Source of the DNA: Torpedo marmorata
Taxonomy: Eukaryota
Assembly: GCA_977017645.1 (NCBI GenBank)
Contig: OZ360224.1
Location: 118,730,001-118,794,000, forward strand
Direction of reading: 5' to 3'
Length of the DNA: 64,000 nucleotides
The first letter of the stretch is position 1; every line of letters begins with the position of its first letter. This document shows positions 1 through 64,000 of the stretch, piece after piece. The notes under the pieces were generated by a model. That model saw only the letters and a program-made list of their open reading frames with translations, did no database searches and was not told the origin of the DNA. Made by a program: the position numbers and the translations under genes.

Positions 1-61
1 CCCTCGGCCCTCCCCCACCTGGTCCCCACCCTGTCCCGCCTGCATCGCTCCTCCCACTTAC

Positions 62-163
62 CACGGCCTCATCGAAGAGTTCACGCAGTTTGTGCTCGGA
101 CTCCCCAGAGACCCCGGACACGATCTCGGGTGCAGCCACTTTCAGCAACGGCAGCTCCAGCTC
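62..163 (-). CDS. NVL: NVL coding exon 10 ([34 protein letters not shown]), AAA D1 domain; gene continues beyond window start
   Basis: Minus strand reads tag|GAG...GTG|gtaagt; 102 nt, phase 0/0. Near-identical to recalled vertebrate [37 protein letters not shown]. Confidence 0.95.
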
Positions 164-224
164 CTACACGGGGACAGGGAGTCAGCGTCCTGTGTGCACG
201 GGGGTCCCCAGGGGCAATGGCTCC

Positions 225-1140
225 CGTCCCCCCCATACACACCCCTCTCAACCCTCCCTCCCACTCACCCTACCCGCACTCAACCCCCCACCACTCACCC
301 CTCCCCCCACCACTCACCCTCCCCAACCCTCTTCCCCACTCACCTCCGCCTCCCCGCTCACCCTCCCCGCTCAACCCCCCCCTCACCCTTCCCCTCCCCC
401 CTCCCCCACTCACGCCTCTCCCCTCCCCCCACTAAATCCTCCCCCTCCCCCCACTTACCCCTCCCCCCACTTACCCCTCCCCTCACTCACTCTTCCACCC
501 CACTCAACCCTCCCCCACTCAACCCTCCCCTCCCCCACTTCACCCAACCCTCCCCCTCAACCCCTTCCCCTCCCACCCCTCACCCTTGCCCCCCACTCAA
601 ACCTCCCCCTCCCCCCTCACCCATCCCCACACTCAACCCTCCTCCCCGCTCACCCCTCCCCCCACTCATCCCTCCCCTTCCCACTCACCCCTCACTCCCC
701 TCCCCACTCCCCCCGCTCACTCCCTCCTCCCCCTCAACCCTTCCCCTCCCACCCCTCACCCCCTCCCTACACTCACCCCTCCCCCGCTCACCCCTCCCCA
801 CTCATCCCTCCCCTTCCCACTCACCCCTCCACTCAACCCTTCCCCTCCCAACCCCTCACCCACACTCAACCCTCCCCCTCCCCACTCACCCCTCCCTACA
901 CTCACCCCTTCCCACTCACTCCTCCCCACTCATCCCTCCCCTCCCCACTCACCCCTCCCTACACTCATCCCCCTTCCCACTCACCCCACCCCACTCATCC
1001 TCCCCTCCCCACTCACCCCTCCCCTCCCCACTCACCCCTCCCCCCCGCACTCAACCCTCCCCCTCCCCACTCACCCCCGCCACTCATCCCTACCCCTTCC
1101 CAACACCAGTTACGCCTATGCCCTCCCCATTACCCCTCCC
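225..1140. repeat. C-rich low-complexity tract (CCCTCCCCCACTCA-like units)
   Basis: Degenerate short repeats of C/T/A; explains the Pro/His-rich spurious ORFs. Confidence 0.9.
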
Positions 1141-1611
1141 ATCATCGAGGGAGTGGGCATCGTCGGAGTGGGCTGTCAGAGCGGAAAGGCTTTGGCTCAA
1201 GGGGCTTCGGCGAATAGGGGCTGAGGTGGTGGTGCAGGAGTTGAAGTAAAAAAGGGCCACCCTATTCAAGGAACAAAAAGTATTCAGCAGGAAGGCACGG
1301 GTAAGAGCAAGTTTTATATATTTTTGTTCCTCTAGTCATAAACAGTGGGAATGGCAGCCAAGGCAGGGGAATGCCACTCTTGCAGAATGTGGGTTGTCAG
1401 GGAAGCCAGCAATATCCCTGATGACTTCATCTGCGAGAAGTGCATCCAGCTGCTGCTCCTGACAAGCCGAGTTAAGGAATTGGTCTGGAGTTGGATGAAC
1501 TCCGGATCATTCGGGAGGCAGAGGGGGGTGATTGACAGGAGTTACAGGGACACTATCACATCTTGGAGGCAGGAGGAGGGTAGATGGGTGACAGTCAGGA
1601 GAGGGAAAGGG

Positions 1612-2655
1612 GGTTATGATTTGTCTAATAGAACCTTTCACTGTTTTCTCCAATTAAGATCCTTCTTGCGAGAAAGGTGGGGTCCTGCAATGACCCCGCC
1701 TATAAGCAACGAGGTAGAACAGTTACTTCAACTGGGAAATGCATTCAAAATTATATCCAGAATGTATTTTGTGCTCCAAAGTGAAAGCGCTAAGCCGGGT
1801 ATACACAGATCGAGGGAGAGGTGGGAGTCGGACTTAGGTACAACAATTCATGAACGTTGCTGGTCGGATTGGTGTAGGAATAGTATGACGACGATTATTA
1901 ATGCTAGATATGGATTGGTTCAATATAATTTTTTGCACCAACTATATCTCACACCACAAAAGTTACACAAATCAAAATCCGAAATATCGGAAATGTGTTT
2001 CAGATGTGATGGGAAAATTGGAACTTTCCTGCACTCCACTTGGTCCTGTGCAAAGGTACGATCCTTTTGGTATGATATATCTAATATACTAACTAGAATT
2101 ACGGGGATGGCCTTTCCACTGGACCCGGAGTTGTATCTCCTAGGAAATTTAATGGACATAAGCTACAAATTATCTAAATTCCAAATTCAATTTGTGCTAG
2201 TTGCTTTGTCCGTAGCAAAAAACTGTATTGCAGTCACTTGGAAGAACGACTCCCCCCTTCAAATCACTCGGTGGTCAGCAGAAATGTACAGCTGTATTCC
2301 TATGGAGAAAATTACATATAACCTCAGGAATAGATACGGTACATTTGTAAAGGTGTGGCAACCATACCTGGAGTATATTGGGGTCCATTTGTAATTTAAA
2401 ACCTGAAGTACAATACAATATAGCATAGAAATATTTAACGGTGTGGCGCCTCCAAAAAGATTGAAAAATTAATGTAAGCACTGACAGTATGTTTAGTTTT
2501 TCATTTTCTTTCTTTTCTTTTGTATGTTTTATTTTCTTTTTTCAGTTAGGGGGAGGGAGGGAAAGTTTAATGATAATGTTGTATATAGTTGTGAATCGTA
2601 TATTTTCTGTTTATATTGTGGACTTTGAAAATAAAAAAAATATTCCAAAAAAAAA
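1612..2655 (+). mobile_element. 5'-truncated L1-type LINE (ORF2 C-terminus, 3'UTR, poly-A) inserted in CR1 ORF1
   Basis: CFRC..HSTWSC motif; A-tail; 15-bp TSD AGGAGAGGGAAAGGG at 1597-1611 and 2656-2670. Near-identical to 38880-39900. Confidence 0.92.
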
Positions 2656-3560
2656 AGGAGAGGGAAAGGGAACAGGCAGGCAGTGCAGGGCACCCGTGTG
2701 GCCGTTCCCTTCAATAACAAGTATACCATTTTCGTTACTGTTGGGGGGCGGACCTACCAGAGACAAGCCACGGAGATCAGGTCTCTGGCACAGAGTCTGG
2801 TCCTGTGGCTAAGAAGGGAAGGGAGGAGAAGAGGCGAACTGTAGTGATAGGGGATTCCATAGTTAGGAGGACAGATAAGAGGTTCTGTGGAAGAGATTGA
2901 GTATCCCGGATGGTATGTTGCTTCCCTGGTGCCAGGGTCCGAGATATCTCAGATTGAGTTCACGGCATTCTCAGGAAGGGAGGTGAGCAGACAGATGACG
3001 TGGTCCATGTAGGAAGGGTGAGGAGGTCCTTCAGGGAGGTTGAAGGACAGGACCTCCAGGGTTGTGATCTCAGGATTGCTACCTGTGCCACATGCTAGTG
3101 AGGTTAGAAATAGGAGTATAATGCGGCTCAACACGTGGCCAAAGACATGGTGTAGGAGGGAGGACTTCAGGTTTCTGGATCATTGGGCTCTCTTCCAGGG
3201 AAGGTGGGACCTGTTCCGATGGGACGGTTTGCATCTGAACTGGAGGGGGACTAATATCCTTGCGGGAAGGTTTGCTAGTGCTTCTCCGGTGGGATTAAAC
3301 TAGATTTGCATGGATCGTTAGAAGTCAACGGGTTGTACGTGGTGGAAATTTTCTAAAGTGCATCTATTTCAATGCAAGGAGTTTTGTAGGAAAGGCAGAC
3401 GAGCTTAGAGCGTGGATTGGCACGTGGAATTATGACATTGTGGCCATTAGTGAAACTTGGTTGCAGGAGGGGCAGGACTGGCAGCTCAATGTTCTGGGCT
3501 TCCGTTGCTTTAGACGCGATAGAACGGGGGGGATGAAAGGGGGAGGAGTGGCATTGCTCG

Positions 3561-4403
3561 TGTTATGGACCATGACTGACCATTTGGACGGCGGACGGTC
3601 AGCAGGAAGGATGAAGTCTTTTGGAGTACACACTGGGACCAGGTACTGAAAGAGTTAACTTGCCCAGGACTTGGTGTACCCAGAGAGAGCGAGAGACCAG
3701 AGAGAGACAGGCTGTGGAAAAGATACTTTGTTGCACTTTTGCAAAAGGCAGGTGCAGACCTCTGCAAAAAGCAGGCAGTTTTTGGAGTTGCAAAGGCTAG
3801 AGAACACAGCAAAATCCAGGCTTGTGCATCCCAGAGAAAAGGCTAGAAGAAGTCCTGAGTTAAAGCAACTTTTGTGGAGAACAGGCGTGAGATCAGCGAG
3901 ACCAGCTGTGAGATCCAAGCACACGCCTCAATCAGCGGTATACTGATTTGGAGTTGCAATCCTCGTGAATCTCTACCAAAAGGGAAAGTCATCAGAGAAG
4001 AAAAAAACAAGCCAAGTATTCGTAAGCATAAACAGTCATTGTCTCTCTCCAACGTTCATTGAAAAGTCCTTCTACCAGCACACAGAGCTGAATTTGGAAC
4101 CTGAACTTAAAGAGAGTGAATTTTTGTGGACTGTATTATATTTTTTTGACTGACTTGTTTTTATGACTGACCTGGGGTTTTTGGGGAAAGTTTTTCCATT
4201 TTTACATGAGCGTTTGGCACAGACTGTAATGGTCTGGGCTTTACACACACACACACCTTTTAGATAAGAATAGTGTTTATAGACGTTTATAGTGGGGTTA
4301 ATTGTTGTGAAATTATATGTTTAATTGTCTTTAATAAATCTAAATTTCAATTTTACCCCTTTTGCATTGCGTCTTCTGTCGTTGCTGGTTTGAATTTGTA
4401 ACA
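3561..4403 (+). mobile_element. Solo LTR (Gypsy-like) inserted in CR1 endonuclease region
   Basis: TGTTA...TAACA termini, 4-bp TSD CTCG (3557-3560 and 4404-4407), internal AATAAA; CR1 sequence resumes after it. Confidence 0.85.
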
Positions 4404-5859
4404 CTCGACAGGGAAAATATCACAGCTGTGCTCAGGCAGGACAGACCAAAGGGCTCATCTACTGAGGCAATATGGGTGGAGCTGAGGAACGGGAAAGGTA
4501 TGACAACACTCATGGGGTTGTATTTATAGACCCTCCAATAGTCAACGAGAATTGGAGGAGCAAATCTGTAGAGACAGAGCAGACAGCTGCAGGAAACATA
4601 AGGTTGTAATAGTGGAAGATTTTAATTTTCCACATATTGACTGGGACTCCCATACTGTAAAAGGGCTGGATGACTTGGAGTTTGTCAAATGTGTTCAGGA
4701 AAGTTTTCTAAATCAATATATAGAGGTACCAACTAGAGCGAGTGCAATACTGGATCTCCTATTAGGGAACGAGACAGGACACGTGACAGAAGTAAGTGTA
4801 AGGGAACATTTTGGGTCCAGTGATCATAATGCCATGAGTTTCAAGTTAATTATGGAGAAGGATAGGTCTGGGCCTCGGGTTGAGATTCTAAATTGGAGAA
4901 AGGCCAATTTTGAAGAAATGAAAAAGGATATAGAATGCGTGGATTGGGATAAGTTGTTTTCGGGCAAGAATGTGCAAGGTAAGTGGAAGACCTTCAAAGG
5001 TGACATTTTCAGAGTGCAGAGGGGGTTATGTTCCTGTCAGGATTAAAGGCAAGGTTAGCAGTCATAGGAAACCTTGGTTTTCAAGGGATATTGGGGATGT
5101 GGTTCGGAAGAAGAGAGAGGTGTATAGCAGGTATAGGCAACATGGAGCAAATGAGGTACTTGAGGAGTATAAAAAATGCAAGAAAAACCTCAAGAAAGAA
5201 ATCAGGAAGACTAAAAGAAGACATGAGGTTGCTTTGGCAGATTATGTGAAGGAAAATCCTAAGGGTTTCTACAGGTATATTAAGAGCAAAAGGATAGTAA
5301 GGGACAAATTTGATCCCCTTGAAGATCAGAGTGGTCGGCTTTGTATGGAGCCAAAAGAGATGGGGGAGATCTTAAATGTATTTTTTTCATCAGTTACAGA
5401 GAAAGGTTAAACAGGTTAGGACTTTATTCCCTGGAGTGTAGAAGAATGACGGGAGATTTGATAGAGGTATTTAAAATTATGAGGGGGATAGACAGAGTAA
5501 ATGTAGATAGGCTTTTTCCACTGAGGGTAGGTGAGATACAAACCAGAGGACATGGGTTAAGGGTGAAAGGGGAAAAGTTTAAAGGGAACATTAGGGGGAA
5601 CTTCTTCACACAGAGAGTGGTGGGAGTGCCAGCTGAAGTGAATGAAGCTGAAGTGGTGAATGAAGGCTCAATTTTAACATTTAAGAAGAATTTGGACAGG
5701 TGCATGGATGGGAGGGGTATGGAGGGATATGGACTGCGTGCAGGTCAGTGGGACTAGGCAGAAAAATGGTTTGGCACAGACTAGAAGGGCCAAAGGGGCC
5801 TGTTTCTATGCTGTAATGTTCTATGGTACTATCAACACTCACCTCCTCACCCCCACTCA

Positions 5860-6072
<213 letters not shown>

Positions 6073-6133
6073 TTAGTGTCCCGGCACACCGTCTGTGGGA
6101 GGGGGTAGTGTCCCGGCACACCGCCTGTGGGGA

Positions 6134-6472
6134 GGGTCTCGGATCCGGGGGGGAGCGGGAGGTCTCGGATCCGGGGGGGAGCGGGAGGTCTCGGATCCGG
6201 GGGGGAGCGGGAGGTCTCGGATCCGGGGGGGAGCGGGAGGTCTCAGATCCGGGGGGGAGCGGGAGGTCTCGGATCCGGGGGGGAGCGGGAGGTCTCGGAT
6301 CCGGGGGGGAGCGGGAGGTCTCGGATCCGGGGGGGAGCGGGAGGTCTCGGATCCGGGGGGGAGCGGGAGGTCTCAGATCCGGGGGGGAGCGGGAGGTCTC
6401 GGATCCGGGGGGGAGCGGGAGGTCTCGGATCCGGGGGGGAGCGGGAGGTCTCGGATCCTGGGGGGGAGCGGG
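6134..6472. repeat. 26-bp minisatellite (GGATCCGGGGGGGAGCGGGAGGTCTC), ~13 copies
   Basis: Direct tandem periodicity, e.g. GGATCC at 6141 and 6167; fills most of an NVL intron. Confidence 0.95.
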
Positions 6473-6489
6473 TCATCTCATGCTCTCAC

Positions 6490-6566
6490 CTCCAGCGTGT
6501 CATCACTGCCTCCAATGTCCTCAAACCTCAGGGTGGAGTGCTGGATCTCGAACCCTCGCCGCCTCC
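6490..6566 (-). CDS. NVL: NVL coding exon 8 (RRRGFEIQHSTLRFEDIGGSDDTLE)
   Basis: cag|GG...GAG|gtgaga; 77 nt, phase 1/0. Matches recalled [25 protein letters not shown]. Confidence 0.93.
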
Positions 6567-6802
6567 CTGGTGAACAACAGATGCACCTTAACGTGGAACA
6601 GCACGGGTAATGGCCCTTCGGCCCAACACTCCTCTGCTGGACACGTGTGCAGATGATGCGTCTACCACGCGTGCCAACCCCAGCACTCTCGTGTATGAAC
6701 CCATGTTCTCACGTGTGAGCCCGTGTTCTCACGTGCGAACCCCAGTACTCTCACATGTGAACACCACAGTGAGGACAGTGGCTCCCCAGGGTGATTACTG
6801 AC

Positions 6803-6935
6803 CTGTCCTGCCCAGTAGGGTGGTCTCTGTGGTCCCGTCCACGGTCTGTGCTGACTCCTGTCCACGGCGCCGGACTCTCTTCCGCCCTCGCCTCCGCCCT
6901 AGCTCCTGCGGCTCCAGCCCAGGGTCCTCCGTGTG
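6803..6935 (-). CDS. NVL: NVL coding exon 7 (HTEDPGLEPQELGRRRGRKRVRRRGQ..., basic NLS-like)
   Basis: cag|CAC...ACA G|gtcagt; 133 nt, phase 0/1 fits both neighbouring exons; basic cluster as in the NVL linker. Confidence 0.8.
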
Positions 6936-7429
6936 CTGCAAGAATGCAGGGTTCAGCACACCAGGGAGGAGGAGGGGTGGTGGAGGCAATGGGTGGGGAA
7001 GAAGGGGGAGGGAGAAGGGGTAGGGGGCCGTGAGTGAGGTAGGGTGATGGTGTGTGGCCTGGGGGCAGCGGGTGGTGATAGGGAGGGGGCTGTGGATGGA
7101 TGGTGTGTGGCCTGGGGGCAGCGGGTGTGGATGGGGAGGGAGAGGGGGCCGTGAGTGAGGGAGGGGGGCGGGGGTTAGATGGTGTGTGGCCTGAGGGGAG
7201 CGGGTGTGGATGGGGAGGGAGAGGGGGTAGGGGGCCGTGAGTGAGGGAGAGGGGAGGGGGATGGATGGTGTGTGGCCAGGGGGCAGCAGATGGGGATGGG
7301 TCAGGGATTGGGAGGTAGGGGCAGGGGGTAGAATTAGGGGCTCAGGGGTGTGAGGGGAGGGGGTTGGAGACAGAGAACAGGAACACCAGTGACCCTGAAC
7401 TCTGGGTCTACAGCAGGCAGCAACTCTAC

Positions 7430-7645
7430 CTGGTCAATGGAAACCGTCCTCATGGACCGGTCAATGAACCACCCGTCAGGAGAAGCTCCCTTTCCACCTG
7501 GGGTCCTCGCCCATCCTCTGGTCGTCCGTGGCGCTATCTGTGCAAGCGCGCTGGGGTCCTCTGCTGCTCTCCATGGGGCAGAGCTGGGTCCACTCTCGTT
7601 CCTCCGGTAGAGACTCAACAGCGAAGAGTTCATGTGATTGGTCGG
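7430..7645 (-). CDS. NVL: NVL coding exon 6 (PTNHMNSSLLSLYRR...GWFIDRSMRTVSIDQ)
   Basis: cag|CCG...CAG|gtagag; 216 nt; conserved NHMNSSLLSLY and GWFID motifs. Confidence 0.9.
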
Positions 7646-8250
7646 CTGCAGAGAGAGAGCAAATGGTGAGTGGGAACCACGAGGGAAGGCAGGTCCAGTG
7701 GGTGGGGGACCGAGGAGGGGGGGTGGGTGCTGGGGCAGAGGGGGGAGTGAACAAGGAGGATCCAGGAAGCAGGGGATGCACTGGGGGTTGGGGGATGAGG
7801 CGGAAGCAGCGGGTGGGGGGGGCGTGGGGTGGAAGGGAGCTGGTCCAGGATGCAGGTGGGGAAGGGTCCAGGATGGAGGTGGGGAAGGATCCGGGATGGA
7901 GGTGGGGAAGGATCTGGGATGGAGGTGGGGAATGGTCCCAGATTGGGGGAGGGGTAGGGTCTTGAGAGCAGGTGAGGGGTAGAGTAGCAGGGGGACAGGG
8001 TCCCTGGGAGGAGGGGCGGGGGACGGGGACCAGAAAAGAGAGCGCCCCAATCCCTGAATGGAGCCAACACGGGCCCCCTCCCACCACAGTAAGTCTCAGC
8101 CACCTGATTCACCCCGTCCCCACCCCGAGCTGGAAGACCGCCTCCTCGCCCTGTGCCAGTACACAAGAACCAGGAGCAGGCCATTCAGCCCATTGAACCT
8201 GTTCCCCAGTCAATGAGACAGCTCCACCCACCTTCCCTTCCCACCAGGAT

Positions 8251-8472
8251 GGCACGGTTAATGTCACGGTGAGCACAGAACTATTACAGCACCAGTGACC
8301 GGGTTCGAATCCTGCGCTAAGGAGTTTGTACTTTCTCCCCGTGTCCTCTGGGTGCTCCGGTTTCCTCTCACCCTTCAAAACGTACGGAGTGGGTAGGTTA
8401 ATTGGTGTATTTGGGGGGCTTGGGCTCGTGGGCCGGAAAGGCCTGTTACTGTGCTGTACGTCTAAATTTAAA
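8251..8472 (+). mobile_element. tRNA-derived V-SINE (HE1-like)
   Basis: GGCACGG head, GGTTCGAATCC B-box, V-domain TTCTCCCCGTGT..GCTCCGGTTTCCT; four copies in the window. Confidence 0.85.
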
Positions 8473-8479
8473 GTTGTAA

Positions 8480-9075
8480 CCTTTAATTCCCCAACTTTGT
8501 AAAAACCTATCTGCGTCTAAAATGCATTTAATGAGGCCACCTCAAGTACTTCCATAGGCAGTGAATTCCACAGATTCACCACTCACTGGGAGAAGCCGTT
8601 CCTCCTCATCTCCGTCCTAAATCTTCTCCCCCGAATCTTGAGGCCATGTCCCCCAGTTCTTGTCTCACCTACCGGTGGAAACAACTTTCCTGCCTCAAGC
8701 TTCTCTGTCCCTTTCGTAATATTTTTAATGTTTCTTTCAGATACCCTCACATTCTTCTGAACCCCAGGCGACTCAATTCTCCCTACAGGCTAACCCCTTC
8801 ATCTGGAATCAACCTGGTGAACCTCCTCTCGACCGCTTACAAAGCCAGTACATCCTTCCTCAAGTCAGGAGGCCAGAACTGCACGCAGTAGTCCAGGGCC
8901 GACATCAGCGGAACCCTGTACAGTTGCAGCAGAACCTCCCTGCTCTTAAATTCTATCCCTCCAGCAATGAAGGCCAACGTCCCATTTGCTTTCTTGATTA
9001 CTGGTTACTCCCGCAAAACAATCTTTTGTGATTCATGCACAAGCACTCCCAGGTCTCTCTGCACAGTAGAATGCT
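8480..9075 (-). mobile_element. CR1 LINE 3' fragment (degenerate)
   Basis: Reverse complement resembles the CR1 ORF2 C-terminus (..GTGGTGAATCTGTGGAATTCACTGCC..). Confidence 0.7.
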
Positions 9076-9238
9076 GAAATGTTTCACCAGTACCCATCAC
9101 ACACCCACCTCACCCACACACATCGTCACATCCCTCCTGCCTGGGTGTGATGAGCACCCACTCCCTCCTTTGGAGAGGGCCAGCACCAGTCCACACACAG
9201 CCAAGTGTCATCCACATCAGTAAATCATCTTAAATTAC

Positions 9239-9290
9239 CGGGTATTCAGGATAATCCTCACTGTCCGAAGACACTGCGATCAGCTCTGCT
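9239..9290 (-). CDS. NVL: NVL coding exon 5 (AELIAVSSDSEDYPEYP)
   Basis: cag|A GCA...CCG|gtaatt; 52 nt, phase 2/0 links exons 4 and 6. Resembles recalled SSMEDYPDPQ. Confidence 0.85.
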
Positions 9291-9329
9291 CTGTGGGAAA
9301 AAAGTCAGAAATCAAATGAGGGGCAGCAC

Positions 9330-12203
9330 TAGTTAGACAGAGTGAGCCTCCCTCTACACCGTCCCATCACACAGTCCCAGGGTCAGACCTCCCTCCAAAC
9401 GGTGCCTCACACCCCTCGCGTCAGACACAGAGTGAGCCTCCCTCTACACCGTCCCATCACACAGTCCCGGGGTCAGACACAGAGTGAAGCCTCCCTCTAC
9501 ACCGTCCCATCACACAGTCCCAGGGTCAGACCTCCCTCCAAACGGTGCCTCACACCCCTCGCGTCAGACACAGAGTGAGCCTCCCTCTACACCGTCCCAT
9601 CACACAGTCCCGGGGTCAGACACAGAGTGAAGCCTCCCTCTACACCGTCCCATCACACAGTCCCAGGGTCAGACACAGAGAGAAGCTCCCTCCACAACAT
9701 CCAATCACAAACTCCCGGGGTCAGACACAGAGTGAAGCTCCCACTCCCCGTTCCATCACACACGTTCAGGGTCAGACACAGAATGAAGCTCTCTCCACAC
9801 CGTCCCGTCACATACTCCCGGGGTCAGACACAGAGTGAGGCTCCCTCCACACTGTCCCATCACACACTCCCGGGGTCAGAGAGTGAAGCTCCCTCCGCAC
9901 CGTCCCATCATACACTCCCGGGGTCAGACAGAGTGAAGCTCCCACTCCCCGTTCCATCACACAGGTCCAGGGTCAGTCACAGAGTGAAGCTCCCTCCACA
10001 CTGTCCCGTTACACATCCCGGGTTCAGACGCAGAGTGAACCTCCCTCCACACCGTCCCATCACACACTCCCGGGGTCAAACAGAGTGAAGCTCCCTCTAT
10101 CTGTCCCATCACAATCCTGGGGTCAGACACAGAGTGAAGCTCCCTCCACACTATCCCATCACACGCTCCCAGGGTCAGACACAGAGTGAAGCTCCCTCCA
10201 CACTGTTCCATCACACACTCCCGGGGTCAGACACAGAGTGAAGCTCCCTCCACACTGTTCCATCACTCAATCCTGGGGTCAGACACAAAGTGAAGCTCCC
10301 TCCATATCGTTCCACCACACAATCCCGAGGTCAGACACAAAGTGAAGCTCCCTCTATCCATCCCATCACACAATCCCGAGGTCAGACACAGAGTGAAGCT
10401 CCCTCTGCACCGTCCCATCACACACTCCCGGGGTCAGACACAGAGTGAAGCTCTTTCCGCACACTCCCATCACACAGTCCCAGGGACAGATCTAGCAGTG
10501 CGCCTCCCTCCAAACAGCGCCCTCACACTCCTCGCGTCAGACACAGAGTGAAGCTCCCTCCACACCGTTCCATCACACTCCCAGGGTCAGACACAGAGTG
10601 AAGCTCCCTCCACACCGTCCCATCACACACTCCCAGGGTCAGACACAGAGAGAAGCTCCCTCCACAACATCCCATCACAAACTCCCAGGGTCAGACACAG
10701 AGTGAAGCTCCCACTCCCCGTTCCATCACACACGTTCAGGGTCAGACACAGAGTGAAGCTCTCTCCACACCGTCCCGTCACATACTCCCGGGGTCAGACA
10801 CAAAGTGAGGCTCCCTCCACACTGTCCCATCACACACTCCCGGGAAGCTCCCTCCGCACCGTCCCATCATATACTCCCTGGGTCAGACAGAGTGAAGCTC
10901 CCACTCCCCGTTCCATCACACACGTCCAGGGTCAGTCACAGAGTGAAGCTCCCTCCACACCGTCCCGTTACACATCCCGGGTTCAGATGCAGAGTGAACC
11001 TCCCTCCACACCGTCCCATCACACACTCCCAGGGTCAGACACAGAGTGAAGCTCCCTCCACACCGTTCCATCACTCAATCCTGGGGTCAGACACAAAGTG
11101 AAGCTCCCTCCATATCGTTCCACCACACAATCCCGAGGTCAGACACAAAGTGAAGCTCCCTCTATCCATCCCATCACACAATCCCGAGGTCAGACACAGA
11201 GTGAAGCTCCCTCTGCACCGTCCCATCACACACTCCCGGGGTCAGACACAGAGTGAAGCTCTTTCCGCACACTCCCATCACACAGTCCCAGGGACAGATA
11301 TAGCAGTGCGCCTCCCTCCAAACAGCGCCCTCACACTCCTCGCGTCAGACACAGAGTGAAGCTCCCTCCACACCGTCCCATAACACAATCCCGAGGTCAG
11401 ACACAGAGTGAATCTCCCTCCACTCTGTCCCATCACACAATCCCGAGGTCAGACACAGAGTGAAGCTCCCTCCACACCGTCCCATCACACACTCCCGGGG
11501 TCAGACACAGAGTGAAGCTCACTCCACACCGTCCCATCACACACTCCAGGGGTCAGACGCAAAGTGAAGCTCCCTCTATCCATCCCATCACACACTCCAG
11601 GGGTCAGACACAGAGTGAAGCTCCCTCCACACCGTCCCATAACACAATCCCGAGGTCAGACACAGAGTGAATCTCCCTCCACACCGTCCCATCACACACT
11701 CCTGGGGTCAGACGCAAAGTGAAGCTCCCTCTATCCATCCCATCACACACTCCAGGGGTCAGACACAGAGTGAAGCTCCCTCCACACCGTCCCATAACAC
11801 AATCCCGAGGTCAGACACAGAGTGAATCTCCCTCCACACCGTCCCATAACACAATCCCGAGGTCAGACACAGAGTGAAGCTCCCTCCACACCGTTCCATC
11901 ACACAATCCCGAGGTCAGACACAGAGTGAAGCTCCCTCCACACCATCCCATCACACACTCCCGGGGTCAGACACAGAGTGAAGCTCACTCCACACCGTCC
12001 CATCACACACTCCCGGGGTCAGACACAGAGTGAAGCTCCCTCCACACCGTTCCATCACACAATCCCGGGGTCAGACGTGAGTGAAGCTCCCTCCGCACCG
12101 TTCCATCACACAATCCCGGGGTCAGACACAAAGTGAAGCTCCCTCTATCCATCCCAACACATAATCCCGAGGTCAGACGTGAGTGAAGCTCCCTCTACAC
12201 CGT
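9330..12203. repeat. 52-bp minisatellite array (CAGAGTGAAGCTCCCTCCACACCGTCCCATCACACACTCCCGGGGTCAGACA)
   Basis: Tandem copies with variants and higher-order blocks; continues at 14265-14395 beyond the Rex1 insertion. Confidence 0.95.
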
Positions 12204-14262
12204 CAAGTCAAGTTTATTGTCATCTGATTGTACAAGTATCACCCGACAAAACAGCGTTCTTTGGTCCTCGGCGCAAAAACATGCAGACACACAACCAGAC
12301 ATAGCATCCATACAGACAAATAATATATCTCTAAAAATAAATAAATAAATAAACATTGTTTTGTACGATCATCTCCTTCGTCTTGTCCACATTGAGACTC
12401 AGGTTGTTATTCTCGCACCATTTCACGAGAATTTCCATCTCTTCTCTGTAGTGCGACTCATCATTGTTGCTGATGAGGCCAACTACTGTTGTGTCATCTG
12501 CAAACTTGATGACACTGTTAGAGCTGGATCTGGCAATGCAGTCGTGGGTCAGTAGCATGAACAGGAACTGGCTGAGCACACAGCCCTGAGGTGCGCCAGT
12601 GCTCAGCGTGGCGGTGCTCGATATTCTGCTAACCAGTGGGGTCTTTCCATTAGGAAGTCCAGGATCCAGTTGCAGAGAGGGATGTTGAGTCCCAGCGAGG
12701 ACAGCTTCTCCACCAGCCTCTGGGGAATGATTGTATTAAACGCTGAACTGAAGTCAATGAACAGCAGCCTGGCGTATGAGGCGTCATTCTCCAGGTGGGC
12801 CAGGACAGCGTGAAGCGACAAGGCTATAGCATCATCTGTAGAACGGTTTCTTCTACAGGCAAATTGAAATGGATCCAGCATCTCTGGGAGGTGTGCTTTG
12901 ATGCGTTCCATCACCAGATGCTCGAAGCATTTCATAATGGTGGAGGTCAGTGCCACAGGGCGGTTGTCATTGAGGCCTGTTATTGTCGCCCTCTTGGGTA
13001 CCAGGATGATGGTGCCTGTCTTGAACCCTGCGGAAACGATGGACTGCTGCAGTTAGGTCTTGAAGATGTCCGTGAAGACCTCCATCAATTGGTCTGCACA
13101 GTCCTTCAGTACCCGACCAGGTATGTTTTCTGGTCTCGCCGCCTTGTGTGGGTTCACCTTGGATAGGGTTCTCACCTTGGCCGCGACTCATCAGGGGAAC
13201 ACAGAACTTTCTTTGGCATCATCCTGTTCTCCTCATCAAACCGTGCATAGGTGTTCAGTCTGTCCGGAAGGGAGGCGTCATTGTCCTTAATTCGCACAGT
13301 TGACATTTTTTTTTAAATTTAGACATGCAGCATGGTAACAGGCCATTTCGGTCCACAAGTCCGTGCCGCCCAATTTACACCCAATTAACCTACACCCCCG
13401 GTACGTTTCGAACGGTGGGAGGAAACCGGAGCCCCCGGGAAAACCCACGCAGATACGGGGAGAACGTACAAACACCTTTTCAGACAACGTGGGATTCGAC
13501 CCCAAGTCCCAATTGCTGGCGCTGTAAATGCATTGCGCTAACCGCTACGCCAACCGTGCCGCCCGTGATCCGTTATAGTCTTGATCCATTGCTACATGCG
13601 CCTTGTGTCACACAGCTGTCTGTGGATCTTCTGTGCGTACCCACGCTTTGCCTTCCGGATTGCATGGGAGAGTTCAGCCCTGGCTGATCTTAGTGCCATC
13701 CTATCCCCTGTCCTGACGGCAGCATCACGAGCTCTGAGAAGGGCCCAGACCTCTGCATCCAACCATGGTTTCTGGTTATTCCAGGTTGTGAAGCATTTGA
13801 TCTCGGTGACATCCTCAATGCACTTGCTGATGTAGCCAGTCACTGAGCTCGTGTACTCCTCTATGTTTACATGACCGTTGTAGGTGGCCGCCTCCCTGAA
13901 ACAGCTCCAGTCCGTGGTCTCAAAGCATTCTTGCAGTGCTGCTATGCACCACCCCCCCCCCCCCCCCCCACGACTAGCCACGTCCTGATCTCCCTGCGAA
14001 CTGACCTAGTTTGCTTTGCCTGCGGTCTGCACGCCGGGGGTTAGCAGGACAGATATGTGTTCCGAGTAACCAAGGTGGGGGCGAGGTGCAGCCTTGTACG
14101 CACCAGGGACGTTGGTGTGCACTTGTTCTCTCCTCTGGTGGCGAAGTTCACATACTGTTGAAACCGTGGTAAGATCGTTTTCAGGTTGGCGTGATTGAAG
14201 TCGCCAGCAACAATCATGGCACTGTCAGGGTGGGAAGTCTGAGCTTCGCAGATGGGCATCAC
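12204..14262 (-). mobile_element. Rex1/Babar-type LINE fragment (EN end plus RT)
   Basis: GDFNHANL (EN); [32 protein letters not shown] and IKFADDTTVVGLI (RT); 3' end AATAAACTTGACTTGAC. Confidence 0.9.
13306..13564 (-). mobile_element. V-SINE (HE1-like) inserted in Rex1
   Basis: Reverse complement begins GGGCGGCACGGTTGGCGTAGCGGTTAGCGC; V-domain; A-rich tail. Confidence 0.88.
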
Positions 14263-15219
14263 ATACTTCCGTGGTCAGAGTGAAGCTCCCTCCACGCTGT
14301 CCCAACACACCCCCAGGGTCAAACACAGAGAGAGGCTCCCTCCACACACTCCCGGGGTCGAATGCAGAGTGAAACTCCCTCTTCACAATCTCCCAGAGCA
14401 GGGACAGCGAACTCCGTATGGTCCAAGATACTGACTTCATCAACTTGAGGTAAATGAGTGAAGCAAAATTGTAACCAAATGCAAGGTGAACTCCAGGGTT
14501 TGTTACACTGTCAGCTCAGATCATTTGTGAGAAAGAAACTTTTCATGTGGCCCCAATTTTGTAAATAACCGTGTAGATACTGTTGGAGTGGCAGCATGGT
14601 GAGTGGTGGGGGGGGGAGGTGGGGGGAGAGAGGGGACGTGGGTTTTGTTATGTTTATTAGAGAGGGAATGAGGTGCAGAGTTCAATCGTTACAGGCTGTG
14701 TTTTGGAGGAGCATCAATTCCAGGTGAGCAGGTAATCGACGAGCTGAGTGGGATCTCCCTTTGTAAATGTCTTCGTGCTCCTGGCAACCAAACTCCATCC
14801 ATGAACTGTCCGACGAGGGCAGTGTGGGCACAAAGAGGGGCAGGGGCACGGGAGTGGACCTGTAAAAGTGGGCCTGCCAGAGTGGGCTTCAGCGAGGAGG
14901 CTCCGACACCTTGGCTGCACAGCCAATGTTGATGATGACTGGGCCAAAGCTCGGCAACATTTCAGGTAGTGTGAGGACAAAACTCAGAGTGCAGATTAAG
15001 GTGGCCTTTCCACCTGCACCGTCTACCACACGTGGGAGTTCCTCTCGACAACGGCATCCGCAGGACCTGCCTTGCTTTGTCCCACTGAGAACAGCCAACA
15101 CGGGAACAGGCCCTTCGGCCCAACTCTGCATGCTGACCATGAGGCCAATATGATAAACTCCATTAGTCTGCACGGTCGACGTTCCTCCATTCGCTGCTTG
15201 TTTGGGATGAGTACGAACC

Positions 15220-18200
15220 AGTGCCTGCTGGGGACAGTGTGGGTGTTCAGGGTGAGTACGTTCCCAGTGCCTGTTGGGGAGGGTGTGGGTGTACAGAGGG
15301 AGTATGTTCCCGCTGCCTGTTGGGGAGGGTGTGGGTGTACAGAGGGAGTATGTTCCCGCTGCCTGTTGGGGAGGGTGTGGGTGTACAGAGGGAGTATGTT
15401 CCCGCTGCCTGTTGGGGATGGTGTGGGTGTACAGAGGGAGTATGTTCCCGCTGCCTGTTGGGGAGGGTGTGGGTGTACAGAGGGAGTATGTTCCCGCTGC
15501 CTGTTGGGGAGGGTGTGGGTGTACAGAGGGAGTACGTTCCCAGTGCCTGTTGGGATCGGTGTGGGTGTTCAGGGGGAGTTATGTTCCCAGTGCCTGTTGG
15601 GGAGGGTGTGAGTGTTCAGGGGGAGTATGTTCCCAGTGCCTGTTGGGGAGGGTGTGGGTGTTCAGGGGGAGTACGTTCCCAGTGCCTGTTGGGGAGGGTG
15701 TGGGTGTACAGGGTGAGTACGTTCCCGCTGCCTGTTGGGGACGGTGTGGGTGTTCAGGGGAAGTACGTTCCAAGTGCCTGTTGGGGAGGGTGTGGGTGTA
15801 CAGGGGGAGTACGTTCCCAGTGCCTGTTGGGGAGGGTGTGGGTGTACAGGGTGAGTACGTTCCCGCTGCCTGTTGGGGACGGTGTGGGTGTTCAGGGGAA
15901 GTACGTTCCAAGTGCCTGTTGGGGAGGGTGTGGGTGTACAGGGGGAGTACGTTCCCAGTGTCTGTTGGTGAGGGTGTGGGTGTTCAGGGTGAGTACGTTC
16001 CCAGTGCCTGTAGGGGAGGGTGTGGGTGTTCAGGGTGAGTACGTTCCCAGTGCCTGTTGGGGAGGGTGTAGGTGTACAGGGGGAGTACGTTCCAAGTGCC
16101 TGTTGGGGAGGGTGTGGGTGTACTGGGGAAGTACGTTCCAAGTGCCTGTTGGGGAGGGTGTGGGTGTACAGGGGGAGTACGTTCCCAGTGCCTGTTGGTG
16201 AGGGTGTGGGTGTTCAGGGTGAGTACGTTCCCAGTGCCTGTAGGGATGGGTGTGGGTGTTCAGGGGGAGTACGTTCCCGCTGCCTGTTGGGGAGGGTGTG
16301 GGTGTTCAGGGAGAGTACGTTCCCACTTCCTGTTGGGGAGGGTGTGGGTGTACAGGGGGAGTACGTTCCCACTGCCTGGTGGGGAGGGTGTGGGTGTACA
16401 GGGGGAGTACGTTCCCAGTGCCTGTTGGGGAGGGTGTAGGTGTACAGGGGGAGTACGTTCCCAGTGCCTGTTGGGATCGGTGTGGGTGTACAGGGGGTGT
16501 ATGTTCCCAGTGCCTGTTGGGGAGGGTGTGGGTGTACAGGGGGAGTTATGTTCACGCTGCCTGTTGGGGAGGGTGTGGGTGTACAGGGGGAGTACGTTCC
16601 CAGTGCCTGTTGGGATCGGTGTGGGTGTACAGGGGGAGTACGTTCCCAGTGTCTGTTGGGGAGGGTGTGGGTGTACAGGGGGAGTTATGTTCACGCTGCC
16701 TGTTGGGGAGGGTGTGGGTGTACAGGGGGAGTACGTTCCCAGTGTCTGTTGGGGAGGGTGTGGGTGTACAGAGGGAGTACGTTCCCAGTGTCTGTTGGGG
16801 AGGGTGTGGGTGTACAGGGGGAGTACGTTCCCAGTGTCTGTTGGGGAGGGTGTGGGTGTACAGAGGGAGTACGTTCCCAGTGTCTGTTGGGGAGGGTGTG
16901 GGTGTACAGGGGGAGTACGTTCCCAGTGTCTGTTGGGGAGGGTGTGGGTGTACAGGGGGAGTACGTTCCCGCTACCTGTTGGGGACGGTGTGGGTGTTCA
17001 GGGGGAGTACATTCCCAGTGCCTGTTGGGGTGGGTGTGGGTGTACAGGGGGAGTACGTTCCCAGTGCCTGTTGGGGAGGGTGTGGGTGTACAGGGGGAGT
17101 ACGCTCCCAGTGCCTGTTGGGGAGGGTGTAGGTGTTCAGGGTGAGTACGTTCCCAGTGCCTGTTGGGGAGGGTGTGGGTGTCCAGGGTGAGTACGTTCCC
17201 GCTGCCTGTTGGGGAGGGTGTGGGTGTACAGGGGGAGTTATGTTCCCGCTGCCTGTTGGGGAGGGTGTGGGTGTACAGGGGGAGTTATGTTCCCGCTGCC
17301 TGTTGGGGAGGGTGTGGGTGTCCAGGGTGAGTACGTTCCCGCTGCCTGTTGGGGAGGGTGTGGGTGTACATGGGGAGTACGTTCCCAGTGCCTGTTGGGG
17401 ACGGTGTGGATGTTCAGGGGGAGTACGTTCCCGCTGCCTGTTGGGGAGGGTGTGGGTGTACAGGGTGAGTACGTTCCCAGTGCCTGTTGGGGAGGGTGCA
17501 GGTGTTCAGGGGGAGTACGTACCCAGTGCCTGTTGGGGACGTTGTGGGTGTTCAGGGGGAGTACGTTCCCAGTGCCTGCTGGGGAGGGTGTGGGTGTACA
17601 GGGGCGTACGTTCCCAGTGCCTGTTGGGGAGGGTGTGGGTGTACAGGGGGAGTATGTTCCCGTTGCCTGTTGGAGAGAGTGTGGGTGTTCAGGGTGAGTA
17701 CTTTCCCAGTGTCTGTTGGGGAGGGTGTGGATGTTCAGGGGGAGTACGTTCGCAGTGCCTGTTGGGGTGGGTGTGGGTGTACATGGGGAGTACGTTCCCA
17801 GTGCCTGTTGGGGACGGTGTGGGTGTACATGGGGAGTACGTTCCCAGTTCCTGATGGGGAGGGTGTGGGTGTACAGGGCGAGTACGTTCCTGCTGCCTGT
17901 TGGGGAGGGTGTGGGTGTACAGGGGGAGTACGCTCCCAGTGCCTGTTGGGGAGGGTGTGGGTGTACAGGGGGAGTACGTTCCCTGTGCCTGTTGGGGTGG
18001 GTGTGGGTGTACAGGGGGAGTACGTTCCCAGTGCCTGTTGGGGAGGGTGTGGGTGTACTGGGCAAGTACATTCCCAGTTCCTGATGGGGAGGGTGTGGGT
18101 GTACAGGGCGAGTACGTTCCTGCTGCCTGTTGGGGAGGGTGTGTGTGTACAGGGGGAGTACGCTCCCAGTGCCTGTTGGGGAGGGTGTGGGTGTACAGGG

Positions 18201-18520
18201 GGAGTACGTTCCCTGTGCCTGTTGGGGTGGGTGTGGATGTTCAGGGTGAGTACGTTCGCAGTGCCTGTTGGGGACGGTGTGGGTGTACAGGGCGAGTACG
18301 TTCGCAGGGCCTGTTGGGGAGGGTGTGGGAGTACAGGGTGAGTACGTTCGCAGGGCCTGTTGGGGAGGGTGTGGGAGTACAGGGCGAGTACGTTCGCAGG
18401 GCCTGTTGGGGAGGGTGTGGGAGTACAGGGTGAGTACGTTCGCAGGGCCTGTTGGGGAGGGTGTGGGAGTACAGGGCGAGTACGTTCGCAGGGCCTGTTG
18501 GGGAGGGTGTGGGTGTTCTG
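15220..18520. repeat. 46-bp G-rich minisatellite (GGGAGTACGTTCCCAGTGCCTGTTGGGGAGGGTGTGGGTGTACAGG), ~70 copies
   Basis: 46-bp periodicity (AGTATG at 15301 and 15347); accounts for all repetitive ORFs in this interval. Confidence 0.96.
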
Positions 18521-18663
18521 GATAAGTTGGTTCCTGATTCCTGTGGCTAAGGACAGGTATCTGCCAGGGACTTCCCCAGATGATTTCCCGATGCTTCTGA
18601 CACGTCCCATGGCCCCCAAACTTCTGGTGATCCACGCAATACAGAACAGTGGCAGAATCCTAC

Positions 18664-18748
18664 CCTTCGGGACCACTGCTCCGACGGGAACGTTTGGCTA
18701 GGTGTTCCTCCTCCAAGTCCATGACTTCACTTCTTATCAGTTTGTACA
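18664..18748 (-). CDS. NVL: NVL coding exon 4 (YKLIRSEVMDLEEEHLAKRSRRSSGPE)
   Basis: cag|TG TAC...GAA GG|gtagga; 85 nt, phase 1/2. Matches recalled LEDEHLAKRAR. Confidence 0.92.
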
Positions 18749-18774
18749 CTGCAAAGACAGGTTTGACAGCTGAA

Positions 18775-19305
18775 AGAGGGGGAAAACCCCGGGGACGGAC
18801 GGCTGAGAGGGAGGGGGGGGAAACACCGCGGACGGGCGGCCGAGAGGGAGAGGGGTGGGGGGAACGGCGGAGACGGGCGGCCGAGAGGGAGAGGGGGTGG
18901 GGGGGAACGCCGGAGATGGGCGGCCGAGAGGGAGGGGGGGAAACGCCAGGGATGGATGGTTGAGAGGGAGGTGGGAACAGCGGAGATGGGCGGCCAAGAG
19001 GGAGGGGGGGAAACGCCAGGGACGGACGGCTTAGGTGGAGGGGGGGGGGGAATGCCGGAGATGGGCAGCCGAGAAAGGGTGGGGGGTGGGGGGGAACGCC
19101 GGGGACGAGCAGCCCCTGACACCAAGAGCATTTCCCCCACTCTGGGATCCCGGTGCCCCACTCTGAGACCCCCGTCCCCCACTCTGTGACCTCCGTCCGC
19201 CACTCTGGGACCCCTGTTCACCACTGTGGGACCCCTGCCCCCCACTCTGGGTCCCCTGCCCCCCACTCTGTGACCCCTGTCCCCCACTCTGGGACCCCGA
19301 CCACA
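18775..19305. repeat. GC-rich intronic minisatellites (~40-bp GGCGGCCGAGAGGGAGGGG units, then 21-bp CCCCACTCTGGGACCCCTGT units)
   Basis: Direct tandem repeats. Confidence 0.8.
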
Positions 19306-19345
19306 TGTGCCCCTCTCTACAACCCCGTCTGGGCTGCCGACTCAC

Positions 19346-19398
19346 CCTTCTCCACCTGGATCCGGAAGACGTTCCTCTTCCGCCGCCCATAGTCCATA
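19346..19398 (-). CDS. NVL: NVL coding exon 3 (MDYGRRKRNVFRIQVEK; nucleolar localisation RRKR)
   Basis: cag|T ATG...AAG G|gtgagt; 53 nt. Matches recalled IDYGRRKRNAFRIQVEK. Confidence 0.96.
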
Positions 19399-19655
19399 CT
19401 GTGAATGAGGAGACACTCCATCACCAGCACGCTCCCACCTCTTGTCACAGAGTTCCCTGCACTCCACCGAACGGCCCGAAGACCACGGAGGCCCTCCACC
19501 CCCCACCCCACCGCAGGACGGTCCCAGCGACCCCCCCACCACAGGACGGTCCCAGAGACCCCCCCACCACAGGACAGTCCCAGAGACCCCCACCACCACA
19601 GGACAGTCCCAGAGACCCCCCCAGCCCACCACAGGACAGTCCAAGAGACCCCCCC

Positions 19656-20252
19656 TGAGAAAGTTGACTCTAAAATGGCGTCCAATGTTGCAAAGCATTG
19701 CGAGACGTTTGACCAGAGTAACTTACTTATAGTACATAAATACTTTAAGTGTGATTAGATTTAAGCTTCTGCTTATACAGAGATACTTAACAAACAAAAC
19801 TAGACAGCTCCTTATTTATTCTAAACTGCACTCTGTACCATGGAGCAAATAACGGTCAAAAGGACACGAAGGATAGTAAAAACAACTCCTCATAAGGAGT
19901 ATGTTTAAATAGGTTAAAACTGCTGGACTACAAAATACGTAATCACGAGTTAGAATGAATGGTATCTAAACTGCTTATCAGATGGAAGTAGCTGCTTAAG
20001 GAAAAACAAGTCCACTTATAGTGCATCTGAACTTTGTTACTGACTAATGTATTTAAGTGCTAAGAACTAAGAATGATATAAAAACCTCGGATGTGTAAGC
20101 ATGCTTTGAGTGGGGGCTCCAGAGCACAGAGCATATGTGCTTATGCTCAGTGTTGTACTCTGGCCACTCCGATCCGGATCAAGTTGATTAAACCGATTTG
20201 TTCTATTGAACTGTTGTTGTCTGGTTATTCTCTTAGATAACGAACTTTTACA
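19656..20252 (+). repeat. ERV 5' LTR (597 bp)
   Basis: TGAGAAAGTT...AACTTTTACA imperfect terminal inverted repeat; TATAAAAA at ~20077; ATTAAA at ~20187; followed directly by the PBS. Confidence 0.85.
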
Positions 20253-20253
20253 T

Positions 20254-20271
20254 TGGCGTAGTCGGCAGGAT
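20254..20271 (+). promoter_or_regulatory. Primer-binding site complementary to tRNA-Ser 3' end
   Basis: TGGCGTAGTCGGCAGGAT is the reverse complement of vertebrate tRNA-Ser ...ATCCTGCCGACTACGCCA. Candidate major splice donor CCG|GTGAGT at 20455. Confidence 0.92.
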
Positions 20272-21228
20272 TTCGCTGGGACAGATGCCGGTGACCGAGT
20301 AAGAGGCTGCAGGTTTCCGGGATCGAAAGAGGAGAAAAGTGAGCTCTAGTCAGACCCCATAAGACCGACCTCCCAAAGAAACTCTCGGGAATACTGTGGT
20401 CCCTCATCCGAGGTAGATCTGATTCCCTGCCGAAATCCAGGAAGAGAGAATACCGGTGAGTAAAAAAGAAAATATATATTCGGGTAGTGAAAAAGGGAAA
20501 ACTTGTGGCGCCGGGGAAGTTGCAGGCAAGAGGCTTGCTAGTGAAAAATCGCAAGCAGTAAGACTTGTTGCTCAGTAAATTAGGATAGGGTCCATCTCCG
20601 ACACCTTGCCCTAGACTGGTTGTTAAGAGAGGAAATCCTCCACGCGAAGGTCGGGAACCTGAAGTAGGTGCAAAGGAGACGGATTGAGGGGCTAATGGGA
20701 AATAGCCTGGATAAAAGTGACGGGGGAGCACCTGTACAGATAATGTGTTATTTGGAACCTCAATATAATAAAGACTATCGAACCTTAAGTTATCGGTTAA
20801 CCATGAGATTAGGAAACGAGGCCTGGCCCGTTGGAGGAACATGGAATGTTGAGACAATAAAGAAAGCAGAGATGTTAATATGGGAAAAAGACGCAGGGAA
20901 AAAGTGGAAAAAGCGGATTAAGGAATGGAGAGAAGAAGCTCACAGGAAAGCAGAGGATGCAAGGAGTAGGAGTTGGATGAATAATGAATGTAAAAAGGGT
21001 ATAGAGATACATGATAAGGAAGGAAAACTCAAAGAATGGAAGGTTCTGGAGGCAGAATGTAAGTGGATAGAGGAGAAGGAAAAACGTGAGAAAGAAAGTA
21101 ATGGTACCAGTAAAGAAAATCCTCGGAAACAGCTAGTTAACAAAAAACGCGAGGAAAAACCACAGGCAAGTTCAGTCTCCGGAGACCCCATGTTTGGCAT
21201 AATGACCCTAACAATCAGTGATAATGAG

Positions 21229-24200
21229 TATTATGGTGACTTCGATCCAACAATAGTCACCTGGAGGCTAAGTGAGATACTTGTCTTTGACGCGTTTTAA
21301 TTAATTTACTAACAAAGTCCAATATGTTCAAAAACTTTATTTACATACGTGACTTGCAGTAATCTTCAATGACTTTAATATAAACAGTTCTTGAAATGAT
21401 GTATGATGAGTTCCTTTAAATGATTCCTTAAACTGTACTTAGTTGTTCAAACAATTCCAAACCACAAAGTAATCGGTTCAATGTTCAATGAAATGATGTA
21501 TAAGACGTTTAGAAACTATCTTTGAAACGCTGTATTAAACGATGTCTGAAACACTCGATGAAACGATATAAAAAGTTATAAAACGGTCAATAAAGATATG
21601 GAGATCACACTCACCCTCCTAATCTCCATCTTTTTCCTATTCTCTCTCCTTCGCGCATGCTCCGTTGCTCCTATACCACTGCGCACGCTCCACCGCGCAC
21701 ACTACATCTCCCACTATACACCGCGCACAATGACGTCACTCCAGACTGCGCATGCGCCCGTCGGCACTCCAGCGCATGCGCAGAGCACAGAACAGGCCGA
21801 GGACGGCCTACAGACAGCGCGAGCGCTCCACAACCCGACGAGGCATCGGAGCGCCGCAGCAAAGGTAAGTTAATGAGCCTACGGCACTTACACCGGCCCA
21901 TAATTATTATAATTAGACGCAATGTCTTAAATAATAATTACACTATAAATTATAAATAACAATAACCATAACATTCAAACAATACAAATCTTCTTTCTTC
22001 CTTCTTCATAAACCCAGAGTTTACCATAACTCTGAATCAACAAAAGTCTGTAACCTGTGAAGTATACAACAACAAATAAAGTCAGTTTATATTTATCAAA
22101 GTTCCTCTGTCTCCAACAAAAGACAGACCTTGTTAATAGGTCTGTTTAGAAAACCAGTCTTAGCTTTAATTCGCACTTGACGCACAAGTCCCCTTTTGTC
22201 TTGAAAAGTCTCAATAATTTTTACAAGTAACCAGGAGTTTCTTGAAGTTGAATTATCCATAATATCAATGTCTCTTTAAAGCTCTTTTATCTCCATAATC
22301 TGAGTTAAAACGTCAACCAGTAAACCTCAAATCTTCCTCAGACAAAATAGATACAGTTTTTCTTTTGAATTTAACACAAGGCACTTCTTCAGCATGTCGT
22401 TTCACTTTATTCCTTTCTTCAGTATTCCACTTCTCATGTGAAGAATTTAAACTCTTAGAATTAGAATTTGAATATTTATCTGATCCTTTCGATTTTAAAC
22501 AGGTCTGTTTAACCACTTTGGTTTCTATTGCTCTTTCCTGCAATTCTAAATCCAATTTTGCAACTTTCAATTCAGTCTCAGTTCTTTCCGAGAAATTAAT
22601 AATTTGATCTGAAGTCAAAATATCATGTGATACATTGATATTTCCATTGTCAATCCTGTTGCGACAAACTTGAAATTTTTTAATTTCTTCATCTTATTTG
22701 TTACATTTCTGCAATGCAATATCACATTCTTTCTGCATTGTTAATTGTTGAACATTCAACTTACATTCTTGATTGGTTTTTAAAGTCAACTGTTTTGTGT
22801 TATTAACCAATAACTTATTCTCTTTTAAAACATTAATCTCTTCCTCCAACCTTTTACATTTTGATAATGCTGAATCTCTTTCCTCAATAACTGTATTCAT
22901 TTCTTCAGCAGTTATTCTTTTCTTCCGCTTTCTGACTTTGCGAGTTTTACTTACAATTAAATCTTTCTGTTTACTGTTTTCTTGATTATCTAATATTTCC
23001 AATTCCCCTTTCAACATTTTGTTCTCTGAATTCAATTGCATTAAATTATCATTCACATTATTCTTTATTCCATCAGCACAATTTTCTGTGTTTTCCAGTT
23101 TTACATCACATTGCAATATTTCTTCATTAGCTTTGTCTATTGTATTCTCTGAACTACAAAAGCTACATTCAGATTTGTTTTCAGTCACTTGTTTTATTCC
23201 TGTATCTGATTCAATTACACATGAACAATCAATAGTATTATTTGCAACATCTTCTAATACTTCACTTTCATCCATTTCTGACGAAATTAATTCCTTCAAT
23301 GTTGTTTTAAATACCATTGATTTATTTTCACATTGATCTGTTTTCTTTTCTTCAAAAGTGATTTTCTTATTCACAGTTTTTTGCTCTTCGCTTAACTCTT
23401 CAACTTTCACAACCGAAATTCTATTAATATTTATCGCTAACTGTTCCTGAGCAATATCATTATTTCTTTCCAGTGGTCCATTGATTGTCCAACCAAACTT
23501 GGTTCTAATAGCGTAAGGTCCATTCCTTTTACTCTGTATTACTTCTTTTGGTTCCAAAACCTTTGGCACATCTGAACCAATCAGCATTTCTATCTCAGAA
23601 TTAATTTCAGGTAAATAAACCTTCCACAGATAAGCTAAATGATGGATATCCTTTTGATGAGTAATATTTCCTTCATTCACTGGCATAGTCTTCCGAGTAT
23701 ATAAACTTGGAAGATCACAAAATTTTTTGTCATCCAATCCAGCAACCTCTAAGCCTGAAACAATGTTAGTTTCAACAACCTTTTCTTGTCCCATGGTTTT
23801 TAACATAATTCTTGATCTTTTTCCTTGAATATTAAGTTTATTCATTAGTCCTTCCGTGCAAAAAGATGCAGTGCTGCCTGGGTCTAGAAATGCATATGTT
23901 TTTACTATTGCATCCCCTTTCTTGGTCTTGACTTGTACAGGCACTATCGAAAGTTTGCAGTTATCCACACCGGCCCCGGTAAGACCACTTGTCTGAACCG
24001 AGGTTATAACATTATTTTCTGTTGTTTCCTTTGTTTCTGTTTGCTCCTTTTCCAATTCCTTGTTTCTGTTATGGATATGCAAAATTCTAGGATGTTTCAA
24101 ATTGCATATGTTACAATTAATTCGCTTCTCGCAGTTTTTACTGATGTGCCCTTTACACAGACAGCTAAAACATATTCCATTTTCCTTTAAGAAAGCGATC

Positions 24201-27200
24201 TTCTCATTATGTTCCTTCTTTTCCAATCGTAAACACATTTCCAAAGTATGTCCACCTTTACAGAACAAACAACTCTTTTCATTAGGCAAACTTTCCTTTT
24301 CCTTATTTACTTTGTCCTTTTCTTTACTTATAACTTGCACATTAGTAGCAAAAGTACTCCTTTTTAATTTCGGACTAGACTGTGTGTTAGACTTCTTTAC
24401 ATCTTTGCCCATTGAATTATCTCTGGTAATTCCATATAGTGGATCTGTTTCAACTTACACCTGTCGTTCAAGAAAATTTACCAAATCCTTTAAGGTAATT
24501 TTTCGACCGTAATTTACTTGTAAATCACAAGCCAAATTTCTCTATCTATCCCATAACTTGTAAGGTAATTTTTCTAAGATGATTCGCATATTACTATGCA
24601 CTTCAAGCTCACGAATATTATCGATTTCTTCCATAGCATTACAACATCCTCTTAAAAACAGAGTATATTCTTGCAGAGCCTTTACATCATTTTGTTTTAT
24701 TGATGTCCATTTAAGAGCTTTATCCATATAAGCTAAAGCAATTCGATGCTTGTTGCCAAAATATTGTTCCAATAAAGCCTTAGCTTTGTCTAATCCTCTT
24801 TCTGAAGACATTTGTTTACAACTCTTTACCAGTTCTTTTGGATGTCCCTTTGTGAACATTTCCAAATAATAAAGACATTCATCACGATCTTGGCATTTAT
24901 CTTCAATATTGCGTTTGAAAGATCTCATAAATGATTGATACTGAAGTGGATCACCATCAAAAGTTTGTATCTCTTTCTTGGGTAAAGAAGAGAGATTGTA
25001 ACTGAAACAATGATGCAGCAATTTCATTTTGTCTTTCCTTGGATGACAATACATTGCTCTGTTCACTGTTTCTTGTTGCATGCAATGTATCTGGAAACCT
25101 CACTGGTGTAGTTTCTTCCATATTTCTGATGCTTGACTCAAATAACAAAGAAGCTGCTTCGTTCGACCGAACCCAAGCCGCAGCTTTGTTTTCAGATGTT
25201 ACCATTGGTACATGTGACTCGATACCAATATGCTCTTGAAAGGTTTGTCCTTGTATATGCAAGTTTTGTATCCTTGGTTCTAAAATATCTATCCTTTTGG
25301 TTGGTTTCTTTTCGTGTGACTCCTTTTTTAAATATGACCTTTTATTATCAGACAATTTAGATAATTTACTTCCAGCACCAGATACCATTGAGCCTTTTAT
25401 TGCTTTCTTTTCTGCCTTGACAATAGCAATGTTTGCTTCTAGCTCCTGCTGTTCTTTTCTCTGCCTTAGCTGCTCCTTCTCTTGTCTTAGATGCTCCATT
25501 AGCTGCTCCTCCTTTTGTCTTAGCTGCTCCTCCTCTTGTTCTAAAATATATTTATCCTTAAGCGTTTTTTGTTGTGCAAGAAGAGCGGCCAATTTAACAT
25601 CAATCTTTGTACGTGACGATGCAGAACTTGAAGTACGAGAAACTCTGGAGCTCGAACCAGAACTTCTTTTGCTTCTCCTGCTTTCAGCATTTGAGACACT
25701 GTCATTTGCTTGTATTTCATCCTGCAGTTCATATGTTGTCTTCATACTTACCTCTTTATCCAATTCGAATTGTATATCCTTTGCATCTTCAACCTCTTCA
25801 ATTTCTTCATCATTTGGTGACACAATTTCAGCCATTTCCAAGTTATCCTCTTGTTCATCTAATGAAGCTGCCTCTTCATCCTTTGCCTGCTTCAATCTTT
25901 CGATAAGAACCTTTTTATTTCCACTTATGTCCTTTTTCAGTCGCTTCAATTCTTCTTTAATATCCGCAACCTTCATGTCTTCAATACGTTGGTCCTCAAC
26001 AACAACATCAGCGGTTGCTGCATCAGCTGCTGATATATCAGTAGCTGCTGTATCAGAGGCTGCTGCGGCCATTTTACTCGTCTTGTTCCTCTGTCCTTCA
26101 AGCATACACAACACTAGCCAAACAACAGTCCCCAATGGACCAGCGGCAGCAATTCCAATCTGTGTTCTTACTTGCTAAAGATACACAGAAGGAGTCCACA
26201 GACTTATGCCTACCACTTCAAATGACTGTAATGTGCTGCTATCCATAAACGAGTTTCAACCACAACATCCGTCAATAATATCACTGATTTTCCAAAAATG
26301 GTTTCTCCAACGTATTTATAGGACACTTTACTATAAGATTTGAAGCTCTAAATCCCTCTCTGGCTGTTACTCATGGCAGATGGATGTGGATTACAAACTG
26401 CCCCCAACTCGAGGCATCTTCAAGATGGCCGCCATTTTATTTTAAATATCAGTCCAAAGCACAGAGAGATTATTCTATCTTCTTTCCTTCAATTTTCTGT
26501 TCCAAACATCCAGCCACTTTATTGACTATATTATGGTGACTTCGATCCAACAATAGTCACCTGGAGGCTAAGTGAGATACTTGTCTTTGACGCGTTTTAA
26601 TTAATTTACTAACAAAGTCCAATATGTTCAAAAACTTTATTTACACACGTGACTTGCAGTAATCTTCAATGACTTTAATATAAACAGTTCTTGAAATGAT
26701 GTATGATGAGTTCCTTTAAATGATTCCTTAAACTGTACTTAGTTGTTCAAACAATTCCAAACCACAAAGTAATCAGTTCAATGTTCAATGAAATGATGTA
26801 TAAGACGTTTAGAAACTATCTTTGAAACGCTGTATTAAACGATGTCTGAAACACTCGATGAAACGATATAAAAAGTTATAAAACGGTCAATAAAGATATG
26901 GAGATCTCACTCACCCTCCTAATCTCCATCTTTTTCCTATTCTCTCTCCTTCGCGCATGCTCCGTCGCTCCTATACCACTGCGCACGCTCCACCGCGCAC
27001 ACTACATCTCCCACTATACACCGCGCACACTACATCTCCCACTATACACCGCGCACAATGACGTCACTCCAGACTGCGCATGCGCCCGTCGGCACTCCAG
27101 CGCATGCGCAGAGCACAGAACAGGCCGAGGACGGCCTACAGACTGCGCGAGCGCTCCACAACCCGACGAGGCATCGGAGCGCCGCAGCAAAGGTAAGTTA

Positions 27201-27220
27201 ATGAGCCTACGGCTCTTACA
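21229..27220 (-). mobile_element. BEL/Pao LTR retrotransposon, non-autonomous (lacks RT, RNase H and IN core), inserted in ERV gag
   Basis: Two LTRs (26529-27220 and 21229-21892); 5-bp TSD ATGAG (21224-21228 and 27221-27225); PPT-like ATGGGCCGG before the 3'LTR. Gag FDGDPLQY region, three Cys/His knuckles, AFLDPGS protease, IN C-terminal RNSW..GLVRQVRIK..RPINKVCLL. Confidence 0.93.
22098..26072 (-). pseudogene. BEL polyprotein: SAP domain - coiled coil - Gag - Zn knuckles - protease - MIPOL1-like coiled coil - integrase C-terminal remnant (few lesions)
   Basis: Concatenation of ORFs 24957-26135 (ATG 26072), 24542-25081, 22694-24412, 22313-22618 and an unlisted frame ~22098-22275. The TAA at 22694 is read through in frame. 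Confidence 0.85.
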
Positions 27221-28445
27221 ATGAGGAAGAGGAGGACGATGGACTCTGGGGAAGACCCCCTCCATATGCACCAGTCCAGGCTAACGTAGGACTCCTACCA
27301 GGAGCACAGGGACTATCATTACATCCTAATATCAGCAATGATGGAGAAGGAGATCTATCACCCTTCCCTAGCATGACTCCTGCCGAAGAGGTAAATACAT
27401 CCCCGACCATGACACCAGCCTGACAGACTGCAGATGTTCCCACTTAGAACTGTGCCCAACCCTCAGGCAGGCCAAGGGAACCAACCTCTTACAGTAGAAA
27501 TATATTCCCCATGGAAACCCCAGGAATTATGTTTAATTAGGGATAAAGCCCCAAATAAGACTGTGTTGCCTGACGCATTCGTCGATTATTTGCGATCTAC
27601 AGTGGAATATTACAGTGCCAATGATCGAGATTTGTGGGGTCTGACAATGTCACTATTGACGGTAGCAGAAAAGACTAAATGGAAAAATGCTATGAACCTT
27701 CAAACTTGGGAGGCAGTCAAAAACGTCCTGGCACTCAGAGAGGATGTTGGAATTCCCCTCTGTATAAACTTTATGATGGAACATTTAACTAATTGTTTAA
27801 AACAGCCCATCAATATGTCTAAAGTGATTGATTGTAAGCCAGCTCCACGGAAAGATCCACAGACCTATTTTGACCGATTTGTCGAAACGTATAAAACCCA
27901 TGCCGGAGATAGTGCTTTTAACCGGGGGGGAAAATTCGGCACCGTTCAATTCGATTCTTATGACTTGTCTACCCTACAAGCAACAAACAATGATAAAAAC
28001 TAATCTGAATTGGGCTGAAAATGACTTGAATCAGATGAGACGCGCTGTGGTTACATTTTGACCAGAAGCAACCGGAAAGGGACCTGGAGGAGCAGGAGGA
28101 ATGGGGATGGGAATTAAAAATGAATATGTGTTGAGAGAAGATGATTTAGCACCTAAGGGACACGTTTATGCCCTACGCCCACAATATCCCGGAGGAAAGG
28201 AGAGAGGAGGTCCTGGTCGCCCTTTTGGAAACACCGGCCAAAGGGAGTGGGACTGGAATAAGAATAGGAATAATCGATGTTTCCGATGTGGGAGAGAGGG
28301 ACATTGGATGAGGGATTTTTCCGGCAAGGGGACCAGGACCAGAAGCACGAAGAACCCCTCACTCTGACCATAATCCCTTTCGCCAGTGACTCACCTCAGA
28401 GTCCCAATGGCGTCTCTTTCCCTTGCTGTCTAGCCCACTGTAGTA

Positions 28446-31400
28446 ATGAAGTTGGAGGGATTCCGGATTCCATTTATGATTGACACAGGGGCAACAATGT
28501 CAACCCTGCGAAATGAGGTTGTGGAACACCTACGAATCCCTCTTTCGGGAGAGAAGTCTCGACTTTCTGGAATTGATGGCAAGACTAAGGTAAACACCTT
28601 AACCTATCCGCTGACAGTGGAATTTGAAAGGAACAAGTACACCTTGACCTTTTCCGTTACTACAGGTCTTGATTGCAATATAGCTGGGAGAGACATGCTG
28701 ATGGGGCTGGGAATTAACATTGAGTGTTCGGACCAGGGGATATCTATATACCACCCACGAGCACTGGTTATGAAATTTCCACCACCACAATGGTGCGCGG
28801 TTCATTTAACGCCTGCCCCTGAACTAAAGGGATTGCCCAACCCCCCGGTTGCAACGAAGAAATGACCGAATATTTTGAATCCCTCCTTACTAAGCCGGAG
28901 ATCCAGGAACAGCATTAGTCTCCAGACTGCCGGACGGATTGTGGATGTTAGATTCGGACCTAACCAGCCCTCATGTTACGACCTCTGTAAATGCTGGACA
29001 TACACCAAAAGAATTAGGCCATTTGGTCTACACCTTGGAAAGCAACACCTTTCGGCTGGAACACTTCGGTTTTGGAAGACACCATGCCTCCTAAATGGGG
29101 AGGTACGACATCATCGAGCGGGGAGACCAGAAGACCACGACAACAAGGGACACTTGTGGTCGGTATCACCTTATGAGGTGGGACTAACTACTTGCGACCC
29201 GATCAACATTAAGTCACAAGAAGGTGTCACGCTCCCGTCAGTCCTGCAGTATCCATTGAAAGAGGAAGCAAAGGAAGGAGTAAGAGCACTGATTTATTCG
29301 TTGATACATCAAGGAATTCTGAAGGAATGCCAGTCGCCATGTAACACTCCTATATTACCGGTGCCTAAAACAGGACGAACTGAGTGGCGCCTGGTCCAAG
29401 ATCTACGAGCCATAAACAAAGTGGTAAAACCTATGCATGCTATTGTTCCCAATCCTGCAACCATCCTCAGCCAGATTCCTGCGGCAGCTATGATTTTCAC
29501 TGTAGCCGACTTACAGCATGCTTTCTTTGCGATTCCCTTACATCCTGACTGTCAATACCTCTTTGCTTTTACCTATGATAAACGACAATACACCTGGAAA
29601 CGGCTGCCACAGGGCTTTGTGCACTCGCCTACCATTTTTTCACAGGTTCTAGCGAAACAATTAAGTACATTGACCCTGCCCCGTGAATCCACGATTGTAC
29701 AGAATGTAGATGACCTTCTACTTGCGAGCAAGACCACCGACGACAATATAGCCGATACTGCTGTCTTGCTTCAAGCATTACACCAATGGGGCTATGTAAT
29801 CCCTAAGAGGAAAGTAACCCAGGCACAGCGGGAAGTTAAGTTTCTGGGAATACGGTTGAGTGCCAAGGAACAGACTCTCACTGAAGATTGTCTACGTCTG
29901 ATACGGCAACACCCAGCACCTACCACCCCGAAACAGATGCGTGCCTTCCTAGGATTGATCAATTTCTGCCGGCAGTGGATTCCAGACGTGGCAGTATATA
30001 CCAAGCACCTGTCACCCTACTCCTCAGCAAACGCTCCACAGACTTTTGTACTCACTCAGGAAGAATTGAAGATGTTTAAAGAATTGAAAAGGGCTCTTTC
30101 CTCAGCACCGGCTATAGGGAGACCCTTGTATGACCGGCCGTTCCAACTTTATGTCACAATAATCCAAGACTGTGCATCTGAAGTTCTCACCCAGAAACAT
30201 GGGGATGTCCGAAGGTCGGTGGCTTACTACTCAGTCCGGTTGCACGTGGCTACCCACCCTGTACTCAAATTCTACCCGGAATCTATGCAGCTGTTACTGC
30301 AGCATCTAACATTACTCTCCATCATCCTGTGACTGTGAATACAACTCATTGTGTTACAGCTCTGATGAATTCTGACTTGACCAAATACATGACTATGGCT
30401 CGGTTCGGAAGGTGTGAAGTAAGCCTTTTATACAATCCTAATTTGACCTTTCAACACTGTTCTACGATTAACCCCTCTTCCTTCCTCCAATGCCCGCCGG
30501 AAGGACTTGCGGATCCACCGCATGATTGCATCCAAGCAAACTCCACTTTAACTAGGGTAAGGGAAGATCTATTAGACACCCTCCTGCCTGAGCCATGCAC
30601 TACATGGTTTGTTGACGGCTCTTACATGGTGTTGCAGGACACAGGGAGAAGAGCTTCTGGATATGCCATAGTTTGCCAGGACGGAACACTGGTTGAAGAT
30701 GGAAGATTTGAGAGTTCTCTTTCAGCCCAGCAAACGGAACTCTATGCTTTGACCCGTGCCTGTATTCTAGGTAAAGACAAGGATGTCAATCTTTATACTG
30801 ATTCCCGTTATGCTTTCGGAGTTGCCCATGTCTTTGGGGCACTATGGCAACACCAAGCGTTTCTGACGTCTGCAGGGACCCCAATCAAAAATGCCTCCTA
30901 TGTTATGAATTTGCTTAAGGCCCTCCGATTGCCTAGACTGCTGGCTGTAATTAAGTGCAATGCCCACACTAGGGGAAACGATGCTGTATCCCAAGGGAAT
31001 GCGACAGTGGACAGAGCGGCTAAGAAAGCTGCAAGCCAGTCCCCGCATTTAGTTCCAACTGAGGGGCAGATTCTGATCAATAGAACGGTTATGCCGAACA
31101 TGGAAATAGTGTTAAGTAAACAGAGGGACGCCTCTGCCAATGAAATTGATCTATGGAAACAAGAGGGTTGCGCCCAAGACTCTCAGATGGGTCTGTGGCT
31201 TACCCCCCTTGGACAAGTATGTATACCCGATTCCCTGCTACCCATTATTTTGAATTATTTACATACCCTCACGCATGCTGGAAAGGAGGGAATGATAAGA
31301 ATGGTTGGGGAAACATGGTGGCATCCTAAGGTACGGCAAGAGGTACTGCGAGTGGCCTCAGAATGTAAAATTTGCAAAAGAATAAATCCCAGAAAAGCAG

Positions 31401-32040
31401 TAAGAGGACCTACAGGAAATACACCTATGCCATCACGCCCATTTGAATGTATCCAAATGGATTACATAGCAATGCCCAGGGATCCGTGCTATAAATATTG
31501 TTTAGTAATCTTGGATTTATTTAGCAGATGGATTGAGGCTCTGACTACCACCAACAACACAGCTGAAACCACGGTAACCCTATTATTAAAGGAAGTAATA
31601 CCAAGATTTGGTTTACCAACAATTATAAGTTCGGATAATGGCCCACATTTTGTTGCAGCAATAAATTGATGAGCCCATCAATAACTCCAAAAGACTAGAA
31701 GTTACACAAGAACTGAAAGGCTTTTATTGGCAAAAGAATGGAGCTACATTCGTGCTGATGATCTGTCCCAGACTGGGGGTGGAGCAGTGGCACAATGGCC
31801 TTTATTCAAGGGGGTCTGTGGGAGGAGCCACCGGGACAGTCAGCAGGGGCATGTCCAGACTTACCACCCCAGCCCACAACCCATACAGTGGTTTACCACA
31901 TAAATAAGGAACTATATGACTATTTTAAAATTAAACAACAGTTCCACTGCGTACATCATCCCCAAGCTGCAGGTATGGTGGAAAGAGCCCATGGAGTATT
32001 GAAAAATAAGGTGACTAAGTTGATAAGGGAAACAGTACAA
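28446..32040 (+). pseudogene. pol: ERV pro-pol (protease, HxT spacer, RT, RNase H, integrase), frameshifted; YVDD degraded to NVDD
   Basis: FMIDTGATMS; SPCNTPILPVPK..WRLVQDLRAIN; LPQGFVHSP; WFVDGS; HTLTH..CKIC; QMD; SSDNGPHF; VERAHGVLK after the solo LTR. Confidence 0.92.
31667..31900 (-). mobile_element. Gypsy-type solo LTR (234 bp) in ERV integrase
   Basis: Minus strand TGTGGTAAACCACTG...CATCA; 5-bp TSD TAAAT. Same first 15 bp as the LTR at 60963. Integrase resumes after it. Confidence 0.88.
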
Positions 32041-32523
32041 TCATAAATATTACAATGAATAAGACTATAAAATTTGTTAGTTTTAATGTTAATGGATTAA
32101 ATGGACCCATAAAAAGGAAAAGAGTTTCGGCACACCTTAAAAAAATGCAGGCGGATATAGTTTTTTTGCAGGAGACTCACCTCACGAATAAAGAACATAA
32201 CAAATTAAAGAGGGAATGGGTGGGACAGGTGTTTGCGTCCTCTTTCAATTCCAAGGCTAGGGGGGGTGGCTATTTTAATAAATAAAAATGTTCCGGTGGC
32301 AGTGAAAGATACGATTATTGACTCGGCTGGGAGATTTGTGATGATACACTGTCAAATTTACTCCGAACCCTGGACACTTCTGAACCTTTATGCACCAAAT
32401 TTTGATGACGAGGCTTTTATGCAAAATATATTTCTGAAGGTAGCAGGGGGGAGACAGAATGTGTTATGGAAGGGGATTTTAACTTTTGCCTGGATCCCGT
32501 TCTGGATAAGTCTGCAAAGACGG

Positions 32524-34488
32524 TGTAAGAGCCATAGGTTTAGTTACTTACCTTTATCGCGGCGTTCCGATGGTCTCGGCGGGGTTCGGAGGATTCGCGG
32601 TGTTTGGTAGGCCATGCTAGGCCTATTTAGTACTCTGCGCATGCGCGGGAGTGCCGACGGGCACATGTGCAGTGGGGAAATGGTTGGAGCATGCGCAGTT
32701 GGGAAGTGACGGCAGTATGCGCGGTGGAGCATGCACGAATCGGGGAAGAATTATAAAAAGATGGCGGCTTAGAGGAGGGTGAGTGAGATCACCATATCTT
32801 TCATTGACCGTTTTATTGAACGTTTAAAGACATTTAAATGACGTTTAAAGGAATCATTTAAAGGAATCATTTAAAGGAATTTATTAAGCATCGTTATCAA
32901 GAATTGTTTATATTTCGTTTAAAGAAGATATTTAAGTCATTGAAGATTGTTACAAGTCACGTGTGTAAATAAAGTTTTTTGAACCTATTGGACTTGTTAG
33001 TAAATTAATTGAAACGCGTCAAGAACAAGTATCTCATTTTCGAGGGGGACGATCCCCCCTCGTGGGTCCAAATTGGACTACACACCATAGGAGAGAAAAT
33101 AGCGAAGGATTTTATCTACAAATGGAACACCAAATTAATATCTAGGCGAACGGACAATCCCATTCTCAAACATATGATTAAGATTTGGCAGGAAATCATT
33201 GAATGTACTGGAGGAAAGGTGGAAATATCACCAAAGGCACCTTTGATCCAAAACGAAACTATACCATGGCTTTGGATAACAAACTTTTAAACATTTGACA
33301 CCAGAATGGACTCCGATATATTGAAGACTGTTACGAGAAAGGACAACTTATGTCTTTTGAGCAATTGAAGAGTAAATATGATTTGTCTAATGGAACCTTC
33401 TACTGTTTTCTTCAACTAAAGTCCTTCTTGAGGGATAGATGGGGTCCTACAATGACCCCACCCAGGTGTAATGAAATGGAACAGTTGCTTCGATTGGGAA
33501 ATGCACCTAAATTCATATCGAGAATGTATTTCGTACTCCAAAGCGAAAGCCCTAAGTCGGGCCTACAAAGATTGAGAGAGAGGTGGGAGTCGGACTTGGG
33601 AACAACAATTCACGAACGATGCTGGTCAGACTGGTGTTTAGATAGCATGACAGCAGTTATTAATGCCAAATATAGGCTGGTTCAATATAATTTCCTACAC
33701 CAATTGTATCTCACACCACAAAAACTACGCAAGTCAAAACCAGAGATATCAGAAATGTGCTTCAGGTGTGGGATAGAAATTGGATCCTTTTTACACTCCA
33801 CCTGGTCATGTGCACAGGTAAGGCCCTTTTGGCATGATTTAGCTAATGTACTAATTAGGATTACGGGAGTAGCCTTCCCACTAGACCCGGAGTTGTATCT
33901 TTTAGGAAACCTCATGGACATAAGCAACAGATTATCTAAATTCAAAATTCAATTTGTAAAAGTTGCTCTGTCCGTAGCAAAAAAATGCATCGCAGTTACT
34001 TGGAAGTCCGACTCCCCCCTTCTCATCACTCGATGGTCTACGGAAATGTACAGCTGTATCCCCATGGAAAAAATTACATATAGTCTTAGAAATAAGTACG
34101 ATAACTTTGTTAAAGTGTGGCAAACGTACTTGGAGCACATTGGTGCTCAGTTGTAATCAAACCCCTGAGGTATGGTATACTGTAATGTATAATTATTTTA
34201 AGGGTGTGGCATCCCCAAATACTTGAACAAAAGTTGTAAGCGCTGACGGTACGTTTAGTTTTTTTTTCTTTTTCTTTCTCTTTTGTCTCGGTTTTATTCT
34301 TTTTGGGTGGGGGAGGGAGGGTTAAGGGGCATAATGTATCCTGTACTTGATACGTTTGAAATTTATGTATATTCGTGATTGTTAATTAATGTTTTGTGAA
34401 AATTTTGAAATTGAAAAATAAAATATTTTAAAGAACAAGAATCTCACCTAGCCTCCAAGTGACTATTTGTTGGATTGAAGTCACTATA
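32524..34488 (+). mobile_element. BEL-family solo LTR, related to the 21229-27220 LTRs, itself interrupted by an L1 fragment
   Basis: Starts TGTAAGAGCCATAGG and ends GAAGTCACTATA; 5-bp TSD GACGG (32519-32523 and 34489-34493). Confidence 0.88.
33037..34430 (+). mobile_element. 5'-truncated L1 inserted in the BEL solo LTR
   Basis: ORF2 C-terminus 33350-34156; 3'UTR; 16-bp TSD AAGAACAAG(T/A)ATCTCA at 33021-33036 and 34431-34446. Confidence 0.9.
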
Positions 34489-36400
34489 GACGGTAACAAA
34501 GGCCAGGGCGGCTAAAACCACTCTGGCCTTTACGAAAGATCTAAATTTAATAGATGCATGGAGACGGTTGCACCCACAAGCCAGAGATTACTCCTTTTAC
34601 TCTAAACCCCATGATTCCTATACTAGAATTGACTATTTTTAAATGTCGGCACAGCTGGAAGGCAGAGTGATCGAATCGGAATATCTAGCCAGACTATTAT
34701 CAGATCATGCACCTTTGATCCTATCTATTGTTATGCCAGAAAAACAGGCTACCGTATACAGATGGCGCCTTAATTCTACGCTGTTGAAAAGGACAGATTT
34801 TTGTGACTTTATAAGGGGTCAGATAAATTTGTTTTGTGAAACAAACTGCCCCTCCACTAATAACAGCTTTTTAATACGGGATATTTTAAAGGCTTATTTG
34901 AGGGGGCAAATAATTTCGTACACTAAAAATGTTAACAAAAAACATCTGGCGGAAGTAAATGAATTAGAACGAGAAATTCTAGAGTTGGAAAAGGAATATC
35001 AACAATCTGGCTCAAAGGAAAAATACCAAATTCTGGTAAATAAGAAACTTAAGTACAACATTCTACAAACATATCAAATGGAGAAAACTATTTTGAGATC
35101 TAGGCAAAAATATTATGAATTAGGCGAGAGGGCCCATAAGGTCTTGTCTTGGCAATTGAAGGCAGAAGAGACATCAAGGACAATTAATGCAATTCAGTCA
35201 GGACCAGATAAGATAACACATAACCCGAAAGAGATAAATGACACATTCAAGCAGTTCTATACAGAACAATATAAATCAGAGTCACCTAAAGACTCAACTG
35301 AAATAGATGAATTTTTGTCCAAGATTGATCTGCCGAGATTGGATCAAGACGATCAGACAAAATTAGATTCCCCTTTTTCTAGAGAGGAGATTGAAAAAGC
35401 CTTGAGTACATTACAAGCTAATAAATCACCGGGGGAGGACGGTTTCCTGCCTGAGTTTTACAGAGAATGTAAAGAACTTTTGATGCCTCTTATTATGGAT
35501 GTGGTTAATCAGGCAGCGGAGACACGGACCCTCCCAGAATCCTTTTCAACACCTATTATTAGGGTTATACCTAAGAAAGATAGAGATCCACTAAAACTGT
35601 CTTCATATAGACCTATTTCACTGTTAAGTGCTGATAATAAGATAATAGCTAAGGCATTAGCTGATAGATTAAGTTATTATCTACCAAAATTGATAAATCC
35701 GGATCAAGTCGGCTTCGTGAAGAGGAGACACTCTGCCAACAACCTGGGTAGATTATTTAGTATTATACATTTGGCACAATCCAAGATAGACCCGATCATA
35801 GCCGTGTCTTTAGACGCGGAAAAGGCTTTTGATAGGCTGGAGTGGCCTTTTTATTTAAAGTACTTGAAAAGTTTGGACTGGGACAATCATTCGCACAATG
35901 GGTAAAAACACTTTACCATAAACCTCGGGCTAAAATTATAGAGAATGGGCAGGTGTCATCGACATTCTCATTGAGTAGATCTAGTAGGCAGGGTTGTCCA
36001 CTGTCTCCAGGACTCTTTGTATTAGCGATTGAACCGTTAGCGGAGGCTATCAGGAGGGATCCAGAGATAAAAGGATTCAAGGTGGGCCAGATGGATCACA
36101 AGATTAACTTGTTTGAAGATGATGTATTGTTATATCTAACAGACCCGGTTGAGTCTTTAACCAAACTGCAGACTACACTGGAGGATTACGGTATGATTTC
36201 AGGATATAAAATAAATTTAGACAAAAGTGAAATCATGCCACTGACGAAATTTGACTATAAAAAATATCAACAAGGGAGTTGCTTTAAATGGCAACCGGAA
36301 GGCATTAAGTATTTAGGGATAAGGACTGATAATAATTTGCAGAATTTATATAAACTCAACTACCTCCCGATGCTTGGAAAGATTGAGGACGATTTACTTA

Positions 36401-38275
36401 CCGTATATTTTGGCGTATAAGTCGACCAGCAGATAAGTCGACCCCCCTTTTTCAGCCTCATTTTAATGGTTTTATTGTATATCCGGCGTATAAGTCGATC
36501 CCCAAAAATCGCGATGCCTGAGATGTTGCGCATTGACTGGCGTATAAGTTGACCCCCAAAAATCGCGATGATTGAGCTGCTGGGCGTTGACCGGCGTATA
36601 GGTCGACCCACAACGATCGCGCTGATTGAGCTGCTGGGCGTTGGCTGGAGGTGATTGTTATCATGGAGGCTCAATTGAAACTTGAAACGACGAAAGTATG
36701 AGGCGAGTTTTAAATTAAAAGTTATAGAAATGGCCAAGAAAACCAACAACTGTGCTGCTGCAAGAAAATTTGATATATACGAGAAGTTGGTAAGAGATTG
36801 GAGGAAGAAAGAAGATACTTTAAGAAAAATACCAAAAAGGCAATGTTCGATGAGAAGAGGAATCACTCGTTGGGCAGAGTTGGAAAATCATGTCGCAGCA
36901 TGGGTACGTGAACAGAGGCAAGATTGCTACATTGTCACCCGAAATAAAATAAGAACATTTGCACTGAAGTGGGTAAAGTCGCACCCAGAACTCAGTAATG
37001 ATTTTGAAGCTACAGTAGGCTGGTGCAACCGTTTCATGAACAGGAAAAATCTGGTTTTACGACAAAAAACTAAAATTGCTCAGAAACTACCAAAAGATCT
37101 TGATCATAAAGTTGTAAGTTTTCACCAGTTTATTTTACGTAACCGGCAAAAACACAAGTTTGCATTGGCAAATATTGGAAACATGGACGAAACCCCCATG
37201 AATTTTGACATGATAGGCAATAGAACAGTGGAATGGAAAGGTGTGAAAACTGTGCAAACGAGGAGTACAGGACATGAAAGGACCAGGTTTACCGTGGTGT
37301 TATCGTGCATGGCTGACGGGACAAAGTTAAGACCGATGGTAATCTTCAAGCGCAAACTTAAACCTAAAACAAATTTCCTAGCAGGTATTTTTGTACATTT
37401 TCACGAAAAAGGATGGATGGATGAAAATGGTGTAAAACTATGGATAGACAATGTGTGGAACAGGCGGCCAGGCGGTTTACGCAAGGAACAGAGTTTGCTG
37501 GTCTGGGATATGTTTCGTAGCCACTTAACTGAGAAGACTAAAAGTAGATTAGCACAACATAATACTTACATGGCGGTTATCCCGGGTGGTTTGACGTCTA
37601 TATTGCAACCTCTCGATGTCTGCTTGAACAAGCCATTCAAAGACCATGTGCGTGAAGAGTGGAATACATGGATGACGAGTGCAGAAAAATCATTTACAAA
37701 AGGCGGGGCAATGCGTGCTGTATCGCTTGATGTGCTGTGTGACTTCGTGCTCAAGGCATGGGACAAAGTGAAAGTAGAGACTGTAATAAAATCGTTTAAA
37801 AAGTACAGTATCTCTTGTGCAATTGATGGTACGGAAGATGATTTATTGTGGGACACTGACGACGAAGCTGAAGACGCCTCATCAGATACAGACTGGGACC
37901 TGTACGATGACTGTTTAAACAGTGAGACCCCAGATGTGCTTGCCGAGATCTTTGCCTCAGACGATGATAGCGAAAGTGATTTTGAAGGGTTCTAAATGTC
38001 TTGTTGTTTTCAATAAAAATGTCAATGAAAATTTGTTGCAGTCGGGTTTTTATTTGGTTTTTCAAGGTTCGACTTATACGCCGAATCGTGTTTTCAAGGG
38101 TCGACTTATACGCCGAATCGTGTTTTCAAGGGTCGACTTATACGCCGTATCGGCGTGGACTGGTTTTTGAGCTGATTTTAAGGTCTCAAAAGTATATCCG
38201 GCGTATAAGTCGACCCCCGTTTTTTGAGAGATTTTTGAGGGTTTCAAGACTCGACTTATACGCCGAAATATACGG
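36401..38275 (+). mobile_element. pogo-superfamily (Passer-like, DD35D) DNA transposon
   Basis: ~25-bp TIRs CCGTATATTTTGGCGTATAAGTCGA and TCGACTTATACGCCGAAATATACGG; TA on the left flank; L1 ORF2 resumes after it. Confidence 0.93.
36682..37995 (+). CDS. pogo/Passer transposase (Brinker-type DBD, HTH CENP-B-like, DDE_1); open 437 codons, true ATG probably 36663 out of frame
   Basis: KRRKYEASFKLKVI; NMDET; VWD-x35-D (QPLD); acidic tail ending SESDFEGF. Confidence 0.88.
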   Translation: MKRRKYEASFKLKVIEMAKKTNNCAAARKFDIYEKLVRDWRKKEDTLRKIPKRQCSMRRGITRWAELENHVAAWVREQRQDCYIVTRNKIRTFALKWVKSHPELSNDFEATVGWCNRFMNRKNLVLRQKTKIAQKLPKDLDHKVVSFHQFILRNRQKHKFALANIGNMDETPMNFDMIGNRTVEWKGVKTVQTRSTGHERTRFTVVLSCMADGTKLRPMVIFKRKLKPKTNFLAGIFVHFHEKGWMDENGVKLWIDNVWNRRPGGLRKEQSLLVWDMFRSHLTEKTKSRLAQHNTYMAVIPGGLTSILQPLDVCLNKPFKDHVREEWNTWMTSAEKSFTKGGAMRAVSLDVLCDFVLKAWDKVKVETVIKSFKKYSISCAIDGTEDDLLWDTDDEAEDASSDTDWDLYDDCLNSETPDVLAEIFASDDDSESDFEGF

Positions 38276-39902
38276 ATGGAGAAGCCTGCCCATCACATTA
38301 GTGGGCACGGTTAACTGTATCAAAATGATGGTGATACCGAAACTGCAATACCTTTTTCAATCTTTACCTATTCCTTTGCCAAAAACCTTTTTAAAAACAC
38401 TTAATGGATATGTAAGGCAGTTTATTTGGAATGGCAAAGTCTCCATGGAAAAGCTGACATGGGATTATAAATTGGGGGGGCTTGCGATTACCAGATTTTA
38501 AGAAGTATTACTTAACAGCCCAGTCGAGGTTTCTCTTGTCCTTTTTTGAGGAGGGTGATACACCTTCATGGGTTCAAATTGGACTAAATACGATAGGGGA
38601 GAAAATAGCTAAGGACTTTATTTATAAATGGAACATCAAGTTAATATCCAAAAGAACGAACAACTCTATTCTGAAACATATGATTAAAATTTGGCAAGAA
38701 ATCAATGAGTGTATTGGGGGAAAATTTGGAATATCCCCCAAGACACCTCTGTTTCAAAATGAACTTATACCCATGATTTTAGGTAAAATATGGAACGTTT
38801 GGTATCAGAAGGGTGTTCGATATATTGAAGACTACTACGACAAGGGACAGCTTATGTCCTTTGAACAACTCAAAAATAAATATGATTTGTCTAATTGAAC
38901 CTTTCACTGTTTTCTCCAATTAAGATCCTTCTTGCGAGAAAGGTGGGGTCCTGCAATGACCCCACCTATAAGCAACGAGGTAGAACAGTTACTTCGACTG
39001 GGAAATGCACTCAAAATTATATCCAGAATGTATTTTGTGCTCCAAAGTGAAAGCCCTAAGCCGAGGGAGAGGTGGGAGTCGGACCTAGATATGACAATTC
39101 ATGAACGTTGCTGGTCGGATTGATGTAGGAATAGTATGACGACGGTTATTAATGCTAGATATAGATTGGTTCAATATAATTTCTTGCACCAACTATATCT
39201 CACACCACAAAAGTTACACGAATCAATATCCGAAATATCGGAAATGTGCTTCAGATGTGGTGGGGAAATTGGAACTTTCCTGCACTCCACTTGGACCTGT
39301 GCAAAGGTACGACCGTTTTGGTATGATATATCTAATATACTAACCAAAATTACGGGGGTAGCCTTTCCACGGGACCTGGAGTTGTATCTCCTAGGAAATC
39401 TAATGGACATAAGCTACAAATTATCTAAAATCCAAATTCAATTTGTGCTAGTTGCTTTGTCCGTAGCAAAAAAATGCATAGCAGTCACTTGGAAGTACGA
39501 CTCCCCCCTTCAAATCACTCGGTGGTCAGCAGAAATGTGCAGCTGTATTCCTATGGAGAAAATTACATATAACCTCAGGAATAGATACGGTACATTTGTA
39601 AAGGTGTGGCAACCATACCTGCCGTATATTGGGGTCCAGTAGTAATTCAAACCCTAAAGTATAATACAATATAGTGTAGAAATATTTAACGGTGTGGCAT
39701 CTCCAAAAAGATTGAAAAATTAATGTAAGCACTGACAGTATGTTTAGTTTTTCATTTTCTTTCTTTTCTTTTGTATGTTTTATTTTCTTTTTTCAGTTGG
39801 GAGGAGGGAGGGAAAGTTTAATGATAATGTTGTATATAGTTGTAAATTGTATATTTTCTGTTTATATTGTGGACTTTAAAAATAAAAAATTCCAAAAAAA
39901 AA

Positions 39903-42900
39903 GGAAACCATGCTGACTTGGACCTATCTTGTGATGCTCCTCTACGTACTCCATAATCTCATCTTTGACAATTGATTCGAACATCTTCCCAACTACCGAT
40001 GTCAGACTAATAGGTCTATAGTTTCCTTTCTGCTGCCTCCTTCCCTTCTTAAACAGCGGAGTGACATTCGAGATTCTCCAGTCCTCGAGAACCATGCCAG
40101 AATCCATTGATTCCTTGAAGATCATTACCAATGCCTCCACAATCTCTGCAGTAACCTCCTTCAGAACTCGAGGGCATATTCCATCCGACTGGGAGACTTA
40201 TCTACCCTTACACCATTTAGCTTCCCAAGTACCTTCTCTCTCGTGATCTTGAAAGCATTCACTTCACTTCCCAGAGACCCTTGAGAGTCCGGTAAGCCAC
40301 TAATGTCTTCCACAGTGAAGACTGATCCAAAATATTCATTCTGTCATCTCCTTGTCTCCCATTACAATTTCTCCAGCGTAATTTTCTAACGGTCCTAAGT
40401 CTACTCTTGTCTCCCTTTTGCTCTTTATATACTTAAAAAAGCTTTGATATTATTTGCTAACCTCCTTTCATAATTTCTCTTTTCCTTCCTAATCACCTTC
40501 TTAGTTGCCTTCTCTAAGTTTTTAAGTTTCCCAGTCCTCTATCTTCCCACTATTTTTTGCTTCCTTGTATGCCCTCTCTTTTGCTTTTACTTTGGCTTTT
40601 ACTTCCCTCGTCGGCCACAATTGTCTCATTTTCCCATTCACAACTTTCTTTCTTTTTGTTATGTGCCTGTCCTGCACTTTCCTCATTTTTTGCAGAAACT
40701 CCAGCCATTACTGATCTGCTGCCTTCCTCATTAGTGTGTTTTTCCAATCGACTTTGGCCAGATCCTCTCTCATGTGACTGTAATTTCCTTTTCTCCACTG
40801 AAATATCGACACATCGGACTTTAGCCTTTCCTTTTCAAATTTCAGTGAACTCAATCATATTGTGATCACTGCCTCCTAAGGGTCCCTTTACCTTAAGCTC
40901 CCTAATTACCTCTGGTTCATTTGATAACACCCAATCCAAAACAGCCGATCCCCTGGTGGGCTCATTAACAAGCTGCTCCAAGAAGCCATCCCATAGGCAT
41001 TCCACAAACTCTCTCTCCTGAGATCCTGTACCTACCTGACTTTCCCAATCTACTTTCATGTTAAAATCCCCCAAGATTATTGTAACGTTGTCCCTCCGAC
41101 ATGTCTTTTTTAATTTCCAGTTGTATTTTGTAGTCCACATCCCGGCTGCTGTTTGGAGGCCTGTATATAACTGCCATTAGGGTCCTTTTACCTTTATCAT
41201 TCCTTAACTCAACCCATAAGGATTCTACCTCTTCTGATCCTATGTCACTTCTGTCCAATGATTTGATATTGTTTACCAGCAGAGCCACGCCACCCCTCTG
41301 CCACCTGCCTATCCTTCTGATACACCGTGTATCCTTGGACGTTGAGCTCCCAATGACATCCATCCTTTAGCCATGACTCAGTAATGGCCACAACATCATA
41401 CCCTCCAATCTGTAACTGTACTGCAAGATCATCCACCTTGTTTCTAATGCTGCATGCATTTAAGTATAATACCTTTAGACCAGTTTTTGTATGCACTGTG
41501 TCTCTTGTCATCCCCCTGGCAGCAATCACCTGCTTGTCATCCTTGCTGCACACTATCCTTGGTTTATTTCTATTTTGCCCTTCATCAGCTCTGACACCCT
41601 GGTTACTATCTCCCTGCAAAATTAGTTTAAATCTTCCTCAACAACCATATTAAACCTGCTTGCCAGGATATTGGACCCCTTTGGGTTTCGGTGTATTCCA
41701 TCATTTTGTATAGGTCGTACCTTCCCCAAAATAGATCACAGTGATCCAAGAATCTAAAGCCCTGCCCTCTGCACCAATTTTGCAGCCACGCATTTATCTG
41801 CCTGATGTTGCTATTTTTGCCCTCACTAGCACGAGGCACAGGAAGTAATCCTGAGATTACCACGCTGGAGGTCCTGCTTCTCAGCTTCCTTCCTAATTCC
41901 TTGCACAGTGAAACCCCAATTTTACGCACCCCGATGAGTCATTGGACTCGGGCGTCGGGCAGGAGCGGCAGCTCAATGCGGGATCAATGGCCATCTTCGT
42001 TACCCATAATCCCCCACGCAGCTGGAACCGCTCTGCGTTTCCATGGCGCTGGCACTGGCAGAGCAGTTCCAGCTGGGTGGGGGATTATGGGTAACGAAGA
42101 CGGCCATTGATCCCGCATTGAGCCGCCGCTCCTGCCCGACGCCCGAGTCCAATGACTACTTCTAAACGCCTTTAAACATGCTGCTGAGCAGCGTTAAGCT
42201 GTGAGCGTTCAGCATCGTTGCACACTTTATTTGTTTCCTGCCGGCGAAATTGCCATTTCTGGTTTACTAAAGATTCACTTGTGTTTTAATTTCAACTGTA
42301 ACAACGATTTATTGAAACCCCGATTTAGCGCGACCCCGCTTTTTTCTCGATGCGATTTTCTGGACCCAAACTATCGCGTTATAACGGGGTTCCACTGTAT
42401 TCTCCCTTCAGGACATCCATACTGATCTTTCCTATGTCATTGGTACCAACATGTACCAAGGCTTCTGGCTGTTCACCCTCTCTCCTCAGAATGTTTTAGA
42501 CCCGATCAGAGACATCCCGTACCCTGGCACCTGGGAGGCAACACACCATCCAGGCATCTTTATCAGGACCACAGAGTCTCTTTTCCTTCATCCTCAACAT
42601 AGAATCACCGATCATAACTGCATGCTTCTTCACCTTCTGCGTCAAAGTGCCAGACTCATTGCCGGAGACCTGGTCACCATGGTTATCCTGTCAGGTCATC
42701 CTCAGCAATGCTATCCAGGTCGATATACCAGTTGCTGAGGGGGACGGCCACAGAGGTGCTCTCTACTAACTCCCGGTAGCTCCTATTTTCTCTTCACTCT
42801 CCCTAATGAGCAGTAGATCATCAAACTACAGCTCCAGTTCCTAACACGGTCCCTAAGGAGCTGCATCTCAGTGCTCCTGGCGTAGATGTAGGCATCGGGG

Positions 42901-43170
42901 AGAGCACTAGCCCGACAGACATACTGCCTCGTCTGTAAGCAGTTTAATAAGTAATACACAATTCACTTACCCACACTATAACCCTCACCTATTACCTGTT
43001 CTCGCAGAAGCCTGTTGAGCCAAAGCCTTACCACTCTGACTCAGTCCACTCTGACAATGACCACTCCCTGCTACAGTCCCTCACTTTTATAGTGATACTC
43101 AGCCTCTTCCCCCAATCAGCCTCTTCCCCCAATCAGCCTCTTCCCCCAATCAGCCTCTTTCCCCAATCAG
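39903..43170 (-). mobile_element. CR1 LINE 5' portion (5'UTR, ORF1 esterase, EN, start of RT), degenerate
   Basis: GNYRPISLTSVVGK; LYLNACSIRNK; ITESWL; VVISGLLPVP; 5'UTR similar to 1148-1220. Confidence 0.88.
41906..42397. mobile_element. Tigger/pogo-type MITE with internal 100-bp inverted repeat
   Basis: Imperfect TIRs CAGTG(A/G)AACCCC; TA on the right flank and CA on the left; interrupts CR1 ORF1. Confidence 0.8.
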
Positions 43171-43394
43171 CCAAGACCGCTCTGGATCCAGTCAGGGAAC
43201 GAAACAGGCCCTTTGGCCCAGCATGTCCGTGCTGACCAACAGCCTACATGTCCCATCTCTCCCATATGCTCCGTCCTTGTACCTAATCCCACCCCCTCTC
43301 TCCATCCACGTCCACCCCCTCCCCCTCTCTTTAGTCCCCCCCCTTGATCCAATTCCCCCTCCCCCTCTCTCAGTCCAGCCCCCTTCCCCCTCTC

Positions 43395-44053
43395 TCAGAT
43401 TTCAGATTCAGATTTCATATTTATTGTCAGAGTACATACATGACGTCACATACAACCCTGGGATTCTTTTTTCCTGCGGGCGCGGCAGAATTACCACTAA
43501 TTGGTAGTGCAAAAAGTAGACTGTACACAGCGTAAACATGTAAACAATCAAAAGAACTGCTAACAGGTAACGAATGAAACTGAAAATGAAACTGACTGTG
43601 CAATACAGAGAGCAAAGAAAAATCAATAAAATGCACGATTAAGAGTCCTTAAATGAGTCTCTGATTTGACTTTGTCGTTGAGGATTCTGATGGTAGAGGG
43701 GTAGCAGCTGTTCCTAAACCTGGTGGTGTGAGTCTTGTGGCACCTATACCTCTTTCATAATGGCAGCAGCGAGAACAGAGCATGTGCTGGGTGGTGTGGG
43801 TCTTTGATGATTGCTGCTGCCCTCCGACGGCATCGTTCCCTGTAGATGTACTCAATAGTGGGGAGGGTTTTGCCAGTAATGTCCTTGGCTGTGTCCACTA
43901 CCTTTTGGAGGGCTTTACGCTCAGGGGTATTGGTGTCCCCATACCAGACCGTGATGCAGCCGGTCAGCATACTTTCCACCACACATCTTTAGAAATTTGC
44001 CAGGGTTTCTGGTGTCATACCAAACCTCTGCAAGCTCCTGAGGAAGTAGAGGT
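43395..44053 (-). mobile_element. Rex1-type LINE 3' fragment
   Basis: VESMLTGCITVWYG..IIKDPHHPAHALFSLLP; tail of (TCTGAA) repeats. Confidence 0.85.
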
Positions 44054-44054
44054 G

Positions 44055-44690
44055 TTCCCCCTCTCTCGGTCCCTGTCCCCCTTGTTCACCCCTCTCGGTC
44101 CCCGTCTTTCCCTCAGTCTTCCTCTCCATCTCGGTCCCCTTCCCCCTCTCGGTCCCTGCCCCGCCCCCTCAGTCCCCCCTCCCCCCTCCCAGACCCTCCC
44201 CTGCCCCACCCCGGTCCCCACCCCCCCTCAGTCCCCGTCCCCACCCCCCATCGGTTCCCCCACCCTCAGTCTCGGTCCCTGCCCCCCCCTCTCAGTCCCC
44301 CCTCCCCCCTCCCAGACCCTCTCCTGCCCCACCCCCCTCAGTCCCCGTCCCCACCCCCCATCGGTTCCCCCACCCTCAGTCCCCTCCCTCTCCCCTCCCC
44401 CTCTCGGTCCCTGCGCCCCAGCCCCTCTCGGTCCCCTCCCCCTCCCGTCCCTGCCCCCTCCCGGTCGCCCTGCCCCTCCCTGTCCCCTCCCCCTCTCTGT
44501 CCCTCCCCTCTCTCGGTCCCCGCCCCCTCTCCCCTCTGTCCTCTCCCCCTCTCGGTCCCCTCCCCCTCTCCCCTCCCCCACCCCTCCTTCTCCGCCTTCT
44601 CAGTCCCGCCCCCTCTCGGTCCCCTCCCCCTCCCGGTCCCCTCCCCCCTCTCGGTCCCATCCCGGTCCCCTCCCGGACCCCTCCCCTGCC
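44055..44690. repeat. C-rich low-complexity tract (CTCGGTCCCC units)
   Basis: Degenerate tandem units. Confidence 0.85.
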
Positions 44691-45258
44691 TCTTCAGGTG
44701 CTGTCTAAATGCCTCTCACACCCTGGAGCAGAGTCTGCTTCCACCAACTCCACTGCAGCCTGTCCCAGCCACTCACCTGTATTGAATACGTGCCTCCCAC
44801 ATCTCTGTCAAACTCCCCCTTCCTCACCTTCAACCTCTGCCCTCCAGTATGGGCCATTTCCATGCTGGAAGAGACACTGTCCACCCTATCAATGCCTCTC
44901 CTCTGGATTTTACACACCTCTATTGGGCTTACCCTCAGCCTCCGACAGTCCACAGGAAACTCACTGCTCCCTCCCACTGTACTAAAGTCCTGTGGATACA
45001 ACCTGAACCAGTCCAATCTTTCTGCTTAAGAACCTTCCCGGAACAGGTTTTTGCCTATTTGAACCACCTTCCTGAATGGGACCAAAATGTAGATAGTTCT
45101 CCAGGAGTGGTTTCACACGTGCTCTTCACCTGTAGCATTAATCTGACTGTATTCAACTCCCTGAGCACAGAGCGATGATGTTCTCTTCACTTTCCTGGGT
45201 ACCTGTTCTCTGCCCTGCGGCGAACCCTGCCCTGCGTCGAACCCTGCCCTGCAGTTAA

Positions 45259-45517
45259 GGGCGGCACGGTTAGCGTAGCAGCTAGCACATCGTTGTTACA
45301 GCACCAGCGACCTGGGTTCGAATCCAGCACTGTCTGTAAGGAGTTTGTACGTCCTCCCCGTGTCTGTGTGGGTTTCCTCCGAGTGCTCCAGTTCCCTCCC
45401 ACCGTTCAAAACGTACCAGGGGTTGTCGGTCATTTGGGTGTAATTGGGCAGCATGGGCTCATGGACCGGGAGGGCCTGTTACCATGCTGTATGTCTAAAT
45501 TTTTTTTAAATAAATTT
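45259..45517 (+). mobile_element. V-SINE (HE1-like)
   Basis: GGGCGGCACGGTTAGCGTAGC head, B-box GGTTCGAATCC, V-domain. Confidence 0.88.
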
Positions 45518-45856
45518 AGTTCTGCACCACGGTTAATCCTGCGCCCCAGTGAATCCTATGTTGCAAAGATATGTAACCAATGTTTCAAGCCTGAGCCCTT
45601 TGTCAAGTTAAGAGCAAAAAGCAGGCAGGCAATTGAATAAAATGGTGGGGGGGGAGGGCAGGGGGAGGAGCACAGGCCCTCAAGCAAGAGGTCATAGGTG
45701 GATAATGAGTGGGAGGGCCAAGAGAAAAGAGCTGAGAAGTGATGGGGGAAGAGATTAATTCTCTGAATGGAGAGGGAACGGGGTGGGGTGCTGAAGGAAA
45801 GGAGACAGAGGGACAGGGAACGAGAGAGGGAGAGAGAGACAAGGGAGGGGCCTGCA

Positions 45857-46679
45857 CAGAGGAGACTTCGAGGACAATTAATGCAGTTCAGTCGGGACCG
45901 GATAAGATATCGTACAATCCAAAAGAGATCAATTACACTTTTAAACAGTTTTATGCAAAATTGTATGAGTCAGAGTCGCCAAGTGACTCAATTACAATAG
46001 ATGAGTTCCTGTCTACGATTGAACTGCCAAAGTTGGACCAGGAGGATCAGATGGAATTAGGTGCCCCATTCTCCGAAGAGGAGATTGAAAAAGCCTTGGG
46101 TTCTCTACAGGCAAATAAATCGCCGGGAGAAGATGGTTTCCCTCCTGAGTTCTACAGAGTTTAAGGATCTTTTGATGCCTCTTATTATGAATGTAGTTAA
46201 CCAGGCGGCGGAAACACGGACTCTCCCAGAATCCTTTTCAACAGCTATTATTACGGTTATACCAAAAAAAAATAGAGACCCATTAAAACCTTCTTCATAC
46301 AGGTCCATTACATTATTAAATGCGGACTACAAAATAATAGCCAAGCCATTGGCTAATAGATTGGGTCAATATTTATAAAAACGTACTTGGAGCACATTGG
46401 TGCTCAGTTGTAATCAAACCCCTGAGGTATGGTATACTGTAAGGTATAATTAGTTTAAGGGTATGTCATCCCCAAAGACTTGGACAAAAGTTGTAAGCGC
46501 TGACGGTACGTTTAGTTTTCTTTTCCTTTTCTTCTGTTTTGGTTTTATTCTTTTTGGGTGGGGGAGGGAGGGTTAAGGGGCGTAATGTATTCTGTACTTG
46601 ATACGTTTGAAAGTTATGTATATTTGTGATGGTTTATTAATGTTTTGTGAAAATTTTGAAAATGAAATATTTTTTTTAA
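45857..46679 (+). mobile_element. L1 insertion, 5'-truncated and internally deleted
   Basis: 16-bp TSD AAGGGAGGGGCCTGCA; pre-RT segment (KSPGEDGF..YRSITLLN) joined at ~46378 to the last codons and 3'UTR. Confidence 0.88.
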
Positions 46680-47098
46680 AAGGGAGGGGCCTGCAGTAAC
46701 CTCTGCTGGGGCACCCAGTCAAAATCTTCAGGACATCTTGGCCGGACCATCCTCCAGCTGTGACCCCATACACTACCTCTACTCCTGCCCCCCACCCACC
46801 TCTGCCTCCCCACACACAACAGACACAATCACACAGGCCGCTTGCAGGCTCTCGTGCACTATAATAACCTGGATTCAAACCTAATGGACAACCCTCAGTG
46901 CCAACACACTGCGATGCACCCATCGATCCCACTAATGCCCTCTCATCAACCCAAGAGAAGGCAGTGAACGGGCGCTCCGGGTGCAGGGCAGCGAACGGGC
47001 GCTCCGGGTGCAGGGCAGCGAACGCGCGCGAGGAGGCAAACAGGCGCGAGGGACACGAGGCAGGGAACGGGCATTCAGGGTGCGAGGCACTGACTCAC

Positions 47099-47169
47099 CT
47101 GTACTGTCGCTGGAGATCCGCAGCCACAAGCCTGATGTCCACGTACTCACTGCCGCTGTTACTGAGGTA
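47099..47169 (-). CDS. NVL: NVL coding exon 2 (YLSNSGSEYVDIRLVAADLQRQY)
   Basis: cag|TAC...TAC AG|gtgagt; 71 nt, phase 0/2. Matches recalled [24 protein letters not shown]. Confidence 0.94.
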
Positions 47170-47204
47170 CTGTAAGGAGAGAGGGCGACGTGAGGGGAAA
47201 CCTC

Positions 47205-47545
47205 CCCGTGACTCCTCAACCCCACTCCCCCAGTGACAACCCCCTCACCTCAATGACCCCCTCAACCCCCTTCAGTGACAATCCCACTCCCCCAGTGACC
47301 CCCTCAACCCCCCTCCCGTGACCCCCTCAACCTTCCTCCCGTGACTCCCTCAACCTCCTCCCCGTGACCCCCTCAACCCCCCTCCTCCCGTGACCCCCTC
47401 AACCCCCTCCCCGTGACCCCCTCAACCCCACTCCTCCCGTGACCCCCTCAACCCCCCTTCCCCGTGACCCCCTCAACCCACCTCCCCCAGTGACCCCCTT
47501 AACCCACCTCCCCCAGTGACCCCCTCAACCCCCCCCTCAACCCCC
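47205..47545. repeat. ~25-bp minisatellite (CCCGTGACCCCCTCAACCCC..)
   Basis: Direct tandem repeats. Confidence 0.85.
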
Positions 47546-48133
47546 ACGACATGCCCATAATCCTACATTTCTCACATCCAGATGCCTGTCTAAGAGGTGC
47601 CTGGTCCCTATTGTACCAGCCTCCACCACCACCCCCAGCAATGCATTCCAGGCTTCCTCCATCCTTTGTGCAAAAAAAAAACCGCACCTCTGACGTCTCC
47701 CCTAAACTTTCCTCCACTCACCTTAAACAGATGCCCTCTGGTATTGGTTAAAAGGTGCTGACAGTCCACTCTATCTATGTTTCTTATAGCCTTCTACACT
47801 ATTAAATCACCTCTCATTCTTCGTTGCTCCTGGAGAAAGGCCCGAACTATCAACCTTGCTTCAGTTGACGTTCTCCAATCCAAGCAACTTCCAGGTAAAC
47901 CTCCTCTGCACCGTTATAGATTGATGTTTGATAATCTGTCACTGTTCCTCCGCTGTCTCTTGGCTGATTTTCCTAATGCACCTTATCGTTATTTAAGAGG
48001 AAGACTGGCTTTGGCCCATAAAATGCACCTGGAATTCTATCATTTTGTGCTCACTCATCTCTGAGGGAATCTGTAAGCACAAGATTCCTTGTTAGTCCTT
48101 CCTCATCTTTTCTGAAGGATTCCCACGGAGTAC

Positions 48134-48187
48134 CTGTTTCACTCGGTGCTTCAGGCGAGGATCGACCAGGGGGGTTCTCTTCTTCAT
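48134..48187 (-). CDS. NVL: NVL first coding exon (MKKRTPLVDPRLKHRVKQ); exon probably spans 48134-48215
   Basis: AACATG start; CAG|gtactc donor; upstream acceptor ttcccttacag at 48216. Matches recalled MKPRPAGFVDNKLKQRVIQ. Confidence 0.92.
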
Positions 48188-48309
48188 GTTGACCGTGTGC
48201 TCTCACAAACTCCGCCTGTAAGGGAAGATATCAGAGGGTCATACACCAGATCCTCGATGACACATGCACGTAATCTGCTGTGTCTGAGTACAATACACAA
48301 ACGTGCTGG

Positions 48310-64000: not shown

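Follow-up and report, generated by a model that had tools for sequence, protein, structure and literature searches.

A non-autonomous BEL/Pao family in Torpedo marmorata with spliced pieces of three host genes in place of the pol core, one of them likely captured through a circular RNA

The element, its helpers and its setting

The window analysed here, a 64,000-nucleotide stretch of Torpedo marmorata DNA, comes from contig C25 in a genome of 6.2 Gb and carries on its minus strand, at 27220-21229, a non-autonomous derivative of a BEL/Pao retroelement (Table 1). Direct LTRs and a 5-bp target-site duplication, a BEL/Pao trait, are present; self-alignment of the LTR pair gave 6 mismatches over 664 aligned bases, and the sequence after the 5′ LTR does not start with TGG at the position of the tRNA primer-binding site. 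Matches of the protease to DUF1758 and Asp_protease_2 were weak and below cut-off, and the gag frame of this copy is broken by a 2-base gap near 24990 and by stops at 24544 and 24457. No env ORF, nor room for one, lies between the integrase remnant of the window copy and its 3′ LTR.

Table 1. Features of the window element (window positions).
Feature	Position	Strand	Remarks
5-bp target-site duplication, upstream copy	27221..27225	-	
5′ LTR	26529..27220	-	self-alignment; starts TG, ends ATA rather than CA
Gag	23954..26072	-	SAP domain, DUF1759 (E 1.7e-6), three Cys/His knuckles
Aspartic protease and linker	23386..23953	-	D-P-G motif at 23884, as in helpers
BRCA1 piece	22965..23385	-	two spliced exons in the window; four in older copies
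MIPOL1 exons F (3′ part), G and H, spliced	22659..22964	-	stop at 22696-22694 in the window copy
Back-splice junction (MIPOL1 exon H end to exon B start; B upstream of H in the host gene)	22658..22659	-	
MIPOL1 exons B (5′ part) and C	22514..22658	-	carries an 81-base in-frame deletion
Elongin A-like remnant	22301..22514	-	frame stop at 22315-22313
Degenerate copy of the original pol terminus	22276..22300	-	15 of 19 bases identical to helper pol end
Integrase C-terminal remnant (second half of DUF5641)	22096..22275	-	E 4e-9; helper-derived, outside the long frame
3′ LTR	21229..21892	-	self-alignment; AATAAA at 21341
5-bp target-site duplication, downstream copy	21224..21228	-	

In BEL/Pao elements a single ORF carries RT, Pao RNase H (PF05380) and integrase with DUF5641, and of this set only half of DUF5641 is left in the window copy. 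A first, sequence-only reading had reported that no RT, RNase H or integrase core follows the protease, and this is borne out. Five of the 12 pol-bearing elements fetched (helpers) have open frames of more than 2000 aa, and the one helper that was domain-scanned has the full BEL domain set; since the pol domains missing here are present in a near-identical helper, the window element is a non-autonomous derivative. The window aligns to intact helpers at 26733-23381 and then from 22274 on, with ~1.1 kb of foreign sequence (the cargo) at the position where helpers have ~3.2 kb of pol. The long frame had been thought to run on into the integrase remnant; instead it stops within the Elongin A-like remnant (Table 1), and DUF5641 is out of frame in the window copy and behind a stop in siblings. 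The degenerate pol terminus is in frame with the cargo in several siblings.

The element sits in the gag gene of an unrelated endogenous retrovirus on the plus strand (20668-21228 and 27221-30332), which has an MGNS start, a PPPY motif, a protease and RT (PF00078) and is itself broken. The window also contains a diverged LTR of the same superfamily at 32521-33039, 70-83% identical and in opposite orientation, and long minisatellite arrays with 46- and 52-base units at ~15100-18400, 9300-12200 and 58000-59900.

Spliced pieces of three host genes

A protein search with the post-protease region returned MIPOL1 of Narcine bancroftii as its top match (69% identical, E 1e-24). All 101 matches carry the same two Pfam domains, and all named ones are MIPOL1 except one JGI entry, which is otherwise named. 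The likeness to MIPOL1 suggested from the sequence alone is thus real, a generic coiled-coil match is ruled out, and the match spans exon junctions without introns. The insert had been read as MIPOL1-like host sequence, but this gene accounts for ~450 of the ~1100 bases, the rest being BRCA1 (23385-22965) and Elongin A-like (22514-22301). The MIPOL1 part, originally assigned to ~22660-22975, is circularly permuted and extends to 22514. Its internal stop had been placed a single change from Leu but does not derive from that residue; the host and the siblings have another residue in common there.

The two other donors were recognised in older copies of the element, which are longer and much closer to the host genes than the window copy. 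With their upstream part, all 8 matches of a protein search were BRCA1 (top match 70% over the full query, E 3e-70), and their downstream part is Elongin A by its domain (PF06881, E 6e-16) and by similarity to the human protein (E 5.7e-40). The nearest named homologues of the captured genes come from the electric ray Narcine bancroftii, which points to a batoid host. Host genes were located via parts outside the captured pieces and then fetched, which placed BRCA1 on contig C61, MIPOL1 on C40 (exons lettered A-I here) and the Elongin A-like gene on C41. A search for the BRCT family gave 9 matches, none of them on the contig where the protein search later placed BRCA1. Compared with the host, older copies contain four BRCA1 exons and five Elongin A-like exons, the latter including the BC-box region, at 90-100% identity, in order and intronless, with three BRCA1 and four Elongin junctions spliced; the window remnants are 71-89% identical to the host exons. 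An Elongin A paralogue on C25 was rejected as donor (68-77% identity versus 91-98% for the C41 gene). Capture from BRCA1, MIPOL1 and the Elongin A-like gene is therefore practically certain, and the proposal of a captured spliced host RNA stands, with two further genes besides MIPOL1.

At the fusion points, 6 bases are shared between MIPOL1 and Elongin and ~2 between BRCA1 and MIPOL1, so that microhomology is clear at the former only. The MIPOL1/Elongin junction (L046:2105-2135 and other older copies) has the 6-base motif followed by ~15 bases that are not simply host-like, with a net 8-base difference from the host; the extra bases are possibly a secondary event that restored the frame. Host BRCA1 (C61 near 25488550, L100) lacks 9 bases, or three codons, where its large exon begins, and the element and Narcine retain them, so that the capture likely predates this loss in the host. 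In Narcine BRCA1 isoform X2 (P0102 residues 1-185), a Gag-like start by eye replaces the RING domain, probably a mis-annotation.

Spread of the family and selection on its frame

A cargo 21-mer inside MIPOL1 exon F matches the genome exactly at 17,101 places (control, 0). It is kept in 30/30 close siblings, 5/5 copies in host introns and 19/29 older copies, and since it is missing from part of the older copies this count is a floor, probably fairly close. From 100 places listed for the 21-mer, 40 copies along C1 were sampled; all 40 have BRCA1 and MIPOL1, and 38 have Elongin. The cargo is thus a family feature present in many copies, and a post-insertion event unique to the window copy, also considered beforehand, is ruled out by cargo-bearing copies across the genome. 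An initial search for the Pao RNase H domain yielded 6,618 candidates, so that pol-bearing copies are probably fewer than those with cargo. The 39 young-type copies stayed together when clustered at 7.5%. Tandem arrays at ~5-kb spacing were seen (C1:1498298-1518174; pairs L007/L018, L008/L013 and L009/L019), and the array copies examined appear to share LTRs.

The family is likely common to several related species, judging from the coverage of the cargo in contigs from runs of organisms B, C and D (30/30 bins) and of the older form in a run of organism I (30/30 bins), where one contig bridges the back-splice junction and another the MIPOL1/Elongin junction. Runs X6-X9 covered little cargo, X9 with intron-like loose ends. 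In protein collections, a search for a Gag-cargo fusion returned one match, a bird protein with MIPOL1 domains, and among the best 150 matches none had its best stretch spanning the cargo; both are weak negatives, as repeats are rarely annotated.

Gag and most of the protease of the window element are 96-99% identical to helpers (best of 10, per 200-base window), whereas the same region of older cargo-bearing copies is 68-84% identical to the window. Identity to one helper is ~80% over the last 100 bases before the cargo. In one protease tree, made without a clade test, helpers nest among young chimeric copies. The near-identity to helpers and the nesting lead us to infer that recombination with helpers has renewed the backbone, the cargo being passed on by inheritance. 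The dominant form has a second, helper-type 3′ end appended behind the degenerate old pol stop.

Along the branch leading from capture to the young form, the cargo frame acquired no stop, compared with 10 and 7 in the other two frames. Under the observed A/T-biased substitution spectrum, 9.1 ± 2.6 stops were expected in the 294 codons (0 of 20,000 permutations), and when the analysis was repeated with single copies, stops were depleted in all 5 (0-2 versus ~10 expected). Across 23385-22301, 93 of the 135 substitutions from the host state are G>A, C>T or C>A, and GC content is now 29%. Seven deletions separate the window from older copies, all multiples of three (24, 120, 81, 195, 3 and 3 bases versus L050; 111 versus L032 and L049); in two of the three older copies, gaps are split into non-multiples of three by breaks of their own, and the gap near 22366 measures 110 versus L050. 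From the protease onwards, 18 of the 29 close siblings that have the anchor (one of 30 lacks it; three pairs are tandem neighbours) keep the cargo frame open to its end, and it is open today in 14/35 sampled copies, while the Gag-protease-cargo frame is unbroken in 1/9 of the full-length young copies fetched. A break at one A-run of the cargo, apparently the inherited loss of a single base, is common to 5 of 36 sampled copies, indicating that a broken frame may still spread.

The amino acids have fared otherwise. On the same branch, dN/dS is 1.01 for the cargo and 1.31 for its MIPOL1 part versus 0.34 for the protease, about a third of cargo residues have changed, the synonymous share is not above expectation (P 0.27), and the BC-box region and much of BRCA1 are deleted in the dominant subfamily. 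We are highly confident that selection acts on the open frame of the cargo, and with stops purged, deletions in frame and amino acids drifting, it is the frame that is selected and not the host functions. The likeness to transducing retroviruses drawn by the sequence-only reading is weakened by this near-neutral drift, which likewise leaves its released, functional MIPOL1 polypeptide unsupported, except for a weak hint in one stretch of 30 residues. Acutely transducing retroviruses carry gag-onc fusions, with host coding sequence in frame with Gag, and depend on helpers; the present family differs in having no env gene and in a cargo that is not conserved as protein.

The hint bears on a different explanation of the same captures, in which the cargo protein itself matters and its K/E-rich coiled-coil tail aids Gag-PR oligomerisation, co-assembly with helper Gag-Pol or nuclear entry. 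In 5/5 copies, which are related and not independent, conservation over 30-codon windows peaks at the same MIPOL1 coiled coil (KKRITAEE; 2-3 changes, P 0.015-0.05), and the KKRITAEE stretch is retained through every deletion seen. Among recent sublineages, moreover, the ratio for shared relative to singleton changes in the cargo is 0.51 (p 0.009, at least 3 copies; 0.57, p 0.07, at least 5 copies), similar to that of the Gag core (0.46). Set against the long-branch dN/dS, the changed third of residues and the loss of the BC-box region and much of BRCA1, these observations leave a role for the protein unlikely.

We return to selection for the frame as such. The frame ends at or just before the degenerate old pol stop, ~0.95 kb from the AATAAA in the 3′ LTR, and a stop right after the protease would double this distance. 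Long 3′ untranslated regions have a general link to nonsense-mediated-type decay, and the position of the frame end, together with the doubled 3′ distance that an earlier stop would leave, makes protection from decay the favoured reason for the open frame, which we put forward tentatively, at somewhat less than an even chance. In the literature searched, no published work on decay avoidance for such elements was found.

The back-spliced junction and the origin of the family

Within the cargo the order of the MIPOL1 exons is F (3′ part), G, H, followed by B, C and the beginning of D, and each of the four colinear junctions is exact and intronless. The H-to-B junction links the last base before the GT donor of exon H with the base that directly follows the proximal AG of a tandem (NAGNAG) acceptor at exon B; at least one related protein (P0111) apparently uses this acceptor. 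The junction occurs in 27/29 older copies, 30/30 close siblings and 37/40 sampled copies, and a 19-mer across it has 203 exact genome matches (control, 0). Exons B-H sum to 780 bases, a multiple of three, of which ~590 were copied, and the piece breaks off within exon D, where Elongin is joined, with no poly(A). The introns flanking the putative circle measure 50 and 62 kb and have 47 inverted matches in common, a count that, having no control comparison, is only permissive. Four cargo-bearing copies lie within introns of the host MIPOL1 gene itself (G000 C40:64320001-64650000).

At the level of sequence, the H-to-B junction has the features by which Dong et al. (PMC4897178) recognise circRNA-derived copies, and an exonic circ-Mipol1 has been reported in mouse (PMC9888537), whose exons the portion of that study available to us does not give. 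A reversed exon order could also have arisen without a circle, by a reverse-transcriptase jump on linear mRNA, by intragenic trans-splicing or from a tandem B-H duplication since lost. Non-colinear junctions can indeed have other origins (PMC4897178), and the H|I and A|B junctions have 3 bases in common around the splice point. Both ends of the H-to-B junction nevertheless fall on exact splice sites, for which the odds under random jumping are roughly estimated at ~2e-4 (~10 junctions in 2 kb, both ends within 1 base); neither exon A nor exon I, outside the circle, was found in any of the 40 sampled copies; exon I has a single match in the genome, and the host carries one copy of each MIPOL1 exon. 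An origin without a circle thus appears improbable, and derivation of the MIPOL1 piece from a circular RNA very probable. The earlier proposal of a spliced MIPOL1 RNA captured by a non-autonomous BEL/Pao family, in frame with Gag-PR, holds in these respects, with the amendment that its source was likely back-spliced rather than a linear mRNA.

Taken together, the data point to the following history, which we consider likely as a whole: a non-autonomous BEL/Pao element whose pol core was replaced in frame by spliced pieces of three genes, MIPOL1 likely by way of a circular RNA, and which likely spreads by enzymes borrowed from intact helpers. Host RNAs would have been co-packaged in a particle and joined by template switches of reverse transcriptase, the MIPOL1 template presumably being the exon B-H circle. 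The Gag-PR backbone and 3′ end would since have been refreshed from current helpers by recombination. The cargo would be filler, translated so that ribosomes travel to roughly the native pol stop, and such translation may shield the genomic RNA against decay of the nonsense-mediated type and thereby promote its packaging with its own Gag. The mild constraint in recent sublineages and the one conserved MIPOL1 coiled-coil stretch count against pure filler, and the shared A-run break against a strict frame rule. A bolder version is doubtful, namely that a host circRNA was reverse-transcribed and fused between BRCA1 and Elongin A, that the translated hybrid is required, with the MIPOL1 coiled coil as a particle-assembly module, and that the family is the most amplified circRNA-derived sequence known and outnumbers its helpers. 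That the cargo is an unselected passenger whose open frame is a founder accident would agree with the drifting amino acids and with a frameshifted sub-branch that seems to have spread, but is already strongly disfavoured and very hard to credit given the missing stops, the stops gained in the other frames and the frame-keeping deletions.

Related systems are known. In the accessible text of Tan et al. 2016 (PMC5131818), LTR-mediated retrocopies are partial spliced RNAs that replace part of an internal ORF, may have several parents (two genes in Pao BATUMI, four at a mouse locus) and can undergo further rounds as non-autonomous elements. The window family likewise has intronless partial host sequence in place of part of the internal ORF and has been retroposed again as a non-autonomous element. 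Any one genome has few of those retrocopies, and nowhere in that text is the word 'circular' used; the present chimera, unlike them, is a major, long-lived family on changing helper backbones. Maize Bs1, as far as the accessible parts of two sources describe it (PMC13317346, PMC5131818), is an LTR element with three host-gene segments in one chimeric reading frame. It is a plant element, whereas the window family is a vertebrate BEL/Pao family of at least 17,100 copies, in which the cargo forms a fusion with Gag-PR, one piece is back-spliced, and the frame is kept while the amino acids are not. In mouse, 33 pseudogenes derived from circRFWD2 and called with high confidence have the back-splice junction fixed in DNA and adjoin LTR-element sequence, MMERVK10C-int; their mechanism was left open and no fusion frame was reported (Dong et al. 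2016, PMC4897178). The window family has ~500 times more copies, and its back-spliced piece, unlike circRFWD2, lies inside an element with LTRs and target-site duplication, in frame between two captured genes. A 2026 preprint (10.64898/2026.06.26.734816) places MIPOL1 first among retrocopied genes in cartilaginous fishes; its accessible part treats retrocopies as tracking non-LTR elements and notes no LTR carrier or back-splice, and a family of the kind described here likely explains the position of MIPOL1 in that list. Other top genes there (SUDS3, SDF2L1, SLU7 and ZNF276) might also be LTR cargo. No description of the window family was found in the literature searched, with subscription journals, Repbase and Dfam outside the search.

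LTR capture and circRNA-derived pseudogenes are thus already known, and what is new is an in-frame cargo of three genes, one of them apparently back-spliced, amplified to at least 17,100 copies. With a back-splice junction inside an LTR element, between other captures attributable to template switching, the family would give the clearest anatomy found for the entry of circular RNA into DNA, the route left open by Dong et al. (PMC4897178). It also allows, in a retroelement, selection for a frame to be told apart from selection for a protein sequence, and its natural copies, in the thousands, offer material for asking why the frame is kept. If 17,100 copies of ~6 kb are assumed to be near full length, the family amounts to ~100 Mb by arithmetic, and the BRCA1-derived sequence that it carries could lead to cross-reaction with host silencing and to confusion in gene annotation.
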